Shown here: positions 1-64,000 of the stretch, piece after piece
Layout: each line of letters starts with the position of its first letter
How positions within the stretch are numbered: the first letter of the stretch is position 1
Virus record (IMG/VR): IMGVR_UViG_3300032307_000646
Coordinates: 9,369-73,368 of that record
Source of the DNA: a virus
Length of the DNA stretch: 64,000 bases
Strand: one strand, 5' to 3'
Program-made: the position numbers and the translations under genes
The notes under the pieces: model-generated
Seen by the model: the letters and a program-made list of their open reading frames with translations, nothing else
What the model was told of the DNA's origin: nothing
The model's database searches: none

Positions 1-7
1 TGCCATA

Positions 8-184
8 TTATTTGTTATTGATTATTTTGTTCCATTCAAAAATTGCGATAGCGGGTGTGAATATACCACCATCATATTGATAGTAATAATCCTTTGGGTT
101 CAGGTTCTTGTCAAGCAAACGAGTGATGTCGTGCTTCTCATTCTTAACGAAATCCCAATCCTTTAATCGCTTCGGTTTTTTCAT
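8..184 (-). CDS. hypothetical early protein, 58 aa (not in ORF track)
   Basis: Hand-translated MKKPKRLKDWDFVKNEKH...; ATG is 4 nt after a TATCTTTG box. Confidence 0.7.
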   Translation of the reverse strand: MKKPKRLKDWDFVKNEKHDITRLLDKNLNPKDYYYQYDGGIFTPAIAIFEWNKIINNK

Positions 185-257
185 AGTACAAAGATAAGTA
201 TAAAAAAGTTTCCCACCAAATTTATTTTTGAATGCAAAAAGAATTTGCTAATTGAAT

Positions 258-569
258 TTAATCACAAATGTATTCTTCGTATTCATCTTCCCACGCTTCA
301 GGTGTAATCAGGTAGCCCAAACGATTGACGAAGTGAAAGCCCGCGATGATGATTAACTCACCATCCTCGTTGTCCACGATTGTCCAGATGTTCTTGTTAA
401 GTTTCTGTTTAACATACTCAACCTCTTTACCAAAGGTTTCGTACATACAGCCGCCGAATGAACACATATCTTCAGGTGATAGTCCATCTTTCAGGGTTGG
501 TAAAAGTACCTGATTAAATTCAGGGTTATACTTTTCGTAGAAGTTGTCTATTGTCATTTGCTTTTCCAT
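258..569 (-). CDS. hypothetical early protein
   Basis: 103-aa ORF with its own promoter at 574-604. Confidence 0.8.
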   Translation of the reverse strand: MEKQMTIDNFYEKYNPEFNQVLLPTLKDGLSPEDMCSFGGCMYETFGKEVEYVKQKLNKNIWTIVDNEDGELIIIAGFHFVNRLGYLITPEAWEDEYEEYICD

Positions 570-593
570 AATCCAAATGTAAGTATAAAAAAG

Positions 594-788
594 TTACCCC
601 GCAAGTTTTTCTACAAAATAATTACTTTTGTTTATTCTCTCTAGCGCGTAGATGAATTGTTCCTCACTGGCGTTCTCGTCTAACGCCACCTGTAATTTAT
701 TCACGTCCCCGATCGTTAGGTCTAGGTGGTGCAGGTCAAACTTGTTGACCATATCATATACTTTTTGAACAGTTATCTTACTACGCAT
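594..788 (-). CDS. hypothetical early protein
   Basis: 64-aa ORF overlapping the stop of the upstream gene. Confidence 0.65.
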   Translation of the reverse strand: MRSKITVQKVYDMVNKFDLHHLDLTIGDVNKLQVALDENASEEQFIYALERINKSNYFVEKLAG

Positions 789-1248
789 TTGGGTTCAGTT
801 TAAATTCTAGGATATACTTTGATTGAAACACACCCTTGCAGCATGTACCACAAGCGGATGTTCTAGTTGGTTTGCGGTGTCTTTTATGTGTACGACCACA
901 GCCATTGCATACAGCAACATACTTTGACTCGGGGGTAACTGTATTCTCTGATGTATAGCAACGCTTTCCATCACAGCCAATCTCTAGTGCCTTTGAACGC
1001 CACACCCAATCGTGTCCATGTCCACCACCAACAAGCGCGTGGGCAATCTCGTGTAGTATTGTATTCTTAACCCTTGCTTCATCGTTGATTGATACCAACG
1101 CCTTTGACAAGGATATCTTACGATACCTATGATTACAGCAACCAAACCTACGCTTTGCGTTATCAAACTCAAAACGCCATCCCTTTGAGGTGAGGTCGTG
1201 CTTGCTCATTAAAATCTTTGCTAGTTCTTGTGCTCTGTTTAAATCCAT
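781..1248 (-). CDS. SprT-like zinc metalloprotease
   Basis: HEIAH (HExxH), downstream HGH, C-terminal CxxC...CxxC zinc ribbon. Confidence 0.85.
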   Translation of the reverse strand: MDLNRAQELAKILMSKHDLTSKGWRFEFDNAKRRFGCCNHRYRKISLSKALVSINDEARVKNTILHEIAHALVGGGHGHDWVWRSKALEIGCDGKRCYTSENTVTPESKYVAVCNGCGRTHKRHRKPTRTSACGTCCKGVFQSKYILEFKLNPNA

Positions 1249-1318
1249 GTCTAATTGTTTTGTTATGCAATATTAAACATAAAAAAGTTCTCGTGCAAAT
1301 TTATTTACACTTTTTTGC

Positions 1319-1350
1319 AAAAAAAAATGGGGAACCTTTCGGAACCCCAT
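1319..1350 (-). terminator. intrinsic terminator
   Basis: Minus strand ATGGGGTTCCGAAAGGTTCCCCAT followed by a T-run. Confidence 0.75.
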
Positions 1351-1373
1351 CTTAATAACGTAACAGTTACCTA

Positions 1374-1523
1374 TTACTTTGCAGTATCCGCAGATACTGT
1401 ATCAACAACACAGGTATCAGATACCATAGTGGTATCAGTTGTAACCGTAGTTGTTTCGGTCGTGGTTTCGGTTGAGCAAGAAGCCATCATGACTACTAAG
1501 CCCAGGATAAGAAGTTTTTTCAT
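1374..1523 (-). CDS. small Thr-rich lipoprotein, 49 aa (not in ORF track)
   Basis: MKKLLILGLVVMMASC-STETTTETTT...; lipobox-like Cys; ATG 4 nt after TACTTTTG. Confidence 0.75.
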   Translation of the reverse strand: MKKLLILGLVVMMASCSTETTTETTTVTTDTTMVSDTCVVDTVSADTAK

Positions 1524-1651
1524 GCTACAAAAGTAAGCATGCATCCTAGTATTGTCAAGGGGTTCAGAAAAAAAATTAAAAAAACTTTGTAAAAAAGTTG
1601 CGTGGTAAATTCTTTTACATTATCTTTACACCATAATCAAAAACCACTTAT

Positions 1652-1999
1652 ATGACAAAAGAACAAGTTATTAGCAAGGTGAATGAATCGGCGGGTTCAT
1701 TGTTCACCAAGGAAGATGTAATCAGATTGATTGAGAGCATCGAAGGTACAACCAAAATCGACTTTGAGGAGTTGGCGAACCGCCTTGAGTCAATCGTTGA
1801 TGATGCCGACAACGATGGGATTGAAGTTAATTCAAGACGATGTGAGTTCAGCATCTGCAACGGGAATGAAATCGAGATTGAGGACGTTCACTTTGAAACC
1901 GAAGAGTGGAAGAGCAATATCAACCACGATATCCGTCAGTTGATTGAGGCCACCGAAAGAGGAGAGGCTTGTCAGTTAGAAGAGGAGACCGCGGAATAA
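1652..1999 (+). CDS. acidic hypothetical early protein
   Basis: 115-aa ORF between a promoter and a terminator. Confidence 0.8.
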   Translation: MTKEQVISKVNESAGSLFTKEDVIRLIESIEGTTKIDFEELANRLESIVDDADNDGIEVNSRRCEFSICNGNEIEIEDVHFETEEWKSNINHDIRQLIEATERGEACQLEEETAE

Positions 2000-2005
2000 T
2001 TAATC

Positions 2006-2032
2006 GGGGGAAAGAAATTTCCCCCTTTTTTT
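2006..2032 (+). terminator. intrinsic terminator (similar ones near 4477, 6413, 6841, 7828, 9145, 9923, 12462, 13549, 14197, 15545, 16400, 16883, 17245, 18199)
   Basis: GGGGGAAA-GAAA-TTTCCCCC followed by T7; most others are GC stems, often with GAAA loops, plus T-runs. Confidence 0.85.
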
Positions 2033-2092
2033 ATAAAATAATTTGGTCAGTAACTTTTTTACACTTATATTTGTATCATAAATCAATTAGAC

Positions 2093-2608
2093 ATGAGAAA
2101 TTTATTTACAGAAGAAGAGTTATCAATTAACATAGCTCGCAGACAAGAAAACAAAATCGCTTTGACGATCAGTTCGGACTATTCGGGTTCAAGCCGTAAG
2201 AGTGAACTATATGTCAACGAGGAAAGATTGGCAACCATGTTGGAATCTTTTTGGAAGGGTATCAAAACCAAGAAACTATTGTTGGCGAATGTATCGTTCA
2301 GCGAGATTGATTGGTACGATGATATGTGCGATGTGTATGAGACACCAAGCATTACCATTAAGAGAGGTTTGAAGAAGGCGAAGGTAAGCCACCAAGAGCA
2401 TGGTTCAATACCAAAGGATTGGTCGGTTGACTTGTTTTGTGTATTCGCAGACACCACAACCAATACACCAATACTTGAAGTGGTTAAGAGCGCGTTGGGT
2501 GGTTTCTTTGATGCGGAGTTTGAAAAGAAGTTTATTAAGGAACTTAAACCATTCTTGCAGAAGAAGGAGAATTACATTAATGTTCATTCAGCGAAATACC
2601 AATACTAA
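2093..2608 (+). CDS. hypothetical early protein
   Basis: 171-aa ORF after a promoter. Confidence 0.8.
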   Translation: MRNLFTEEELSINIARRQENKIALTISSDYSGSSRKSELYVNEERLATMLESFWKGIKTKKLLLANVSFSEIDWYDDMCDVYETPSITIKRGLKKAKVSHQEHGSIPKDWSVDLFCVFADTTTNTPILEVVKSALGGFFDAEFEKKFIKELKPFLQKKENYINVHSAKYQY

Positions 2609-2609
2609 T

Positions 2610-2840
2610 ATGGCAAGGTTTATATTAGATGTGGCAAACTTAGATTCCAAAGGTATTGCAGAGGTATTAGATGTGATTGAGAGAGACCCCTTTTTAGCTA
2701 AAGGGGTCACCTCTATCCGATGTATTGACGAGACCAATAATAACCAATTCTATTCTTGGGACACTGGCACCACACCAATGATGAACGCTTTGAGTGAGAA
2801 GCAAATTGAGGAAGATAAAAAAGTTCTTTCAAAATATTAA
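2610..2840 (+). CDS. hypothetical early protein (start revised to MARFILDV)
   Basis: ATG immediately after the previous stop codon. Confidence 0.7.
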   Translation: MARFILDVANLDSKGIAEVLDVIERDPFLAKGVTSIRCIDETNNNQFYSWDTGTTPMMNALSEKQIEEDKKVLSKY

Positions 2841-2882
2841 AATAAATTTGGTTGGTAAAGTTTTTTATATTACATTTGTATT

Positions 2883-3128
2883 ATGGAACAAACAAAGTTA
2901 AAGTATACGGAGCAAATCAAAGACATTTTGGTTGCCATGGCAATGGACGATACCTTGCCATTAGATATGACCACACTCGATTCAAGTGTATTCGACAAGG
3001 TTGTTGAACCATTGATAAGTGCATTGAATACTTTGCGTGAGGACGCGGAAATGGCATTGAATGGAGAATGGGATAGAACGGACGGGGGTTTTGAAGCACA
3101 AATCATTTTAATTGACGATGTACTATGA
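2883..3128 (+). CDS. hypothetical early protein, probably leaderless
   Basis: ATG 4 nt after the -7 box. Confidence 0.75.
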   Translation: MEQTKLKYTEQIKDILVAMAMDDTLPLDMTTLDSSVFDKVVEPLISALNTLREDAEMALNGEWDRTDGGFEAQIILIDDVL

Positions 3129-3373
3129 GTAAGGCAATGTTCTATCAAGCGTGTTTAGTACCTATTGAGGGTGATGTTATTAAGCATGTTTACCCACACC
3201 TTAAGGAAGGTCAGATGACTTTGGAAGAAAGATTACCCAATGACGCGTTGTGTCCCGAGTGTGATGATTCCAGGAGAGAGTGGTATCTTTTACCCATGGA
3301 GAGTATCCAGGTGAAGGAAGGTGGTAAACCTTATTGTGAATGTATGAATTGTGGATACACCACACATTTATAA
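3125..3373 (+). CDS. small zinc-finger protein
   Basis: CPEC...CMNC; ATGA overlap with the upstream gene. Confidence 0.7.
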   Translation: MSKAMFYQACLVPIEGDVIKHVYPHLKEGQMTLEERLPNDALCPECDDSRREWYLLPMESIQVKEGGKPYCECMNCGYTTHL

Positions 3374-3414
3374 AAAAATTTGGTCAGTAACTTTTTTATG
3401 TTTACATTTGTAAT

Positions 3415-3714
3415 ATGAATAAAGCGACATTAGATTATTGGCACCCAAGAAACGAAACGGTTGTAACTGAAAGCGGTTTTCGTTACCTTGATAGAAATTC
3501 GGTCATCACCATAACAAAAGATATTGAAGACGAGACCGAGATAGGATTGTTTGAGCAGTTCTACAAACTTAATAATAGTTTGCGGTATTGCAATGGCTCA
3601 TACTATACGTTCCAAGATAAACAATGGGATAAAAAGTATAAAGAGTGGTTGCAGTCGGATGACTACAAAAAGAAAAGTTTTAATCTTTACTACGGAAACG
3701 GAGTTGTTGATTAA
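3415..3714 (+). CDS. hypothetical early protein, probably leaderless
   Basis: ATG 4 nt after the -7 box. Confidence 0.75.
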   Translation: MNKATLDYWHPRNETVVTESGFRYLDRNSVITITKDIEDETEIGLFEQFYKLNNSLRYCNGSYYTFQDKQWDKKYKEWLQSDDYKKKSFNLYYGNGVVD

Positions 3715-3754
3715 AAAATTTGGTCAGTAAACTTTTTTACATTACATTTGTATT

Positions 3755-3973
3755 ATGGTAACGGTCTATTACAAAAACGAGAAAGGTGAAAACAAGATTG
3801 TACTTGTGAGAACCTATAAAGAAGTTAAGCGTAGAATGAATGCTTTCATGCTCAATAGTTTTGATGAGAATGTAAGTGTGTTCAGACGCAGACGCGGACA
3901 ATGGGGTGAGTGGTACGAGAATTGGGCAAAGGTAGGTAGTAAGTGTCAAATCATTAAAGAAGGGTGGCAATGA
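3755..3973 (+). CDS. hypothetical early protein, probably leaderless
   Basis: ATG 4 nt after the -7 box. Confidence 0.75.
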   Translation: MVTVYYKNEKGENKIVLVRTYKEVKRRMNAFMLNSFDENVSVFRRRRGQWGEWYENWAKVGSKCQIIKEGWQ

Positions 3974-4134
3974 TAAACATTTGGGTAGACAATAACACAG
4001 GGATCATTTACGAAGGTGATGATGCAATGGTAGAGTTCTTACGCTCACAAGGTGATAAGACATACAACGATGCCAGTGATGAGTATTTAATTAACGAAGC
4101 ACATACGCAAGGTTGGATAAAACTTTTAGAATAA
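3970..4134 (+). CDS. hypothetical protein, 54 aa (not in ORF track)
   Basis: MINIWVDNNTG...; ATGA overlap; fills the gap before the next promoter. Confidence 0.65.
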   Translation: MINIWVDNNTGIIYEGDDAMVEFLRSQGDKTYNDASDEYLINEAHTQGWIKLLE

Positions 4135-4186
4135 TTTGCACAAGAACTTTTTTATACTTATCTTTGTAATCTAAATAAATAAACAA

Positions 4187-4453
4187 ATGGACAAGTTCAA
4201 AAACAAAAAAACCTTGTTGGTTGGTGAGGGTATCAATCAACACACATTGTATGGCGACTTTATGGTTGCCGACACAATCAATGACTTTGCCGAAGTAAAG
4301 GTAAAGGACACAAGTTTCTTAAAGCACGAACAACCGAATGGTGCTTGGAGTAACGAACACAAGACCTTACAAGTTGAGAAAGGTGATTGGGTAATGGGTA
4401 AACAAGTTGAGTACAACCCATTCAATCAGCAAGTATCACGAGTTTGGGATTGA
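4187..4453 (+). CDS. conserved phage protein (GE..H / HE..H / Q.EY.P pattern)
   Basis: LLVGEGINQH...LKHEQ...HKTL...KQVEYNPF; pattern recalled from small proteins neighbouring DUF6745-like genes. Confidence 0.65.
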   Translation: MDKFKNKKTLLVGEGINQHTLYGDFMVADTINDFAEVKVKDTSFLKHEQPNGAWSNEHKTLQVEKGDWVMGKQVEYNPFNQQVSRVWD

Positions 4454-4569
4454 GTATTTTGTTTAATTGTTGAGAAGTGGGGAAAGAAATTTCCCCATTT
4501 TTTTTGTAAAAAAGTTTGGTGGGTAATTTTTTTATACTTACATTTGTATTAACATTAAACAAAAACAAA

Positions 4570-4965
4570 ATGGCAAATCCAGAAATTCATTCAAAAAGTT
4601 CAGTTAAGCGTTGGGGTGGTAAGATAGAAGATTATATCGCAATCCACGAACTGATTGATAGCCCAAAGGCTACTATGAACAACAATTCATCACGAGCATT
4701 AACCCACAACACTTGGTTTGCTTACACAATCATTCCAAAGATATTTGGGTACAACATTATCAATTCAAGTGGTAAGAGTGTGGACACTATTGATATTGCT
4801 ATGTTGCATATCGCAGAGGACTTTCGTATGAAGTTTGTCCCGACACCACAAGATTATCTTAAACACTTGCAAGTTCAACCTTGGTTTAACAATGGGGTAA
4901 AGGATATTGAGAACCCCGAAGCCACAAAGGTAGCAGAAGAATTATTAGAAAGAATTAGAGAATAA
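4570..4965 (+). CDS. DUF6915-like protein (start revised to MANPEIH)
   Basis: HSKSSVKRWGGKIEDYIAIHELID...H.AED pattern; family recalled, not searched. Confidence 0.65.
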   Translation: MANPEIHSKSSVKRWGGKIEDYIAIHELIDSPKATMNNNSSRALTHNTWFAYTIIPKIFGYNIINSSGKSVDTIDIAMLHIAEDFRMKFVPTPQDYLKHLQVQPWFNNGVKDIENPEATKVAEELLERIRE

Positions 4966-5017
4966 TTTGCACAAGAACTTTTTTATACTTATCTTTGAAA
5001 CATAATCAATAAACAAA

Positions 5018-5671
5018 ATGGAAAGCGTAGAAAAAATTATCCAACTTTGGAACGAATTAGAAATCACCCACATTGACTTTGAGTTTACTTGTGGTGGTGA
5101 TAGTATGAATGACACAACCCTTAATATCCACAAGGGCGAGGAAATCATTGAGAACGATGTTATCTCAACCTACTTTGACCACGAGGTCTATAACCGAGTA
5201 GAGTTCTATGTAAATTCCGATGGACACTATATGGGTGAGAGTGGGAATGTACTGATTGAACTAAACGATGAGGGTGATGAGTTTAACTATATGAAGTCGG
5301 CTCAATCGGAGTGGTGTGAGAGAATTACAACTGATGTTGAAGTGGAACTTACTGATGAGGAAATTGAGTTCGTTAAGGAGTTCGTTAGGGATATAAATGG
5401 TGGTGATAACGAGAACCCAAACTTTAACTACAAAATGGACTTTATCATTAACCAAAAGCGTAAGGAACTGATTGATAGTATTGGTAGTAAGGTTAGTGAA
5501 GTTTGCGATAATTTCACACCCGAAATTGAGGGTGATGGCGAGGTGAATGATTGGTATTCATACACAACAAACGAAGATGATATTACCGATAGCGAAGTGG
5601 TTATCAAAGGTAATAAAATTATCGTGAGTGTATCAAACGAATACTATGTCTATCAAGATAGTGATGATTAA
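5018..5671 (+). CDS. acidic protein, DUF6878-like
   Basis: F.CGGDS motif and neighbour of a DUF6915-like gene; recalled. Confidence 0.5.
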   Translation: MESVEKIIQLWNELEITHIDFEFTCGGDSMNDTTLNIHKGEEIIENDVISTYFDHEVYNRVEFYVNSDGHYMGESGNVLIELNDEGDEFNYMKSAQSEWCERITTDVEVELTDEEIEFVKEFVRDINGGDNENPNFNYKMDFIINQKRKELIDSIGSKVSEVCDNFTPEIEGDGEVNDWYSYTTNEDDITDSEVVIKGNKIIVSVSNEYYVYQDSDD

Positions 5672-5722
5672 ATTTGGTCGGGAACTTTTTTATACATATC
5701 TTTGAATTAAACAAATAAACAA

Positions 5723-6412
5723 ATGCAGATAGTAATTAACAATGTACCAACCGAATTTAATTTAGGTTGCCGTATGCTCAAAACCAAAGGTGGTGATTGT
5801 CCCTTTGATGAGTTACAAGATTTTTGGGAAGAAATCCAACCCTTAAACTTTAACGAGATAGCACAAATTCCTAACTTGGAACAAAGGCGAATTGCTTTAT
5901 TGTTTCTTGGCTTGGAAAAAATGGTTGCAGAAGTGAAACCAACCTTGGTAAGCACCAAAACAATTAAGAAACAAACCACTTGGATAAACGAGCAAGGTGA
6001 GTTAGTTGAACACAAGTTTGATGATACCTACGAACTTTACAAAGTGAATGGTGAATACTTTAATCAAGGGGTGGATAATTGGCGAAAAATGGGTGATGCC
6101 TATTATGTTCGTTGCAAGGACACAAGCACCGATAGAGAGTATCTTATTTGGGTGGACTTGAATAGTGTATGGAACATTAAATGTGAAAACGATAAAGAAT
6201 TAAATCGTTGGAACTTTGATGCCAAAAAGATTGATGCTATTGATTGTATTGCTTGGACTATTCAAACCAATATCGCACAAGGTGGAATTGAAAAGATTGT
6301 AAGACAAGGTGATTGTATTATGATTAAACCAAAAGCGAAGTACGAAACACTTGGTAGAGAAAGACATTTGAGTAAACAAGAATATCTTAAACTACTTGTA
6401 GCAGAGAGTTAA
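5723..6412 (+). CDS. DUF6745-like protein
   Basis: N.EQRR.A, C.DTST.REYLIWV, AIDCIAWT and RQGD motifs; recalled. Confidence 0.55.
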   Translation: MQIVINNVPTEFNLGCRMLKTKGGDCPFDELQDFWEEIQPLNFNEIAQIPNLEQRRIALLFLGLEKMVAEVKPTLVSTKTIKKQTTWINEQGELVEHKFDDTYELYKVNGEYFNQGVDNWRKMGDAYYVRCKDTSTDREYLIWVDLNSVWNIKCENDKELNRWNFDAKKIDAIDCIAWTIQTNIAQGGIEKIVRQGDCIMIKPKAKYETLGRERHLSKQEYLKLLVAES

Positions 6413-6518
6413 GGGGTGGGGAGAAATCCCCACTTTTTTTTCGCGAATTTTGATCAATTTATTTGCACAAGAACTTTTTTATACTTATCTTTGAAGTATA
6501 ATTAAACAAATAGATATT

Positions 6519-6815
6519 ATGAGTGTAACTACACAAACCCAAGCAAAGGAAGTGGTACAAAATGTAACCGACTACCTAAACTCATTCAGCAACAAGAACA
6601 AAGAGTTTATCGCTGAAATGAATCGCGAACACCGAACTTTACAACAAGGCTTTACCAAACTATGTATTGAGTGGTTGGAGAATTGTGCCAGTGAAGATTA
6701 TAATTTTGACGGCAGGAACGAAGCGAGTCACAATGTATCGAAAGAACTTGTTGAGGGCTTTCGTGATGCCAAAGGAACGATGAGTAACCCGAGCGAGTGG
6801 TTACCTTGTATTTAG
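6519..6815 (+). CDS. conserved phage protein (EHRTLQQ...DGRNEAS)
   Basis: ORF with its own promoter and terminator. Confidence 0.8.
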   Translation: MSVTTQTQAKEVVQNVTDYLNSFSNKNKEFIAEMNREHRTLQQGFTKLCIEWLENCASEDYNFDGRNEASHNVSKELVEGFRDAKGTMSNPSEWLPCI

Positions 6816-6978
6816 GAATCTGTTTTGTTCATACATAAAGAGGGGATGCAGAAATGTATCCCTTTTTTTATGGTCCATAGATCCCTAGTAAAAAAAATCG
6901 AAAAAAAAACTATAGAAAACTTGCACAGTAAACTTTATTACATTACATTTGTACTATAAAACAATTAAATAATTTATT

Positions 6979-7821
6979 ATGAAAAAACCTAATGTATCTA
7001 TCAAGAGTGTGAAAATGGTAAACGGTTTGCCAGAGTTCACTGTAATCATCAGACCTACCACATGGAAAGGTTTACTTTATTGGGGTATCGGACAAACCGA
7101 TGACATTCGTAACCTAACCCACGTTAACGAAGATTTTAAGGGGTTAAACCGAGATGCTGTACAGCCACATAAAGGAGTTGTTGGAAAGGCAATCATGAAA
7201 AATGGTTTTGCGGGTGGTATCGCGGTCGTTATCTACAAAAACAAACTTTATCGTATCGATGGTAATCACCGAGCAGAGTATTTAGGAGACAGCAAATATC
7301 CTATCAGATTTTCTTATCGTTATGTTGAAACTTTTGAAGAGTTGGTGAGCATCATGATTGAGTTTAACGACTCAGCAAAAAATTGGAAACTTGAGCGTTA
7401 CATCAGCACTTACGCATCAACAGGTTCTGAGGCTTACACTTTGGTTCAAAAGTTGAGCAAAGAGCAAGGTATCACACCATCATGCACAGCCGCGTTAATT
7501 GCTAACGTACCAATCGGAACAGCAAAAACGCAAATCAGACGCGGTACTTTGAAATTAAATGGTAGCGAAGATGCCGCAACCGAAAGAGTTACACAAGCAG
7601 CACTATTCTTAGAAGCGTTTGGACAAAAAGACCAAAGGTCAGCAGAAGGTTTTATCCGCTTCATCAGAACTATTCCGTTTGTTGAGTTTATGGCAATATC
7701 CAAAAAGTTGGCAAAGAGAGCGTATAAACTTCGCCACGAGGAGAACTTCTTTATCTCAAAGGGTACAGCAGATGCCAAAGATTTTGATGAGTTGTTCACC
7801 GAAGCGTATAGAACAATCTAA
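6979..7821 (+). CDS. ParB/Srx-like N-terminal domain protein
   Basis: YRIDGNHRA motif. Confidence 0.65.
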   Translation: MKKPNVSIKSVKMVNGLPEFTVIIRPTTWKGLLYWGIGQTDDIRNLTHVNEDFKGLNRDAVQPHKGVVGKAIMKNGFAGGIAVVIYKNKLYRIDGNHRAEYLGDSKYPIRFSYRYVETFEELVSIMIEFNDSAKNWKLERYISTYASTGSEAYTLVQKLSKEQGITPSCTAALIANVPIGTAKTQIRRGTLKLNGSEDAATERVTQAALFLEAFGQKDQRSAEGFIRFIRTIPFVEFMAISKKLAKRAYKLRHEENFFISKGTADAKDFDELFTEAYRTI

Positions 7822-7929
7822 TTGAAGAAAGGGGATGGAAACGTCCCCTTTTTTATTTTAAAGAAATTGATCAATTTACTTGCATGGTAAAGTTTTTTAC
7901 ATTATCTTTGAATTAACAAATTAAACAAG

Positions 7930-8193
7930 ATGAAAGTATTAAACAGAGACGAGATGATGACATGGCTTACTAGCAAAGGAGTTAATGTTATCGGCACCAC
8001 CGAACAATTCTATGGTGAAGGTGAAGGCAAAGGTATATGGGTATCAGGCGAGGATAGTCCCTTGTTCAGTTACTACCGCGAAAGCTGGTACAATTCACAT
8101 GGGGTTGAACCTAAACTGAATGAACAAACCGAAAAGCGTGGTTGGTATTATGAATGGCATGATGCGGGCACAATGATGATTTGGCCAATATAA
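7930..8193 (+). CDS. hypothetical early protein
   Basis: ORF after a promoter. Confidence 0.75.
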   Translation: MKVLNRDEMMTWLTSKGVNVIGTTEQFYGEGEGKGIWVSGEDSPLFSYYRESWYNSHGVEPKLNEQTEKRGWYYEWHDAGTMMIWPI

Positions 8194-8266
8194 AAAAAAC
8201 TTGTAGAAAAGTTTGGTCAGTAATTTTTTTATCATTACATTTGATATAACAATTAAATTAGTAGTT

Positions 8267-8806
8267 ATGAAAAAGAAAAATCTAAATGCTTCGATTTTAA
8301 AATCGAGATATCTTTTGCACCAAACAAAAGATTTACGTCAGTACCGAGTTGCTGATTACAGACCTTTATTCTTTATCTCATTGTTCGTTAACACCATTGT
8401 TCTTTTAAGTGCTTTCAGTTCAGAGCCAAAGGTTGTAACCGAATACAAGACCATTGTAAAGGAGACACTCATAAGTGATAAGGTTGATGATATTGAATTG
8501 AATGATGATGCTATCCTTAAAGAGTTGATAGACCAAGGTTGTGTATTGCCGAATGTTGCACTTGCTCAATTTAAGATTGAGAGCCAACACTTCAAATCAT
8601 CTATTTGCAAGGAGAACAAGAACATCGCTGGTATCAAGACAAGCCGAAGCGAATATGTTGCAGGAAAGAATCGCGAACATTGTGTTTACAAGACCTATCG
8701 TGATTGTATTAAAGATTACATTCGTATTCAGAATCGCTACCTTGAAAACATAGACGGGCGATATGCCGAGGACGGGCAATATGTTGCTTTGGTAAAAAAA
8801 ATGTAG
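8267..8806 (+). CDS. membrane-anchored glucosaminidase (GH73/FlgJ-like) peptidoglycan hydrolase
   Basis: TM segment, then ALAQFKIES...NKNIAGIK...YAED resembling GH73 motifs; start revised to ATG 8267. Confidence 0.7.
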   Translation: MKKKNLNASILKSRYLLHQTKDLRQYRVADYRPLFFISLFVNTIVLLSAFSSEPKVVTEYKTIVKETLISDKVDDIELNDDAILKELIDQGCVLPNVALAQFKIESQHFKSSICKENKNIAGIKTSRSEYVAGKNREHCVYKTYRDCIKDYIRIQNRYLENIDGRYAEDGQYVALVKKM

Positions 8807-8862
8807 AAAAGTTTGGTCGGTAACTTTAATATACATATATTTACAATAACAAATTAAACGTT

Positions 8863-9159
8863 ATGAAAAAGTTAGTATTATTAGTTGCTTTGTCTTTGTC
8901 GGGTTTATCGTATGGACAAGCGTGGGAAAATTCGGGTGCGAACAATACCGTCTACATGGGACAAGACGAGAACAACTACCCAATCTATAAGAATGTCAAT
9001 CCATTCGAATCGTTGGGTTCAAAGATTGCGATGAGTACCCTTGTAAGCGGAATTGGCGCTTTCATTACTTATATCATTGTTGATAGGAGAAAGGAGCGCA
9101 AGGCACAAGAGTTGGAGCAAGAGCAACACCCTTTAATTCAAGAGAACGTGGAGATTTAA
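8863..9159 (+). CDS. signal-peptide plus TM protein
   Basis: MKKLVLL... N-terminus and a second hydrophobic segment. Confidence 0.7.
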   Translation: MKKLVLLVALSLSGLSYGQAWENSGANNTVYMGQDENNYPIYKNVNPFESLGSKIAMSTLVSGIGAFITYIIVDRRKERKAQELEQEQHPLIQENVEI

Positions 9160-9236
9160 TCCACGTTTTTTTTTTGCAAAAAACTTGCATGGTAATTTTA
9201 TTTATATTATCTTTGAAGTAACAAAAACAATTAAAC

Positions 9237-9482
9237 ATGAATATAGTAGATTTTTTACAAGCAAAACCAAAGGTTAGTTACCGCTACGAGGACGGGACAA
9301 CCAAAGAGTGGGAGTTTCGCTGGAGTGGAATGTTCGGACAAGGATATTACCGATTGACCAAGAATGGTCGCAGACACCCGATGAGTTATTTTAGAGTACC
9401 AAGACAAGTGTACAATGACTACATGGACGGCTATTGTAAGTTGGTGGAAGAAAAAAAAGATATAGAAAAATTTGCACAATAA
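9237..9482 (+). CDS. hypothetical early protein
   Basis: ORF after a promoter. Confidence 0.75.
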   Translation: MNIVDFLQAKPKVSYRYEDGTTKEWEFRWSGMFGQGYYRLTKNGRRHPMSYFRVPRQVYNDYMDGYCKLVEEKKDIEKFAQ

Positions 9483-9521
9483 CTTTTTTATACTTATCTT
9501 TGAAGTAACAAAATAAACAAT

Positions 9522-9902
9522 ATGAACAATCCATTTTCAAGACCGCAAGCGGGAGCCTACAAACCATATTTGGTAGAGGCATTAAACAAAGTAGGTAGAA
9601 CCACTGAAGCAGATGAGTTCGCCAAAGGTAATATGAAACTTGCAATCTTGTCAAGTGTTACGGGTGGAGTACGATTATTCCCCGAGTTGAATGAAGTTTG
9701 TGCCAACGCACTTAACGAACTTGACACTATTGATGAGAATGTGCGTTACTACTTTTGGGGTTTGTCCAACGGACAATTCGGAGTGGCTTCAAGCAACGGA
9801 GCATATGTCTATGACCCAACCGATGTGAAAGCAGTTGAGTATGTCAAGACCCAAGTTGAGTTGAGTGATAATGAAATCATCCAACCATTTTTTAGCAATT
9901 GA
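9522..9902 (+). CDS. hypothetical early protein
   Basis: ORF between a promoter and a terminator. Confidence 0.8.
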   Translation: MNNPFSRPQAGAYKPYLVEALNKVGRTTEADEFAKGNMKLAILSSVTGGVRLFPELNEVCANALNELDTIDENVRYYFWGLSNGQFGVASSNGAYVYDPTDVKAVEYVKTQVELSDNEIIQPFFSN

Positions 9903-9998
9903 TTTGTTTTTCATAATTGGAAAGTGGGGGGCGAAAGTTCCCCATTTTTTTTTGTAAAAAAATTTGGTCAGTAAAGTTTTTTATACTATCTTTGAATT

Positions 9999-10208
9999 AT
10001 GAAAAACAAAACAAGATACGATGTAATCAGTCCCGATGGGTTCAGCATTCATCACAGCGACACCTACGCAACCAAAGAGGATGCAAGGAACGCGTTTTTT
10101 GATTGGAAGAAACGATTTGAATCACAAGGGTATTATTCATCCAACAACGGACGAATCCCTTTGAGTGAGTTAGAAAATCATTGTAGAATTATAGAAGTAG
10201 AGATATGA
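9999..10208 (+). CDS. hypothetical early protein, probably leaderless
   Basis: ATG 4 nt after the -7 box. Confidence 0.75.
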   Translation: MKNKTRYDVISPDGFSIHHSDTYATKEDARNAFFDWKKRFESQGYYSSNNGRIPLSELENHCRIIEVEI

Positions 10209-10402
10209 AAAATTATTATGTGACAATTATGTCAATTGACCCGAATGACCACTATGGTCGTGAGCAAGGTGATGATAGCCAGAAGTATGGTTATGATGTT
10301 CAAGCCAGAGATAAGAACCATGCCAGCGAGGTTGGTGTTGAGCAGTTCAAAAATCAGCATGGTGATTTACCAATCTTTTGGGTAAAAGTTTCTGAAGATT
10401 AA
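10205..10402 (+). CDS. hypothetical early protein
   Basis: ATGA overlap with the upstream gene. Confidence 0.7.
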   Translation: MKNYYVTIMSIDPNDHYGREQGDDSQKYGYDVQARDKNHASEVGVEQFKNQHGDLPIFWVKVSED

Positions 10403-10453
10403 TTTGGTCAGTAAAGTTTTTTATGTTATCTTTGAAGTAACAAAATAAACAAG

Positions 10454-10666
10454 ATGAAAAAAATTATTGCTTTTTTTAAACGTGGGTTCGAGGACTTGGG
10501 TTATGCTTACTACAACCAACTTTATTTATATGACTGCAAACTTTATTTGGGTTATGTAGTTGTAAGAAACGAGAGGTTTTTTTGGATACCAACATACAAA
10601 CGTGTAGCGGTTTGTTGTGACAAAGAGGAGTTAAATCAAACTTTAAAATTTTTGCGAGAAAATTAG
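10454..10666 (+). CDS. hypothetical early protein
   Basis: ORF after a promoter. Confidence 0.7.
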   Translation: MKKIIAFFKRGFEDLGYAYYNQLYLYDCKLYLGYVVVRNERFFWIPTYKRVAVCCDKEELNQTLKFLREN

Positions 10667-10713
10667 GTCAGTAAACTTTTTTATGTTATCTTTGAAGTAA
10701 CAAAATAAACGAG

Positions 10714-10926
10714 ATGAACGAAGCAATAGAATTAAAGCACCGCCTTGCAATGATCGAGGACGACCTAAAAGTTATTAGAGCATTTATCTATGAGCAGGGG
10801 TTGAATGAAACATTCCAAAAGCCGACACCAATGGCTGACGAGTGTTGGACGCACCTAAACAATATAGAGATTGCTTGTGACCTATCAAATGAGGAATGTT
10901 TGAGTTGGAAATTATTTTCAAAATAA
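10714..10926 (+). CDS. hypothetical early protein
   Basis: ORF after a promoter. Confidence 0.7.
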   Translation: MNEAIELKHRLAMIEDDLKVIRAFIYEQGLNETFQKPTPMADECWTHLNNIEIACDLSNEECLSWKLFSK

Positions 10927-10982
10927 TTTGGTCAGTAAACTTTTTTTCATTATCTTTGAAGTAACAAAATAAACAAAGAGTT

Positions 10983-11315
10983 ATGGCAAAGCGAATCCAA
11001 TTTTCAGAAGTAAAGACCCGTCTTGAAGTTTCAAGTCGTGGTGGTGGAATAGAAATAGACCTAACGCGTTTCGGGTTCAAGGGTGAATTTATGTCAGCGT
11101 ATCAAAACTATTTGGGTGGTGGCTTGTTGGGTAAAGTTTGTGCCAACGATACAATCCGAGCGTACAACAAACCTTGCACACCAAAACAAGCGGAGAAGTT
11201 AGACAAGATAGCGGAGCGTTTAAAACAATACTATCATTTGTTGACTAACCCCGACACCGAGTGGGAAGGTAGCAGTTACGAGGCGAATCAATTAAGACCC
11301 GAATCAAGTTTTTAA
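10983..11315 (+). CDS. hypothetical early protein
   Basis: ORF after a promoter. Confidence 0.8.
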   Translation: MAKRIQFSEVKTRLEVSSRGGGIEIDLTRFGFKGEFMSAYQNYLGGGLLGKVCANDTIRAYNKPCTPKQAEKLDKIAERLKQYYHLLTNPDTEWEGSSYEANQLRPESSF

Positions 11316-11387
11316 AAAAAAGTTTGTAAAAAACTTGCGTGGTAAATTTATTTACCTTATCTTTGAAGTATCAAAAAACAATTAAAC

Positions 11388-11693
11388 ATGGCAACAAAAT
11401 CACAAGAAATTAGAACAGCGTTCGGGTTACTAATCTATAAGGGTGACTACGAGGGAGCACAATGGTCAATCACTGGGTTTCCAAAGGACGAGCAGTTAGC
11501 ACGTCATTTTGAATCAGCATACGACTTTGAGGATTGTATCAAACGCAATGTAAATTGTAGTGGTATAGAGTTCGATAGCGAGTTTAGTCAGTTCTTTGCA
11601 TACGCCAAGACCAAAGCGAGATTGGTATCGTTCGCCAAGCAGATTGAGAAGCACTTTGCAAAGGCGAAAGCGATGACAGAAAAAATGTATTAA
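11388..11693 (+). CDS. hypothetical early protein
   Basis: ORF after a promoter. Confidence 0.8.
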   Translation: MATKSQEIRTAFGLLIYKGDYEGAQWSITGFPKDEQLARHFESAYDFEDCIKRNVNCSGIEFDSEFSQFFAYAKTKARLVSFAKQIEKHFAKAKAMTEKMY

Positions 11694-11750
11694 AAAGTTT
11701 GCACAAGAACTTTTTTATACTTATCTTTGAAGTATCAAAACAATTAAGCG

Positions 11751-12071
11751 ATGGAAAATTTTAATCAAGTATGTGTTTGGGAAGGCACGGTTGTCGGAGC
11801 AGACGATATCAAAACTTTTGAAGATTGGGTTCAAGATGTTTGGGGAGTACGCGCAAAGTATTGCGAAGAAGTATTAACCTTACCAACACCAGGAGTAGAG
11901 GGAACAGGTGGAAGAAACGATTTGTTCTTTCGTATCCACGATGAGGATATCCAAAAGTTCGCAGTACCACGCATCAGTATCGGTGTTCGTTGGTGGGAAG
12001 ATGTTTTGGGTAATGGTAATGAGGAATTGTACCCACAAGGAATTTTGGAAAAATATCCAAAAACTTGGTAA
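11751..12071 (+). CDS. hypothetical early protein
   Basis: ORF after a promoter; GGRNDLFF...RWWEDV. Confidence 0.8.
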   Translation: MENFNQVCVWEGTVVGADDIKTFEDWVQDVWGVRAKYCEEVLTLPTPGVEGTGGRNDLFFRIHDEDIQKFAVPRISIGVRWWEDVLGNGNEELYPQGILEKYPKTW

Positions 12072-12131
12072 AAAAGTTTGGTTGGTAAATAAATTTGTTT
12101 TATCTTTGTTCAACACAAAACAAACAAGTAT

Positions 12132-12443
12132 ATGCAACAAATGTTTTTAAACATCAGAAAGAAAATGGGGTATGTTCCGATGGAAGAATACCTACGAGAA
12201 AAAGAAAATGCTCAAATTTCAAGTATAAGAGATTTTGAGAGAGTAATTCACATATTGAGTTCATCAGTACACGAAGCCCATATCCAAACGGCAGAGAAGT
12301 GTTTTGAGGTATTCAAGAACAAGTGGAACGGCTTATCTTCGGAGATAATGTCCTATAACACCCTAATCTTTGAAAACGAGAGAGAAAAGGTGTTAAACCG
12401 ACTACCGAAGATTAAAGAGAGTGTTAGGTTGTTGCTGACTTGA
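12132..12443 (+). CDS. hypothetical early protein
   Basis: ORF between a promoter and a terminator. Confidence 0.75.
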   Translation: MQQMFLNIRKKMGYVPMEEYLREKENAQISSIRDFERVIHILSSSVHEAHIQTAEKCFEVFKNKWNGLSSEIMSYNTLIFENEREKVLNRLPKIKESVRLLLT

Positions 12444-12536
12444 TACTTGTTTAATTGTGGAGAAGGGGAGCAGAAATGCTCCTCTTTTTTTTGTAAAAAA
12501 CTTGGTCAGTAACTTTTTTACACCTACCTTTGTACT

Positions 12537-12827
12537 ATGGAAAAGAAAGAAGGACGTATTCAGTTTATCGAGAATCAGTTGGAACTGATTAAGGATAGAG
12601 TTTGTGAGATTAAGGGAGAATTAACGACACTTGATTTCCAAATGGAGTTGAGCAAAATTGATGCTAGGTTGTATCGTATGAAGCGTAAAACCTTTATGTA
12701 TGAATTGGAGTTGCTTGACAAGAAAGTTGGTAACCTAAACGCAGAGATTGAAATCTTAAACCTATTTAGAGAAATTGGTATTGAGGTGGAAGAACATTCG
12801 GACGAAGAAGAAAGAATCGCAAAATGA
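12537..12827 (+). CDS. coiled-coil early protein, probably leaderless
   Basis: Heptad pattern; ATG 4 nt after the -7 box. Confidence 0.75.
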   Translation: MEKKEGRIQFIENQLELIKDRVCEIKGELTTLDFQMELSKIDARLYRMKRKTFMYELELLDKKVGNLNAEIEILNLFREIGIEVEEHSDEEERIAK

Positions 12828-13192
12828 AAAAATATATTGTATCCTTATTAATGTTAATGGGGTTGAATGCTTTTGCCCAATCACCTAAACTGAAAATAGT
12901 ATTGTATCCAAACACCGACCTTGAATACGAGTACGCGGTGAAGTTAATGAATGATACTACATTCAGCAAGGACTTTTGTTTTGATATTGTTCGTAAACAT
13001 AAAGACCCATCGTTCCCAGCGCAATACGGAGTTGTTAAAGTTGATTTCGTTTCTTGTGAGGGTGATATCATGGTTGCCAGTTGTCAAGCGAATACAATGC
13101 CCAATAAGAAAGAATTAACATTGTATGCAAATATGTCCTTGACAATTGCCGATGATCCGAAATTAAGAAAAACTACAAAAATATTGTATTAA
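12824..13192 (+). CDS. secreted hypothetical protein
   Basis: Signal peptide ending AFA-Q. Confidence 0.75.
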   Translation: MKKYIVSLLMLMGLNAFAQSPKLKIVLYPNTDLEYEYAVKLMNDTTFSKDFCFDIVRKHKDPSFPAQYGVVKVDFVSCEGDIMVASCQANTMPNKKELTLYANMSLTIADDPKLRKTTKILY

Positions 13193-13254
13193 AAATTTGG
13201 TCGGTAAAGTTTTTTATAGTATATTTGAATTATAAATCAATTAAACAATATACT

Positions 13255-13563
13255 ATGGCAAGCGACAAAATCACAGACGCACTTGGAATCAAAGAGGAAT
13301 GGTGGGATAACAAGGTTGACTCGGTTAAGAAAACTTGGAACAACCACAACGCTATTTCCGATGTTATTCTAACTGAAGCAGAGAACGAGAGAACCGAATC
13401 TTTCGGAGATACGGGAATCAAAGTTTCGGAGTACGAGATTAAGTTGGTCACTATTGGATACATTATCGGTATGGCTAAATCAATTTCGGAAGAACAATCA
13501 GCACCCGAAGCAGAGTTCATAAAGTTTCTTATTGAAATGGCAAAAAAGAAAGGGGGAAAATAA
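13255..13563 (+). CDS. hypothetical early protein (start revised to MASDKI)
   Basis: ATG after a promoter and an A-rich leader. Confidence 0.75.
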   Translation: MASDKITDALGIKEEWWDNKVDSVKKTWNNHNAISDVILTEAENERTESFGDTGIKVSEYEIKLVTIGYIIGMAKSISEEQSAPEAEFIKFLIEMAKKKGGK

Positions 13564-13610
13564 CCCCCTTTTTATTTGGTCAGTAAATTTTTTTATATTA
13601 TCTTTGGGGT

Positions 13611-13808
13611 ATGGAAACAATTAAAAGTTTAGCCCTTATCATCGCAGCGGTTTTAATGGGCGCGTTTGCTTTCAGAGTTGCAAACAATTGGGATATACCA
13701 GTAGACAATCAAATCGCAATGGCTTTGTTCGGTTGCTTCTTTTATACCATTGCTTTTATTATAGCAGTTATTGATATTAAAAATTATTTGAAGAAAGTTG
13801 TAAAATAA
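13611..13808 (+). CDS. small 2-TM membrane protein, probably leaderless
   Basis: Two hydrophobic segments; ATG 4 nt after the -7 box. Confidence 0.75.
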   Translation: METIKSLALIIAAVLMGAFAFRVANNWDIPVDNQIAMALFGCFFYTIAFIIAVIDIKNYLKKVVK

Positions 13809-13866
13809 TTTGGTCAGTAACTTTTTTACACTTATATTTGTATCATAAATCAATTAAACAAATAAT

Positions 13867-14175
13867 ATGAAAAAAGTAGTTTTAATTTTAGCAATGTTCT
13901 TAATCGGTGGAGTAGCAATGGCACAAACAACCACAAACGAAGAACCGAAGAAAGAAACCAAAGCACCGAAGTTGCCTGACGGAATCGAAAAGGGTTTATC
14001 TATTACCTACAATGAAATCGGAGAGTTGATATTCGTTACCAAGAAGAAATCAATCTATTCAGACATTGAAGAGATTAAAAAGTACATTGGTGCAAACTAT
14101 CGAATCTACAACGCATCAGCACCCGAAATTCAACACGAGGGTAAGAAGTGGGTACTTACCTTTAAGAAAAAATAA
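13867..14175 (+). CDS. secreted hypothetical protein
   Basis: Signal peptide ending AMA-Q. Confidence 0.75.
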   Translation: MKKVVLILAMFLIGGVAMAQTTTNEEPKKETKAPKLPDGIEKGLSITYNEIGELIFVTKKKSIYSDIEEIKKYIGANYRIYNASAPEIQHEGKKWVLTFKKK

Positions 14176-14297
14176 TTCTTGTTTAATTAGTTGTGAAGTG
14201 GGGAGCGAAAGTTCCCCATTTTTTTTTGAATAAATCGATCAATTTATTTGCACAATAAAGTTTTTTATATTATCTTTGATATAACAAATTAAACAAG

Positions 14298-14723
14298 ATG
14301 AAAAAGTTATTCCATTACATTATTATATTTTTAGTTATCTATTGGTGTTTTAATAACATTAAGGGGTGTAGTGTACCAGAAGTGGCGAAAGTCCCGCAAA
14401 TCGAAGAACAAGAGCATTTTTGCGGGGATTGTACCGAACCAATAGAAGAGGTTCCACAAGAGCAGTTGGATAGCACAAACGCGAATCTTTGTTACCGACA
14501 ATTAAAGAGTTCAATAATAAGAAACGAAGCCAAAGGAAATACATTTGTTGAGTTAAGAAAAGAGATAGATGTTCAGTCCCCAAGGAGTATTGTTGTTACA
14601 ATATATTACACTATTGTTAATGATAAGAGTGAGAGGGTGAGCAGAAAATGTGTTGGCGTACATAAATTCAATGGTGAGGGTGAGATGAGTATTGTTGATA
14701 TAAAGGATGAAAGAATTTTGTAA
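14298..14723 (+). CDS. membrane-anchored or lipoprotein-like protein
   Basis: N-terminal hydrophobic segment followed by KGC. Confidence 0.7.
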   Translation: MKKLFHYIIIFLVIYWCFNNIKGCSVPEVAKVPQIEEQEHFCGDCTEPIEEVPQEQLDSTNANLCYRQLKSSIIRNEAKGNTFVELRKEIDVQSPRSIVVTIYYTIVNDKSERVSRKCVGVHKFNGEGEMSIVDIKDERIL

Positions 14724-14778
14724 AAAACTTGCACAGTAATTTTTTATATATTATATTTGTATCATAAATCAATTAAAC

Positions 14779-14994
14779 ATGAAAAGAGAATTTAAAGTTA
14801 TCCCGTTTATCCTATCAGTATTAGGGTTGGTTGCAGTAGGTCTTTGTTTGGGTTCATTGTATGAAGTTGGACCAACAACCGAAGTTTTGGTTGGGGTTGT
14901 GTTTGGGTTCATCGCCTTTACATTCATTCTATTATTATCAGTTGGGTTCCCCTTAACAAAAGAGGAAAGAAAAGAAACTGAAATAAAGTGGTAA
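14779..14994 (+). CDS. small 2-TM membrane protein
   Basis: Two hydrophobic segments. Confidence 0.7.
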   Translation: MKREFKVIPFILSVLGLVAVGLCLGSLYEVGPTTEVLVGVVFGFIAFTFILLLSVGFPLTKEERKETEIKW

Positions 14995-15056
14995 AAAAGT
15001 TTGATTGGTAAAGTTTTTTATAGTATCTTTGATATAACAAATTAAACAAAGGTATT

Positions 15057-15233
15057 ATGAAAAACTTTCCCAACATTCTAATGGTGATACTAGTATTAGT
15101 TATAGGTGTCATATTGGTTAATCTTATCATTGAGTTCGGTCTTTGGTTGTTATTACTTATATTCGTTTATCCAATACACGTTCTTATTGTTTTAGTTATT
15201 TTAATGTTTATTTTAAATAAACTTGCACAATAA
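15057..15233 (+). CDS. very hydrophobic membrane peptide, 58 aa (not in ORF track)
   Basis: MKNFPNILMVILVLVIGVILV...; own promoter at about 15000. Confidence 0.65.
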   Translation: MKNFPNILMVILVLVIGVILVNLIIEFGLWLLLLIFVYPIHVLIVLVILMFILNKLAQ

Positions 15234-15277
15234 AGTTTTTTTCATTATCTTTGATATAACAAATTAAACAAATAAGT

Positions 15278-15523
15278 ATGGCAACGAAATTATGGAAGTC
15301 CGAGTATCATTCAGGTGGCTCAATTAGAGTAACAACCGATGAAAAGAAAAAGAAAGTAACCTTTTTAGTAAGCGACCACGAGTATTCATTTGATACAAGT
15401 GATAGTCGAGCAGAAACGAAGATAGACGCGTTCTTATTTGAGGTAACAAGTTCTTACTACGCCGATGAAATAATGAAGTGGGTAAAGAGCAAGATAAACA
15501 TTGAAACCCCAAGTTTTTGGTAA
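15278..15523 (+). CDS. hypothetical early protein
   Basis: ORF between a promoter and a terminator. Confidence 0.75.
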   Translation: MATKLWKSEYHSGGSIRVTTDEKKKKVTFLVSDHEYSFDTSDSRAETKIDAFLFEVTSSYYADEIMKWVKSKINIETPSFW

Positions 15524-15648
15524 AGAGGTTTAATTGTGAGAATCGGGGGCGGAAACGTCCCCTTTTTTTATTTAAAAAAATCGATCGAAATACTTGCACA
15601 ATAAACTTTTTTACATTATCTTTGATATACAATTAAACACAAAGGGTT

Positions 15649-15864
15649 ATGTATAAAATCATTCAAGCAAAATTTTCAAGCAAGTGTGCCAAGAGTGGCA
15701 AACGAATCAAGAAAGGTGATACAATCTTATATGATATCTATAAGAAGTTAGCCTACATTCCTGGCAACGAGCCAAAGGATTATACTTACCAAGACGATGG
15801 TAAAATGGTACAGGCACAGGAGAACGCGTACTTTGATAATTTTTGTCGAGAAAATAATATATAA
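15649..15864 (+). CDS. hypothetical early protein
   Basis: AKF.SKC..SG..I.KGD.I.Y pattern. Confidence 0.7.
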   Translation: MYKIIQAKFSSKCAKSGKRIKKGDTILYDIYKKLAYIPGNEPKDYTYQDDGKMVQAQENAYFDNFCRENNI

Positions 15865-15919
15865 AAAACTTGCACAATAAAAAATAATATATTATCTTTA
15901 ACATATCAAATTAAACGAG

Positions 15920-16117
15920 ATGAAAAAGTTAGTATTATTATTAGTGATAGCGACCACAACATTAGAAGTGAGTGCAAGTGTTGACCAATTCAACAAAGGT
16001 AACGACCCAGGTTTCAATTACAAAAAACATTATAGAAAGGTTAAAAGAACAAAGTTTCTTAATCGTGTCTTTAATTTAAACAATTGTAGACAATACCGAA
16101 GAAACGGATATCTTTAA
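15920..16117 (+). CDS. small secreted cationic peptide
   Basis: Signal peptide plus K/R-rich mature part. Confidence 0.7.
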   Translation: MKKLVLLLVIATTTLEVSASVDQFNKGNDPGFNYKKHYRKVKRTKFLNRVFNLNNCRQYRRNGYL

Positions 16118-16193
16118 AAAAAAGTTGTAAAAAACTTGCACAATAAAATTATTTATATTACTTTTACTCTATAACCAATTAAACAAAAGCAAA

Positions 16194-16385
16194 ATGAAAA
16201 AGTTAGTATTATTATCAGCAGCAGTTTTAGTAGCAGTAGGAACAAGTTTTGCCAACGATGGCGGTAAACTTAAAAGACACAAAAAGAGAGTTAGATACCA
16301 CCAATGCGATGCGTACAAAACACACTACGCACCAATCAAACCCGAGAGACACCGCGGTCATGGTTCATGCGATGCGTATAACTAA
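16194..16385 (+). CDS. small secreted cationic peptide with two CDAY repeats
   Basis: Signal peptide ending SFA; HQCDAY...GSCDAYN. Confidence 0.7.
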   Translation: MKKLVLLSAAVLVAVGTSFANDGGKLKRHKKRVRYHQCDAYKTHYAPIKPERHRGHGSCDAYN

Positions 16386-16479
16386 AAAGAATTAAAAGAG
16401 AGGGGACAAAAAAAGTCCCCTTTTTTTTTGTGATAAACTTGCACAATAAATTTTTTTATATTATCTTTGATATACAATT

Positions 16480-16602
16480 ATGAAAAAGATATTATTATTA
16501 ATCGGAATCGTGGCAGTGCTTATGGCATCTTGCGGAAGTGTTAACCATTCTTGCAGTAAAAGAAGTAAAAACTATTGGCACAACCAACACGCAAATTTTT
16601 AA
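16480..16602 (+). CDS. small lipopeptide, 40 aa (not in ORF track)
   Basis: MKKILLLIGIVAVLMASC-GSVNHSCSKRSKNYWHNQHANF; own promoter. Confidence 0.7.
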   Translation: MKKILLLIGIVAVLMASCGSVNHSCSKRSKNYWHNQHANF

Positions 16603-16676
16603 AAAAAAGTTTACAAAAAACTTGCACAATAAAAAATAATATAGTACATTTACATTATACAATTAAACAAAGAGTT

Positions 16677-16859
16677 ATGAAAAAGTTAGTTTATTTATTA
16701 GTAGTTGTTTTCGCAGTGTCATTAACAACAACAAGTTGTGCAACAAGCAAAGGATGTGGTTACACCAAAGCAGTAAAGTTTAACAAGAAACAAAGCAAGA
16801 AAGCACACAGATACCACAAACGCAGTAGCAGAGGTAACGGAGTTTTCTTAAACTTCTAA
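16677..16859 (+). CDS. small cationic lipopeptide (start revised to MKKLVYLL)
   Basis: Lipobox-like TTSC and K/R-rich tail. Confidence 0.7.
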   Translation: MKKLVYLLVVVFAVSLTTTSCATSKGCGYTKAVKFNKKQSKKAHRYHKRSSRGNGVFLNF

Positions 16860-16987
16860 CAAAGGGAATCAATCAACAAGAGAGGGGGCGAAAGTCCCCT
16901 TTTTTTATTTTAATAATTTCGATCAAATTATTTGGCGGATAAAGTTTTTTATATTACCTTTGAAGTACACAATTAAACAAATAAGAT

Positions 16988-17257
16988 ATGACACAATTTG
17001 AACAAGCAATCGAACAAGTGAGACAAGGTACATTAAAAGCACCATCAGTTTCCATGGGTAACCAATCAATTAATTATTTCAGTTACCAATTATCAGTACA
17101 CCACTTTAACCTTAAAATTATGGCTAGTGGAATGAAGTTTAAAGGTATTACTTTTACTCAGATTAAAAAGTATTACGGACTCAAAGGAAAGAGCGCGAAA
17201 GATTGCTTACCACAATTTGAGCAGATTATGAACGACTACAAACAAGGGGTGCTTTAA
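16988..17257 (+). CDS. hypothetical early protein
   Basis: ORF between a promoter and a terminator. Confidence 0.8.
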   Translation: MTQFEQAIEQVRQGTLKAPSVSMGNQSINYFSYQLSVHHFNLKIMASGMKFKGITFTQIKKYYGLKGKSAKDCLPQFEQIMNDYKQGVL

Positions 17258-17341
17258 GCACCCTTTTTTATTATATAAAATAATTTAAAAATAATCTATA
17301 ATAAATTTGGTGGGGAAAGTTTTTTATATTACCTTTGAATT

Positions 17342-17414
17342 GTCGTTAGGGAACAACGAAGGGCGGGGGTAAAACCACGAAGTAAATCAGAGGTAACTTG
17401 CCCTATATTTTTTT
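17342..17414 (+). ncRNA. candidate small structured early RNA
   Basis: Full promoter at 17306-17337 with no downstream ORF; stems TCGTT/AACGA and AGGGCGGG/CTTGCCCT, then a T-run. Confidence 0.5.
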
Positions 17415-17532
17415 GTTTAACTTTTGCCCCTAAACATTAAACAAAAAAAAATAAAAAAAACTTTACTCAGAATTTGGTGGGAAAGAAAAAAACACTATCT
17501 TTGTATTGTTAAACAATTAAACAATTAAACAA

Positions 17533-18180
17533 ATGGAAAATTTAAGCAACAAACAAGAAGTGATTTTAGCAATCCTAAACACTTACACTAACTTGTCAGT
17601 AGAACAAGTAGAAAACCTAATCAAAGCAACCAACGGCATTGGTGGGGTATCTTTCGTATCGGTTAACGGCTATTCAAGTGATAAGTCAAGCAATACCGAA
17701 GTAGCAAATCAAGTAGTTAACATTGGTGCAAGTTACGGCAATATGTTAACAAAGGATAGCGACATTTACGCTAACTTTGATGTTGCAAGTGTTGATGTAG
17801 ATAAGTTTAACTACGAAACTATTGATACAAACGGCTTGACATTGGAACAATTCAAACAAGCAGTTAAGGAAGCGTTACCAACGGCATTGGAAGAACTTAA
17901 CCAACCGAAAGCGAAAAAAGATACAAGCAACGATGTTTGGTTAAACAAAGCGTTAGTGTTTAACTTTAATACTATGCGTTTGGGTATCTTTGGGCAAAGC
18001 GTTAACAAGGTAGTGGAAACGAAAGGTACTTTTAAGGTGGTTAAGTCAGCACCCAAAACAATCGCAAAGCGTTTGATTGAGAAACAAGCAAAGGGCAAAG
18101 CACAAACCCTACGCCGTTTCGCATTGGATAACTTAATCGGAAGTGTTAAGGTATCGGGCGAAGTAGTGGAAATCGGATAA
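17533..18180 (+). CDS. hypothetical protein, last gene of the early block
   Basis: 215-aa ORF with promoter and terminator. Confidence 0.85.
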   Translation: MENLSNKQEVILAILNTYTNLSVEQVENLIKATNGIGGVSFVSVNGYSSDKSSNTEVANQVVNIGASYGNMLTKDSDIYANFDVASVDVDKFNYETIDTNGLTLEQFKQAVKEALPTALEELNQPKAKKDTSNDVWLNKALVFNFNTMRLGIFGQSVNKVVETKGTFKVVKSAPKTIAKRLIEKQAKGKAQTLRRFALDNLIGSVKVSGEVVEIG

Positions 18181-18224
18181 CCTACAACGAAGATAGGAAA
18201 GGGGCGAAAGCCCCTTTTTTTTGC

Positions 18225-18790
18225 CCTATACGGCATTATCTTATATAAGTGGTATATTGTTATAGGTGGATAGGTTACAACGCGTTAAAACGGCTTAAAA
18301 TGATTATGTTAATATGTGGATAACTATATTTGGTCAGTAAATCTATATAGTGCTATTTGGTCACCAAAGGGGTATAAAGACCCCCCCCCTCACCATTAGC
18401 CCCCCATATACCCCCCCTCTCCCCGTCAAATGAGGGGCTCAAATATCTATGTGAACTTTTTCCAAAAAAAAATTTCCAGGTATTTTTTTCCAAAATTTCG
18501 GACCCCCTATGTCGAGGGTGTGATCCGTCTGGAAAACATGACCCCCTTTTTATTTCAAAACCATTTTTCAAAAAAATTTCTGGGGAATTTTTTATTCCAG
18601 AATATCGGCTTTTTAAACGATATCTTAAATTATCGGCTATTTGCACGATATTGTTTACAGTAAACTCTAAACTGTAAACATATAAGGCCACAACCTTATA
18701 ATGGGTGATTATTAGACTACAACCTTATACCAAATAAAAAACCCCCTTATTTCTAAGAGGGCTACATGCTCTGCCTACATGTTACGATCT
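18225..18790. other. non-coding junction with C-runs, A/T tracts and one DnaA-box match
   Basis: TGTGGATAA at 18315-18323; C-runs at about 18382-18424; lies between convergent terminators. Confidence 0.6.
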
Positions 18791-20446
18791 TTATAGGCCA
18801 ATGATGGATTTCATTCTCTGGATTGTCTCATTAAGTTGCATATCTTCTTTTGCCTTCTTGTTGTAGTCTCTGGCAATTCCTTTGTTTGTGTCTATGCATT
18901 CCTCTGGTGACATCTCATCCAGTTGTTCCAGTGTGAAGAATTTCTTCCCTGTATGTTCTTTCTTATCCAACTTAATATTCTCCGTGTCAAATTCGTTTGT
19001 ATAGAATACGTTTAATTGAACATCATCCAATTCGTATGTCTTTAATTTCTTGAAGGATCCCAGTTCAACCCCCGCTTCTTCTTTGATCTCTCTTCTCAAT
19101 GCTTCCTCTGGGGTCTCACCTTTCTCAATGTGACCGCCAAGCATTCCGTACTTGCCAGGGTTTGTTGTTTCCTCTGGGCTTCTCTTAAATAACAATACCT
19201 TATTGTCGATCACGATGAACAACAATGCTATTCTCTTTTTTTCTTTTCCTTCCGCTTCATTCATAATATCGTAAGACTCTTCTTTTGTCTTTCCCCATTT
19301 CTTTCCTTTCCCTGGTGTTCCGCAAGATGCTGGCGTTGGTCTGCATGAAGGGTACTTTGATCTCTCTTCACCAGCTTGTCTTCCGCAGGCCTTGCATTTC
19401 TTTTTGCCATCGGTTTTTCTGCATGTGTTGCAATCAACCCATCCTTTGCTTCCGCCACCACCTCTTCTTGAGAACCATCCGTGCAATCCGTCTTTTTTCT
19501 CCTTTGAGTAGTCGGTCTTCTTCGCTTCATCGATATCATCGTCAAAATCTGGATCATAGTTAGGATCCTCTTTACCCACTCTACTCCATTTCTTTTTCTG
19601 TATGAAAGGGTCGTTTTTCAATGCGTGTGGTGTACCATAATGATTTTTCGCGTTATCTTTGAATTCGATATAGTCTGGGTCGTCCAACAAATCCGTTTGA
19701 AATTGTTGTCTTGCCGTGGAAATTTCTTCGTTTTGTTGACCATCCAAATACTCATCCACCCATGCTTGCAATTCGTGAACGTCTGGAGCGTAGTCCTTTC
19801 CTTTTCTTCTTGTGATTGCGTCATGCGCTTTGTATATGAGTTCCTTAACATCATCTGGCGCGTCATTAATATCTTCTTCCTTAAGATCCTTCCAGATCTT
19901 TCCTCTTCTGCACTGAACAATGGCACCTGATCTGTATGCTGATGGTTTGTCGTATTTTCTTCTTGCTATTCTAAGACAACGGTCCGCTTTCTTTTCTTTC
20001 TCGTTGATGGCGTCAAAAGACTCCACAACAAGATCATCATTGATCAAGCCCATCACTTCCACAAGTCTGTTTAAATTTAATTCATCCATGTTATTTATAA
20101 ATATATTGTTTTCGTTCAAACCTCTCGGAGATCTGTACATATCTTCCCTGTGTGAGAAATCCCTGTTCTGTCCTTTGTTCTCTATGAACCCGAATCCTTT
20201 GTAGAAGCTTCTTAATCTTGTCACATTGCCACCGTAACTGCTTGATGGTGTGAGAGTTATGGTCCACCCATTGTCGTCCGCGATCTTTGTCAAATCTTCC
20301 ATGAAAGATGAGCCAACACCTTGTCCCCTCATTGTGTAAGGTACGATGAACCCAGTAAGGTAAACTCTCTTTGCCTTATCATTCGGGTATAGCTCAAATC
20401 TTATGTCTGGATACTTCTGATCCAGTACGTCAAAAGGACTGCTCAT
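18791..20446 (-). CDS. multidomain protein: GNAT acetyltransferase, Cys/basic domains, Nudix hydrolase
   Basis: RGQGVGS...FYKGFGF (GNAT); GGHIEKGETPEEALRREIKEEAG (Nudix box). Confidence 0.85.
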   Translation of the reverse strand: MSSPFDVLDQKYPDIRFELYPNDKAKRVYLTGFIVPYTMRGQGVGSSFMEDLTKIADDNGWTITLTPSSSYGGNVTRLRSFYKGFGFIENKGQNRDFSHREDMYRSPRGLNENNIFINNMDELNLNRLVEVMGLINDDLVVESFDAINEKEKKADRCLRIARRKYDKPSAYRSGAIVQCRRGKIWKDLKEEDINDAPDDVKELIYKAHDAITRRKGKDYAPDVHELQAWVDEYLDGQQNEEISTARQQFQTDLLDDPDYIEFKDNAKNHYGTPHALKNDPFIQKKKWSRVGKEDPNYDPDFDDDIDEAKKTDYSKEKKDGLHGWFSRRGGGGSKGWVDCNTCRKTDGKKKCKACGRQAGEERSKYPSCRPTPASCGTPGKGKKWGKTKEESYDIMNEAEGKEKKRIALLFIVIDNKVLLFKRSPEETTNPGKYGMLGGHIEKGETPEEALRREIKEEAGVELGSFKKLKTYELDDVQLNVFYTNEFDTENIKLDKKEHTGKKFFTLEQLDEMSPEECIDTNKGIARDYNKKAKEDMQLNETIQRMKSIIGL

Positions 20447-20639
20447 TACTTATAAATACTTCATCATTTTGGTTTGTACCCCTTACGGAATAATACGCTT
20501 TATGTACCAAATCATGGTGAGGTAGTTTATGGTGATGCAGGCATCTCTTGAGTCTGTCGATCTCAGCGCGCAATTCGTCTATAAAGCCTTGGGAATGAGC
20601 TTCATAGTAGATTTCTTCGGTGTACTCTTCGTTTGTCAT
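20430..20639 (-). CDS. hypothetical protein (start revised to MTNEEY)
   Basis: In-frame ATG; overlaps the start of the next gene. Confidence 0.6.
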   Translation of the reverse strand: MTNEEYTEEIYYEAHSQGFIDELRAEIDRLKRCLHHHKLPHHDLVHKAYYSVRGTNQNDEVFISNEQSF

Positions 20640-20726
20640 GGGGCTCTGGGGTTTTCTTATATATATCGCCAAAACTAATAAAAAATCCCGCTTTTGGCGG
20701 GATTTAATGACCTTGTGAAAATTATT

Positions 20727-21551
20727 TTATTTTGCTTTTAATAATTCAATTAATTGTTCCTTTGTGAGTGATTGCAAAAACTCTTCTGTGGTATCTCTTT
20801 TACCCAGATTCTTTTCACCACACTCAGGACAGAACTTATGATTTGATTTTAACTTGGTGTTGCATTTCGCGCACTTCTCAACCAGATCCTTAGCAACCTT
20901 CGGTTGATAACTGTGTGGCATGATTTGCCAGTCATCTATCCATGTGTAGAACCATTCGAAGTCTCCGTTGGTTGATTTTAACTCCTGATTACTTAGACCA
21001 CCTTTTTCAACAGAACCAGTTTCCATCTTTCTGTTGCTGTTGGAGATGTTTACATCTGAAACACAGTTTGTTAAGAAAGTGTTATTGACACCGTTAAAGT
21101 TAATAGATTTATTGTAGTCGGTGTAAGTGATCTCACTCCAACCAAATCCAGATGAACCATTATAGATTGTACCGTAACTTAAACTTCTTGGTCTTTCTTT
21201 AACTTCTCTGTAGAACTTAACTGTAACCTTTCCGTTGTCAACGATGGCATCTTTGGTTTCGTTATTATTATTCACCACATAAGTTTCATAAAGGAATTTC
21301 TTCTCATCGTCCAGGAATCTTTCGAGGAATACTCGTTGACCTGGTTTTAGAATGATACCAGAATTTGAAATGGGCGTACCATTCAAATCGATCATTGCCA
21401 TTATTTTTTCTTTTGTGGGATTGTAAAGTTCGATCTCGAACTCTGTTTGGTCTTTCATGTAGACCAACTTTCCGTTTTGACGGAGTCTTTGTTTGTTTAC
21501 TGTGACGAACGCACTAGGCGCAGGTACAGTGTTAATGTACGTGTATAACAT
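20727..21551 (-). CDS. zinc-ribbon domain protein
   Basis: C-terminal CAKC...FCPECG. Confidence 0.75.
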   Translation of the reverse strand: MLYTYINTVPAPSAFVTVNKQRLRQNGKLVYMKDQTEFEIELYNPTKEKIMAMIDLNGTPISNSGIILKPGQRVFLERFLDDEKKFLYETYVVNNNNETKDAIVDNGKVTVKFYREVKERPRSLSYGTIYNGSSGFGWSEITYTDYNKSINFNGVNNTFLTNCVSDVNISNSNRKMETGSVEKGGLSNQELKSTNGDFEWFYTWIDDWQIMPHSYQPKVAKDLVEKCAKCNTKLKSNHKFCPECGEKNLGKRDTTEEFLQSLTKEQLIELLKAK

Positions 21552-21737
21552 TTTTCCTTATATTTTTTTTTGTATTTGGTGTCCATATCGTTGGCATCAA
21601 TTCCAACTCAAACGCATCCAGTACGCATGGAACCCAATCACAAGGTCTCCAATAAATATAGCTTACTTTAAAAAAGTTTCAACTATTTATATGTAGAAAA
21701 GCATATAATTTTAATTATATGTGAAAAAACATATATT

Positions 21738-22157
21738 ATGGAAAAAAATGTATTAAATGAAGTTAACAAGATCCGTAAGATGATGGGTCTTAATGAGAGC
21801 AGCAACGGTGAAATGGGGTATAACCCAAGTCCACTTGGTGAGGCTAATGGCTCTGATAGCGTTGGTATTATCACAAGCAATGGTAAATTAATGGCTGGTT
21901 ACTTCCAGGAGTTTGGTTTAGTTTCAGCTGGTGACACCATTCTATTCGATAACGAAGGCAAGTTGGTTAAAAAGGGTGGTGGTTATCCATCAAGCGGTTT
22001 TAAAAACCACGAGGACACCAAAGAACTTGAAAAAGATATTTGCAATAACTACGAGGAGATATTGGATATCTTCAGACAAAGTGCCCCAAAAGTGGTTAAC
22101 CTTAATGAGGGTTATAACGTAATAAAAAAAGCTGTTGAATGCGATTTAGTTTATTAA
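21738..22157 (+). CDS. hypothetical protein with N-terminal LNE..KIRKMMGLNE peptide
   Basis: Shared motif; TATTTAT upstream. Confidence 0.75.
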   Translation: MEKNVLNEVNKIRKMMGLNESSNGEMGYNPSPLGEANGSDSVGIITSNGKLMAGYFQEFGLVSAGDTILFDNEGKLVKKGGGYPSSGFKNHEDTKELEKDICNNYEEILDIFRQSAPKVVNLNEGYNVIKKAVECDLVY

Positions 22158-22158
22158 T

Positions 22159-22557
22159 ATGAAATCAACAAAAGTAACCGTAAGAGCGAATGGTGGTACC
22201 TGGATGGTAAACGCCAATGGTTCGGATTATAAACAAATAGGTGGAAGCGAAACTTTCACATACACCGATTCCAAATCTAGCGATGTGGATGTTGCTGGTG
22301 AATTTTATAACGATAACATCGTTATCCAATTTGAAATGAACAATCCATGGATCGGTTCACCATGGGCCGCGGTTGGTCAAGCAATGGGTGACAGCGGTTG
22401 GGATAATGATAGAACGAGTATGGATGAGGGTGACTCACATGTATTCTCCACAACCATATACAACGATGATGATGAGTACACCTTTAAAACAAGGGTGTTA
22501 AGGTTATCAGATACAGATACGAAAAACTTCGAGGTTTGGCCTGGATGGTACGAATAA
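22159..22557 (+). CDS. hypothetical beta-rich protein
   Basis: 132-aa ORF in the operon. Confidence 0.75.
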   Translation: MKSTKVTVRANGGTWMVNANGSDYKQIGGSETFTYTDSKSSDVDVAGEFYNDNIVIQFEMNNPWIGSPWAAVGQAMGDSGWDNDRTSMDEGDSHVFSTTIYNDDDEYTFKTRVLRLSDTDTKNFEVWPGWYE

Positions 22558-22578
22558 AATTATAATTTTTTATCCATC

Positions 22579-23682
22579 ATGTCAAGACGTCCGATAGCAT
22601 TTAATAACTCAACAAAAACCAACAATTCTATCAAAAAAAATAAGATAGAGATTGGTGTGGCGTCAGATAATTACGCGAACAACCCAGGTGGGTTAACCTG
22701 GTTTAACGGACCAGATTCAACAAATCAATATGTAATATACTCTGACACATATAGCCTCGGTATGAGTACGTTGGCGAATTCTAAACCAGTTTGTTGGGGT
22801 AGCGGCGACATGACCGATGCTAATGTGCTTAGAATGATTAACGGGTTACCAACAAGGAATAACCAGGCACCGTTTACAACTATCGCATCGGCTTTAAGTT
22901 GGGTCGCGTCCAGTTCTGTTTTTAATGTTGTTTCTGGGGTTTTACCCGACATTGTAACCAACGGGTTAATCCTAAATTTAGATGCCACACAAAAAGCTTC
23001 ATACCCAGGGTCTGGTACAACTTGGTACGATCTGAGTGGACAAGATAATAACGCGACTATTAATACCGCAAATTATAATGCTTCTGGTTACTTTACATCA
23101 GTGGTTTCACCAGGTTACGCTTCCTTATTAGAATTCACAACACAAATCACGGGTAGCTTGGCCACAGCTTTATCCGTAACCTCTGGTGGGTGGTCAATAG
23201 AGGAATGGGTGCTTACTAATGATACCACATACCCAGAAGCTGCCGCTGGTAGCGTTGTTTCTAATAGTGGTTACGGTGCTGGTGAAATAGGGTTTGACTG
23301 GAATCACGGTCAAACTGGGATGTCGCAATTTCAAATGGGTGCTAGCTGGAATGTTGGTCAACCCGCCACTTACGATGTTAGGGGGTACATAACATTAAAC
23401 GCCTCGTTTAGTAACTACGGATCATGGTATCTTAGACATATGTTTTGGAATCGAGACACCGCTAAAATGGGCGTGTATTACAATGGGGTTTTTCAAGGTG
23501 ATATTAATATGTCGGTTTTAAACGGTTACCCTATTTGTGATGGGGGTGTAATATCATGGGGGCAACTATATGGTTGGAGACATGATGGGGCGAGAGCTGG
23601 TATGAAGGTGTATAACAGAGTATTATCCGCTAGTGAGGTTTTACAAAACTTTAACGCACAAAAATCAAGATTCGGTTATTAA
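22579..23682 (+). CDS. LamG/ConA-like lectin-domain virion protein
   Basis: IVTNGLILNLDA...SYPGSGTTWYDLSG and YNRVLSASEVLQNFNA.K.RFG. Confidence 0.8.
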   Translation: MSRRPIAFNNSTKTNNSIKKNKIEIGVASDNYANNPGGLTWFNGPDSTNQYVIYSDTYSLGMSTLANSKPVCWGSGDMTDANVLRMINGLPTRNNQAPFTTIASALSWVASSSVFNVVSGVLPDIVTNGLILNLDATQKASYPGSGTTWYDLSGQDNNATINTANYNASGYFTSVVSPGYASLLEFTTQITGSLATALSVTSGGWSIEEWVLTNDTTYPEAAAGSVVSNSGYGAGEIGFDWNHGQTGMSQFQMGASWNVGQPATYDVRGYITLNASFSNYGSWYLRHMFWNRDTAKMGVYYNGVFQGDINMSVLNGYPICDGGVISWGQLYGWRHDGARAGMKVYNRVLSASEVLQNFNAQKSRFGY

Positions 23683-23693
23683 AAATATAGGTT

Positions 23694-24713
23694 ATGTCAA
23701 GACGTCCAATAGCATTTAACAATTCCAGTAAAAGCAACAACTCCATTAAAAAAAATAAAGTGGAGATAGGGCTTGCAACTGATAACTACGCCAGCAATCC
23801 AGGTGGGTTGACTTGGTTTAACGGCCCAGATTCCACTAACCAGTATGTGATTTATTCAGATACCTATAGCTTAGGTATGACAACACTAGCAAACGCTAAA
23901 CCAGTTTGTTGGGGTAGTGGTGATATGAGTGACGCGAACATACTTAGAATGATAAACGGGTTACCAACAAGGAATAACCAAGCACCGTTTACAACCATAG
24001 CCTCAGCATTAAGCTGGGTAGCATCTAGTTCTGTTTTTAATGTTGTTAGCGGAGCTCTGGATAATATCGTAACAAATGGGCTGGTTATTAATCTGGACGC
24101 CTCACAAAAAGCATCATACCCAGGATCTGGTAACACCTGGTATAATTTAGCTGGTAGTGAAAACGGGACAATTATAAACGGTACAACATACGGGAGTTCA
24201 AATAATGGTATCATAACATTTGATGGTGTTGATGACGCTGTTGAAATATATGGTTATAACTGGTCGCATACACAAGTTACGGTATGCGCTTTTATAAAAC
24301 CAGCAACCGATTGCCCTTCTGGTGATAACAATATCGTGACAATTGAAAATAGTTTTGAGTATCGATATAATAACCGTGGTGATGGGACCGCAAGCGTATG
24401 GTACGCATCAAATCCATGGGCTTGGTTTGGTTCTGGTACGATAACTTTAGGTCAGTGGCAAATGGTTACGTTTAGACACAACACAACAACAAACATAGGT
24501 GATATATGGGCTAATGGTTCACAAATATTTTCACAAGCGATAAACGGTGGTATCGCAACAAGAACTGATAATATAAAAATAATGGGGAGATATTGTTGTG
24601 CTGGTAGTCCAGCTAAAGGTGATTTAGGTGCTATTTTGATCTATAATAGACCTTTAAGTAATAGCGAAATAATACAAAACTTTAACGCCTTAAAAACAAA
24701 ATACGGATTATGA
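23694..24713 (+). CDS. LamG/ConA-like lectin-domain virion protein (paralog)
   Basis: N-terminal ~150 aa nearly identical to the previous gene; FDGVDD; YNRPLS.SEI.QNFNA. Confidence 0.8.
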   Translation: MSRRPIAFNNSSKSNNSIKKNKVEIGLATDNYASNPGGLTWFNGPDSTNQYVIYSDTYSLGMTTLANAKPVCWGSGDMSDANILRMINGLPTRNNQAPFTTIASALSWVASSSVFNVVSGALDNIVTNGLVINLDASQKASYPGSGNTWYNLAGSENGTIINGTTYGSSNNGIITFDGVDDAVEIYGYNWSHTQVTVCAFIKPATDCPSGDNNIVTIENSFEYRYNNRGDGTASVWYASNPWAWFGSGTITLGQWQMVTFRHNTTTNIGDIWANGSQIFSQAINGGIATRTDNIKIMGRYCCAGSPAKGDLGAILIYNRPLSNSEIIQNFNALKTKYGL

Positions 24714-24955
24714 TGAAATATTTAATAATCAACGCTTCGGAAATTAATTTAATTGACTTTGAAACGATACAACAAACGTCAGCTGAAAAACTTAGGAAAT
24801 CAATAGACGGTCAAAAAACTGTTGTAAAATGGTTAGGTGCTACGCCTGAGTGGGTGAACAATTTAACAGTTAAAGAAGGCCCTTACAATGAGAGTGAAAT
24901 ATTGGTGATAATGGCCACACCATATTGGTGGTTTGTTGATGGTGGTGAGGAGTAA
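24710..24955 (+). CDS. small conserved phage protein
   Basis: IDF..I.QTS...LRKSIDG.KT.VKW. Confidence 0.7.
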   Translation: MMKYLIINASEINLIDFETIQQTSAEKLRKSIDGQKTVVKWLGATPEWVNNLTVKEGPYNESEILVIMATPYWWFVDGGEE

Positions 24956-25023
24956 AAATTATTACCATAAAAGGTGTTTTATATAACCTTTATGATATTT
25001 ATATAAGTAAAACATATTAAAGA

Positions 25024-25836
25024 ATGAAAAAACCCCTATTAAACGAAGAGATCACTAGAATCCGTAAGATTATGGGCCTTAATGAAAGTGAAGAATTGGA
25101 TTTATCTAAAATGGATAACCCAAACGCTTATACCGATGATATCATTAATCATAACGCTGAAAAAGAATACGTTGATTTTGAAAAGGATTATGATTTCGAC
25201 TTTGAGAAAGCTGCAATAGAATCCGCTTCTGGTGAAGAAGTTGTACAAAGAGAATTTGACGATTATGACAGACCACTATATTATAGTGTTAAGGACGATA
25301 ACGTACACTACTTTATTGGTGATGGGGATAATGGTCCTATGATTGTTAAGTATAACGCTGAGACTGGTGAGAGATACCCTATTGGTGACCTAAGAGATTA
25401 TGACGCACCTGAACTTTCTGAAGGTGATGACGAAACTGAAGGCCCGATTGCAATATACAAAATGTACAAAAAAGGTGAAGTAAGTCAAAAAGATCTTAAC
25501 GCTTTAATGGGTATTTGGGATAGAGCTGATAAAGAGAAATTGATGGCTTATATAAGATCACAAAAAGAAGAAGGTATTAACGAAATAGATGAATCGGAAA
25601 TTTCTGAAGGTTCTATGGAAAGCGGCGTGTACTACGATACAACAGTTGCACACGAAATAAAAAGCAAAGTAGGTAATCTACATAAAATAGCACCTTATGT
25701 TCTTGAGATAGGTGATAGAGTTATTGAAGACATTTCTGGTAAAATATCAGTATATGACGGCGGTAACTTAGTTGAGAAGTTTAACGATGTTGATGCTTTC
25801 TTAATTGGAATAAAATACGGGGCAACACCAGTTTAA
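25024..25836 (+). CDS. acidic protein with N-terminal LNEEITRIRKIMGLNE peptide
   Basis: Shared motif; TATTTAT upstream. Confidence 0.8.
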   Translation: MKKPLLNEEITRIRKIMGLNESEELDLSKMDNPNAYTDDIINHNAEKEYVDFEKDYDFDFEKAAIESASGEEVVQREFDDYDRPLYYSVKDDNVHYFIGDGDNGPMIVKYNAETGERYPIGDLRDYDAPELSEGDDETEGPIAIYKMYKKGEVSQKDLNALMGIWDRADKEKLMAYIRSQKEEGINEIDESEISEGSMESGVYYDTTVAHEIKSKVGNLHKIAPYVLEIGDRVIEDISGKISVYDGGNLVEKFNDVDAFLIGIKYGATPV

Positions 25837-25837
25837 T

Positions 25838-26758
25838 ATGAGTAGAAAACCAACATTAACTGAAGAGTTATTTAGAATCCATGAGATGATGGGTCTGACT
25901 GAAAACCAGTTGGATATGTTTGCTGGTACAGAGGACGCGGCGCCAGAAGAGAGTGCTGAAGATTCCCATATCGGTAAAAGAGTCATGGTTTATTATAACC
26001 TTCATAAAAAAACTTTCTCAATACAATATAAAGGTCTTGTGATCGCTCATGCTGACTATGTTAAACTTAATAACGTTGAGTTTAGAGTTAGACAAGGTGG
26101 TATGGAAAAAGTTAGGGCTGAGATGTCAAAGAATGTTCATGCGTTCGTTATTGGCGATTTAGTTGATTTCATTGCTTACCCATCAACTGATATACCATCA
26201 GCAACTAGTTCAAAATCAATAACATACGATCCATATAAATACGATACATTTGTTTACAGAGACACAGAGGAACCTGTAACCAATGCTCGTGAGGTTGAAA
26301 TGATCAACCAACCAGGTGGGAAAATTTTCCAGATAAATGAAGTTCTTTCAGAAAACTGGTCTTATGATGACAATAAGATAAATCAATTCGTTGTTGAGGC
26401 GGAAAAGGATGTGCAAATGGCTGATAACCTAATTAATAAATTTGGTGTTAACGTTGTTAACATGACGTTAAAAGATATTCACGATAACATAGCACAAATG
26501 GAGTCCGCAAAAGAAAAATTAGAGGCTAGTAAAGACTATATCACCCGTAAATACGAAAAGTTTTATGATATCGTTGAGACTTACGAGGTTGGGGAATACC
26601 CCGATAACGTTTCTAAATTATATGATTTATCGAACAAATTAGACAACCAAAAGGAATCTTTATCAGATCTAGCCGAAACATTTAATACATTAATTGATGC
26701 AGCTAAATGGTTGGGAAAATACAATAAAGAAATTTTCGATATACAGAACATAAAATGA
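25838..26758 (+). CDS. protein with LTEELFRIHEMMGLTE peptide and a VYYNLHK...KNVHAFV domain
   Basis: Shared motif plus a conserved phage domain pattern. Confidence 0.8.
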   Translation: MSRKPTLTEELFRIHEMMGLTENQLDMFAGTEDAAPEESAEDSHIGKRVMVYYNLHKKTFSIQYKGLVIAHADYVKLNNVEFRVRQGGMEKVRAEMSKNVHAFVIGDLVDFIAYPSTDIPSATSSKSITYDPYKYDTFVYRDTEEPVTNAREVEMINQPGGKIFQINEVLSENWSYDDNKINQFVVEAEKDVQMADNLINKFGVNVVNMTLKDIHDNIAQMESAKEKLEASKDYITRKYEKFYDIVETYEVGEYPDNVSKLYDLSNKLDNQKESLSDLAETFNTLIDAAKWLGKYNKEIFDIQNIK

Positions 26759-28020
26759 ACAAACCAACAGCAGTAAACTACACAGGTACACAAACGCCTT
26801 ATGGTACTAAACACGACAACATTGAGATCGGGGATGCTTCGATTGATTACAGAGATAACGACAGTGGGTTAGTATGGTATAATTCACCAGAGACTACTGG
26901 TAAATATATAATATTTTCAGCCGCAAATGATAACGGTTATATGACAGCCACACCATTATTTTGGGTTTGTGATCAGACTGATAGTGAGTTGTTAAGGTTG
27001 GTGAACGGTTTACCAAATAGACGCGGTGAGACACCTTTTACTACAGCTATACAAGCAACCGACTGGTTAAATTCTGAAACTAATTACTATTTATTAACTG
27101 GTGAAGGTGGTGGTGGAAACCCAACTGGGTTTACAATCACTATAACACAATCTGGTAGTGATGTTGTTGTGAATGCTTCTGGTACACTTAATCTAGCTGA
27201 TTTAAATTATATCGGTCAATCACAAGGTATGGGACCTGGTGGGCTCGGCGGACCAACATCAACATTCATAATCGGTGGCAGCCTTGGTTATTTTGATCAA
27301 TATACTGGATCAACATTTAACACACCAGCGTCCTTTGGTATGTTCAGTGGACCAGCCAATTCTGGTTCTGGTGATACGGTTGGTGTTATTATGAATGGGC
27401 AACCACCATATATATTAGCTGTTCCGACAGGTTACACATCTAACCAAAGTATAACAAGTACAATGACATTTACAAACACAAGTATAGCGACAATGGGGTT
27501 AACCGAAGGTACGTTTACATATACTTGGGGAACTGGTGGAAACGCTGATGCGATAAATATGGTTATTGGTGGAACTAGCGGTACATCTGGTACTTCAGGC
27601 ACTGGTGGAACTGGTGGCGGAGCTGGATGGTTCTTCTATAGTGATGAGGGATCTTTAAATGCTGGTCCACCGTCAAGTAATGGTAATGCCATATTTGTTG
27701 ATAATAGTGGTATGGGTGGTAACACCGAAACCTTTAACCCGAATAAAGTTAACGGAAGAACACTTTATTTCCACCAATACGATAGTACTGGGGTGGATTA
27801 CGCAACACAATTTGCCGCTTTACAAACTAATGGTGGAACATTAAGTATTACACAAAATGGGCAAACAGCGACATATACAACAGCCAACCCTAATATGTTT
27901 GTGTATACCGCTTTATCTGGTAACAACAGTTTGTTGGTTAATACGGGTATGTTAACACAAACCTCAACAACGGTTAATCCATTTGTTTACGGTGACCCAA
28001 TAACACTTTCATTTAGTTAA
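26755..28020 (+). CDS. Gly/Thr-rich fibre-like virion protein
   Basis: Shares the N-terminal IEIG...W.N.P...Y.I module with neighbours. Confidence 0.75.
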   Translation: MNKPTAVNYTGTQTPYGTKHDNIEIGDASIDYRDNDSGLVWYNSPETTGKYIIFSAANDNGYMTATPLFWVCDQTDSELLRLVNGLPNRRGETPFTTAIQATDWLNSETNYYLLTGEGGGGNPTGFTITITQSGSDVVVNASGTLNLADLNYIGQSQGMGPGGLGGPTSTFIIGGSLGYFDQYTGSTFNTPASFGMFSGPANSGSGDTVGVIMNGQPPYILAVPTGYTSNQSITSTMTFTNTSIATMGLTEGTFTYTWGTGGNADAINMVIGGTSGTSGTSGTGGTGGGAGWFFYSDEGSLNAGPPSSNGNAIFVDNSGMGGNTETFNPNKVNGRTLYFHQYDSTGVDYATQFAALQTNGGTLSITQNGQTATYTTANPNMFVYTALSGNNSLLVNTGMLTQTSTTVNPFVYGDPITLSFS

Positions 28021-28038
28021 AAAAAATATTAATATATC

Positions 28039-28890
28039 ATGGCAACAGCAAGACCTTACGCATATAACCCAGGGGCACCGATATCTGGGACACAACAAGT
28101 CGGTGATTTGGCAATCGGAACACCCGATTCTGGTTTCACAAATAACCCACAATTTTGGAACGGGCCTGACGAGGAGTTGGGTTATGTAATAGCATTACCA
28201 GTTCCAGATAATAGTCAACCAACACCAATACCTGGTGTAACAGCTTCCGTTCGTTTTCTGAGATCTGGGGCTTTAACAGAAGAATCATTTGTTGGTTTAG
28301 TTAACACACAATTCAATCAGAATCATCAAAACGCTTTTGATGCTAAAGATTGGCTAACCGCACAGGGATATTTCAGTACTTTTTCAGCTTTTGGAAGTTC
28401 TGGATTCCAATGGATGACAATGACTGAGATTAACGAAAGTGATGCACATGGAATAGGACAAAATAACATCACAATTAATATTGCACAATCAGGTGGTGGT
28501 ATGGCTATTGAGCCTGGTATGTATAGTGCAGACACATTCCCTGAAGAATATGGTGTACCTATTGTTGGCGACCAAATTCAAAACAGCCAGGATGGTATAT
28601 TTACCGCAACATTTAGTCAACCTGTGACAGATCCTTTGGTCGCGTTTGCGAGTGTTGGTAATCCAAGTCTATATGTCCCAGTTATTGTTTCAGCACCATT
28701 CACACCAATTTGGGGTCAAGATACAACATACCAAAACCCATCTGGATTAACCCAATACACACAGTTTACTGGTAACGAAGGGTTTAATATTATCCGTATA
28801 GATGGTACTCACACGTCAATTAGTTTTAACTACACTGTTGCTGAGTACTACAGTACAATTTGTTTTGGTTTTGTTGATCAGAACCCTTAA
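28039..28890 (+). CDS. fibre-like virion protein
   Basis: Shared N-terminal module (GTQQVGDLAIG...WNGPDEELGYVIA). Confidence 0.75.
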   Translation: MATARPYAYNPGAPISGTQQVGDLAIGTPDSGFTNNPQFWNGPDEELGYVIALPVPDNSQPTPIPGVTASVRFLRSGALTEESFVGLVNTQFNQNHQNAFDAKDWLTAQGYFSTFSAFGSSGFQWMTMTEINESDAHGIGQNNITINIAQSGGGMAIEPGMYSADTFPEEYGVPIVGDQIQNSQDGIFTATFSQPVTDPLVAFASVGNPSLYVPVIVSAPFTPIWGQDTTYQNPSGLTQYTQFTGNEGFNIIRIDGTHTSISFNYTVAEYYSTICFGFVDQNP

Positions 28891-28900
28891 TTATTTTTAA

Positions 28901-29959
28901 ATGGTATATAACGCTATATATAACGCTGGACCAGCAATAGGTGGTACAACTCAGGTTGGTAATATTGCCGTTGCAACTGGTACACCAGATTACGCTGTCG
29001 GTGATTGGGTTGGTGGTGTTGATGACACTGGGTGTTATGTTATCATTAGTGAGACAACAAACACTGGTTTAGCTGGTAGATCAGCTGGTGGTAGTTCGGA
29101 AATAATTCCAGCGGAAACCCCAGTTTTTTGGCGAACAACAAGTAATACTGACCAAGCCTTTCTTGATTTGGTTAATGTTTTACCAGGTTCACCTGGTACT
29201 ATAACCGATGTTGGGGTGGCGACAGACTGGTTAGCGGGTCATAATTTTTGGACATCGTATGGAACAGCTCTGGCGGTCACAGCACAGATATATTTTGATC
29301 CAGCTAATACGTTATCTTACCCTGGTAGCGGTAACACTTTAACCAATATTGGTACATTGGGTAACATTACTGGTACATTGGGGAATATGTCGGGTGTTGT
29401 TTACGATAGTAACGCTGGTGGTGGATCCCTTAACTTTGACGGTGGTTCGGATACGATACAGTTCGGGCAATTCAATTTTGGTAATAGTATATCTGTTAGC
29501 GCTTGGGTTTATCCGAGAAATGAGGCTAGTATAAACTGTTTAGTTTCTAACTGTGGTGCAAACACGGCGACAAATGGTTTTAAAATGGCTTGGAATAACT
29601 GGACAACTGTAAATTTAACCATGAACTTTGAAGCGGGTAATGGTGGCGCTGGCGGTACTCAGTCAACGGCTAATAATACAGTTACTGAGAACGCTTGGCA
29701 AATGTTAACTTATGTTTTTGATAAAACAAACCAAACAATACGTTTCTATAAAAATGGGGTTGCTATTCCTACTAATAACGGTGGATCACCAGTTGCTAAT
29801 ATAGGTACAAACAACTCAAATTGGTGGATTGGTTCCATTGGCGGTAGTTCATACCAGATGGACGCTAATTTGGGTGAATTTAAGGTTTGGATGAGTTTAA
29901 TGTCTGACGGGGATGTGTCAGCTGAATTTGACGCGACTAAAGCTAGATACGGTTTGTAA
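28901..29959 (+). CDS. LamG/ConA-like lectin-domain virion protein
   Basis: Shared N-terminal module; SYPGSG; FDGGSD; F.ATKARYGL. Confidence 0.8.
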   Translation: MVYNAIYNAGPAIGGTTQVGNIAVATGTPDYAVGDWVGGVDDTGCYVIISETTNTGLAGRSAGGSSEIIPAETPVFWRTTSNTDQAFLDLVNVLPGSPGTITDVGVATDWLAGHNFWTSYGTALAVTAQIYFDPANTLSYPGSGNTLTNIGTLGNITGTLGNMSGVVYDSNAGGGSLNFDGGSDTIQFGQFNFGNSISVSAWVYPRNEASINCLVSNCGANTATNGFKMAWNNWTTVNLTMNFEAGNGGAGGTQSTANNTVTENAWQMLTYVFDKTNQTIRFYKNGVAIPTNNGGSPVANIGTNNSNWWIGSIGGSSYQMDANLGEFKVWMSLMSDGDVSAEFDATKARYGL

Positions 29960-29961
29960 TA

Positions 29962-30471
29962 TTACTGAGGTTTTTCAGAATCTTTGATGATTAACTCACC
30001 CAAAACTTCCATCTTACCAAGGAGTTCCTGGAAAGCTATTTGTTCAATATCCATATCATTTTTTGTTGATGAATAAAGTTTTTCAAGAAGATCTTTATAT
30101 TCTTTTTTAGCATCTTCCATATCTAAGTCACCCTTAGCAGCTTTTTCGTAATATTCTAACTTAACCTCGAAGTGATGGTAAGTTAATAATGCCGCGCCAC
30201 CTTTTTCTTTTGCGTTGTCGGCAATTTTTTCGGCACCACCTAATCTTGTCTCAGCAAATGATTCGAGTTTATCACCCTCTTCTAAAGGATTACCTGGGCC
30301 CCTAGTTATATTGGATTGCCATGTTGTGTTACCAACTGGATTACCTGGACCTCTTTTAACACCAGAATCCCATAGAGATCCAGTTGAAGTTGACGTTGAT
30401 GAGGTTGAGGTTGAATCCTCATTCAATCCCATCATCGTTCTTATTTTTAATATTTCCTCAAGGTATGTCAT
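29962..30471 (-). CDS. protein with LEEILKIRTMMGLNE peptide and a duplicated W.S...RGPGNP motif
   Basis: Motifs visible in the translation. Confidence 0.75.
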   Translation of the reverse strand: MTYLEEILKIRTMMGLNEDSTSTSSTSTSTGSLWDSGVKRGPGNPVGNTTWQSNITRGPGNPLEEGDKLESFAETRLGGAEKIADNAKEKGGAALLTYHHFEVKLEYYEKAAKGDLDMEDAKKEYKDLLEKLYSSTKNDMDIEQIAFQELLGKMEVLGELIIKDSEKPQ

Positions 30472-30733
30472 GATTGTTGCGTTTATCCTCTTCGTGTTTA
30501 TAGTTATAATGGTTACATTCTATGTCAATGAATTCATCGTCTTCGGTTGAAGCTTTGTAACTCGTATACATTATAAATAACACAAATTCAAAAAATAAGG
30601 TGTAGATTACTGGGTGCCAATCCAAAGGATTAACTTTACCTATTATTAATAGTAGAATACCGTATATGAAACCACACTGGAATAACACTAAAACCAAAAA
30701 AGGTATAACAGTTAATCTAATAAAATCCTTCAT
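30458..30733 (-). CDS. 2-TM membrane protein
   Basis: Hydrophobic segments. Confidence 0.65.
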   Translation of the reverse strand: MKDFIRLTVIPFLVLVLFQCGFIYGILLLIIGKVNPLDWHPVIYTLFFEFVLFIMYTSYKASTEDDEFIDIECNHYNYKHEEDKRNNHDIP

Positions 30734-31632
30734 TACATTATATAGTTAGTTAATTCATATTTACCAGAAGGCATTCTGTATAATGAAATTTGTAACATTT
30801 TTTTAAGCGGTTTACCATCTTTTAATAACTCAACATGGTACTGAACAGTTTTTTCATAAGCAACATGTTCTGGGGTGATACTTTCCCAGTTAACCGTAAA
30901 ACCTTTATGGTTAGCGTATTCTTCGGCAGATTCTAAAGCACCAGCTTGTGTATCAAAATAATTTTCTTGTTGGAATCCTCTACCTTCGAAAACTTTACCA
31001 TCTTTACCAGCTCTCATAGCCATCCAAGAACCTTCCTCTTCTTCAAGCTCTTTTTGAAGTTCGTCCAGACTTTCTAATTTAAGATCACCCAAAGCGTCCA
31101 TTGTGTCGTCATAACCAGGCATTTTATAATCTGGTTCTTCTTCTGGTTCTCCGAACATATCATCAATTAGTGATTGGGCCATTGATTTTAAATCAATTTT
31201 ATTATTACCACGACCCATATTCCAAACACTCCCTAAAGCGTTCTCAAGGTAATCAACCCTATTATCGGAGCCAACCTTCGCATCTTCCATAGCAAGATCC
31301 CAAGATTCCTCAACGTCTTCATTTTTCTCAAAAGTTTCTGGGTCTCTATCTTGTTTATTAGCGGTTGCGTAATAAACCTCTTCACCCTTTTTATCACCGT
31401 ATTGGTCTTTGAATTTATTAAGAACTTCAGTGTTCTCATCAGTTTCCTCTTCTCTCATTGAACCAACAATATCCGATGGAGATAACTCTTCTATCGCGTC
31501 TTTACCGTAATTGATTTCATAATCATCATCCTCTGGGGACATGTTTGTAATTTTACCGCTTGGGCTAACATGATTTACACCCATCATTTCTTGTATTCTA
31601 GAAAGTTCTTCGTTTAAACTGGATTTTTTCAT
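30733..31632 (-). CDS. acidic protein with LNEELSRIQEMMG peptide
   Basis: Shared motif; QYG..KGEEVYYATANK. Confidence 0.8.
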   Translation of the reverse strand: MKKSSLNEELSRIQEMMGVNHVSPSGKITNMSPEDDDYEINYGKDAIEELSPSDIVGSMREEETDENTEVLNKFKDQYGDKKGEEVYYATANKQDRDPETFEKNEDVEESWDLAMEDAKVGSDNRVDYLENALGSVWNMGRGNNKIDLKSMAQSLIDDMFGEPEEEPDYKMPGYDDTMDALGDLKLESLDELQKELEEEEGSWMAMRAGKDGKVFEGRGFQQENYFDTQAGALESAEEYANHKGFTVNWESITPEHVAYEKTVQYHVELLKDGKPLKKMLQISLYRMPSGKYELTNYIM

Positions 31633-31699
31633 AAAAACATTTATTTATAAATACTTTTATAAAAAGAAAAAAGACTATATTGGTAATTAAAATGTGAAG

Positions 31700-31773
31700 T
31701 CGTCCTAGCTGGACTCGAACCAGCGGCCTTCTGCGTATCAGGCAGACGCTCTAACCAACTGAGCTACAGGACG
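31700..31773 (-). tRNA. tRNA-Ile(GAT)
   Basis: Cloverleaf; anticodon loop CT-GAT-AC; GGTTCGAGTCC. Confidence 0.92.
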
Positions 31774-31833
31774 ATAAATTAGATTTTGCACAATAAACAT
31801 TGTTCGTTTATCGTAGCAAAAACGGGTTTATTG

Positions 31834-31907
31834 TACCTTCAGAGAGACTCGAACTCCCAACCTTTTCGTTCGTAGCGAAACGCTCTAATCCATTGAGCTA
31901 TGAAGGT
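31834..31907 (-). tRNA. tRNA-Arg(ACG)
   Basis: TTTCG-CTACGAA-CGAAA. Confidence 0.92.
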
Positions 31908-31912
31908 AAATA

Positions 31913-32026
31913 ATAGGCCATTGTTACAATATCTCTCACCCACTTTCTTGGCAGGGTATCCATCATGGGTTCCGTTAACTGATATCTATTTTATAACCCC
32001 TGACGGAACAAACGGGGTAACCTATT
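31913..32026 (-). ncRNA. candidate structured RNA with a possible pseudoknot
   Basis: AATAGG/CCTATT closing stem; ACCCC/GGGGT hairpin whose loop GTTCCGT complements downstream ACGGAAC. Confidence 0.4.
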
Positions 32027-32104
32027 TGGGGTGACTGATGGGACTCGAACCCACGACCTCTTGAATCACAATCAAGCACTCTAACCAACTGAGCTACAGA
32101 AACC
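32027..32104 (-). tRNA. tRNA-His(GTG)
   Basis: CTTGA-TTGTGAT-TCAAG; G-1, C73 and encoded CCA; two acceptor-stem mismatches. Confidence 0.88.
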
Positions 32105-32109
32105 ATATA

Positions 32110-32184
32110 TGGTAGCGAGAGGGAATTTCGAAATCCCGACCTTTCGGATATGAGCCGAATGCTCTTCCTCTGAGCTATCTCGCC
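32110..32184 (-). tRNA. tRNA-Met(CAT) (elongator-like; Ile2 not excluded)
   Basis: TTCGG-CTCATAT-CCGAA; encoded CCA. Confidence 0.88.
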
Positions 32185-32213
32185 ATTTTCTCGCCAATAT
32201 GGCGAGATATTTG

Positions 32214-32284
32214 TTGTCCCTTCAGGACTCGAACCTGAATTCTCTGGCTCAAAACCAGATGTGCTGCCATTACACCAAGGGACA
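32214..32284 (-). tRNA. tRNA-Gln(TTG)
   Basis: TCTGG-TTTTGAG-CCAGA. Confidence 0.92.
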
Positions 32285-32287
32285 ATA

Positions 32288-32363
32288 TGGTGGAGCTAAT
32301 GGGACTCGAACCCACATCCTCTTCCTTGCAAGGGAAGCGCTCAGCCAATTGAGCTATAACCCC
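32288..32363 (-). tRNA. tRNA-Ala(TGC)
   Basis: CTTCC-CTTGCAA-GGAAG; G3:U70; encoded CCA. Confidence 0.93.
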
Positions 32364-32364
32364 A

Positions 32365-32826
32365 TTAATTTTGTCGAAAAGTTATCTGCCTTAAACAATG
32401 GTCTAGCAGATACTGTTCAACATTTGGTATTTTCCTCAAGAAGTCATACTCATATGAATAACAAAGTATTTCTTCTCTTGGTGATTCTTGGACACCTCTA
32501 TATCTAAGATAAAGGTGTAAAGATTCATGTACAATAACAGCCGCGAGATTGTTTAGGGATTTTGCCCTAGCGTCTGTTGACGATATTACTATACTACCCT
32601 TTGCGTCTTTAGAACCCTCATTTGTTGAGTAGTTACCAGACCAAAATGTTATTTTATTACAAACACGTAAAACGAGTTTATAAGCGGTGGTATCTGTTTG
32701 TCTGATAATTGTTAAAGCACTATCAGCTCTCAGATCCCAACCATCCCCAGCTTTATCGATTACAATTTGTGATTTACAAATCGTTGTGGATAAAACCATT
32801 ACGATCATTAATATTAGTTTCCTCAT
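32365..32826 (-). CDS. secreted HExxH metalloprotease-like protein inside the tRNA array (start revised to MRKLILM)
   Basis: Signal peptide; VIVHESLH...EE; TATTTAT upstream. Confidence 0.7.
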   Translation of the reverse strand: MRKLILMIVMVLSTTICKSQIVIDKAGDGWDLRADSALTIIRQTDTTAYKLVLRVCNKITFWSGNYSTNEGSKDAKGSIVISSTDARAKSLNNLAAVIVHESLHLYLRYRGVQESPREEILCYSYEYDFLRKIPNVEQYLLDHCLRQITFRQN

Positions 32827-32838
32827 ATTAATAAATAG

Positions 32839-32920
32839 TGCCAGCAGGTGGACTCGAACCACCGAACCCGTAAGGGAGCAGATTTACAGTCTGCCGCAAT
32901 TGCCGCTATGCGATACTGGC
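32839..32920 (-). tRNA. tRNA-Tyr(GTA)
   Basis: GCAGA-CTGTAAA-TCTGC; long variable arm. Confidence 0.93.
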
Positions 32921-32924
32921 AAGT

Positions 32925-33059
32925 GAGGTAAGAGGAAGATGGTTCAGTGGACATCCTCTTTTACGATCGGCATTACTTGGGTGAATACCTGCAAACTCCG
33001 ATCACACCAGTCAGTATTCACTCTCGAACTATTGATGTGATCATTCCCCGATCAACCTT
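32925..33059 (-). ncRNA. candidate multi-stem structured RNA
   Basis: GATCGG/CCGATC, GTGAATAC/GTATTCAC and AAGAGGA/TCCTCTT pairings. Confidence 0.45.
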
Positions 33060-33061
33060 TG

Positions 33062-33134
33062 TACACCCTATAGGACTCGAACCTATGACATCTGCCATGT
33101 AAGGGCAGCGCTCTACCAACTGAGCTAAAGGTGC
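33062..33134 (-). tRNA. tRNA-Val(TAC)
   Basis: CTGCC-CTTACAT-GGCAG. Confidence 0.92.
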
Positions 33135-33236
33135 ATGTGTCCCTTCGTAGGTACTTGCCGTTTCTTAAGTCGACACTTTCCCCGTTGCGTGTTTTATTTA
33201 AGTGTACTTCCCTACTGGGACTTGAAGCCAACACAT
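33135..33236 (-). ncRNA. candidate long bulged-hairpin RNA
   Basis: Nested ATGTGT/ACACAT, CTTC/GAAG, GTAGG/CCTAC, CTTAA/TTAAG and ACAC/GTGT. Confidence 0.45.
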
Positions 33237-33238
33237 TG

Positions 33239-33319
33239 TACCCAAAGAGAGACTCGAACTCTCACGCCTTTCAGCCACGGTTTCTAAGACCGTTATGTCT
33301 ACCATTCCATCACTCGGGC
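33239..33319 (-). tRNA. tRNA-Leu(TAG)
   Basis: ACGGT-CTTAGAA-ACCGT; long variable arm. Confidence 0.92.
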
Positions 33320-33326
33320 ATTTTAG

Positions 33327-33397
33327 CACGGATACAAGGATTCGAACCCTGAACTGTGGTTTTGGAGACCATTATGATACCATTTCACCATACCCGT
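33327..33397 (-). tRNA. tRNA-Trp(CCA)
   Basis: TGGT-CTCCAAA-ACCA. Confidence 0.9.
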
Positions 33398-33406
33398 GTA
33401 TATTTG

Positions 33407-33476
33407 AGTATAAGGTTGGAATCGAACCAACACCGTTGGTTTTGCAGACCAACTGACCACCACGATCAACTTATAC
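33407..33476 (-). tRNA. tRNA-Cys(GCA)
   Basis: TTGGT-CTGCAAA-ACCAA; U73; short D-loop. Confidence 0.87.
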
Positions 33477-33481
33477 GTTTG

Positions 33482-33555
33482 TGTCCCCGACAGGACTCGA
33501 ACCTGTGACTCCCTCATTAAAAGTGAGGTGCTCTAACCAACTGAGCTACGAAGAC
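33482..33555 (-). tRNA. tRNA-Lys(TTT)
   Basis: CCTCA-CTTTTAA-TGAGG. Confidence 0.93.
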
Positions 33556-33561
33556 ATTGTG

Positions 33562-33637
33562 TCAGGATAGCTGGATTCGAACCAGCGATCCCCCGCGTCC
33601 AAGGCGGGTAGGGACGACCTGACTCCCCCATATCCTG
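33562..33637 (-). tRNA. tRNA-Pro(TGG)
   Basis: CCCGC-CTTGGAC-GCGGG; C1:G72, A73. Confidence 0.9.
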
Positions 33638-33644
33638 AATTAAG

Positions 33645-33719
33645 TAGCGTAGACAGGACTCGAACCTGCACTATGTCCTCATCCCAAATGAGGCGGCCTA
33701 CCAATTGGCCAACTACGCT
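33645..33719 (-). tRNA. tRNA-Pro(TGG), second divergent copy
   Basis: CCTCA-TTTGGGA-TGAGG; A1:U72. Confidence 0.85.
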
Positions 33720-33732
33720 ATTTTAAAATTAC

Positions 33733-33749
33733 CAATACGTCAAAGAACT
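33733..33749 (-). promoter_or_regulatory. boxA-like antitermination element
   Basis: AGTTCTTTGACGTATTG between the attenuator and the first tRNA; resembles rRNA-operon boxA. Confidence 0.55.
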
Positions 33750-33751
33750 GC

Positions 33752-33782
33752 AAAAAAAAACCCTGAACTTGTTGGTTCAGGG
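33752..33782 (-). terminator. attenuator terminator upstream of the tRNA array
   Basis: CCCTGAAC-CAACAA-GTTCAGGG followed by T9. Confidence 0.9.
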
Positions 33783-33819
33783 CTTCGTTTTTCTTAGTTT
33801 TAGTTTTATTTCTACAACA

Positions 33820-33918
33820 TCATGAAAATACTTGGTCTGAACCCGATACGGTACGAGGATACCACTGGCACACTGCCATCGGTTTAATCACTGCGATATG
33901 TAGGTTCATATTTTTCAT
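33820..33918 (-). CDS. tRNA-array leader peptide MKNMNLHIAVIKPMAVCQWYPRTVSGSDQVFS (not in ORF track)
   Basis: Hand-translated; lies between promoter and terminator; codons mirror the tRNA set. Confidence 0.8.
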   Translation of the reverse strand: MKNMNLHIAVIKPMAVCQWYPRTVSGSDQVFS

Positions 33919-33945
33919 TTTAATGTTATTGTTAAATAATTAGTA

Positions 33946-33976
33946 CAAAATTAAGCAAAGTTTTCTAAAAAACAAA
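33946..33976 (-). promoter_or_regulatory. sigma-A-type promoter of the leader/tRNA operon
   Basis: TTTG-N19-TAATTTTG. Confidence 0.75.
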
Positions 33977-34003
33977 CTTTTTACGATTTTTTTTTAAAAA
34001 AAA

Positions 34004-34387
34004 TTATCTTTTACCAGTTTTTGTTGGGTTAACACCTTGATTTCTATCAATATAGATCCAGTCACAAGATGTTAAATCAAATTGATTTAAGTGATCTAAG
34101 ACAACATCTATATCATATTCTTTGCAAGAATATATATCAAACTGCACTAAAGATGGGGTCTCGTTATCCCAAACGTGTATCGATGCGTGTGATGTTGCTA
34201 ATGTTATCGTACCCGTAACACCTTCGTTACCTGGCTCGTTTACATATACGGATGTTGGGCCAGCCACAACTACCATACCAACTTTATCAACTAACTCTTT
34301 TAACCAAGTGTTAAGCGATTCTTCTGTTCTTGGTGGGTTATTTACAAACCCCCTAACAATTAAATGTACGTGATTAGGTTTAAACAT
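34004..34387 (-). CDS. speD: S-adenosylmethionine decarboxylase-like pyruvoyl proenzyme
   Basis: GVTG...LATSHASIHVW...QFDIYSCK. Confidence 0.8.
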   Translation of the reverse strand: MFKPNHVHLIVRGFVNNPPRTEESLNTWLKELVDKVGMVVVAGPTSVYVNEPGNEGVTGTITLATSHASIHVWDNETPSLVQFDIYSCKEYDIDVVLDHLNQFDLTSCDWIYIDRNQGVNPTKTGKR

Positions 34388-34391
34388 GGTT

Positions 34392-34643
34392 TTAAAATTC
34401 TTCTTCTAAATCATCATTATCATCATCATCGAAGGTTCTACCATCGTAGTAACCGTCATCTGTGTCAGATATTATTGTTTCTATTTCATATAACACATCA
34501 CTTATTCGTTCAATAACGTTATCGGTTACATCATCCCTAAAATTCTCAGGATCAATCATCTCTAACTTATTTTCGGCATCTTCCTTGAGATCAATTATTT
34601 GTCTCTGTAAGTCTTTAAGATAATTTAAGGCTAATTTGCTCAT
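34392..34643 (-). CDS. small acidic protein (start probably MSKLAL)
   Basis: ORF with TATTTAT upstream. Confidence 0.7.
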   Translation of the reverse strand: MSKLALNYLKDLQRQIIDLKEDAENKLEMIDPENFRDDVTDNVIERISDVLYEIETIISDTDDGYYDGRTFDDDDNDDLEEEF

Positions 34644-34770
34644 GTTGTTTTTTTTCACATAAATAGGTTCGTTTATAGTAAAAAACAGATTTTGTTTAAT
34701 AAAATTTTTTTGAAAGTAAAGGGTCTTTTTTGTGATTTTTATCTATTTATAAATATCAAAACAAAACAAC

Positions 34771-36669
34771 ATGAAAAATTTATTTTTAACGCTAGTGCTG
34801 GCGTTATTAGCCATTACTGGCTATGCACAAACAACTGCGCCGTCAGGTGGTAATTGGGTTATCGTTGACTCATCTTACAATGTCGGACCGCAGTCACAAG
34901 GTTTCACTTTAGCTAACCTTTATTATGACAACACAACAACGACTAAAATTGCTGGTTTACAGTTCCGTGTATTCTACGACAAAGTGGCTTTCGGTGGTGC
35001 AAAACCAACCGTAACCTTGTTATACAGTAGTACTGACCAGTATATGCAATATGTTGCAGATTCGGTGAATGGTAACATTACCGTTACGTTAGCTTATACG
35101 GGTACCAACAACTCATTCACATATGCTGACGGTGCGGCGTTCCAGATTAAGTTCTTTCACCAAGCTGCAACCGCTTTCCAAGCTTTAACTAGTATTGATA
35201 GTTTGAAGGTTACTGGTACTTTAACGTTCCCTTCATATGCATCAACAATAGCTGGTATTGATACAACATTATCTTTACATAGTTATGGTGGTGAATTTAA
35301 AATGAACAGATTGAAATACCACGGTAGATTTACAAACGTAACTGGTTCTGGATCTAAAGATATTACAATTGCTTTAGAGAAAAGACCTAAAACATCAACA
35401 GGTGCTTGGACTCAGGTTAAACTTGATACCACTGACGTTACGGGTTATTTCGCTTTTGATGAGATCTTAGATACAACTTATTGGGATGCTCACTTATACG
35501 TTAAAGGTGATACGATGGCTGTGGGTAACACAGTATCTGTTGCCGATGCACAAAAGGTTAATAAATTCGTTATAGGTGAAGAAACACCAACAGGTTTTGA
35601 TTTCTACGCGTCTGACGTAAACGGTTCTTACGGTATTACAATTGCTGACGTATCAGCTATATACGGTCGCTTAGCGGGTAGATTCTCAGTGTGGCCAAAC
35701 TCTATTCAGGACGTTAGATTCTTCTCAGCTTCACAGTATGCGACAATCAACGGATCTTCAACTAACTATACATCAACTATTGCTGGTGTAACTAACTTAA
35801 CATTTGATATTATCGCTGGTCAACCTGACTCAGTAACATTCTACGTATTAGGTGGTGGTGACGCGAACGGTACTGGTTTCCATATGGCTCGTACAATCCC
35901 TATTGAAATCTTAAATCCTAGTAAAACTCCTCAGTATATCATCGATGAGACAGTTGAGTACGATTTCCCTACATCGACAATCGAAATTAATTTACCAAAA
36001 ATTGAAATCACTGAGGGTAGTTTAGTAAACGTACCAATGAAAGTTTTAACACAAGGTGACCAAGTTGGTTCAATTCAATTGGCTTTGGCTTACGATAACA
36101 CTTTATTGGAGTTTAAAGGTATTAAAACAGAACAAAAATTTATGAACTGGATGTCATTCTTAAACCCTAATAACGGTGTTGTTGAATGGGCTGGTGCTGA
36201 TATGAGTAAAAACGAATATCTGGCTAATAACGGTGACGCTGTTTTAACATTACAATTTACAGCGTTATCACCACAATCAACCTGGGGTAATAGCGCTTTA
36301 TATGTTATAAGAAAATACGCTGGAGACGCTTCCGCAACTGATTTAAGAATAACACCAACAAACGGCGTTGTTAAGATATTCAAAGTAAATGGTGGTGGTA
36401 CTTTAACAAAGGATTGTGAAATAATCGTTACCCCTAACCCAACAGATGGTTTAGCTTTTGTAAGCTTTAGTGTACCAGAAGATGGAGAAATTTCGGTTGG
36501 GTTTTATGATGCTAGTGGTAAATTAGTGTATAGTGTTTATAAGGGTAAAATGTATAAAGGTAAATATCTTTATCCAGTTGACTTGACTAACGTAACACCT
36601 GGCACATACTATGGTATTCTACAAACAGGATCTCAAATCAAAACAAATAAAACAATAAAATTAAACTAA
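34771..36669 (+). CDS. secreted cohesin-like/dockerin-like protein with a T9SS C-terminal domain
   Basis: Signal peptide; GLQFRVFYD and SIQLALAYDNTLLEF cohesin-like strands; DVNGSYGITIADV; PNPT...YDASGKLV...GTYY. Confidence 0.75.
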   Translation: MKNLFLTLVLALLAITGYAQTTAPSGGNWVIVDSSYNVGPQSQGFTLANLYYDNTTTTKIAGLQFRVFYDKVAFGGAKPTVTLLYSSTDQYMQYVADSVNGNITVTLAYTGTNNSFTYADGAAFQIKFFHQAATAFQALTSIDSLKVTGTLTFPSYASTIAGIDTTLSLHSYGGEFKMNRLKYHGRFTNVTGSGSKDITIALEKRPKTSTGAWTQVKLDTTDVTGYFAFDEILDTTYWDAHLYVKGDTMAVGNTVSVADAQKVNKFVIGEETPTGFDFYASDVNGSYGITIADVSAIYGRLAGRFSVWPNSIQDVRFFSASQYATINGSSTNYTSTIAGVTNLTFDIIAGQPDSVTFYVLGGGDANGTGFHMARTIPIEILNPSKTPQYIIDETVEYDFPTSTIEINLPKIEITEGSLVNVPMKVLTQGDQVGSIQLALAYDNTLLEFKGIKTEQKFMNWMSFLNPNNGVVEWAGADMSKNEYLANNGDAVLTLQFTALSPQSTWGNSALYVIRKYAGDASATDLRITPTNGVVKIFKVNGGGTLTKDCEIIVTPNPTDGLAFVSFSVPEDGEISVGFYDASGKLVYSVYKGKMYKGKYLYPVDLTNVTPGTYYGILQTGSQIKTNKTIKLN

Positions 36670-36680
36670 AATTTAAAACA

Positions 36681-37016
36681 ATGTCAGAAGAAACAAATGT
36701 ACCTGAATCAGACGGAACGTGGTCAGGTTTAAAGAAAACGATCATCGGGGTTATCACGACAGCTGTCATGGCTGGTGGTACCTATTTCACAACTACCTTA
36801 TTTGGTGGTGGTGAGGAAGAGACAAAAACGGAACAAGCGGCCCCAGCTGCACAACCCGCGATTAACATAAGTGTTGACAACTCTTCTAAAAATAACGCAG
36901 CTGCTGGTGGTACTAATACCATCATCAAAGAAAAAACAACTGTTGTTGAAAAAGCGGCGCCTGTTAAAGAGGAAAAACCAGCTAAAAAATCAGAAACTGA
37001 AGATAGTCCTTGGTAA
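36681..37016 (+). CDS. single-TM protein
   Basis: Hydrophobic segment followed by a low-complexity tail. Confidence 0.75.
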   Translation: MSEETNVPESDGTWSGLKKTIIGVITTAVMAGGTYFTTTLFGGGEEETKTEQAAPAAQPAINISVDNSSKNNAAAGGTNTIIKEKTTVVEKAAPVKEEKPAKKSETEDSPW

Positions 37017-37414
37017 TGAAAAAAGAAATAAAAATAAAAAAAGAGAAAAAGAATAGTATGAAAATTAAAGAAACATTAAAAAGTTTTACTAGCGCACCTG
37101 CGCCTGTACAAGTTGAGGATAAAAACAGATTTTATTACATGTTGCAACAAATGCAAGCTAATAGATGGAGAATAACTGGAATCGTATTATTCCTATTCTT
37201 TTTCATCGTAGCTGGTATCAATTCAGCTGTATTTTTTGGGGTATCGATCGGTGAGGATTGGAAAGAAATGTTATTAATCTTATTAGGTGCCTTTGTTGGT
37301 AACTTAAATAAGGTTGTTGATTACTGGTTTAATTCAGAAGATCGCGATAAAATGTTAATCCAAAAAGTTGATGAGGAAGATGGTGTTTCTTTATCAAATA
37401 CAACAGAAGTTTAA
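37016..37414 (+). CDS. 2-TM membrane protein
   Basis: TAATG coupling; two TM helices; VVDYWF. Confidence 0.7.
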   Translation: MKKEIKIKKEKKNSMKIKETLKSFTSAPAPVQVEDKNRFYYMLQQMQANRWRITGIVLFLFFFIVAGINSAVFFGVSIGEDWKEMLLILLGAFVGNLNKVVDYWFNSEDRDKMLIQKVDEEDGVSLSNTTEV

Positions 37415-37415
37415 A

Positions 37416-38141
37416 ATGAAAAGATTATTATTCATATTATTGTTAATTGGTTGTTCTTGTGTTTACGCACAGGGACAACCAGTTACTATTGGTAGTGTTA
37501 AAACTGAGGAGTATAAAGCTAGTTTTGAGCAAACGCAATCTATCGATGTTGTGTCAAACTACACTGATACAATCAAATACCCGATCCAATTACTAAAGAT
37601 TGGTTTCACTGAGGAGCTTTATGAGATGTACCCTGAATTAAAAGATAAAAGGGTTGGTCTTGGTGTTACTAATATTGTTATTGAGTTTCTTGAAATGACA
37701 AACCGTTTTGAGTTTACTGAAGACAAATTAGAGATTAAAGAGCGAATGGTTAACCAATTTAAAGCCTCTGACAAAGGTTTTACCGAAAATAAAATGGATG
37801 GTAGAGGTAAAGTTAAATTAGCAAAATACTTTGTCTACATCGAAGTTTATGATTTTAGCGTATCTGAGGACGAGGTAGTTAAAGTTTCTGGTAAAGCAAC
37901 AGCAACCCAAACGACTAGATTAGGGTTACAAGTTAAATTTGTTGACGCTGAGACTGGTGAAATTATGGTTGGTAGTGGGCTTGGTGAGGCCAAGACAGTT
38001 AAAATGTCCACGATACTTGATGATGTTGATGAAATTAAATTTAATCAGTCAACCATCGGTACATCAACAAAAAAAGCTTTAGAAACAGCATCATCAAGAG
38101 TTGTCTCTAAAATGATTAAAAAAGGTTTGTTCAAGAACTAA
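37416..38141 (+). CDS. CsgG/HfaB-like protein
   Basis: Signal peptide; LE.TNRF...RLGLQVKFVDAETGEI..GSG.GEA; resemblance by recall. Confidence 0.65.
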   Translation: MKRLLFILLLIGCSCVYAQGQPVTIGSVKTEEYKASFEQTQSIDVVSNYTDTIKYPIQLLKIGFTEELYEMYPELKDKRVGLGVTNIVIEFLEMTNRFEFTEDKLEIKERMVNQFKASDKGFTENKMDGRGKVKLAKYFVYIEVYDFSVSEDEVVKVSGKATATQTTRLGLQVKFVDAETGEIMVGSGLGEAKTVKMSTILDDVDEIKFNQSTIGTSTKKALETASSRVVSKMIKKGLFKN

Positions 38142-38148
38142 AACGTGC

Positions 38149-39681
38149 GTGAATTTAAAAATAACGATATTATCATTTTTCCTCTTACTATCGGGAATAG
38201 TAAGTGCACAGTCGTTTAATTATTCGTACACTGACCCTTGTAATGGGAAAGTTTACAATTTATCAATCCCTTATGGGCAAAATCAAATAGCTGTAACGTA
38301 CTACGGTCAAGTAGGTACGTTTACGGCTAATGATTTTAATAATGGTGTGTTCGACAACTGGGCAGCTGGTGTTTTTAATCAATTCCAAAATGCTTCACCG
38401 TGTGGTAGTATTGGTACGACCGTTACCGTATCACAAACCCAAAGCACAGCTTTAAACGTAGTTAGTATATTTGGGGCCTTATCGGCTATTAGTGATATGG
38501 CATCTAGTGGTACTGGTAATATAATGGCGGCTGCTGGTTCTGTTAGTAATGTTAGCGGGGGTAGCGGTGGTAATAAAGATGATAAAGATAATAAAAACTC
38601 CTCTGGTGGTGGTTCTCAGGGACAATCTCAAGGACAAAGTGTCTCTGGCGGAACAAACCAATCTGGCGGGGGTTCTCAAGGACAAACACAATCTAATGGG
38701 AATAATTCAAATGGATCCAGTTCATCTGGTACTACTACTGGAAATAATAATAATGGCGGTGGTAGTTCGGAAACTACTTCTGGTACAACCGCAAATACTG
38801 GGGGTTCTACAGGATCTGGTGAAACGGGTGGAACAGGTAGCACCAACACTGGTGGTGGTTCTACTGGTGGTTCAGGTGGTACCACCACAAGCTCTACAGG
38901 GTCTGGCGGATCTGGCGGGAATGGTTCAACAAATAATCAAACACAAACTACCGAAGAAAAAAAATCAGACGCCATAGGTGGTACAACAAACGCCGTAAAA
39001 AGTGGTAGCGGTAGTGGTAACGGTAAAGGGTCGGCGACTAGTAAAAACGGTGGGAGACCATCAATACTTATGAGCAGTGACCTGGTAGGTTTTCAATTCA
39101 ATGAAGGGGAAGTTAGTAAAGGTTCAAAAGTTAACGCTGGTTATTCGTCTGTAAGATATGATGGTTTAAGATCACATGGTGTTATGGTTGATTACACATC
39201 GTCAATACAAGGTGGTAATATTACTGGTTATTACGCTTGGATAAACCCCAAAGCTATTACATTACTTTCCAATACAGTAACAATTGGTTTTGCTGGTAGC
39301 GGATCAATTTATAACACTGTCGCTTTTGGGCAGATGAGGAGTATTAAAAAGTTTAAAGCTGTTTATATGCTTACAGCTTCAGGTGGTCAAATTTATAAAG
39401 AACCTTATTATGGTTCAGCCGCGATTGTGGGCGGTAATAGGGATTTTAAAGTGGGTAAGCGTCTTGATATTAAAACAATGGCTTTATTTGTTTACGCACC
39501 ATTTGTTAGATACTACGATGATGCGGTTTTAAAATCACCGTTTGTTATCTTACCAATTGTTGGGGTGAATCTAGGCGTTACAAAAACATTTAAATTAAAC
39601 TTCAATTTTGGTGGGGCATATTCTATAGGGGATAATGTATTAAACTATACGGTAATGATGGGTACTAGATTAGCGTTATGA
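38149..39681 (+). CDS. secreted protein with a Gly/Ser linker and a C-terminal beta-barrel-like domain
   Basis: Signal peptide; G/S/N-rich middle; amphipathic strands at the C-terminus. Confidence 0.7.
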   Translation: MNLKITILSFFLLLSGIVSAQSFNYSYTDPCNGKVYNLSIPYGQNQIAVTYYGQVGTFTANDFNNGVFDNWAAGVFNQFQNASPCGSIGTTVTVSQTQSTALNVVSIFGALSAISDMASSGTGNIMAAAGSVSNVSGGSGGNKDDKDNKNSSGGGSQGQSQGQSVSGGTNQSGGGSQGQTQSNGNNSNGSSSSGTTTGNNNNGGGSSETTSGTTANTGGSTGSGETGGTGSTNTGGGSTGGSGGTTTSSTGSGGSGGNGSTNNQTQTTEEKKSDAIGGTTNAVKSGSGSGNGKGSATSKNGGRPSILMSSDLVGFQFNEGEVSKGSKVNAGYSSVRYDGLRSHGVMVDYTSSIQGGNITGYYAWINPKAITLLSNTVTIGFAGSGSIYNTVAFGQMRSIKKFKAVYMLTASGGQIYKEPYYGSAAIVGGNRDFKVGKRLDIKTMALFVYAPFVRYYDDAVLKSPFVILPIVGVNLGVTKTFKLNFNFGGAYSIGDNVLNYTVMMGTRLAL

Positions 39682-41960
39682 TGAAAAGGTTTTTTTTATT
39701 CTTGGTTATTATTTTTAGTGTGGTAAAATTAAACGCACAGGCGACTTCTATTACATTGGGTGGTACAACGTCTAGTTTATCGGTCTCATATAATACAGCC
39801 ACTGTGGTTGACCCCAATCTAACGATAACCGCTAACGGTAACATAACTGGTTTTAGGGTACAAATATCACAAACATACACATCTGGGGATGTATTAACTT
39901 ATACAGGGACTTTACCGACTGGTGTAACAGCGAGTTGGAACTCAACAACAGGTATATTAAGTTTTAATGGTACGACAACAGCGGCTAATTGGCAAACTCT
40001 CTTAAGAACGGTAACTTTTAAATCAACAACGACAACCTGTTACGCTAATTTAAGAAGGGTTACTTTTGTTGCGGGTACAGTTTTTTATAACCCATTAACA
40101 GAGCATTTTTATGAGTATGTTGCGTCATCTGGGTCTTGGACAAGCGCTAAAAGCTCAGCTGAAAATCGTTCATATTTTGGTAGGGTTGGTTATTTAGCGA
40201 CAATGTCATCTGAGGCGGAGAATAATTTTATCTGGAAATTAATGTCTTCAGATGGTTGGTTTGGTGGTTCGGATGAGGTTTCACAAGTTAACACGGCAAA
40301 AGGTACAACAGCTTTCGCGTCACAAGCGGCGGTGGAGCAAAAATGGCATTGGGTGACTGGTCCTGAGAAAGGGACGCAGTTTTCTAATGGCAGCACGGCG
40401 GTTACGGGCCAATACTCAAAGTGGGCTGGTGGTGAACCAAACAATGCGGGTGGTGAACATTATGCACAATTCTATTCAGCGAACAGCGGTTCATGGAATG
40501 ACTTACCAAATACAAATTTACCTGGTTATATTTGTGAATACGGTGATATGCCTGGTGATTTAACATCCAGTGTAACAATATTCACAAGACAAATTAATGT
40601 CGGTAATGGATCAACTGGCACAATTAGCGGGGGTAATATAAACGTTTGTTCTGGCTCAAATAGCACGGTGTTAACTTTAAGTGGTATGACTGGTAGTGTT
40701 GTTAGATGGGAATCATCTTTCGATAACTTCTTTACAGCTGGTACAACAATATCTAGCACATCAAGTAGTATAACAATATCAAACATAACTAAAACAACTT
40801 ATTACAGAGCAATCGTTAACTCAAGCAGTCCAGTAACTTGCTCATCATTAGCTTCTTCTAGTGTATTTTTATCAGTTAAACCAACTAATTCTGGTACCGT
40901 ATTTGCGGCAAACAATACTATATGTGCTGGTGGTGTTGTTGAGTTAACCTTATCTGGCCAACAAGGTAATATTAATAAATGGCAAAGATCTACAAATAAC
41001 GTTAACTGGACCGACATCAGTAATACAACCGCATCTTTAACAGAAACAATATCATCCGCTGGGACATATTATTATCGAGTTGAGGTTCAGACACCCAATT
41101 GTGGTAGTGCGGTTTATTCTACTAGTAAGATTATTAGTGTTATAACAGGTACCCCACCCACAGGTGGTTCTGTATCATCAGCGGTACATACTAGCACAAC
41201 TAATTCAGGTACACTAACATTAAGCGGGTATACAGGTACAATAGTTAAATGGCAAAGATCGATAAATAGCGGTGTTACTTGGACCGATATTGTAAATACC
41301 GCGGCAACCTACACATACAGTAATCAGACTGACGCAACTTTATTTAGAGCCCAACTACAAAGCGGTACATGTGGTTACACATATTCAAATGCTGGTGTTA
41401 TAATTGTAAACCCATTTGCGTATTCTGGTTATGTATATAATGCTGAAAATACTGGTGTATCTGGTATATCTGTAAAACTATACTATAAGGTTAAAACCCA
41501 AACAACCTACACATTATATGGGACGTATACAACAGATGCTAACGGAAAATATACGATAACAACAAATGAAAGCGTTAACCTTAATGATTTTAGGTTGGTT
41601 GCTGGTGAAAATACTAGTGTTTTATTACCTAGTACGACCGATGCCCAGTTTTTTAACCAAAAATTACTAACACAATCCTTCAACGCTAAAGATTATTACA
41701 GAATGGACGTAAATGGAAACGATATTTTAACTATAACGGATATCGTTTTAGTATTCCAAAGAAACAACAACATATTACCAAGTTGGTTAAATTCAACACC
41801 GAATTATAGATTATTTACATCCGCGCAGTGGTCAGTAATCAACGGATCAAATAGTAATCTAAAAACAACCTATACTGGGGCTCAGTCACTTATGGTTGAT
41901 AATTTAACCCATAACGGGACTTCAAATTTTTATATAATAAAAACAGGTTATAAACAATAA
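39678..41960 (+). CDS. secreted C-type lectin / Ig-like repeat / dockerin-like protein
   Basis: WAGGEPNN...WNDL...YICEY; repeated KWQRS...WTDI units; DVNGNDILTITDI. Confidence 0.8.
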   Translation: MMKRFFLFLVIIFSVVKLNAQATSITLGGTTSSLSVSYNTATVVDPNLTITANGNITGFRVQISQTYTSGDVLTYTGTLPTGVTASWNSTTGILSFNGTTTAANWQTLLRTVTFKSTTTTCYANLRRVTFVAGTVFYNPLTEHFYEYVASSGSWTSAKSSAENRSYFGRVGYLATMSSEAENNFIWKLMSSDGWFGGSDEVSQVNTAKGTTAFASQAAVEQKWHWVTGPEKGTQFSNGSTAVTGQYSKWAGGEPNNAGGEHYAQFYSANSGSWNDLPNTNLPGYICEYGDMPGDLTSSVTIFTRQINVGNGSTGTISGGNINVCSGSNSTVLTLSGMTGSVVRWESSFDNFFTAGTTISSTSSSITISNITKTTYYRAIVNSSSPVTCSSLASSSVFLSVKPTNSGTVFAANNTICAGGVVELTLSGQQGNINKWQRSTNNVNWTDISNTTASLTETISSAGTYYYRVEVQTPNCGSAVYSTSKIISVITGTPPTGGSVSSAVHTSTTNSGTLTLSGYTGTIVKWQRSINSGVTWTDIVNTAATYTYSNQTDATLFRAQLQSGTCGYTYSNAGVIIVNPFAYSGYVYNAENTGVSGISVKLYYKVKTQTTYTLYGTYTTDANGKYTITTNESVNLNDFRLVAGENTSVLLPSTTDAQFFNQKLLTQSFNAKDYYRMDVNGNDILTITDIVLVFQRNNNILPSWLNSTPNYRLFTSAQWSVINGSNSNLKTTYTGAQSLMVDNLTHNGTSNFYIIKTGYKQ

Positions 41961-41964
41961 AATT

Positions 41965-42423
41965 ATGAAACAGTTTATTTTAGCGCTCATATTTGTACTA
42001 ATAGTACCAGTATCAGCTTTTTCTCAAACTTGTGTTAAGGTAGATTCAGTTTACAGCACAATGAAAATAAAAGAATTTAAAGATAGGAACATTCTATTCG
42101 GTGTTAAACAAATCACCGAAGAGGTTCTATCTGAAAAATACTCCTTATGTGAACAAAACGCGATACCAGTTATGGTTGAGATCACCAGAGTTGGTACACC
42201 ATCAAGTAGTTTTAGAATCGCTGGTGTTGGGGCGGCCACAGAGACAACGCAAATATTATTAAAAGTTCATTTTGGTGACACTATTGTTGATGGTATTGGT
42301 GAGTCGGCAACAACAGCTAGCTACGCCTTTATCGAACTGAAGGAAGGTAAGGTACCGTTTAGTAAATCATCAATAGGTATCGCAATGAAAAAAGCTATAA
42401 TTGACGCGGTAAATAAATTATAA
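41965..42423 (+). CDS. secreted hypothetical protein
   Basis: Signal peptide; C-terminus resembles that of the CsgG-like neighbour (F.KSSIG.A.KKA). Confidence 0.7.
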   Translation: MKQFILALIFVLIVPVSAFSQTCVKVDSVYSTMKIKEFKDRNILFGVKQITEEVLSEKYSLCEQNAIPVMVEITRVGTPSSSFRIAGVGAATETTQILLKVHFGDTIVDGIGESATTASYAFIELKEGKVPFSKSSIGIAMKKAIIDAVNKL

Positions 42424-42424
42424 T

Positions 42425-43162
42425 ATGAAGTATTTTGTAACAATAGTATTGATGTGCTTATTTGGCCATTTAGAGGCTCAAATAAAGAGTTTTGACCTTG
42501 GTGGGGTGCTACTCACTGGAAACAACAAAAACGTCCAAATAACGTCTAAAATGAGCTATGAATTAAATAATAAAAAAAAGGACATTGGTGTTAGTTTAAA
42601 CCCCTATTATTTTCTATTTTATGGTCAAAAAAATAACGATTTTATTAAACAATCGGAAGATGCTAGATTAAATGTGTTTTCTTGGAAAGAGATTAAAAAT
42701 GGTTATAGCGCAATACTATTCTCAACTGTAGAACATTCTTTAGTTAAAGAATTAAATTTGGGTGTTTCTGGTGGGTTAGGTCTTAAAAAATCTTTTAAAG
42801 GAAGTAAATTAACAGGTAGCGTTTCACTAGCTTATGTTTATGATAGGTCTGAGATAACTAAAATTTGGTTGGGTAGTAAGCGCGTATCTTATAGACATCA
42901 ATTAAAATACAAGGTTAAGGATGTCACAATTGAGAATAACGTTTTGATGCAACCAGCGGTCGCATCAACAAACGATCTAATATGGGCTAGAAACACTGTG
43001 GGTAATTACAATTTATCTGTAACTAAATCCATAGCTAAAACAACATCAATAGGTTTTATATATGAGGGTTATCTATCTACAATCAGTACGGAGTTTAATC
43101 AAAATATAAAACCGTTAGATCAAAGATTTAGTCTCATATTCAAATATTCTATCCCTAATTAA
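42425..43162 (+). CDS. outer-membrane beta-barrel protein (DUF481-like)
   Basis: Signal peptide; TGN near the N-terminus; alternating strands. Confidence 0.6.
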   Translation: MKYFVTIVLMCLFGHLEAQIKSFDLGGVLLTGNNKNVQITSKMSYELNNKKKDIGVSLNPYYFLFYGQKNNDFIKQSEDARLNVFSWKEIKNGYSAILFSTVEHSLVKELNLGVSGGLGLKKSFKGSKLTGSVSLAYVYDRSEITKIWLGSKRVSYRHQLKYKVKDVTIENNVLMQPAVASTNDLIWARNTVGNYNLSVTKSIAKTTSIGFIYEGYLSTISTEFNQNIKPLDQRFSLIFKYSIPN

Positions 43163-43315
43163 TTCAAACTCTTCATTTAAAAATAAATCGTATATTTCTT
43201 TTGAGAATTCATCGCTAAAAAAATATACATCTATTTTATCTGTGAATAAATTATTCAGGTTATCTTTATATATTAAAATTTTACGATAATCAACAAATCT
43301 TTTATTAAAACTCAT
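43115..43315 (-). CDS. hypothetical protein
   Basis: 66-aa ORF. Confidence 0.5.
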   Translation of the reverse strand: MSFNKRFVDYRKILIYKDNLNNLFTDKIDVYFFSDEFSKEIYDLFLNEEFELIRDRIFEYETKSLI

Positions 43316-43378
43316 ACTCCCTATAATAATAAAAAAGGCCTGGTAAAAACCAAGCCTTTTAATTAATTTTAATCAATA

Positions 43379-43642
43379 TTAGATTGAAACTTCAGTGCCG
43401 TCTAAGAAAAGACAACCAACTGTTTTGATTGCGTTTTTAGCTTCAGCAACAGTTGAAACTTCCGAACCGTTAATTGTTGAACCTATCGGTAACAAACCAT
43501 CCTCATCAGAAGCTCCGAAGAAAAGTATTTGATTATCTAAGACCGCAGCTGCGATATAACCAGCTTCAGGTACCATTAAATCACCCTCAAGTTCACCTGT
43601 TGCAATAACAGCTTTTCCGTTTAAATTTTTTACAAATGCCAT
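43379..43642 (-). CDS. hypothetical protein
   Basis: 87-aa ORF followed by a terminator near 43330-43360. Confidence 0.75.
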   Translation of the reverse strand: MAFVKNLNGKAVIATGELEGDLMVPEAGYIAAAVLDNQILFFGASDEDGLLPIGSTINGSEVSTVAEAKNAIKTVGCLFLDGTEVSI

Positions 43643-43671
43643 TTTTTTTTTAATTTAATTTTTTAATTTTA

Positions 43672-44268
43672 TTATTTTATATCACTAGATTCTATTAGTG
43701 TGTAAGTGAAACCATTACCGTGTATTTTTGAAGCCTTTCTACAGATTGCCATAAATTCTTCAAAATCAGCGGCTTTCTTAAATACTTGACATCCTTCTGA
43801 CCAGTTTTCAACATAAGTTGAATCAGCACCAGCTTTGTGAATGTTAATACCGAAAATACCTTCAGCGATTTTATTCTCGTCATACTCCATATCTTTGTCA
43901 GCATCACGATAAACTTTAACTGGTTTAGCTTGTTTAAGGGCTTCGTATTTACCTTGGTGTAATCCTAACGCGTGAGACCCTCTATATTGACCTTCAACCA
44001 ATCTAGCAACGCCAGCTGCGTTATGATATTCCATAACACCTTTTTTACCTGGATCTGTTGTAGCGGGCCAGATGTGGAATTTCTCCTCACCATTTTCTTT
44101 GTAAGAAACCGTAATATGGTCATCGAATACGTTTGTAACTTTTTGACCCGTACTTGAATTTCTAACACCTACAATGTTAACATCGTAACCTTTATTGTTC
44201 TCATCTTCAAACCACGCGTAACCTTTACTTTTAACCGCGGTTTCTATTTGCTCTCTTGTGTAACTCAT
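43672..44268 (-). CDS. YkuD/L,D-transpeptidase-fold cell-wall enzyme
   Basis: GINIHKAG...WSEGCQV (His...SxGC). Confidence 0.7.
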   Translation of the reverse strand: MSYTREQIETAVKSKGYAWFEDENNKGYDVNIVGVRNSSTGQKVTNVFDDHITVSYKENGEEKFHIWPATTDPGKKGVMEYHNAAGVARLVEGQYRGSHALGLHQGKYEALKQAKPVKVYRDADKDMEYDENKIAEGIFGINIHKAGADSTYVENWSEGCQVFKKAADFEEFMAICRKASKIHGNGFTYTLIESSDIK

Positions 44269-44298
44269 TTTTTTTTGTTTTGATTTAAATTTTTATTA

Positions 44299-44538
44299 TT
44301 AATATCTTGGGGGGTAAACACCTTCCACGCAGATCATGTAGTGCATTCCATCAGGTGCTTTATCTTTTAAATCTGGTATTTCAAATGTTGTAACACCATC
44401 ACCGCCGTATGTAGTACCTAATATACTAAAAAGCGCCTCATTACCTCTGATTGGTAACTTTCTACCATCGCAAAACATAAATCCTCTAACTTCGTAATAG
44501 CCAGCGAATAGTTTTACCATACCTATAATTTCGTCCAT
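44299..44538 (-). CDS. phage tail-collar domain protein
   Basis: IGMVKLFAG...CDGR.L.I...ALFSILGTTYGGDG.TTF.IPDL. Confidence 0.85.
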   Translation of the reverse strand: MDEIIGMVKLFAGYYEVRGFMFCDGRKLPIRGNEALFSILGTTYGGDGVTTFEIPDLKDKAPDGMHYMICVEGVYPPRY

Positions 44539-44549
44539 AATTTTTTTAT

Positions 44550-45377
44550 TTATTTTAATAGATTATAATATTCTTTAAAATGTTTGATTCTATCTGCTAA
44601 ACCGATTGTACCACCATTAACTCTTTTTGTAACAGCTGTCACAGTTGCATCATCAGCACCTTTATCGCATATAGACCAAAGTTTATTTGAATCAAAGAAA
44701 AACGCCGCTGAAGCTAAGGGGTATTTAGTTGCAACTAAGTCTGGGTTTTCAACGATATTTTCTTCAACCATTTTATCAAATGATGTGTAATTAGCCTTAC
44801 CAGTTAATTGGATGTAACCGCGGCCTCTAAATTTAAAACCTTCTCCAGAAGCTTCGTCACCATTACCCATACGAGATGAATAAACACGGTTAGCGATTTT
44901 TTCTGGCTGGCGAGAATAAGACTCATTTAAATTACCAGGGAAATATTTAGGGAAAATTTTCTTAAGACCATCAGCGCTGTAATTTAAATTCTCACTAACA
45001 GCTTTAAAACCACCAGATTCGTGACCACATTGTGCCAAGAAATGTGCTAGTCTTAATACGTTTGTAATGTTGAATTTAGCGGCTGTGTCGGGAATCTGAG
45101 CGATAACCGCATCAGGGATGTGACCTTTTAATGCTTCTAGTTTAAAACTAGATGGCGGGATAGCTACTGGAGCAGCAGCAGGTGCAGCACCTTCGTTTAG
45201 ACCCATCTTAGCCCAAGTCGCATCACCAACGATACCGTCAGCTGTTAAACCATTAGCTGTTTGCCATTCTTTAACTAATTTTTCTGTACCTGGACCGAAA
45301 GAACCATCGGCGGTAGTACCCAATTTTGCTTGGAGTTTTTTTACGTCATCTCCTTTTGAACCTACTTTTAATAACAT
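44550..45377 (-). CDS. endolysin: peptidoglycan-binding domain plus GH19 domain
   Basis: DG.FGPGT...ADGIVG; HFLAQCGHESGG...FRGRGYIQLTG...TKRVNGG. Confidence 0.92.
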   Translation of the reverse strand: MLLKVGSKGDDVKKLQAKLGTTADGSFGPGTEKLVKEWQTANGLTADGIVGDATWAKMGLNEGAAPAAAPVAIPPSSFKLEALKGHIPDAVIAQIPDTAAKFNITNVLRLAHFLAQCGHESGGFKAVSENLNYSADGLKKIFPKYFPGNLNESYSRQPEKIANRVYSSRMGNGDEASGEGFKFRGRGYIQLTGKANYTSFDKMVEENIVENPDLVATKYPLASAAFFFDSNKLWSICDKGADDATVTAVTKRVNGGTIGLADRIKHFKEYYNLLK

Positions 45378-45402
45378 GTTTTGCTTTTAATTTTTTGATT
45401 TA

Positions 45403-45558
45403 TTATTCTTTTTCTACAGTAAATAGTCTTAAAAAGTCTTTAAGTCCTAAATTTTTAATTTTAGCAAAATGTTTTGCCGCGTTTAATCTTGAGCTGTATA
45501 ATGACGTTCTGCCAATAGCTTCTTTTGTTTTATCGGATTTGCTATAAAAAATGATCAT
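45403..45558 (-). CDS. small protein, 51 aa (not in ORF track)
   Basis: MIIFYSKSDKTKEAIG...; TATTTAT upstream. Confidence 0.6.
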   Translation of the reverse strand: MIIFYSKSDKTKEAIGRTSLYSSRLNAAKHFAKIKNLGLKDFLRLFTVEKE

Positions 45559-45635
45559 AACTTGGTTTTAATAATAAATATTATGATTATAGGATAATTT
45601 TTGTGAATATCAAGATATTTATCTAAAAACATATT

Positions 45636-46271
45636 ATGAGCATGAAAGAAGATTTTACACCAGAAGTTAACGATGTCATCGTAGGAAAAATTGGTGAGCT
45701 TAAAAAAATACAAGCCCAGTTAGATGAAGCGTTAAAACTCTATAAGGAGTCAATAGCTGATCTAGAAGCGGCTAAAGCTAGTTTAGTACCAGAAGTGATG
45801 GAAGCTTTTAAAGGCCAAAAAGATGGTGCTGAGAAATTAAAGTTTGAATTGGATAACATGGTTGTTGAAATCGTTCAGGAATCTGAGAGATTAACAACAT
45901 CTTATAAAGACGCTTTTGATACAGCTTTAACTAAAGTGAACGAGAACACTAAGAAAGTTTTACAACAAATTTTAGAGAGTTCTAAAGTTGCTTCTAAAGT
46001 TAAAGGTCAATTAAAAATCGATAGCACAAAAGTTTACGAAGGCGCTATGATGGATTGGCTTGGTTCTGTAAAGGATTGGTTAACCACAGCTTTCAATAAA
46101 GTTAATGTCTTCTCAAGTAGAGCCGAAGAAGGTCTAGATGAAATCAGCGCCATGATTAAAAATTATGACGAAGAGCAAGAAAATATGTACGCTAGTAAAA
46201 ACATGGATGATGTTGAGTCTGGGGCTATTTACGAATCTATTGATAGAATGAAAAAAATAATAAATTTTTAA
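45636..46271 (+). CDS. coiled-coil protein with C-terminal ESIDRMKKII peptide
   Basis: ORF with TATTTAT upstream. Confidence 0.8.
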   Translation: MSMKEDFTPEVNDVIVGKIGELKKIQAQLDEALKLYKESIADLEAAKASLVPEVMEAFKGQKDGAEKLKFELDNMVVEIVQESERLTTSYKDAFDTALTKVNENTKKVLQQILESSKVASKVKGQLKIDSTKVYEGAMMDWLGSVKDWLTTAFNKVNVFSSRAEEGLDEISAMIKNYDEEQENMYASKNMDDVESGAIYESIDRMKKIINF

Positions 46272-46283
46272 TAATTAATTACA

Positions 46284-46436
46284 ATGGCGGCACCAAAAAA
46301 AGGTAGTTCATCTAACGTTAAGGTTTTTAAAAGTAACCCTAAGAAAAGTAGAAAGGGTATACACAAAAAATCTAAAGCTAGTAAACACAAAGGAAGTAAA
46401 AACTACAAGAAGGCTTACAGAGGCCAAGGTAGGTAA
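46284..46436 (+). CDS. small highly basic protein, 50 aa (not in ORF track)
   Basis: MAAPKKGSSS...KNYKKAYRGQGR. Confidence 0.75.
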   Translation: MAAPKKGSSSNVKVFKSNPKKSRKGIHKKSKASKHKGSKNYKKAYRGQGR

Positions 46437-46572
46437 GATAACCGTAGAGGGTAGGTAAAGAAGTAACTTTAGAAGTAATTTTAACCTGGTAGGGATCTAA
46501 CTATGAATAAATCGTGGATTTTCCCAAACCAATACGTATAGAAGCGTAAAGTCGTCATTCAATAACCTCTAT

Positions 46573-46603
46573 AAAAAAACCACCCAATGGGTGGTTTTTC
46601 TTT
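46573..46603. terminator. bidirectional intrinsic terminator
   Basis: AAAAAACCACCC-AAT-GGGTGGTTTTT. Confidence 0.85.
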
Positions 46604-48004
46604 TTATATCTCGTCAAATATCATAAAATACAATTCTTCTTTTGGGCGAGTAACGGCCACGTAGTGTATATTACGGCCTTCTTCATCAACGTCACCATCA
46701 TCTGTGATAAAAGAGTACTCGGAAAGATCATGCGTCATACTACCGTATTTAATTAACATCTCTGGGTCAGATGAATTAACAACAACACATCTTGGGAACT
46801 CCCTACCCTTACTTTTATGTATTGATGTGATGAACACATCGGATCCAGAATTTTCCTCGATAAAATCGATAAAATCTTGGTTGTTGATGAAGTATGGTAA
46901 AACCTCGTTTAACTTTTTCTTGAGCGCATCGGTTATGTTAGATTTCTTAACATTCTCCAAATCGGTTTTGGTTATGTAGTTAAAATACCTCATAGGTATT
47001 TTTTTCTTCAACGCCTGTCTTTCAAGTTCCTTGATAACGTTATTTGTTCTAACTAAAACGGTAAGCGGTTTACCGTCAACCATCATTTCAAATAAACGTT
47101 TCTTTGAGATATATTTCTCATCGACAAAACCATCATGTTCCGATTCTGGGATAGCCCTTAGTGAGCTAAATTTATTGGCATTTTCAACGATATTTCTATG
47201 CGACCTGAAATTTTTTGTTAGTGTCAACTCAACAACCGTTTTCTTTTGTTTAAGTAATGACTCAATTTTTTCACAGTTAGCCCCAGAAAATCCGTATATG
47301 GATTGGTTTTTATCACCAATTAAGTAGTATTGTTTAGCGTTAATCGATGATAATATCTTCATTTGAAGTGTTGAAGTATCTTGATATTCATCAATAAAAA
47401 TGTAGTCATACATACCGTTAAAAAAATCACGGTGTTTGGGATCCTTTGATAATTTCTCAGTGTCAATTAACATATCGGAGAAATCTCTACTATTAGTTTC
47501 TTTTAAGAAAGCAACATAGTGATCGTAGTAATTTGGTTTGGGTGCTTTAACACCATCATAGAATTGTAATTTGTATGCTGAAAAAGATGAGGAAATACTC
47601 GCCCCTTCTTCGTAGAACTTTTCAATGGTTTTATAGTAATCCTCTCTAATCTTCCTCGGATCTTTAAAAGAAGGTTTTTTCTTATCGCGATACCAGTTAA
47701 TAAAATCGTAGAAGGTTACAATTGGTTTGAACTTACCCAACTTACCCAAAACGCTACTTGTAAAACTATGTATTGTTGTTATCTTCACCTCACTATCAAT
47801 ACGGTTACGTAATTCGTTAACCGCATCATTAGTGAATGAGAAAAATATTATTTTACTTGGGTCGACACCGATTTCAAGTAAATGATTCAACCTACCCACT
47901 GTGGAGTGTGTTTTACCGCTACCAGCTGTCGCTGACAATATTATGGACTCTGGTCCACTAAACTCAATAAAATCAAGTTGTTCCTTAGTATATCCTTTTT
48001 TCAT
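46604..48004 (-). CDS. UvrD/Rep-like SF1 helicase
   Basis: ATAGSGKT; IDEYQD; IGDKNQSIYGF; NFRS; SIHKSKGREF; YVAVTR. Confidence 0.92.
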   Translation of the reverse strand: MKKGYTKEQLDFIEFSGPESIILSATAGSGKTHSTVGRLNHLLEIGVDPSKIIFFSFTNDAVNELRNRIDSEVKITTIHSFTSSVLGKLGKFKPIVTFYDFINWYRDKKKPSFKDPRKIREDYYKTIEKFYEEGASISSSFSAYKLQFYDGVKAPKPNYYDHYVAFLKETNSRDFSDMLIDTEKLSKDPKHRDFFNGMYDYIFIDEYQDTSTLQMKILSSINAKQYYLIGDKNQSIYGFSGANCEKIESLLKQKKTVVELTLTKNFRSHRNIVENANKFSSLRAIPESEHDGFVDEKYISKKRLFEMMVDGKPLTVLVRTNNVIKELERQALKKKIPMRYFNYITKTDLENVKKSNITDALKKKLNEVLPYFINNQDFIDFIEENSGSDVFITSIHKSKGREFPRCVVVNSSDPEMLIKYGSMTHDLSEYSFITDDGDVDEEGRNIHYVAVTRPKEELYFMIFDEI

Positions 48005-48062
48005 ACCACAAAACTAATAAATTATTTGTTCGTAAACAAATTTTTTTCTAATTTTGTGACAT

Positions 48063-48617
48063 ATGGGTATTCTAACATTTAAAGATGCTTTTGATAAGCA
48101 CAGAAAAAAATTCAGTGTTATTCGACTGAATGATAAAGAGATTCACAACTGTGTTCATTACATCAGGTCTGTTGTAAAACAACAATGTAACACCGCAAAA
48201 TTAACACAAAATAATCAGAAATATAAGGATATGTTTCTGGAGATATGCGCGATAACCGCCATATCGAATAGAGTTGATTACCCTTTTATTGATTACAAAA
48301 ACACAAAAACACCCCCTATAGATCAATTTAGAAGTGTTGTTGGTAAGTGGTTTGACATCATTATTTTCAACTATAACGAGTTCCCGATCTTTTACCACCC
48401 AATGCATAAAAAAGCGATATTCGTTTGTAAATTAAGTGATACCGAGTTTGTTATATGCGGATTCGGTACGAGATACGTGATAAACAGCTTCCATTCAAAA
48501 TCTTTAATTCAGAATCATGTTATAAGGGAGCAATCAACTATGAGCGCCTTCTATGGCTTTGAACATCTTAGAGGTATACCAAATAATATTTACGATTTTA
48601 AGAACTTAACCCAATAA
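48063..48617 (+). CDS. hypothetical protein
   Basis: 184-aa ORF; divergent sigma-A-type promoters at 48009-48056. Confidence 0.75.
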   Translation: MGILTFKDAFDKHRKKFSVIRLNDKEIHNCVHYIRSVVKQQCNTAKLTQNNQKYKDMFLEICAITAISNRVDYPFIDYKNTKTPPIDQFRSVVGKWFDIIIFNYNEFPIFYHPMHKKAIFVCKLSDTEFVICGFGTRYVINSFHSKSLIQNHVIREQSTMSAFYGFEHLRGIPNNIYDFKNLTQ

Positions 48618-48643
48618 TTCGATATTTATAATAAAACAAAATT

Positions 48644-49339
48644 ATGGGTAAGAAAGTTTATAAAATGACTGAAGATCAAGTTGCTTCTGTTTTGAACAGA
48701 AAGAAAGAGGGTGTTATCGCTGATATGCCAGCACCAGGTTTAAAACTAAGTAATGAGGGGTCAGATAAGAAAACAAAATATAAAATCACTGAGGACCAAC
48801 TAAAAAGAATCTTTAATGAGTTAGGTAAAAAAGCTGTTGATGAGATGGATAACTACAACTATCCAATGGGTTCCGATACACCTGACGCGCCATGGAATCA
48901 AAATGATGATAATATTAAACAAGGTGAATCTGTTGGTGGTGACTACGTTGGTGTTTTTACCGCTCAAGGTGAATTCTTATTGAAGAATAAACAAACTAAT
49001 GAGTTGCTTTATAGTTTAACTGATGTCTGGTATGATATATATGCTGAATTAGAAGACTATTTAGATGTTCCACAAGAAGAAGAAGAGGACGAGGATGGTA
49101 GATATATGACAGCGGCTAGCGACTGGAAAGATCATATCACAAATGATGAGTTATTAGAAGCTTTGGCTAGTTACATTAATGACAAGGCTAAAAGAAATCA
49201 GGATTTAAAAATCACCGATACTATCGAGTCATGGGATAATGCTGAACATGAGTTTTTATTAGTTAAGCCAGAAACTATCGAAGCGATAGGGTCAAAACCA
49301 GTTGTTGAAAAAGCAAAAGCTCTGCTTGGTTTAAATTAA
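48644..49339 (+). CDS. acidic protein with a repeated YK.TEDQ peptide
   Basis: KVYKMTEDQV and KYKITEDQL; NYPMG...APWN. Confidence 0.8.
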   Translation: MGKKVYKMTEDQVASVLNRKKEGVIADMPAPGLKLSNEGSDKKTKYKITEDQLKRIFNELGKKAVDEMDNYNYPMGSDTPDAPWNQNDDNIKQGESVGGDYVGVFTAQGEFLLKNKQTNELLYSLTDVWYDIYAELEDYLDVPQEEEEDEDGRYMTAASDWKDHITNDELLEALASYINDKAKRNQDLKITDTIESWDNAEHEFLLVKPETIEAIGSKPVVEKAKALLGLN

Positions 49340-49680
49340 AATATTTCTTTATATTCATGGGGTACCTCAACATAGATATGGGTGTACCCCATTTTTTTTG
49401 CGGCAATTATTCTATGTCTACCATCAATAACACCTATTTTATTACCTTCAAGACCCAACAAGACTGGTTCAAAATAACTCTTTCTATGTAGATTTCTTTT
49501 AATAAAGCTAACAGCATCTTTAATTCTTTTAACACTGACATCGTTTTTAGTGTCAGGGTTAACGAAATACTCTGGCGAATCTTTTTTTAAACGAGTTATC
49601 AATGAATCAACCCCAACTAACACTAATTGGTTATTATCCGAATCAACTAAAACGTATTGGTCCTCTTGTAAGTATTTCAT
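49336..49680 (-). CDS. ParB/Srx-like domain protein (start revised to MKYLQED)
   Basis: VIDGRHRI.AA; ATG 4 nt after TATATTTG. Confidence 0.75.
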   Translation of the reverse strand: MKYLQEDQYVLVDSDNNQLVLVGVDSLITRLKKDSPEYFVNPDTKNDVSVKRIKDAVSFIKRNLHRKSYFEPVLLGLEGNKIGVIDGRHRIIAAKKMGYTHIYVEVPHEYKEIF

Positions 49681-49759
49681 AGGGCAAATATATAAAATTA
49701 GTTTACTAAAACCAAAATTTTTACTAGATTTAATGATATTTATTATTAAAAGAAATGTT

Positions 49760-50812
49760 ATGATTGTTACTAAAAAAGATATTATGGAAACCATGGGAGA
49801 AAAAAGTTTTTCCGAGGATAGTTCAGGGACAAGTGGTGTTGATAGTACTTCTGGTTCGTCATTACCAAGACGTTTAATTAACAAGGGTTTTGACTGGCTT
49901 AACAGTAAAATCAAAAAAGTTGGGGATGCTATTGCGTCAAGAAACGAAAACTTAACCATTGAGGTTATTGATGAATTGTTTAGTATACATGAGGAATGTG
50001 AGAACCCTAGTTTTTTTATATCAAAAGACATAAAAAATTTTGGTGAGCCTATGATGGAAAAATCTGGTGATTGTTACCAGGTCGCCGTAAACCCAAAATA
50101 TAAAGACTTATCTTTTGTTTTTGAAACTATTAAAGAGATGTATGATAACAACGAATTCTCTGGTATGTTATCAGAATCAGAAGTTGTTTGCGAAGAATGT
50201 TTAGAAATAAACGTTGAGAAAAAATTACTAGAGAACATGGATGTTTGGATGAGTAAATACCAGATATCTGAAGATGTTATGCACCATTTAAATAACAGTG
50301 TTCCTTTGTTAGAGAATATTTACAGACCAGGTAGTCCAAAACACGCCATGGTAATTAAAGAAACCAGAGAGTTGTGGGAAAAGGGTGCTTTAAATGTTTC
50401 TGAGTTAAGTAAAAAATTATTCGAGAATACTGATTTGGGTAAATTTGATTTGTATGAAGGTGCAATGGTACCATTAGATTTACCATTTACAGTGGATATG
50501 ACAGAGGAAGAGATTCTTGCTGAGGCAAAGTACCAAGGTAAGGAAGTTGAGCTCGGAAAACCCAAAAGAGGGGGTTCTAAAAAATTCTACGTTTATGTAA
50601 GAAAACCAGGTGGTGGTGTTAAAAAGGTCTCATTTGGTGACACAACTGGTTTATCTGTTAAATTAAACAACCCAGAAGCCCGTAAATCATTTGCTAAAAG
50701 ACACGATTGTGCAAATAAAAAAGATAGAACTAAAGCGTCTTACTGGTCATGTAGATTACCTAGATACGCTAGTTTGCTTGGTTTAAAATCTAAGTTTGGT
50801 GGGTACTGGTAA
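49760..50812 (+). CDS. conserved phage protein (start revised to MIVTKK)
   Basis: C-terminal YQGK.V.L.KP.RGGSKKFYVYV...RHDC...YWSC; TATTTAT upstream. Confidence 0.8.
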   Translation: MIVTKKDIMETMGEKSFSEDSSGTSGVDSTSGSSLPRRLINKGFDWLNSKIKKVGDAIASRNENLTIEVIDELFSIHEECENPSFFISKDIKNFGEPMMEKSGDCYQVAVNPKYKDLSFVFETIKEMYDNNEFSGMLSESEVVCEECLEINVEKKLLENMDVWMSKYQISEDVMHHLNNSVPLLENIYRPGSPKHAMVIKETRELWEKGALNVSELSKKLFENTDLGKFDLYEGAMVPLDLPFTVDMTEEEILAEAKYQGKEVELGKPKRGGSKKFYVYVRKPGGGVKKVSFGDTTGLSVKLNNPEARKSFAKRHDCANKKDRTKASYWSCRLPRYASLLGLKSKFGGYW

Positions 50813-51074
50813 ACCATATTCGGATATCGCGATATACGATAATTGTGTTATAAGAGAGTTTGGTGAGGATATCGATCCGATTGAACTTATGTGGCATAGG
50901 GATAATGAGGATAGAGTTGTAGAGGTTTTAAACCAAACTGATTGGCTTTTTCAGTATGATAATGAGTTACCTATCCCGTTAAAAGAAAATGTCTCACTAA
51001 AAATAGCGAGACATGACTGGCATAGGGTTATAAAAGGTACTGGTAACCTAAGGTTAAAGATAACTAAAAGTTAA
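50796..51074 (+). CDS. small cupin-like protein
   Basis: WHRD.EDR...WHRVIKG; start uncertain. Confidence 0.65.
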   Translation: MVGTGKPYSDIAIYDNCVIREFGEDIDPIELMWHRDNEDRVVEVLNQTDWLFQYDNELPIPLKENVSLKIARHDWHRVIKGTGNLRLKITKS

Positions 51075-51453
51075 TTCTACAAGTACCGTAAACATTTTTA
51101 GAACCATCTTCTTCACCTAAATCATCTAACCACTGAAGACTAGAGTTTGGCCCACCATAAAATATAAAGTTTGAGTTATCGTCCATAAATTTTTCCTCAC
51201 CGCCTTCTGGTACGATTATCTCAACACCCTGTAATTGTATGGGTTGATCTTTCCTTTCGTAATTTATTACACCACCGTAACTAAAAACGTATAAGGGTTT
51301 ATACTTAGCAAACCTTCTAAATAACTCAATATTGATTTTCCTATCACACTTTATGTCCCTGCTAAAGGTGTAGCATAACATTTCAGCTGTAGCCCTATCA
51401 ACTTTAAAATTGTGTACTGATAATATCTCAGCTACGGGATTTTCGTAAATCAT
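51064..51453 (-). CDS. hypothetical protein
   Basis: 129-aa ORF. Confidence 0.7.
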   Translation of the reverse strand: MIYENPVAEILSVHNFKVDRATAEMLCYTFSRDIKCDRKINIELFRRFAKYKPLYVFSYGGVINYERKDQPIQLQGVEIIVPEGGEEKFMDDNSNFIFYGGPNSSLQWLDDLGEEDGSKNVYGTCRINF

Positions 51454-51997
51454 TCACCAAATTATCTATCTTATCGTACAGATCATGTAAAGTACGATCG
51501 TTTATTATTTCGGTTGTAATACCAACAATAGAATCCATTTCTTTTTCAGATGCGTGCTCATCACCAGTACTTAGATTTGGTCTTTGCACTGACAATATTG
51601 TGCCACCCATCTTTAATATCGCATCAACTTCATGTTGAAATCTAACATCGCAAATAACGACATCCAGATCTTTATTTTGGTTATACCATTGTTCAAAACG
51701 TTTAACCCAAAAACTTCTTCCAAATACTTGTAATTCTGGTATGTATTTTGGCATATCATATTGGAAAACTTCAGTACCCATTATCTGTAGTACTAATCTT
51801 GGGGTTATCCCCCAGGTTGGGTCAATTTCATCTTTAGCGTCACCAAAAACTTGGTCTTCAGTGAAACCAAATAATTCCATGGCCCCACGTTTAATTGGGT
51901 TGGCGAAACTATATTTTACAAAATTTTTGTTAGCGACAAGGTAATCACCTGTGGTGTCTTTACCCGAACGTTTTTTTCCTAGAACTCCTATTATCAT
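51428..51997 (-). CDS. deoxynucleoside monophosphate kinase (T4 gp1-like)
   Basis: GKKRSGKDT; TPR..LQ.MGTE; DVRFQHE; HASE. Confidence 0.9.
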   Translation of the reverse strand: MIIGVLGKKRSGKDTTGDYLVANKNFVKYSFANPIKRGAMELFGFTEDQVFGDAKDEIDPTWGITPRLVLQIMGTEVFQYDMPKYIPELQVFGRSFWVKRFEQWYNQNKDLDVVICDVRFQHEVDAILKMGGTILSVQRPNLSTGDEHASEKEMDSIVGITTEIINDRTLHDLYDKIDNLVNDLRKSRS

Positions 51998-52063
51998 ATT
52001 AACTTATTTGTACAAATATAATAAAAACGTTTTAAAAAAACAAATCCCCTTTCGGGGATTTTA

Positions 52064-52636
52064 TTATCTTTTTAAAAATTCGTCCATTACGGATTTTTGT
52101 ATTCTTCTTAGATATTCATTTGGTTGCTCTTGCATTGGCTCCTCTGGAGCTGTGTCAACTGGGGCCTCATCTGGGGCTGGTTCCGCATCTGTTGTATCCT
52201 CGGAGTCTTTGTTTTGAAGTTTACTTAACATGTCAGCCATATCCTCTTCATTAACCTTTGTCATGTCGATTGCCGATAAAATAGAGTTAACAACATATTT
52301 GTAATCCTTAGATTCCAATTCTTGTGCACCGTCTCTCATTTTTTGTGTCAACTTACCAGTTAATTTTTGAACTGTTTTTAAAATCGGTTCGTCTGGGTTT
52401 TCATCACCTTCTGGTGCTTCAGCTGGGGTATCAACTGGCGCGTCACCAGTTGTGTCAACACCCATATCTTCTGGCATTTCGGCCGAGAAATCTGTTGCCA
52501 TATCGGTAGGTTCTTCTGTTGGCGCGGAAGCCGACATGTCATCACCTGTATTAACAGAAGAAGCTGGCTCCGTATTAGCAGAACCAGCTCCTTTTAATTT
52601 AAGAATGTAACGCTCAGTTAAGCTTTTTTTTTTAAA
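52064..52636 (-). CDS. acidic protein; -1-frame continuation of 52618-52986
   Basis: Frame is open from the T4A10 run to the stop at 52064; IQKLTGKL.Q..R-like and KYV.NSILSA motifs. Confidence 0.65.
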   Translation of the reverse strand, partial: FKKKSLTERYILKLKGAGSANTEPASSVNTGDDMSASAPTEEPTDMATDFSAEMPEDMGVDTTGDAPVDTPAEAPEGDENPDEPILKTVQKLTGKLTQKMRDGAQELESKDYKYVVNSILSAIDMTKVNEEDMADMLSKLQNKDSEDTTDAEPAPDEAPVDTAPEEPMQEQPNEYLRRIQKSVMDEFLKR

Positions 52637-52986
52637 ACATCGATGTTTTCTTTATAATCAACTGACTCGTTGATTTGTTTGAACATCATATTTAAATGCT
52701 TAAGAGCTTCGGCGTATGATCTATAAGAATGTTCGTGTATGTTTTGAACACCAGACAAATACTCATAACCATTTTCATTTTTTACCTTGATGTAAACGTG
52801 TTTTTCCTCTTGTACAATACCATATTCAGTACCATCAGCTGCAACAGCTTCGTGTAGAACATTGGACAAGTGACCAACCAATTGTTTATTTTCGTTGATT
52901 GATTCTTTAGACACACCAGCGATTTCAAGAATTCTGGCTAATTTTTGGTCTACGTCTTGTATTTTTTCTGAACCTACTGGTCTCAT
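52618..52986 (-). CDS. N-terminal part of a probable frameshifted virion protein
   Basis: MRPVGSEK...RILEIA; ends in GTT TTA AAA AAA AAA GCT TAA. Confidence 0.75.
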   Translation of the reverse strand: MRPVGSEKIQDVDQKLARILEIAGVSKESINENKQLVGHLSNVLHEAVAADGTEYGIVQEEKHVYIKVKNENGYEYLSGVQNIHEHSYRSYAEALKHLNMMFKQINESVDYKENIDVLKKKA

Positions 52987-53044
52987 ATCTTTGTTTTTTA
53001 AAATTCTTATTATTCTTATAAATATACGGAGTTTTAGTAAAAAA

Positions 53045-53788
53045 TCAATATTGCTCGTTTTCTAAAGATAAAAACTCATCTTTTATATCAACCCCAAGAT
53101 CTGCTAATTCATCCATATACCCAGATCTTCTTAGGTATTTAAAAACTAGATTTTCTGTACTATATTCACCAGTTGCATTTAAACCACTTTTTCTGTAAGC
53201 TCTTATTTTTTCTTTTAGTTTTTTTAGCTTAAGTAATTTAGCGTCTGGTTCTTCTTCTTTTTTAATGTCGTTTAGTTTTTTTACAAACTCCTTAACCTTT
53301 TTAATGATATCAGATTTATTAACTGGCGCTTTATCTTTACTAGGTTCTCTTCTCCATTTATTGTAGAGTATGCTATATATACCGTCAGAAGCGTCTAACT
53401 CTTCTTTAATATCTTGAACGTATAACTCAACATCAAAACCCTTAACCTTTATATTATGTTTTAAGTTATAAACTTCCTTTTTAGCTGTAAAAAACTCATC
53501 AACTAAATCAGTATCTTCATTAACCTTTTCTTTGTCAATTACGATATGTAAATCCACGTCTGAATATTCGGACCAATTATAATTAGCTAAACTACCAACA
53601 AATAAGATATCTTCAATAACAAAACTGTCTATACCAAAACTTTCAATAAAATCTTTCGCTATTGAGATGAGGTGTTCCCTAACATCTTTGTGTAATTTGA
53701 TTGTCTTAAAGTTATCTGATGAGGCATTATCCCATATATCCGAATATAGGCTTGCTCTAACAGTAAAACTTTTAATAATATTGTCCAT
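53045..53788 (-). CDS. Pol-beta-superfamily nucleotidyltransferase
   Basis: GSLANYNWSEYSDVDLH...VELYVQD. Confidence 0.8.
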   Translation of the reverse strand: MDNIIKSFTVRASLYSDIWDNASSDNFKTIKLHKDVREHLISIAKDFIESFGIDSFVIEDILFVGSLANYNWSEYSDVDLHIVIDKEKVNEDTDLVDEFFTAKKEVYNLKHNIKVKGFDVELYVQDIKEELDASDGIYSILYNKWRREPSKDKAPVNKSDIIKKVKEFVKKLNDIKKEEEPDAKLLKLKKLKEKIRAYRKSGLNATGEYSTENLVFKYLRRSGYMDELADLGVDIKDEFLSLENEQY

Positions 53789-53824
53789 ATCTAATAAATA
53801 TCAGTATTTTAAATAAAAAACACT

Positions 53825-54487
53825 TTAAATTAGATAATCGTCCTCAAATTCTTCAGAAATATAGTGTTCATCAGCTTTTTCGATCCAACCAGTGATAATA
53901 TATTTGTATTGACCATTTTTTGGCGGGTTACCACGATGCTTATGTGTCCATAAAGCTGGTGCGATAACTAATTTACCAGCTTCAGGTTTAACTTTAAGTG
54001 GGTTAAATTTAAATTCAGTTTCACCACCATCAACATCATTAAGGTAGTAGATAAAAAATAATTCTCTTTTAATTGTGATACCACCCTCGTTCTCATGGTG
54101 CCAGGCGTAATAGCCTTGGTCATCTATGTATCTTTGCATTTGCATGTGCGGTTGCCCGTTATTAGCGGCCATATAACATGATTGAGCTGTTCTTACGGCT
54201 GAAGCTTTAGTACTAAACCCACCAGTCATCGTCATAAAACTGTTGTGTTCAATATAATCAACTAAGTTACCTAGTAGATTTTCTCGTAAATAATCATAGA
54301 TGTATAACCAATTTGGGTTATCTAAATTAAGGTGGATCATTAAATCTGTTGATGATTTAACTAACTTATTAACACCAGCACCACTAATACCTTCCATTTG
54401 GTTATTTGATGTCTCAAATTCGTTTATAATAAGATTACAAACTTCTTTAGAGATAGTATTTTCGTAAATTTTAATTAAATTATCCAT
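53825..54487 (-). CDS. 2OG-Fe(II) oxygenase
   Basis: WHHE...YYLNDVDGGETEF...HKHRGNPP...KYIITGW. Confidence 0.88.
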   Translation of the reverse strand: MDNLIKIYENTISKEVCNLIINEFETSNNQMEGISGAGVNKLVKSSTDLMIHLNLDNPNWLYIYDYLRENLLGNLVDYIEHNSFMTMTGGFSTKASAVRTAQSCYMAANNGQPHMQMQRYIDDQGYYAWHHENEGGITIKRELFFIYYLNDVDGGETEFKFNPLKVKPEAGKLVIAPALWTHKHRGNPPKNGQYKYIITGWIEKADEHYISEEFEDDYLI

Positions 54488-54951
54488 TATAAATTTTTTG
54501 TATAAATAATTTTAAACGTTTCAACCCTGTCATTTAATCTTAGTGGCTTAACTTTAGTATTAGTAAAATCACATAATTCAGAATTTTTAAAGAAAACGTA
54601 AACATTACAACCAAAATTTTCCGCTATTTGGTTAGAATATTCTTTAACTTTTTTAACAAATTCCGAAAAATCATTACCATCATTATTAAAAATAATGAGT
54701 ATATCGTTTTTTTCCAACAAATTTTTATAAGTGTATACGAGATGCCCATCCTGCCAGAATTCTATTCTCCAGTCAGCTATATCAAGCATTGGATAAGCTC
54801 CCCAAGTACCACCATTCAAAACCATTTCACCAAAAAACTCACCGTTTTGGAACCACCTAACTAGATAATTTTGATCTCCGCGTATTGAGACTTTAGCCAT
54901 ATCATGAAAAGTTATGTTGGCTCTTGAGTTATACCTTACTTCTACAAACAT
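54487..54951 (-). CDS. hypothetical protein
   Basis: Coupled ORF in the operon. Confidence 0.7.
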   Translation of the reverse strand: MFVEVRYNSRANITFHDMAKVSIRGDQNYLVRWFQNGEFFGEMVLNGGTWGAYPMLDIADWRIEFWQDGHLVYTYKNLLEKNDILIIFNNDGNDFSEFVKKVKEYSNQIAENFGCNVYVFFKNSELCDFTNTKVKPLRLNDRVETFKIIYTKNL

Positions 54952-55196
54952 TATAAAACTTTTTTATAATTATATTTTTTTGCGATATTAACGTTAAAAT
55001 ATTTACCCTGACTTTCAGCCAAATTAAGTTCAGCGAAAACTTCATGGGATACATCTTCATATTGATAAACCATCCCATTATTAAATGTTATCTCCAACAT
55101 TTTGGTTGTTGTGTTATATTTACCACCCTTAATATTAGAACTCGTGTATTCGGTAATAATCTCATTACCGTTGTATTTTTTACTTGTTACTGACAT
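54951..55196 (-). CDS. KTSC-domain protein
   Basis: SSNI....Y......LEITF.NG.VYQYEDV...AESQGKYF. Confidence 0.88.
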   Translation of the reverse strand: MSVTSKKYNGNEIITEYTSSNIKGGKYNTTTKMLEITFNNGMVYQYEDVSHEVFAELNLAESQGKYFNVNIAKKYNYKKVL

Positions 55197-55422
55197 ATTC
55201 TTCGATATTGACTTTTCTTGTTGAGCTTATTTTAACAAAATTTTTAACTAGGGATAGACTAATAACCTCACTAGTTGTTGCAATATGTGCATCATCACTA
55301 TTTTCATCCGAAATAGCTTTTTTCGTGGTGATAATCAAGCTATCTCCGCTTATTATTTGTCCCGAAGGCTCTTGGAACTCCTTAATGTTCCCGTCTTTGT
55401 AATTAACAATTATCCTTTCCAT
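55180..55422 (-). CDS. hypothetical protein
   Basis: 80-aa ORF downstream of a divergent promoter. Confidence 0.65.
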   Translation of the reverse strand: MERIIVNYKDGNIKEFQEPSGQIISGDSLIITTKKAISDENSDDAHIATTSEVISLSLVKNFVKISSTRKVNIEEYVSNK

Positions 55423-55506
55423 AAATATTTATTTGTAACAAAAATAGGAAAAAATTTTGCTTATGTCAAGATTATACCTATCTTTGCACAAAAGATATAT
55501 ACACGC

Positions 55507-57978
55507 ATGAAAGAAAGAATGACAAACGAATTGAGAAACGCATTTACAAAAGGGCAAGCCGTTGCGTTAAAGTATAATGACTCAATGCTCAGGTTACAAC
55601 ACGTTGTCTTTGGTATATTAACGACCGAAAATATGATATATGAGGTTGTTAAAAACAAAGTAATCGATTTTGACGTGATGGTTGAGGACCTTAATGATAT
55701 TAATAAACGTTTATCAGACTCGTCAAAAGATGGCGATAGTACAATATTACCATTTGAATCTGATTTACAAGAGACGATCAAAGAGTGTATCTCTAGAAAA
55801 AAACAAACCAATTACATAACAGTTGAGTTGTTTTTTACGATCTTCATGGAAAAAGATAACGCAATAACTAAATTGTTTAAAGATTATGGTTTAACAAAAA
55901 CCTTTATCGCTAAAAAAATTAAGCAGTTGTCCACACCACAGGCAAGCACGTTTTCAAATGACGATGAGTTACCAAAAGACAAACCAAAAATCACAAACGA
56001 AAATATTAACCGAAACACGAAAACTCGAACACCAATGTTGGATAACTTCGGTAGAGATTTAACAGCACTATCTTTAGATGGTAAACTCGACCCAGTTATT
56101 GGTAGAGCCGAAGAGGTTGAACGTGTATGCCAAATTCTAACACGTAGAAAAAAGAATAACCCAATATTAATCGGTGACCCAGGTGTTGGTAAAACGGCGA
56201 TAGCAGAAGGTTTAGCTATGAAAATTGCCACTGGTGAGTGCCCTAGACCACTACTTAATAAGCGTGTCGTTACATTAGACATGACATCTCTTGTTGCTGG
56301 CACAAAGTATCGTGGACAATTCGAAGAGCGTATTAAAGCTATCGTTGACGAGGCAAAGGATAATCCAAATGTTATTTTGTTTATCGATGAAATCCATACA
56401 ATTGTTGGTGCTGGTAACTCTTCTGGTTCTTTAGACGCCGCAAACGTATTTAAACCAGCTTTAGCTCGAGGTGAACTACAATGTATTGGGGCAACGACTC
56501 TTGATGAGTATCGCGAACATATCGAAAAAGATGGGGCTCTTGACCGAAGATTTCAAAAAGTTATGGTTAACCCACCTCAACTGGCTGAAACCAAACAGAT
56601 ATTAATGAATATTAAGGAGAGATACGAAGATTTCCATAAAGTTACCTACACTGAAGGGGCTATTGATGAAATCATCTATCTTGCCGACAGGTACATCACT
56701 AATAGAGAGTTCCCTGATAAAGCCATTGATATTATGGATGAGGCTGGTTCTAGAACACAAGTTGCTATTAAGGCACCACAGAAAATAAAGGACCTGGAGA
56801 TCAAACTAAAGGACATAAAAGAACAAAAACAACTTGTTGTTAAGACGCAAAATTTTGAACAGGCCGCAAGTTTGCGTGACCAAGAGAAGAAAATTTTGGT
56901 GGAGTTAGAAAAAGAAACAGCTACATGGAAACTTTCCATTAATGAAAAACGTAATATCGTTACAGAGGATATGATATCAGAAGTTGTTTCAATAATGACT
57001 GGTATCCCTATTAGTCGAGTATCTGAAAGCGAAATTGAAAGGTTGCTTTCGATGGACAAGGATTTAGCTAATTGTGTGATCGGTCAATCGGATGCGATAA
57101 GTAAGGTTGTCTCTTCCATAAAGAGAAATCGAACTGGTATTAGAAAACAATCTAAACCAATCGGTTCATTCTTATTCATTGGACCAACAGGTGTCGGTAA
57201 AACCGAATTGGCGAAAGCTCTATGTGAAAAAGTATTCGGATCTAAGGACTCAATGATTCGAGTTGATATGTCCGAATATTCTGAGAAATTTAATATCAGT
57301 AAATTAATCGGAGCGCCCCCAGGATACATTGGTTACAACGAAGGTGGTCAATTAACTGAGAAAGTTAAAAATAAACCCTACTCACTCATATTATTTGATG
57401 AGATCGAAAAAGCTCACCCAGATGTGTTCAACGTGATGCTTCAATTGTTAGATGAAGGTTTTTTAACAGACGCTAATGGTAGAAAAATAAATTTCAAAAA
57501 TACTATTATAATAATGACCTCTAATATTGGTTTAAAAGAGGTTCAGGATTTTGGTACTAAGATCGGTTTTAACGATTCTGAGGGTGATAATTTAGCCAAC
57601 TCCAAAGGTATTATCGAGAAAAATCTAAAGAAAACGTTTAAACCAGAGTTTATTAATAGGTTAGACGAAATTGTTTATTTTAATTATTTAAATGAAGAAG
57701 ATATCACAAAAATAATTGATTTACAATTAAAAGATTTTGAATTACATTTAAAGAGTATTGGTTTTACCTTTAAAATTGATAAAAAATTAAAAGATTTTCT
57801 TCTTGAGCAGGGTTTTAACAAAATTTACGGGGCCAGAGAGATACAGAGAACAATACAAAAATATGTTGAGGACCCAATCTCAGATGAGATGTTAAAAAAA
57901 CAACTACCAACAAGTGGTAAAATATGTCTAACCTACAACATAAAGACTTCAAAGGTTATTGTTAACATAACCGAATAA
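55507..57978 (+). CDS. clpC: ClpC-like AAA+ chaperone (start revised to MKERMT)
   Basis: GDPGVGKT and GPTGVGKT Walker A motifs; FIDEIH; UVR-like middle domain; IGF loop; TTTG-N19-TATCTTTG promoter upstream. Confidence 0.9.
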   Translation: MKERMTNELRNAFTKGQAVALKYNDSMLRLQHVVFGILTTENMIYEVVKNKVIDFDVMVEDLNDINKRLSDSSKDGDSTILPFESDLQETIKECISRKKQTNYITVELFFTIFMEKDNAITKLFKDYGLTKTFIAKKIKQLSTPQASTFSNDDELPKDKPKITNENINRNTKTRTPMLDNFGRDLTALSLDGKLDPVIGRAEEVERVCQILTRRKKNNPILIGDPGVGKTAIAEGLAMKIATGECPRPLLNKRVVTLDMTSLVAGTKYRGQFEERIKAIVDEAKDNPNVILFIDEIHTIVGAGNSSGSLDAANVFKPALARGELQCIGATTLDEYREHIEKDGALDRRFQKVMVNPPQLAETKQILMNIKERYEDFHKVTYTEGAIDEIIYLADRYITNREFPDKAIDIMDEAGSRTQVAIKAPQKIKDLEIKLKDIKEQKQLVVKTQNFEQAASLRDQEKKILVELEKETATWKLSINEKRNIVTEDMISEVVSIMTGIPISRVSESEIERLLSMDKDLANCVIGQSDAISKVVSSIKRNRTGIRKQSKPIGSFLFIGPTGVGKTELAKALCEKVFGSKDSMIRVDMSEYSEKFNISKLIGAPPGYIGYNEGGQLTEKVKNKPYSLILFDEIEKAHPDVFNVMLQLLDEGFLTDANGRKINFKNTIIIMTSNIGLKEVQDFGTKIGFNDSEGDNLANSKGIIEKNLKKTFKPEFINRLDEIVYFNYLNEEDITKIIDLQLKDFELHLKSIGFTFKIDKKLKDFLLEQGFNKIYGAREIQRTIQKYVEDPISDEMLKKQLPTSGKICLTYNIKTSKVIVNITE

Positions 57979-58061
57979 AAAAACGAAAAAATATTATTGT
58001 TACTGTTGCCTTAACAGTATTTAATACTATTTATATAGGTAGTTTAAACTTACTTATATAA

Positions 58062-61000
58062 ATGGCAACAGTAACAATTTATCTTAGAAATGATCTAGGA
58101 AGGGCTCTCTCCTACGCGGAGCTTGACGCTAACTTCAAGAATATTAAAGACACGATCGAAAATCTCGGTATCGATGATTTAACGGATGTGGTTATATTAA
58201 GTCCCCAAAATGGGGACATACTTGTTTATGACACCACTATAGATCAGTGGGTAAACACACAAAATTTACAAGGATCGTATGTGTTAAACCAGTTAGCTGT
58301 AACTGGAATGACCCAAAACAATTCACCATCTTATTTCGTATCCTACGATGAAACAACAGGTGAGTTTGGTTTTAGTCCAATGCCTTTGGCGGGGACTTCA
58401 GGTTCATCTGGTGTTAGTGCTACGGGTGCTAACTACTATGGTTCATTCAGCGATTCAACAACACAAGTTGTTTCCGCGGCAAACACACCAACTGAGATTA
58501 CTTACAACACAACCGAAATTTCTAATCATATTAGTGTTGTAAACAATTCACAAATAAAATTTGATTATACTGGTGTATATGAGATAGGTTACTCTTTACA
58601 AGTTGAAAAAACGCAAGGTGGTTCTCAGGCGGATGTCCATATTTTTGTTAGAAAAAACGGTACTGATATTGTTAGAACAGACTCTATTTTGGGTTTGGTT
58701 TCAAACTCAGTTAAACAATTACCTTTCGTTTCTTTAATTTTAGATTTAAATGCTAATGATTATCTTGAGATTTTATTTGCCTCTGCTTCAGAGCACGTAC
58801 AAATAACAGCTGTTCCAGCTAGCGCATCACCGTTGGATCACCCAGCTGCGCCATCAATAATCGTTGTTGCCAAACAAATAGGTTTATTATTACAAGGGGA
58901 TTCTGGGCATTCAGGTTCTTCAGGAACTTCTGGATCCGCTGGTACAAGCGGTTCTACTGGTACTGATGGTACTTCAGGTTTAAGTGGTAGTAATGGTTCT
59001 TCAGGTATTTCAGGTTCATCTGGCGAAGACGGATCTTCGGGAACAAGTGGTGAAAGCGGTTCTAATGGTTCTTCAGGTATTTCAGGTTCATCTGGTCAAG
59101 ATGGTTCTTCAGGTGTAAGTGGTTCTTCTGGTTCTGACGGTAGTTCAGGGACAAGTGGTTCTTCAGGTATTGATGGTGCTAGTGGTATCTCAGGTATTTC
59201 AGGAACAAGTGGATCGGATGGTATTTCTGGTACTTCAGGTCAATCAGGTTCAAATGGTTCATCTGGTGTGAGCGGGGAAAGTGGTTCCGATGGTTCATCT
59301 GGTACTTCAGGTATTTCAGGTGAATCTGGTTCAGATGGTTCTTCAGGAACTTCAGGTATAAGTGGATCGGATGGATCTTCTGGTATTTCTGGTGTTTCGG
59401 GTTCTGATGGTAGTTCAGGTATTTCTGGTGTAAGTGGTTCTGACGGATCTTCAGGAACTTCTGGTGTTTCTGGTTCTGACGGTAGCTCAGGGACAAGTGG
59501 TTCTTCAGGTATTGACGGCGCTAATGGTATTTCAGGTATTTCTGGAACAAGTGGATCGGATGGTTCATCTGGTCAATCTGGTCAATCTGGATCAGATGGT
59601 TCTTCAGGTACTTCAGGTCAATCAGGTTCTGACGGTAGTTCAGGTATAAGTGGTATAAGTGGATCGGATGGCTCATCTGGCCAATCAGGTTCATCAGGTT
59701 CTGACGGTAGTTCAGGTATAAGTGGATCTTCTGGATCAGATGGTGTTTCTGGTCAATCTGGTTCTTCAGGATCAAATGGTTCTAGTGGCCAATCTGGCGC
59801 TAGTGGGTCTGACGGTTCTTCAGGTACTTCAGGTCAATCAGGTTCTGACGGTAGTTCAGGTATAAGTGGTATTTCTGGATCAGATGGTTCTTCTGGGACT
59901 TCTGGTGAGTCTGGGGCTAGTGGATCTGATGGATCTTCTGGTACTTCAGGTCAATCAGGTTCTAACGGTTCATCTGGTATAAGCGGTGAAAGTGGTAGTG
60001 ATGGATCTTCTGGTTTATCTGGTTCTTCTGGATCAAATGGGTCAAGTGGTGAATCTGGATCTAGCGGTTCAAATGGTTTGTCTGGTGCTTCTGGTTCTTC
60101 TGGATCAGACGGTTCTTCAGGTTTAAGTGGTGAGTCAGGTACGTCTGGATCATCTGGTAGTTCAGGAGAGTCTGGATCGGATGGCTCTTCAGGTGTAAGT
60201 GGTGTAAGTGGTTCTGATGGTTCTTCAGGATCGAGCGGTTTGGACGGGGTTAACGGGGTTAGCGGTGTTTCTGGTTCTTCAGGTACATCGGGTTTCTCTG
60301 GTGTTGATGGTACCGCTGGTACAAGTGGTAATAGTGGATCAGATGGATCTTCAGGAACAAGTGGTTTAAGCGGTTCTGATGGTTCTTCTGGTTTATCTGG
60401 TTCTTCTGGTAGTAATGGATCTTCTGGTTTATCTGGTTCTTCAGGTTCTGATGGATCTTCAGGTACAAGCGGTTTAAGTGGTTCAGCTGGATCATCAGGT
60501 GTAAGTGGTTCTTCAGGTTCTGACGGTTCTTCTGGTTTATCTGGTTCATCAGGCTCAGACGGTTCTTCGGGATCAAGTGGGTTAAGTGGTTCTGATGGAT
60601 CTTCAGGGACTTCTGGTGTTTCTGGTTCTGATGGATCTTCAGGAACTTCAGGATCTTCAGGTATTGACGGTGCTAGTGGTGTCTCAGGTATTTCTGGTAC
60701 TTCTGGTAGTGATGGTAGTAATGGTATTAGCGGTGAGTCTGGTTCTAACGGTTCTTCTGGTATTTCAGGTATTTCAGGTATTTCAGGTAGTGATGGTTCT
60801 TCAGGAACAAGTGGCGAGTCTGGCTCAAACGGTTCTTCTGGTATAAGTGGGTCAAATGGCTCTAGTGGTATTTCTGGTTCATCAGGTAGTGATGGATCTT
60901 CAGGAACAAGTGGTGAAAGCGGATTCTCTGGTTCATCAGCATCTTCTGGTTCTTCTGGATCGGATGGTTCTTCAGGAACTTCAGGTGTTTCAGGTAGCGA

Positions 61001-64000
61001 TGGTTCTTCTGGTTTATCTGGTTCTTCAGGGTCAAGTGGTTCTGATGGTTCTTCAGGTATTTCAGGCGAGTCTGGATCTTCAGCATCATCTGGTTCATCA
61101 GGTAGTGATGGATCTTCAGGTTCTTCTGGCTTAAGTGGTGAATCTGGTTCTTCAGGATCTTCAGGGTCAAGCGGTTCTGATGGTTCTTCAGGAACATCTG
61201 GATTTAGCCGCGAATCGGCAACGTCTGGTTCTTCAGGTTCTTCAGGATCCGATGGTTCTTCTGGTGTAAGTGGTTTATCTGGTTCATCAGGTAGTGATGG
61301 ATCATCTGGTTCAAATGGTTTAGATGGTGTTAATGGTGTTAGTGGTGTATCAGGTAGTGATGGCACTTCAGGTTTCTCTGGTGTTGACGGTACTGCTGGT
61401 ACAAGTGGATTGAGTGGTTCTGATGGTTCTTCAGGAACTTCAGGTGTTTCTGGTAGCGATGGTTCAAACGGTAGTTCAGGTTTATCAGGTTCTTCTGGTA
61501 GCAATGGATCTTCTGGTGTTTCAGGGTCATCAGGTAGCGATGGTTCTTCTGGTTTATCTGGTTCTTCTGGGTCAGACGGTTCTTCTGGAACATCAGGTAT
61601 AAGCGGCGAAAGCGGTTCTTCGGCTAGTTCTGGTTCTTCAGGTTCCGATGGTTCTTCAGGAACATCGGGTGTTTCTGGTAGTAATGGATCAAACGGTAGT
61701 TCAGGTATCTCTGGATCATCTGGATCTGACGGCTCTTCGGGTGAATCTGGTTCTTCAGGTACATCTGGTATTTCAGGTGAGTCTGGTAGTTCAGCGTCTT
61801 CTGGTTCATCAGGTAGTGATGGATCATCTGGTATAAGTGGTTTATCTGGTTCATCTGGAAGTGATGGGTCTTCAGGAACAAGCGGTGAATCTGGCTCAAA
61901 CGGTAGTTCAGGTTTATCTGGATCTTCAGGTTCTGACGGTTCTTCAGGAACTTCTGGTATTAGTGGATCTTCAGCTTCTTCAGGTACAAGCGCTGAAAGT
62001 GGTTCAACGGGATCAAACGGCTCTTCAGGTGAATCTGGTTCATCAGGTAGCGATGGTTCTTCAGGAACAAGTGGTATAAGTGGTATTTCTGGGTCATCAG
62101 CATCTTCAGGTTCATCTGGATCTAACGGTTCTTCAGGAACTTCTGGTATAAGTGGTTCTGCTGGTTCTTCAGCATCTTCAGGGTCTTCGGGTTCCGATGG
62201 CTCTAGCGGTATTTCTGGTCAATCTGGCTCTTCAGGTTCTGACGGTTCTTCGGGATCAAGCGGTTTGGATGGTGTTAATGGTGTGTCTGGGGTTTCGGGT
62301 TCTGACGGTACATCAGGTTTCTCTGGCGTTGACGGTACTGCTGGTACGAGCGGTTTAAGTGGGTCTTCAGGTTCATCTGGTTCTGACGGTTCTTCTGGAT
62401 CATCAGGTATCTCAGGTGAGTCTGGCAGTTCAGCATCTTCTGGTTCATCAGGTAGTGATGGATCTTCAGGTATAAGTGGTTCTGCTGGTTCTTCAGCGAG
62501 TTCAGGATCTTCGGGTTCTGATGGTTCTTCAGGAACAAGTGGATTTAGTGGTTCTTCAGCGACTTCTGGTACTTCTGGTTCTTCAGCAAGTTCTGGATCG
62601 GATGGTAGTTCAGGAACAAGTGGTATTTCAGGCGAATCTGGTTCTTCAGCATCTTCAGGTTCATCTGGATCTGACGGTTCTTCGGGATTGAGTGGTTTAA
62701 GTGGTTCTTCAGCATCTTCAGGTTCATCTGGATCTGACGGTTCTTCAGGAACTTCTGGTATAAGTGGTTCTTCAGGTTCTTCAGCGTCTTCAGGATTGAG
62801 TGGTTCTTCAGGATCGGATGGAAGTTCAGGATTGAGTGGTTCTTCAGGTTCTGACGGTTCTTCAGGAACTTCAGGATCTTCAGGTATTGATGGTGCTAGT
62901 GGTGTCTCAGGTATTTCTGGTACTTCTGGTAGTGATGGTTCAAGCGGCACATCAGGTTTAAGTGGATCAAATGGTTCTTCTGGAACAAGCGGTGAATCTG
63001 GTTCTTCAGCATCTTCTGGTAGTGATGGTTCTTCAGGAACAAGTGGGTTTAGTGGATCCGATGGTTCTTCTGGTTTAAGTGGGTCTTCTGGATCGGATGG
63101 CTCTTCAGGTGTAAGTGGTTCAACTGGCTCCGCTGGCACGTCTGGTGAATCTGGTAGTACGGGTTCTTCAGGAACAAGTGGTGAAAGTGGATCAACTGGA
63201 TCAAATGGTTCTTCTGGTTTATCTGGTTCTTCAGGTTCTGACGGATCTTCAGGAACATCTGGATTTAGTGGTTCTTCAGCAAGTTCAGGTATGAGCGGAT
63301 CTTCAGGTTCTGACGGATCTTCAGGAACATCTGGATTTAGTGGTTCATCCGCGTCTTCAGGATCAAGCGGTTCTGCTGGTAGCGATGGCTCTTCAGGTAC
63401 ATCTGGTGAAAGTGGGTCAACTGGATCAAATGGTTCTTCAGGTTTAAGTGGTTCATCAGGTTCTGACGGATCTTCAGGGACATCAGGATTTAGTGGTTCA
63501 TCAGCATCTTCTGGTTCTTCAGGTATAAGTGGTTCATCAGGTAGCGATGGTTCTTCAGGAACAAGCGGTGAAAGCGGATTCTCTGGTTCTTCAGCAAGTT
63601 CAGGATCTTCAGGTAGCGATGGTTCTTCAGGAACAAGCGGTATCTCTGGATCTTCAGGTAGCGATGGTTCTTCAGGAACAAGCGGTATAAGCGGTTTAAG
63701 CGGTTCTTCAGCAAGTTCAGGTTCTTCTGGTTCTGACGGATCTTCAGGTTTAAGTGGATCAGCTGGTAGTTCAGCATCTTCAGGTACAAGTGGTTCTGAT
63801 GGTTCTTCAGGTATTTCAGGTGAATCTGGTTCTTCAGCATCAAGCGGTTCCGCTGGTTCATCTGGTTCTGACGGTAGTTCGGGTACATCTGGATTTAGCG
63901 GATCAAGCGCATCTTCAGGTTCTTCTGGATCGGATGGTTCTTCAGGTTCATCTGGTATAAGTGGTGAAAGTGGTTCTTCAGGTTCTGACGGTTCTTCAGG
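58062..64000 (+). CDS. giant collagen-like (Gly-X-Y, Ser-rich) fibre protein, more than 1970 aa, truncated by the window end (not in ORF track)
   Basis: MATVTIYLRNDLGRALSYAELDANF...; frame checked at several points and consistent to the end; TATTTAT upstream. Confidence 0.85.
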   Translation, partial: MATVTIYLRNDLGRALSYAELDANFKNIKDTIENLGIDDLTDVVILSPQNGDILVYDTTIDQWVNTQNLQGSYVLNQLAVTGMTQNNSPSYFVSYDETTGEFGFSPMPLAGTSGSSGVSATGANYYGSFSDSTTQVVSAANTPTEITYNTTEISNHISVVNNSQIKFDYTGVYEIGYSLQVEKTQGGSQADVHIFVRKNGTDIVRTDSILGLVSNSVKQLPFVSLILDLNANDYLEILFASASEHVQITAVPASASPLDHPAAPSIIVVAKQIGLLLQGDSGHSGSSGTSGSAGTSGSTGTDGTSGLSGSNGSSGISGSSGEDGSSGTSGESGSNGSSGISGSSGQDGSSGVSGSSGSDGSSGTSGSSGIDGASGISGISGTSGSDGISGTSGQSGSNGSSGVSGESGSDGSSGTSGISGESGSDGSSGTSGISGSDGSSGISGVSGSDGSSGISGVSGSDGSSGTSGVSGSDGSSGTSGSSGIDGANGISGISGTSGSDGSSGQSGQSGSDGSSGTSGQSGSDGSSGISGISGSDGSSGQSGSSGSDGSSGISGSSGSDGVSGQSGSSGSNGSSGQSGASGSDGSSGTSGQSGSDGSSGISGISGSDGSSGTSGESGASGSDGSSGTSGQSGSNGSSGISGESGSDGSSGLSGSSGSNGSSGESGSSGSNGLSGASGSSGSDGSSGLSGESGTSGSSGSSGESGSDGSSGVSGVSGSDGSSGSSGLDGVNGVSGVSGSSGTSGFSGVDGTAGTSGNSGSDGSSGTSGLSGSDGSSGLSGSSGSNGSSGLSGSSGSDGSSGTSGLSGSAGSSGVSGSSGSDGSSGLSGSSGSDGSSGSSGLSGSDGSSGTSGVSGSDGSSGTSGSSGIDGASGVSGISGTSGSDGSNGISGESGSNGSSGISGISGISGSDGSSGTSGESGSNGSSGISGSNGSSGISGSSGSDGSSGTSGESGFSGSSASSGSSGSDGSSGTSGVSGSDGSSGLSGSSGSSGSDGSSGISGESGSSASSGSSGSDGSSGSSGLSGESGSSGSSGSSGSDGSSGTSGFSRESATSGSSGSSGSDGSSGVSGLSGSSGSDGSSGSNGLDGVNGVSGVSGSDGTSGFSGVDGTAGTSGLSGSDGSSGTSGVSGSDGSNGSSGLSGSSGSNGSSGVSGSSGSDGSSGLSGSSGSDGSSGTSGISGESGSSASSGSSGSDGSSGTSGVSGSNGSNGSSGISGSSGSDGSSGESGSSGTSGISGESGSSASSGSSGSDGSSGISGLSGSSGSDGSSGTSGESGSNGSSGLSGSSGSDGSSGTSGISGSSASSGTSAESGSTGSNGSSGESGSSGSDGSSGTSGISGISGSSASSGSSGSNGSSGTSGISGSAGSSASSGSSGSDGSSGISGQSGSSGSDGSSGSSGLDGVNGVSGVSGSDGTSGFSGVDGTAGTSGLSGSSGSSGSDGSSGSSGISGESGSSASSGSSGSDGSSGISGSAGSSASSGSSGSDGSSGTSGFSGSSATSGTSGSSASSGSDGSSGTSGISGESGSSASSGSSGSDGSSGLSGLSGSSASSGSSGSDGSSGTSGISGSSGSSASSGLSGSSGSDGSSGLSGSSGSDGSSGTSGSSGIDGASGVSGISGTSGSDGSSGTSGLSGSNGSSGTSGESGSSASSGSDGSSGTSGFSGSDGSSGLSGSSGSDGSSGVSGSTGSAGTSGESGSTGSSGTSGESGSTGSNGSSGLSGSSGSDGSSGTSGFSGSSASSGMSGSSGSDGSSGTSGFSGSSASSGSSGSAGSDGSSGTSGESGSTGSNGSSGLSGSSGSDGSSGTSGFSGSSASSGSSGISGSSGSDGSSGTSGESGFSGSSASSGSSGSDGSSGTSGISGSSGSDGSSGTSGISGLSGSSASSGSSGSDGSSGLSGSAGSSASSGTSGSDGSSGISGESGSSASSGSAGSSGSDGSSGTSGFSGSSASSGSSGSDGSSGSSGISGESGSSGSDGSS
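58900..64000 (+). repeat. 9-nt-periodic coding repeat, (S/D/N/A/T)-G-(S/T/I/L/V/E/F/Q)
   Basis: TCA/TCT/AGT-GGT/GGA-NNN units; recurring block DGVNGVSG...SGFSGVDGTAGTSG at about 60240, 61320 and 62265. Confidence 0.95.

What the first reader, a model, noticed from the sequence alone, without database searches (positions are those of the whole stretch)
31700..33976. Leader-peptide attenuator whose codons mirror the phage tRNA array: a candidate tRNA-depletion sensor
SEEN (minus strand): promoter TTTG-N19-TAATTTTG (33976-33946), then a 32-codon ORF (33918-33820), then a strong terminator (33782-33752), then 14 tRNAs. Codons 1-22 are ATG AAA AAT ATG AAC CTA CAT ATC GCA GTG ATT AAA CCG ATG GCA GTG TGC CAG TGG TAT CCT CGT. 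The array encodes Met, Lys(TTT), Leu(TAG), His, Ile(GAT), Ala(TGC), Val(TAC), Pro(TGG) x2, Cys, Gln(TTG), Trp, Tyr and Arg(ACG). All 13 amino acids occur in these 22 codons, with the matching codon box where there is a choice (CTA for Leu-TAG, CGT for Arg-ACG, ATC/ATT for Ile-GAT). The only extra residue is Asn. Residues without an array tRNA (T, S, G, D, F) appear only after codon 22, and Glu never appears. KNOWN: trp/his/pheST-type attenuators use runs of codons for one or a few amino acids; host anticodon nucleases (PrrC, RloC, VapC, PARIS AriB) cleave tRNAs, and phage tRNAs can compensate. INFERENCE: this acts as an OR gate in which stalling at any of 13 codon types causes read-through and on-demand supply of replacement tRNAs. 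I do not know of a described equivalent.
Basis: partly seen in the sequence, partly recalled or inferred. Interest (0 to 1): 0.97.

Follow-up and report, generated by a model that had tools for sequence, protein, structure and literature searches.

The report
Codon-matched leader attenuator gating phage tRNAs
This freshwater giant-phage fragment puts its 14 tRNA genes behind a tiny test gene, spelled with the amino acids those tRNAs carry and wired to a switchable transcription stop, so the phage probably makes its own tRNAs only when ribosomes read those codons slowly.

Summary
A Bacteroidota-type promoter, a 32-codon ORF, a strong intrinsic terminator and 14 tRNAs lie in series on the minus strand. 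Codons 1-22 hold all 13 amino acids of the array plus only Asn.

This is rare. None of 12,827 real-protein windows matched as well, and 20 of 22 codons are readable by array tRNAs against a 39% background.

Relatives decide the case. I collected 36 distinct leader-terminator units from viral and metagenome contigs.
- All keep an ORF whose indels preserve the frame.
- All keep a site near the ORF's 3' end that pairs with the terminator's 5' arm. The pairing sequences differ between lineages, and compensatory changes are seen.
- In most lineages the terminator ends 11-17 nt before the first tRNA.

Leader codons follow array content:
- L124 lost tRNA-Ala and gained tRNA-Ser(gct); its leader lost both GCA codons and gained AGT.
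- Arrays with or without tRNA-Ile have leaders with or without Ile codons.
- Ile(tat) goes with ATA codons.
- Arrays covering all 20 amino acids have leaders containing all 20.

Exceptions exist (L249, G007, G010).

My reading is a trp-type ribosome-mediated attenuator acting on tRNA genes. Nothing was tested at the bench. I found no published account. This scan has reported the same kind of element on other DNA.

The parts
33946..33976 (-). Bacteroidota-type promoter of the leader: -33 TTTG (33976-33973), a 19-nt spacer, and -7 TAATTTTG (33953-33946).
   Evidence: Read from sequence. The TAnnTTTG element is kept in all 8 distinct close-relative sequences; the -33 element varies between TTTG and CTTG. 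The consensus itself is recalled from the literature on Bacteroides and Flavobacterium promoters, not tested here.
33820..33918 (-). Leader ORF of 32 codons plus TGA: MKNMNLHIAVIKPMAVCQWYPRTVSGSDQVFS.
   Evidence: It is conserved in 8 distinct window-type ORF sequences, all 99 nt long, with 7, 8 and 14 variable sites at codon positions 1, 2 and 3.
33853..33918 (-). Sensing zone, codons 1-22. It holds codons for all 13 amino acids and all 13 anticodon species of the array, plus two Asn codons.
   Evidence: The zone's 3' limit follows from a ribosome footprint reaching segment 2; this is an inference with an uncertainty of one codon.
33902..33908 (-). Segment 1 (TGAACCT, codons 4-6). It can pair with segment 2 and so act as an anti-antiterminator.
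   Evidence: It is invariant in all window-type leaders. The pairing energy alone is not significant (z -1.2).
33837..33843 (-). Segment 2 (GGTTCAG, codons 26-28). It is complementary to CTGAACC in the terminator's 5' arm, giving the antiterminator. It ends 14 nt before the stop codon.
   Evidence: It is the best duplex site of the arm within the ORF, at -11.8 kcal/mol, but 10 of 100 shuffled ORFs do as well. It is invariant while flanking codons vary.
33752..33786 (-). Intrinsic terminator: 5' arm GAAGCCCTGAAC (33786-33775; segment 3 for the antiterminator is 33780-33774), loop CAACAA, 3' arm GTTCAGGG followed by a T-run (33768-33752).
   Evidence: (hairpin -17.0 kcal/mol). It is the only strong terminator between the leader and the last tRNA.
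33739..33748 (-). GTTCTTTGAC motif between the terminator and the first tRNA (boxA-like; function unknown).
   Evidence: GTTCTTTGAC or GTTCATTGAC sits in the same place in G010, L138 and L210. The resemblance to boxA is a recalled lead, not tested.
31699..33719 (-). Array of 14 tRNA genes in this order: Pro(tgg) twice, Lys(ttt), Cys(gca), Trp(cca), Leu(tag), Val(tac), Tyr(gta), Ala(tgc), Gln(ttg), Met(cat), His(gtg), Arg(acg), Ile(gat). A 165-aa ORF lies inside it at 32862-32365.

Best explanation
This is a ribosome-mediated (trp/his-type) transcription attenuator that gates a phage tRNA operon. Its leader peptide is a panel of roughly one codon for each tRNA species of the operon.

Proposed mechanism:
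1. Transcription starts at the Bacteroidota-type promoter, and a ribosome translates the 32-codon leader.
2. If decoding is fast, the ribosome runs over segment 2 (GGTTCAG) to the stop codon 14 nt beyond it. Segment 3 is then left to pair with segment 4. The terminator forms and RNA polymerase stops 41 nt before the first tRNA.
3. If the ribosome stalls at a hungry codon in the sensing zone, segment 1 is covered or the 1:2 pairing is prevented. Segment 2 is then free when segment 3 emerges, and the 2:3 antiterminator forms. Polymerase reads into the 14 tRNA genes.
4. The new tRNAs speed up decoding of the same codons, which closes a negative feedback loop.

Shown computationally: the anatomy; conservation of the frame; conservation and covariation of the alternative pairings; and the match of codons to array content, including its co-variation across lineages.

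Inferred: that the ORF is translated; that the terminator works; the direction of the switch; which codons are effective; and the physiological trigger (host tRNA decline late in infection, codon-demand mismatch, or defence nucleases).
For: (1) Anatomy in the window.

(2) Composition.
- Amino-acid level: 13 of 13 array amino acids plus only Asn in 22 codons, P = 1.8e-4, and 0 of 12,827 real-protein windows fit as well.
- Codon level: 20 of 22 codons readable against a 39% background, 13 of 13 anticodons represented, and 3 of 10 readable in the rest of the leader.

(3) The same architecture appears in 36 distinct units out of 39 collected.
- In 36 of 36, the best pairing site of the terminator's 5' arm within the ORF lies near the ORF's 3' end.
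- In 27 of 36 it ends exactly 14 nt before the stop.
- The segment-2 sequences differ between lineages: GGTTCAG, CAGTTAGAGG, GTTAGGG, GTCGGGGT, GAGTCAGGGT, GACTGGAGTAGGT and CGAGATGGGT.
- In 26 of 36, at most 5 of 100 shuffled ORFs pair as well.

(4) Covariation on alignment A1 of 23 MKTLTLH/MRTLTH-type units.
- Helix 2:3 is 94.6% paired. Three pairs show changes on both sides (10 cells), and 0 of 500 shuffles reach this. Slid controls give 24-57%.
- Helix 1:2 is 98.1% paired, with an AU-to-GC double change in 4 sequences. The segment-1 change there is a synonymous TTA-to-TTG.

(5) Evidence for translation. Gap runs inside the ORF are multiples of 3 in 91 of 97 cases, against 1 of 35 between the stop and the terminator. 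L133 has the Ala and Val codons in swapped order, so composition is kept rather than sequence.

(6) There is no room for a separate promoter. The T-run lies 11-17 nt before the first tRNA in G001, G002, G003, G004, G005, G008 and G009. The leader terminator is the only strong terminator inside the arrays, except for one internal terminator in G002.

(7) Codon tracking across lineages.
- L124's array lost Ala and gained Ser(gct). Its leader lost both GCA codons, gained AGT, and moved the Arg codon from position 22 to 9. The result is again 13 of 13 plus Asn. Five random replacements achieve this in 125 of 200,000 trials.
- G002 and G006 have tRNA-Ile and Ser(act), and their leaders have ATT twice and AGT. 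G001 has neither the tRNAs nor the codons.
- The short group lacks tRNA-Lys, and its codon 2 is AGA (its arrays hold Arg(tct)) instead of AAA.
- L138's array is Pro, Pro, Ile(tat), His, Arg(acg), Leu(tag). In its leader 9 of 14 zone codons are readable, including ATA twice. None of the 15 remaining codons is readable. Background is 0.11 and P = 2.8e-6.
- All 15 distinct leaders of 50-53 codons contain all 20 amino acids. Only 0.6-0.9% of real-protein windows of that length do. The five long-leader arrays read to their end (G003, G004, G005, G008, G009) carry all 20; G010 is the exception given below.
- The leader's own array is the best Jaccard match for 6 of 7 leader types.

(8) Constrained folds of the nascent window transcript. 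With no ribosome, the 1:2 pairing forms. With a ribosome at codon 5 or 10, the 7-bp 2:3 pairing forms. With a ribosome at the stop codon, 1:2 forms again.

(9) Weak support from RNA libraries. Contigs from two freshwater metatranscriptome runs of different studies bridge the leader ORF and the terminator: X2 record 14 (33566-33962) runs on into the first two tRNAs, and X4 record 29 (33721-33894) stops just before the first tRNA.
Against: - There is no experimental evidence of any kind. The metatranscriptome pieces are assembled contigs, which cannot show 3' ends or strand, and DNA carry-over is not excluded.
- In the window's own lineage the antiterminator is only 7 bp. It is not significant by energy: 10 of 100 shuffles do as well. 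The 1:2 pairing has z -1.2. Support for this lineage therefore rests on position, invariance and analogy with the other lineages.
- In constrained folds of the window leader, stalls at codons 15 and 20 let 1:2 re-form. In that case the terminator would still form, unless a ribosome inside the loop forbids the pairing. So the OR gate over all 22 codons is not established.
- In the other lineages the 2:3 pairing forms by default in the truncated transcript. The untranslated state may therefore read through rather than terminate.
- Exceptions to tracking:
  - L249 carries the window-type leader (two GCA codons, no AGY), but its array lacks tRNA-Ala and has Ser(gct).
  - G007 has an AGC codon without a Ser(gct/act) tRNA.
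  - G010's leader holds all 20 amino acids, but the 8 kb fetched lacks Asn, Val and Lys tRNAs.
  - L158 and L160 lack one amino acid each (E and Q).
  - L138's own array is not its best Jaccard match.
- Two Asn codons sit in the window's zone without a tRNA-Asn in the array.
- Between the terminator and the first tRNA of the window there is a TTTG-N19-TAATTTTA promoter-like match. Some terminator-independent transcription of the array cannot be excluded here.
- The lineages are related, so the number of independent co-variation events is small, roughly five.
Confidence: 0.75

Rival explanations
1. Generic translation-speed sensor. The unit is an attenuator, but the leader only samples many different codons. 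It gauges overall ribosome speed or amino-acid supply, with no selection to match the particular tRNAs downstream.
For: The 50-53-codon leaders hold all 20 amino acids whatever follows. G010's array lacks Asn, Val and Lys tRNAs in the stretch fetched. The whole window leader holds 19 of 20 amino-acid types. L249 keeps Ala codons without a tRNA-Ala.
Against: In the window, L124, the short group and L138, non-array amino acids are excluded from the zone upstream of segment 2 and appear only after it. L124's five replacements re-fit its changed array; chance achieves this in 125 of 200,000 trials. There are also codon-box matches: ATA with Ile(tat), AGT with Ser(gct/act), AGA with Arg(tct), and CTA/CTT with Leu(tag).
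Confidence: 0.13
2. Independent small transcription unit. The promoter, 32-codon ORF and terminator make a separate small mRNA or sRNA, and the tRNAs are transcribed from their own promoter after the terminator. The match in composition would then be a coincidence.
For: A TTTG-N19-TAATTTTA match lies between the T-run and the first tRNA of the window. The leader region folds into a long hairpin, z -5.6 with the terminator included.
Against: The downstream promoter-like match is absent in L124. There is no room for it where the T-run lies 11-17 nt from the first tRNA. All 21 recognisable leader homologues in the metagenome scan that have enough downstream sequence are followed by tRNAs, and 2 more are cut off by contig ends. 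Coincidence is contradicted by the statistics and by the co-variation.
Confidence: 0.05
3. Functional micro-protein. The 32-aa product itself acts, for example on tRNA processing or the ribosome, and is conserved for that reason.
For: The ORF and its frame are conserved, and the N-terminus MK(N/T)(L/M)(N/T)LH is shared across lineages.
Against: Between lineages the peptides share only the N-terminus, which overlaps segment 1, and they range from 29 to 53 residues. Residue order is permuted while composition is kept (L133). The conserved C-terminal codons coincide with RNA segment 2.
Confidence: 0.03

Closest known systems
Multivalent leader-peptide attenuators of enterobacterial amino-acid operons (thr leader: Thr + Ile; ilvGMEDA and ilvBN leaders: Ile/Leu/Val; also trpL, hisL, leuL, pheL). 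Named from established knowledge.
   Same: A short translated leader, an intrinsic terminator, mutually exclusive 1:2, 2:3 and 3:4 pairings, and regulatory codons placed upstream of segment 2. Read-through is expected when the ribosome stalls.
   Different: The regulated genes are tRNA genes, not biosynthetic enzymes. The leader has no run of one to three codon types. It carries about one codon for each of 13 (elsewhere 5 to 20) tRNA species. It is phage-encoded. There is no sequence or Rfam relationship: the best match, Thr_leader, scores 22.8 bits against a gathering score of 55 and covers only the terminator.
pheST (pheM leader) attenuator of E. coli. Named from established knowledge.
   Same: Attenuation by a leader peptide controls a component of the translation apparatus that handles the same tRNA that is being sensed.
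   Different: pheST senses one amino acid and regulates a synthetase. Here many tRNA species are sensed, and the tRNAs themselves are the output.
T-box riboswitches (named from established knowledge)
   Same: A terminator/antiterminator choice in a 5' leader that reports tRNA status.
   Different: T-boxes bind an uncharged tRNA directly and need no translation. No T-box or other Rfam leader family matches this region at E up to 1. Here the sensor is a translating ribosome.
Anabaena sp. PCC 7120 trn operon, a long tRNA array induced by translational stress (PMC8421152, passages read; PMC10272220, abstract and outline read)
   Same: A supernumerary, horizontally mobile tRNA array that is kept silent and switched on when translation is impaired.
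   Different: Control there is at the promoter, through direct repeats bound by the repressor TrcR. The words attenuat-, leader and terminator do not occur in PMC8421152 (abstract). No codon-matched leader is described.
Bacteroid-trp RNA motif, a predicted Trp leader-peptide attenuator in Bacteroidota (recalled, not checked beyond the Rfam scan)
   Same: It would show that leader-peptide attenuation is used in the likely host phylum.
   Different: It regulates trp genes with Trp codons. It did not match this region in the Rfam scan at E up to 1.

Membership tests
Ribosome-mediated (leader-peptide) transcription attenuator | A short ORF in the 5' leader that is translated | tested here: met
   The ORF is present in 36 of 36 distinct units. 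Indels inside it are multiples of 3 in 91 of 97 gap runs, against 1 of 35 after the stop. Translation itself is not shown.
Ribosome-mediated (leader-peptide) transcription attenuator | An intrinsic terminator between the leader ORF and the regulated genes | tested here: met
   The window has a 12-bp stem followed by nine T. Hairpins across the units range from -14 to -20 kcal/mol. It is the only strong terminator within the arrays, apart from one internal terminator in G002.
Ribosome-mediated (leader-peptide) transcription attenuator | An antiterminator: an upstream segment that pairs with the terminator's 5' arm | tested here: met
   A site of this kind is found in 36 of 36 units, and its position is fixed (14 nt before the stop) in 27 of 36. 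Helix 2:3 on A1 is 94.6% paired with 3 pairs changed on both sides, and 0 of 500 shuffles reach this. In the window's own lineage it is only 7 bp and not significant by energy (10 of 100 shuffles).
Ribosome-mediated (leader-peptide) transcription attenuator | An anti-antiterminator (1:2 pairing) that sequesters segment 2 when the leader is not being stalled on | tested here: inconclusive
   On A1 it is supported: 98.1% paired, with one AU-to-GC double change in 4 sequences. In the window it is 6-7 bp with z -1.2. No convincing segment 1 is seen in L138 or L210.
Ribosome-mediated (leader-peptide) transcription attenuator | Regulatory codons that correspond to the regulated pathway, placed upstream of segment 2 | tested here: met
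   Window: 20 of 22 zone codons readable against 3 of 10 in the rest. L124: 20 of 22. Short group: 17-18 of 18. L138: 9 of 14 against 0 of 15.
Ribosome-mediated (leader-peptide) transcription attenuator | Read-through rises when the cognate charged tRNA is scarce | not testable with these tools
   This needs reporter assays, Term-seq or in vitro coupled transcription-translation.
Classical amino-acid operon leaders (Rfam Thr_leader, His_leader, Trp_leader and others) | A match to the family covariance model, with biosynthetic genes downstream | tested here: not met
   The best match is Thr_leader at 22.8 bits against a gathering score of 55, and it covers the terminator only. The downstream genes are tRNAs.
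T-box riboswitch | A T-box covariance-model match (specifier loop, T-box bulge) | tested here: not met
   No T-box match at E up to 1 in 31400-34400.
TrcR-type repressed tRNA L-array (Anabaena) | [quoted passage not shown] | not tested
   I did not search the window for such repeats or for a TrcR homologue. The features are taken from PMC8421152 passages and the PMC10272220 abstract.

The most novel reading that the evidence does not exclude
The leader is a per-isoacceptor tRNA-pool sensor that co-evolves with the array: an OR gate with one input codon per phage tRNA. Loss of any single host tRNA species switches on the phage's replacement set and then shuts it off again by feedback. The loss could come from an anticodon nuclease of a defence system, from phage-induced decay of host tRNAs, or from a mismatch between codon demand and supply. 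This would be the first attenuator whose output is the molecule it senses, and a built-in counter-defence sensor shared by a large group of uncultured Bacteroidota giant phages.
Probability: 0.3. Interest if true: 0.95.

Novelty: new variant of a known kind. Interest (0 to 1): 0.88.

Why it matters
Phage tRNA genes are usually discussed as constitutive helpers for codon usage, or as decoys and replacements against tRNA-cleaving defences. How they are regulated is almost unknown.

If this reading is right, a large group of uncultured freshwater giant phages measures decoding speed codon by codon and makes tRNAs on demand. They would do this with the oldest known RNA switch logic (trp-type attenuation), but apply it to tRNA genes and use a one-of-each codon panel.

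That would have three consequences.
- It gives a directly testable model of when and why phages express tRNAs.
- It offers a natural design for a multi-input translational-stress sensor.
- It provides a sequence signature that can be used to annotate tRNA operons and to predict which tRNAs a phage considers limiting in its host. The signature is a leader ORF with the composition of the array, a segment complementary to the terminator arm about 14 nt before the stop, and a terminator abutting the first tRNA.

In six searches of the open-access library I found no account of leader-peptide attenuation of tRNA genes. Subscription-only papers and supplements were not searchable.

Tried and rejected
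- blastn of 33700-34400 against the phage GenBank collection found no match.
- tblastn of the leader peptide against the first 87 loci gave short CGWYSRT-like hits about 200 nt after the AdoMetDC-like gene in many loci. They lie out of frame inside a peptidoglycan-binding-type gene, so they are chance matches.
- The nhmmer search in the same script printed no hits. I did not follow it up.
- My pattern for the leader's 3' end was badly designed and found only 2 stretches.
- L120 is a chance pattern match: a hydrophobic 38-aa ORF with no tRNAs.
- Of the 16 stretches, I examined 7: 4 contigs not seen before and 3 others. The rest are contigs already held.
- Of the 118 metagenome pattern loci:
  - 21 have a short ORF followed by tRNAs.
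  - 2 are leader homologues cut off by the contig end.
  - 75 are other short ORFs, 14 are long ORFs, and 6 run off the contig.
  - I inspected 12 of the 75; none had a terminator or tRNA behind it, and I treat them all as chance.
- Weak Rfam hits (ohsC_RNA 26.2 bits, Thr_leader 22.8 bits) cover only the terminator hairpin and are far below the gathering scores.
- The TTTG-N19-TAATTTTA match after the terminator was considered as the array's real promoter. I rejected it as the general route because it is not conserved (L124) and cannot fit in the other lineages. It is not excluded for the window itself.
- RNA runs: none of the 21 listed runs holds half of the sampled words. In the four runs laid, the flanks 34044-34400 and 31600-31693 had no cover. 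Contigs cannot show absence, ends or levels, so I draw nothing from that.
- The structure, complex, protein-atlas and homologous-protein tools were not used, because the finding is an RNA/codon feature.

Full report
**What is in the window**

The window is part of a 73-kb IMG/VR virus record that CheckV rates 25% complete, so it is a fragment of a much larger phage.

On the minus strand the following lie in series:
- an S-adenosylmethionine-decarboxylase-like gene at 34387-34004 (Pfam AdoMet_dc, E 3.5e-12);
- TTTG (33976-33973), 19 nt, then TAATTTTG (33953-33946);
- a 32-codon ORF at 33918-33820;
- a 12-bp hairpin followed by nine T (33786-33752);
- 14 tRNA genes at 33719-31699, starting 41 nt after the start of the T-run.

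The ORF reads MKNMNLHIAVIKPMAVCQWYPRTVSGSDQVFS.

**Is the match more than chance?**

- Among 45,542 stop-free 22-codon windows in all six frames of the window, 7 contain all 13 array amino acids. Six of these are this ORF.
- A 14-type set that includes all 13 array types has hypergeometric P = 1.8e-4.
- None of 12,827 windows taken from the 40 long ORFs of the window fits as well.
- At codon level, 20 of the first 22 codons can be read by array anticodons. Background is 39% of codons in the phage's long ORFs (binomial 7e-7).
- Every one of the 13 anticodon species has a cognate codon in the zone.
- In the last 10 codons only 3 are readable, which is the background rate.

**Relatives**

The GenBank phage collection has nothing similar. 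IMG/VR and metagenome contigs have many relatives, reached through the two neighbouring proteins and through leader-start patterns.

I ended with 39 leader-terminator units, 36 of them distinct. They fall into these groups:
- the window type (32 codons, MKNMNLH...);
- a short type (29 codons, MRTLTH...);
- a long type (50-53 codons, MKTLTLH...);
- intermediate types of 39-42 codons;
- two outliers, L138 and L210.

All share the N-terminal codons and the layout of ORF, AT-rich spacer, terminator and tRNAs.

In the metagenome scan, every recognisable leader homologue with enough downstream sequence was followed by tRNAs (21 loci). Two more are cut off by contig ends. The remaining pattern matches are chance.

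**The ORF looks translated**

- In the alignment of 23 MKTLTLH/MRTLTH units, gap runs inside the ORF are multiples of three in 91 of 97 cases. Between the stop codon and the terminator they are so in 1 of 35.
- The 8 distinct window-type ORFs are all 99 nt long. They have 14 variable third positions against 7 first and 8 second positions.
- One variant (L133) has the Ala and Val codons in swapped order. Composition is kept, not sequence.

**The RNA switch**

- In all 36 distinct units, the best pairing site of the terminator's 5' arm within the ORF lies near the ORF's 3' end.
- In 27 units it ends exactly 14 nt before the stop codon.
- The sequences involved differ between lineages: GGTTCAG/CTGAACC in the window, GTTAGAGG/CCTCTAAC, GTTAGGG/CCCTAAC, GTCAGGG/CCCTGAC, and GAGATGGG/CCCATCTC in L210.
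- In 26 of 36 units, at most 5 of 100 shuffled ORFs pair as well.
- The 10 weaker units include the window itself and most of its type, where the helix is only 7-8 bp.
- When leaders and terminator arms are swapped between lineages, the mean duplex energy falls from -14.6 to -10.4 kcal/mol. The unit's own arm is the best or tied in 6 of 12 rows.

On alignment A1:
- The antiterminator helix is 94.6% paired. Three pairs changed on both sides (10 cells), and 0 of 500 shuffles reach this. Slid controls give 24-57%.
- A 1:2 helix between codons 3-5 and segment 2 is 98.1% paired. It has an AU-to-GC double change in four sequences.
- In those four, segment 1 changes by a synonymous TTA-to-TTG. Segment 2 changes GTT to GTC, and the terminator arm changes CTAAC to CTGAC. 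One position therefore co-varies in three segments.

The terminator's T-run lies 11-17 nt before the first tRNA in seven genomes, which leaves no room for a promoter. Between the leader and the last tRNA there is no other strong terminator, apart from one internal terminator in G002.

Constrained folds of the nascent window transcript behave as a trp-type switch for stalls early in the ORF. With no ribosome, 1:2 forms. With a ribosome at codon 5 or 10, 2:3 forms. With a ribosome at the stop, 1:2 forms. For stalls at codons 15 and 20, 1:2 re-forms in the thermodynamic model, which ignores the bulk of the ribosome. In the other lineages 2:3 is the default before segment 4 is made.

**Do leader codons follow the array?**

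In favour:
- L124/L127 are diverged window-type units. Their array lost tRNA-Ala and gained tRNA-Ser(gct). Their leader lost both GCA codons, gained AGT, and moved the Arg codon from position 22 to 9. Its first 22 codons again hold all 13 array amino acids plus only Asn. Five random replacements produce such a fit in 125 of 200,000 trials.
- In the short group, G002 and G006 have tRNA-Ile and tRNA-Ser(act), and their leaders have ATT twice and AGT. G001 has neither the tRNAs nor the codons. L111 has the same leader as G002, but its contig ends before the array.
- The short group lacks tRNA-Lys and has AGA, read by its Arg(tct), at codon 2 where the other groups have AAA. It also lacks the Ala, Tyr and Lys codons of the long leaders. 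Its two stray codons (Phe, Val) sit within four codons of segment 2.
- L138 has only Pro(tgg), Pro(agg), Ile(tat), His, Arg(acg) and Leu(tag). Its codons 6-14 are CTA CAT ATA CTT CCG ATA TCG CGA CCA. Nine of 14 zone codons are readable and none of the remaining 15 is. Background is 0.11 and P = 2.8e-6.
- All 15 distinct leaders of 50-53 codons contain all 20 amino acids. That holds for 0.6-0.9% of real-protein windows of that length. The five long-leader arrays read to their end (G003, G004, G005, G008, G009) carry tRNAs for all 20.
- The leader's own array is the best Jaccard match for 6 of 7 leader types.

Against:
- L249 combines a window-type leader with an L124-like array.
- G007 has an AGC codon without the matching tRNA.
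- G010's leader has all 20 amino acids, but no Asn, Val or Lys tRNA was found in the 8 kb fetched.
- L158 and L160 each miss one amino acid.
- The His tRNAs of G002, G006 and G007 were called only at a relaxed ARAGORN threshold.
- The lineages are related, so the independent events number about five.

**Expression**

Four freshwater metatranscriptome runs hold 20-31% of the sampled words of the region. Their assembled contigs include pieces that bridge the leader ORF and the terminator: X2 record 14 (33566-33962) continues into the first two tRNAs, and X4 record 29 (33721-33894) stops just before the first tRNA. X1 record 6 is a diverged relative. Contigs cannot show ends, strand or level, and DNA carry-over is possible. 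This is weak support at most.

**Interpretation**

The best reading (confidence 0.75) is a ribosome-mediated attenuator that gates the tRNA operon. Its leader is a codon panel matched to the operon's tRNAs.
- Fast decoding lets the ribosome cover segment 2, and the terminator forms.
- A stall leaves segment 2 free to pair with the terminator's 5' arm, and polymerase reads into the tRNA genes.
- The new tRNAs then relieve the stall.

The anatomy, conservation, covariation and codon statistics are shown by computation. Translation, termination, the direction of the switch and the trigger are inferred.

Rivals:
- a generic translation-speed sensor without tRNA-specific matching (0.13);
- an independent small transcription unit, with the match arising by chance (0.05);
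- a functional micro-protein (0.03).

**Comparison with known systems**

It works like the multivalent leader-peptide attenuators (thr, ilvGMEDA) and like pheST, but it is not a member of those families. No covariance model matches, the output is tRNA genes, and the leader has a one-of-each panel instead of codon runs.

The nearest thing in print that I could find is the tRNA array of Anabaena, which is induced by translational stress. It is controlled by the repressor TrcR at promoter repeats, not by attenuation (passages of PMC8421152, abstract and outline of PMC10272220).

Six full-text searches found no leader-peptide attenuator of tRNA genes. Supplements and subscription-only papers were not searched.

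This scan has already reported the same kind of element in other phage genomes, and in an overlapping window of this genome. Those notes are unchecked AI notes and were not used as evidence. One of them gave me the lead to the Anabaena paper.

**Verdict**

It is a new variant of a known kind of switch, of high interest, and awaits a bench test.

Noticed in passing
window 33739-33748 (-); also G010 (L117), L138, L210: A GTTCTTTGAC or GTTCATTGAC motif follows the leader terminator in four otherwise diverged lineages, just before the first tRNA. It resembles the boxA core of rRNA-operon antitermination (recalled). It could load Nus factors on polymerases that escape the attenuator, or it could be a processing site.
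   Followed up: partly
L096:205-617 and L098:2153-2565; L098:754-1126: In the short- and long-leader relatives, a GOLLD RNA (Rfam RF02032, 279-290 bits) lies about 430 nt upstream of the leader ATG. L098 also has a tmRNA gene (77.5 bits). The window has neither; an AdoMetDC-like gene sits upstream instead.
   Followed up: partly
window 33135-33237 and 32921-33060 (-): Two non-tRNA spacers inside the array (between Leu and Val, and between Val and Tyr) lie in bins that reach word depths of 1,150 to 3,900 in three of the four metatranscriptome runs laid. This is far above neighbouring bins, and the same bins include tRNA-Val. They may be stable structured RNAs. Contigs of other organisms that share tRNA-like sequence could also inflate this.
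   Followed up: no
window 32365-32862 (-): A 165-aa ORF sits inside the tRNA array on the same strand. It has a hydrophobic N-terminus and an HESLH (HExxH-like) motif and no Pfam match. It is present with tRNA-Ala in the window type and absent, together with tRNA-Ala, in L124 and L249. If co-transcribed, it would be under the attenuator.
   Followed up: partly
L075-L079, L125 (about 440 nt upstream of the first tRNA-Pro); L133: Some close relatives carry an extra tRNA-Cys(gca) and a tRNA with anticodon CTA upstream of the leader promoter, outside the attenuated unit. ARAGORN calls the CTA tRNA Pyl; it is a possible amber suppressor.
   Followed up: no
G002 = L097:3411-3543: A second strong terminator (-15.6 kcal/mol) lies 8 nt before the tRNA-Met(cat) near the end of this array, and short ORFs end just upstream. 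It may be a second, internal attenuator for the Met-Ser(tga) block.
   Followed up: no
window 34004-34387 (-): The gene directly upstream of the leader is a small S-adenosylmethionine decarboxylase homologue (Pfam PF02675, E 3.5e-12). It is conserved at 58-97% identity in 70 of the 72 related phage loci. Such a gene is unusual in a phage.
   Followed up: partly

What the first reader, a model, noticed from the sequence alone, without database searches (positions are those of the whole stretch)
33752..33908. Mutually exclusive 1:2 / 2:3 / 3:4 pairings in the tRNA-array leader
SEEN (minus strand): segment 1 TGAACCT (33908-33902); segment 2 GGGTTCAG (33844-33837, codons 25-28); segment 3 CTGAACC (33780-33774, terminator 5' arm); segment 4 GTTCAGGG+T9 (33768-33752). 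Segment 2 can pair with 1 (7 bp including a G-U) or with 3 (7 bp, antiterminator), and 3:4 is the terminator. CCGAT (codons 13-14)/ATCGG (codons 24-26), TGGCA/TGCCA and GGTA/TACC could also sequester segment 2 when the leader is untranslated. The last sensing codon (22) lies about three codons before segment 2, roughly the downstream edge of a stalled ribosome. INFERENCE: classical attenuator geometry, supporting the previous finding independently of codon content.
Basis: partly seen in the sequence, partly recalled or inferred. Interest (0 to 1): 0.85.

Follow-up and report, generated by a model that had tools for sequence, protein, structure and literature searches.

The report
Switchable terminator before phage tRNA genes
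A phage of Bacteroidota places a tiny test gene and an RNA switch that can stop or pass transcription in front of its 14 tRNA genes, so it probably makes these tRNAs only when ribosomes read their codons slowly.

Summary
The terminator (3:4) and the competing pairing 2:3 are real. Taken alone, the window's 2:3 is only modestly above chance (shuffle p 0.04).

I collected 69 distinct "hairpin + T-run + boxA" modules from viral contigs. 66 of them have a short ORF, and these fall into 19 usable leader families. In these, the 3' end of each ORF is complementary to the 5' arm of its own terminator, although the stems differ. The mean duplex energy is -13.9 kcal/mol with the own arm and -9.2 with other families' arms, and 0 of 20,000 permutations did as well. 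Compensatory changes occur within families.

The 1:2 pairing is predicted in this clade (P 0.97). It has no family-wide support (permutation p 0.86) and is not significant here (p 0.09).

Leader codons mirror the array's anticodons: own leaders sample 92.7% of them and other families' leaders 69.9%.

Verdict: this is a ribosome-mediated attenuator gating a tRNA array, followed by an rRNA-type boxA. Seven literature searches found no description. Earlier notes of this scan report the same kind of element in at least 119 other genomes.

The parts
33946..33976 (-). Promoter of Bacteroidota type: TTTG (33976-33973), 19 bases, TAATTTTG (33953-33946)
   Evidence: Sequence. It is kept in all relatives, with changes only at the two free positions of the -7 box (TAATTTTG or TACTTTTG). 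15 of 19 leader families have TAnnTTTG within 90 nt upstream of the ATG. The consensus itself is recalled, not tested here.
33820..33918 (-). Leader ORF of 32 codons (MKNMNLHIAVIKPMAVCQWYPRTVSGSDQVFS, then TGA). Codons 1-22 use all 13 amino acids of the array.
   Evidence: The ORF is kept, without frameshift or early stop, in 14 distinct variants. All indels lie outside it.
33902..33908 (-). Segment 1 (TGAACCT, codons 4-6): 5' strand of the 1:2 helix inside a long hairpin that spans the ORF
   Evidence: Invariant in 12 relatives. There is no family-wide signal.
33837..33844 (-). Segment 2 (GGGTTCAG, codons 25-28). It pairs either with segment 1 or with segment 3 (antiterminator).
   Evidence: The counterparts in 18 other families are complementary to their own terminator arms.
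33822..33828 (-). UUUUCAU, predicted to pair with the start region AUGAAAA (33918-33912) at the base of the ORF hairpin
   Evidence: Consensus fold of 12 relatives. All 7 pairs are invariant, so this is neither support nor refutation.
33774..33782 (-). 5' arm of the terminator (CCCTGAAC, 33782-33775) and segment 3 (CTGAACC, 33780-33774)
   Evidence: An A-to-G change in L082 and L137 keeps both 2:3 and 3:4 through G-U pairs.
33752..33768 (-). 3' arm of the terminator (GTTCAGGG, 33768-33761) and T9 run (33760-33752)
   Evidence: P(3:4) is 0.99 once segment 4 is present. An RNA-library contig of run X1 ends at 33752 (weak hint).
33729..33747 (-). boxA-like 19-mer TTCTTTGACGTATTGGTAA, 4 bases after the T-run and 28 bases (boxA start to tRNA start) before tRNA-Pro
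   Evidence: More than 100 exact hits in viral contigs. The same 19-mer lies between the spacer tRNA or the 16S rRNA and the 23S rRNA in Bacteroidota rRNA operons L387, L385 and L363.
31699..33719 (-). Array of 14 tRNA genes: Pro, Pro, Lys, Cys, Trp, Leu, Val, Tyr, Ala, Gln, Met, His, Arg, Ile
   Evidence: ARAGORN and Rfam tRNA matches.

Best explanation
This is a ribosome-mediated transcription attenuator that gates the phage's tRNA array.

Transcription starts at the promoter at 33976-33946 (inferred). The 32-codon leader is translated while the polymerase moves on (inferred). Its codons are ones read by the tRNAs encoded downstream (shown).

If the ribosome is slowed on any of them, segment 2 (33844-33837) is still free when segment 3 emerges. 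It pairs with segment 3, the terminator hairpin cannot form in time, and the polymerase reads on. The polymerase then transcribes the boxA-like site, probably becoming termination-resistant as in rRNA operons (inferred), and makes the 14 tRNAs.

If decoding is fast, the ribosome runs over segment 2 and reaches the stop codon. Segment 2 is then covered or, in this clade, re-captured by segment 1, so 3:4 forms and transcription ends at the T9 run.

The result is negative feedback on the tRNA supply.

What is shown: the segments; the covariation of 2:3 and 3:4 across families; the codon-anticodon mirror; and the lack of a promoter motif between terminator and tRNA. What is inferred: translation of the ORF, the kinetic competition, and the role of 1:2 and of boxA.
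For: (1) All segments are at the stated places, and the terminator is strong.

(2) The cassette moves as one unit. In relatives the DNA upstream is a decarboxylase-like gene, an acidic-protein gene, or two further tRNAs. Promoter, ORF, terminator, boxA and array stay together in all three contexts.

(3) 2:3 covaries across families. In 19 leader families, the duplex of the leader with its own terminator 5' arm averages -13.9 kcal/mol, against -9.2 with other families' arms. 0 of 20,000 permutations did as well, and 13 of 19 own arms rank first. Within families there are compensatory changes: L254 and L295 against L242, and L241 against L223.

(4) The geometry is tight. The stop codon lies 17-42 nt (median 27) before the 5' arm. 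Segment 2 ends from 29 nt before the stop to 10 nt past it (median 13 nt before), and within 15 nt of the stop in 12 of 19 families.

(5) The codon mirror holds in 17 families that have at least 5 tRNAs. 92.7% of array anticodons are sampled by the own leader, against 69.9% for other families' leaders. 61.7% of leader codons are readable by the own array, against 44.8% by other families' arrays. Permutation p is 5e-5 for each. Leu, Ser and Arg codons fall in the codon box of the array's own isoacceptor in 36 of 46 cases, against 20.3 expected (z 5.2).

(6) 16 of 19 modules have no TAnnTTTG between T-run and first tRNA. The gaps are short: medians of 4 nt from T-run to boxA and 27 nt from the start of boxA to the tRNA. 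The array therefore depends on read-through.

(7) Masked folding of the window gives P(2:3) of 0.84-0.99 for a ribosome at codons 2-10. P(2:3) is 0.00 without a ribosome, 0.00 at codons 23-32 and 0.01 at the stop codon.
Against: There is no experimental datum. Translation of the ORF, the transcription start and read-through are all untested.

The window's own pairings are weak statistically (p 0.04 and 0.09). The 12 close relatives give no usable covariation.

At equilibrium the terminator always wins (P 0.99), so the switch must be kinetic. The 2:3 helix has only 7 pairs and closes a loop of 56 nt.

Segment 2 ends 15 nt before the stop codon, at the very edge of a terminating ribosome's footprint, so masking by that ribosome is doubtful here.

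For stalls at codons 16-20 the model lets 1:2 re-form (P 0.71-0.95).

The mirror is not strict within the clade. L143 lacks tRNA-Ala, L137 lacks tRNA-Met and L082 has one tRNA-Pro instead of two. The leaders of L143 and L137 still carry Ala and Met codons, and L082's still has two Pro codons. The two Asn codons (3 and 5) have no tRNA in the array.

In 3 of 17 families (L312, L253, L282) the own array reads fewer leader codons than other arrays do. The DNA held downstream is short for L253 and L282 but is the full 6000 bases for L312.
Confidence: 0.72

Rival explanations
1. The switch senses translation in general (ribosome supply, coupling of ribosome and polymerase, stress) and not the particular tRNAs. 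The leader is only a timer, and its codon content is secondary.
For: The two-state design without 1:2 in most families makes total ribosome transit time the signal. Leaders also hold codons with no tRNA in the array: Asn here, and 38% of codons on average under strict wobble rules.
Against: Leader codons match the family's own array far better than other arrays do, down to the codon box of Leu, Ser and Arg. Leaders change with their arrays: L223 has Glu codons and a Glu tRNA, and L241 has neither.
Confidence: 0.12
2. Promoter, ORF and terminator form a separate small gene (a 32-residue peptide or a roughly 190-nt small RNA with a long hairpin) that simply ends at its own terminator. The tRNAs are made from another start.
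For: The ORF region folds into a long hairpin that is more stable than shuffles (window z -2.7; family mean z -1.9). Most base changes among the 12 relatives keep that hairpin (99% of cells paired). An RNA-library contig of X1 covers just 33752-33962.
Against: There is no promoter motif and almost no room between the T-run and the first tRNA (16 of 19 modules). This reading does not explain why the 3' end of the ORF matches the terminator arm in 19 families. Nor does it explain why the codons mirror the array. A contig of X3 bridges the terminator (33566-33962), though that could be DNA.
Confidence: 0.08
3. Chance: a plain terminator of the upstream gene, an accidental ORF and accidental complementarity.
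For: For the window alone the pairings are weak (p 0.04 and 0.09). The relatives are too alike to test.
Against: The cassette keeps its own promoter and stays with the array under three different upstream contexts. The family-wide permutation tests argue against chance.
Confidence: 0.03

Closest known systems
Leader-peptide attenuators of amino-acid operons in enterobacteria (trp, his, leu, thr, ilvGMEDA, pheA leaders; named from memory)
   Same: A short translated leader rich in 'test' codons. An intrinsic terminator just after it. An alternative helix (2:3) that uses the terminator's 5' arm. The ribosome's position decides between the two. The thr and ilv leaders also test more than one amino acid.
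   Different: The regulated products are tRNA genes, not enzymes. The leader samples up to 13-18 different codon kinds, mostly once or twice each, not a run of one codon. The match is to anticodons, at the level of the codon box. Segment 1 is not a family feature. A boxA-like site follows the terminator. The element is carried by phages.
T-box riboswitches
   Same: They also couple tRNA status to read-through of a terminator by way of an antiterminator helix.
   Different: A T-box binds one uncharged tRNA directly and needs no ribosome or ORF. No T-box or other family reached its Rfam threshold at 31000-35000.
rRNA-operon antitermination through boxA (NusB/NusE-dependent; named from memory)
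   Same: The 19-mer after the terminator is identical to the one in the 16S-23S spacer of Bacteroidota rRNA operons. It lies ahead of a long run of structured, untranslated RNA.
   Different: Here it stands in a phage, in front of tRNAs, and directly behind a regulated terminator. Binding of Nus factors was not tested.
Rfam Thr_leader (RF00506) and Bacteroid-trp leader (the latter recalled)
   Same: Leader-peptide attenuators. Thr_leader gave a weak match to the terminator part.
   Different: The Thr_leader match scores 22.8 bits against a gathering score of 55 (E 0.42). It is not a member.

Membership tests
Ribosome-mediated (leader-peptide) transcription attenuator | Short ORF in the 5' leader of the regulated transcript | tested here: met
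   A 32-codon ORF at 33918-33820. It is kept in 14 variants with all indels outside it. 66 of 69 distinct modules have such an ORF ending 10-60 nt before the hairpin. Translation itself was not tested.
Ribosome-mediated (leader-peptide) transcription attenuator | Intrinsic terminator between the leader ORF and the regulated genes | tested here: met
   A stem of 8 G+C-rich pairs, extendable to 12, followed by T9. The same layout occurs in 69 distinct modules.
Ribosome-mediated (leader-peptide) transcription attenuator | Antiterminator helix that shares bases with the terminator's 5' arm and is exposed or hidden by the ribosome | tested here: met
   A 7-pair 2:3 helix. Own-arm against other-arm duplex is -13.9 vs -9.2 kcal/mol, with 0 of 20,000 permutations as good. 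Compensatory changes occur within families. Masked folding agrees.
Ribosome-mediated (leader-peptide) transcription attenuator | Anti-antiterminator or pause hairpin (1:2) | tested here: inconclusive
   In the window, P(1:2) is 0.97 without a ribosome, but shuffle p is 0.09. There is no family signal (p 0.86). The pairing probability of segment 2 is 0.67 against a null of 0.63 (p 0.13).
Ribosome-mediated (leader-peptide) transcription attenuator | Regulatory codons that relate to the regulated product | tested here: met
   All 14 tRNAs of the window's array have a cognate codon in the leader (row 'window').
Ribosome-mediated (leader-peptide) transcription attenuator | Read-through responds to the decoding rate | not testable with these tools
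   This needs reporters, 3'-end mapping or ribosome profiling. The RNA-library contigs cannot show ends or levels.
T-box riboswitch | Match to the T-box covariance model (specifier loop, T-box sequence) | tested here: not met
   No T-box match up to E = 1 in 31000-35000.
rRNA-type boxA antitermination site | Sequence shared with the boxA position of host-phylum rRNA operons | tested here: met
   The exact 19-mer lies between the spacer tRNA and the 23S rRNA in L387 and L385, and between the 16S and 23S rRNAs in L363.
rRNA-type boxA antitermination site | Binding of NusB/NusE and modification of the polymerase | not testable with these tools
   Not tested.

The most novel reading that the evidence does not exclude
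Phages of Bacteroidota carry a whole family of 'codon-sampling' attenuators, with at least 19 leader families in the contigs held here. Each leader is a kinetic timer that adds up the decoding delays of up to 18 different tRNA species. It switches on its own tRNA block when any of them runs short. This would be a self-regulating tRNA supply that could also answer host defences or phage programmes that destroy tRNAs. The hand-over to an rRNA-type boxA then makes the decision irreversible for the whole array.
Probability: 0.55. Interest if true: 0.9.

Novelty: new variant of a known kind. Interest (0 to 1): 0.8.

Why it matters
Why phages carry tRNA genes is debated, and how they control them is hardly known. 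If this reading holds, it would be an attenuator that regulates tRNA genes by testing the very codons those tRNAs read. I could not find such a feedback loop described in print.

It gives a direct, testable read-out of what the phage 'wants' from its tRNAs: which codons are limiting during infection. It offers natural examples of multi-input kinetic RNA switches. It also shows phages borrowing the host's rRNA antitermination signal.

For annotation, it explains many short 'MK...' ORFs and terminators that sit oddly in front of tRNA arrays.

Tried and rejected
No close record in the phage collection. A blastn search of 33700-34400 found nothing. The array region matched only single tRNAs of unrelated phages.

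Neighbours of the decarboxylase-like gene. Only 2 of 72 loci carry the array next to it, so that gene is not part of the cassette.

Arrays next to distant homologs of the 165-residue ORF (L091, L098-L100 and others). By eye I saw no such leader just upstream. These were not searched systematically.

Covariation among the 12 close relatives is uninformative. For the ORF hairpin, 111 of 500 shuffles reach the observed score. For 2:3, 500 of 500 do.

A second promoter overlapping the T-run (TTTG, 19 bases, TAATTTTA). I rejected it because the -7-like box is not kept among relatives (by eye), and 16 of 19 modules lack any TAnnTTTG there.

The long helix between the 5' UTR and the region after the stop codon, seen in the single-sequence fold. 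It is absent from the consensus fold, and the 5' UTR varies.

I first took the 19-mer for a leader boxA of rRNA operons. Four genome loci showed no rRNA. Most of the 81 genome hits lie in what look like coding regions of Clostridia and other non-Bacteroidota (by eye). Only the Bacteroidota hits are rRNA spacers.

RNA-library contigs. Shares were small (0.20 or less). Contigs cannot show ends, strand or level. Parts without cover mean nothing. The stop of one X1 contig at 33752 is a weak hint only.

Rows dropped:
- 3 of 69 modules had no ORF ending 10-60 nt before the hairpin: the second sites of L193 and L298, and L305.
- L084 was removed as a leader because its ORF is the end of an 83-residue gene.
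- The ORF of L281 was cut to an internal ATG by a length rule.
- L175 and L256 were left out because fewer than 5 tRNAs lie in the DNA held.

Supplementary files of papers were not consulted.

Full report
THE PLACE

The window is 64 kb of a single 73.4-kb contig with phage-like gene content. One protein carries a type IX secretion sorting domain, which points to a Bacteroidota host.

On the minus strand there are 14 tRNA genes at 33719-31699: Pro, Pro, Lys, Cys, Trp, Leu, Val, Tyr, Ala, Gln, Met, His, Arg, Ile. Upstream of them lie, in order:
- TTTG, 19 bases, then TAATTTTG (33976-33946);
- a 32-codon ORF (33918-33820; MKNMNLHIAVIKPMAVCQWYPRTVSGSDQVFS);
- a hairpin with a T9 run (33786-33752);
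- the 19-mer TTCTTTGACGTATTGGTAA (33747-33729).

THE OBSERVATION

The single-sequence fold of 33945-33745 has 1:2 and 3:4 in its minimum-energy structure (-55.4 kcal/mol, z -5.9). Rfam has nothing above threshold. The weak Thr_leader match (22.8 bits against 55) only reflects the terminator.

For this window alone the pairings are modest:
- 2:3 is -11.8 kcal/mol against -7.4 in shuffles (p 0.04).
- 1:2 is -9.4 kcal/mol against -7.2 in shuffles (p 0.09).

CLOSE RELATIVES

I found 14 distinct variants of the cassette. They came through a neighbouring gene, through an ORF inside the array, and through a degenerate pattern for leader codons 12-20 in viral and metagenome contigs.

The DNA upstream differs in three ways: a decarboxylase-like gene, an acidic-protein gene, or two more tRNAs including a suppressor-like one. 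Promoter, ORF, terminator, 19-mer and array stay together throughout. So the terminator is not simply the end of the upstream gene.

The ORF is never broken, and every indel lies outside it. These sequences are 93% alike, so they cannot test the pairings:
- For the ORF hairpin, 99% of cells pair, but 111 of 500 shuffles do as well.
- For 2:3, only one column varies. It is an A-to-G change that keeps both 2:3 and 3:4.

THE WIDER FAMILY

Many of these sit just after a hairpin with a T-run and just before tRNAs.

A second pattern scan and a script gave 116 such sites in 314 held loci, 69 of them distinct. 66 of the 69 have a short ATG ORF ending 10-60 nt before the hairpin. These ORFs fall into 20 peptide clusters. 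One (L084) is the end of a long gene and was dropped, leaving 19 families.

The modules were collected by terminator and 19-mer only. They were not collected by ORF or tRNA content.

TEST OF 2:3

For each family representative I folded the leader (ATG to 6 nt before the arm) against the 5' arm of the terminator.
- The own-arm duplex averages -13.9 kcal/mol. Arms of other families give -9.2 (sd 2.4).
- None of 20,000 permutations reached the observed mean.
- 13 of 19 own arms rank first for their leader.

The stems differ (CCCGAAC, CCCTAAG, CCCATCTC, CCTCGGA, GCCCGAT and others), and segment 2 follows them. Within families there are compensatory changes. In family 3, for example, the arm and segment 2 change together in L254 and L295 relative to L242. 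L241 and L223 in family 2 do the same.

Segment 2 ends from 29 nt before the stop codon to 10 nt past it (median 13 nt before). The stop lies 17-42 nt (median 27) before the arm.

TEST OF 1:2

The same test between segment 2 and the upstream part of the leader gives no signal:
- own -6.3 vs other -6.7 kcal/mol, permutation p 0.86;
- leaders are more structured than shuffles (mean z -1.9; 13 of 19 at -2.0 or below);
- the pairing probability of segment 2 is not above its null (0.67 vs 0.63, p 0.13).

So segment 1 is at most a feature of this clade.

Masked folding of the window shows the following:

| Ribosome position (A site) | P(1:2) | P(2:3) |
|---|---|---|
| none | 0.97 | 0.00 |
| codons 2-10 | 0.00 | 0.84-0.99 |
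| codons 11-15 | mixed | mixed |
| codons 16-20 | 0.71-0.95 | low |
| codons 23-32 (segment 2 masked) | 0.00-0.04 | 0.00 |
| stop codon | 0.93 | 0.01 |

The values for codons 16-20 hold only if a helix can close around a ribosome, which is doubtful on steric grounds.

With segment 4 present, the terminator has P 0.99 in every case. The switch must therefore be kinetic.

CODON MIRROR

This bears on the interpretation. In 17 families with at least 5 tRNAs in the DNA held:
- 92.7% of array anticodons have a cognate codon in the own leader, against 69.9% for other families' leaders.
- 61.7% of leader codons are readable by the own array, against 44.8% by other families' arrays (strict wobble).
- All permutation p values are 5e-5.

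For Leu, Ser and Arg, the leader uses the codon box of the array's own isoacceptor in 36 of 46 cases. Only 20.3 are expected from long ORFs of the same loci (z 5.2). The match is therefore to tRNAs, not just to amino acids.

Against a strict mirror:
- L143 lacks tRNA-Ala, L137 lacks tRNA-Met and L082 has one tRNA-Pro instead of two. The leaders of L143 and L137 still carry Ala and Met codons, and L082's still has two Pro codons.
- The Asn codons of the window's leader have no tRNA in the array.
- In L312, L253 and L282 the own array reads fewer leader codons than other arrays do.

NO SECOND PROMOTER

16 of 19 modules have no TAnnTTTG between T-run and first tRNA. The spacing is short: medians of 4 nt to the 19-mer and 27 nt from the start of the 19-mer to the tRNA. 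The array must therefore be reached by read-through.

THE 19-MER

In cellular genomes the exact 19-mer lies between the spacer tRNA and the 23S rRNA (L387, L385), or between the 16S and 23S rRNAs (L363). These three rRNA operons are of Bacteroidota type by record title, except L385, which is binned otherwise. Most other genome hits look like coding regions of unrelated phyla (by eye).

This is the position of the spacer boxA in rRNA operons (recalled). It fits a hand-over to termination-resistant transcription after the decision point.

RNA LIBRARIES

Contigs of four metatranscriptome-type runs hold parts of the stretch. One contig of X1 covers 33752-33962 and stops at the last T of the T-run. 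One contig of X3 runs from 33566 to 33962, across the terminator. Contigs cannot show ends or levels and may come from DNA, so this is a weak hint only.

LITERATURE AND EARLIER NOTES

Seven full-text searches found no account of leader-peptide control of tRNA genes (listings only). I read the abstract of PMC4824070, which reports that ribosomes repress terminators placed a few base pairs after a gene. Here the spacing of 17-42 nt keeps the hairpin outside such occlusion (inference).

Earlier notes of this scan describe the same kind of element in at least 119 other genomes. I saw them after my own tests. They agree with my tests but are not independent evidence.

VERDICT

A terminator/antiterminator switch read by a ribosome on a leader that samples the array's codons is well supported by comparative evidence. 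The 1:2 element and the exact stall geometry are not.

This is a new variant of leader-peptide attenuation. Its interest is high because the regulated genes are tRNAs and the sensor tests their own codons.

Noticed in passing
window 33729-33747 (minus strand); L149-L251, L314-L393: The 19-mer TTCTTTGACRTATTGGTAA is widespread in viral contigs. It occurs after promoters, between tRNAs and after terminators. About 60 near-identical contigs carry it in front of a structured RNA that I did not identify ('...GGGAACAACAGAGAAGAG' upstream). The same context occurs in two Bacteroides genome records (L353, L386).
   Followed up: partly
window 33897-33901 (ACATA in CTACATATCG) and the leader ORFs of the other families: ACATA occurs within the first 48 nt of the leader ORF in 17 of 19 families. 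In 14 of them it starts at nt 15-20. It appears in any reading frame (CAT AT., AAC ATA, ACA TAT), which suggests a nucleotide-level signal such as a pause or processing site.
   Followed up: partly
L076-L080, L137, L138, L147 (upstream of the cassette): Some relatives carry a tRNA with anticodon CTA, which ARAGORN calls Pyl (a suppressor-like tRNA reading TAG). In L076-L080 a further tRNA-Cys lies just upstream of the leader promoter, outside the attenuated block.
   Followed up: no
L193 (12621), L298 (4083), L305 (4378): These are hairpin + T-run + boxA sites inside arrays with no leader ORF that qualifies. L193's nearest ORF ends 107 nt before the hairpin. They may be plain internal terminators followed by a fresh boxA.
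   Followed up: no
L084, L085, L180, L185: Relatives of the 165-residue ORF that have lost both the tRNAs and the leader. They keep a terminator and the 19-mer directly after the acidic-protein gene.
   Followed up: no
window 32365-32862 (minus strand): A 165-residue ORF with no Pfam match sits inside the tRNA array, between tRNA-Tyr and tRNA-Ala. It has homologs in 52 viral loci, several of them again next to tRNA arrays.
   Followed up: partly
window 32921-33060 and 33135-33237 (minus strand): There are gaps of about 100-140 nt between tRNAs (Val to Tyr, Leu to Val). Earlier first-reader notes call these structured RNAs. RNA-library contigs show high summed depth at 33010-33197, but tRNA-Val (33061-33134) lies in that stretch, and tRNA genes attract contigs of other organisms.
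   Followed up: no
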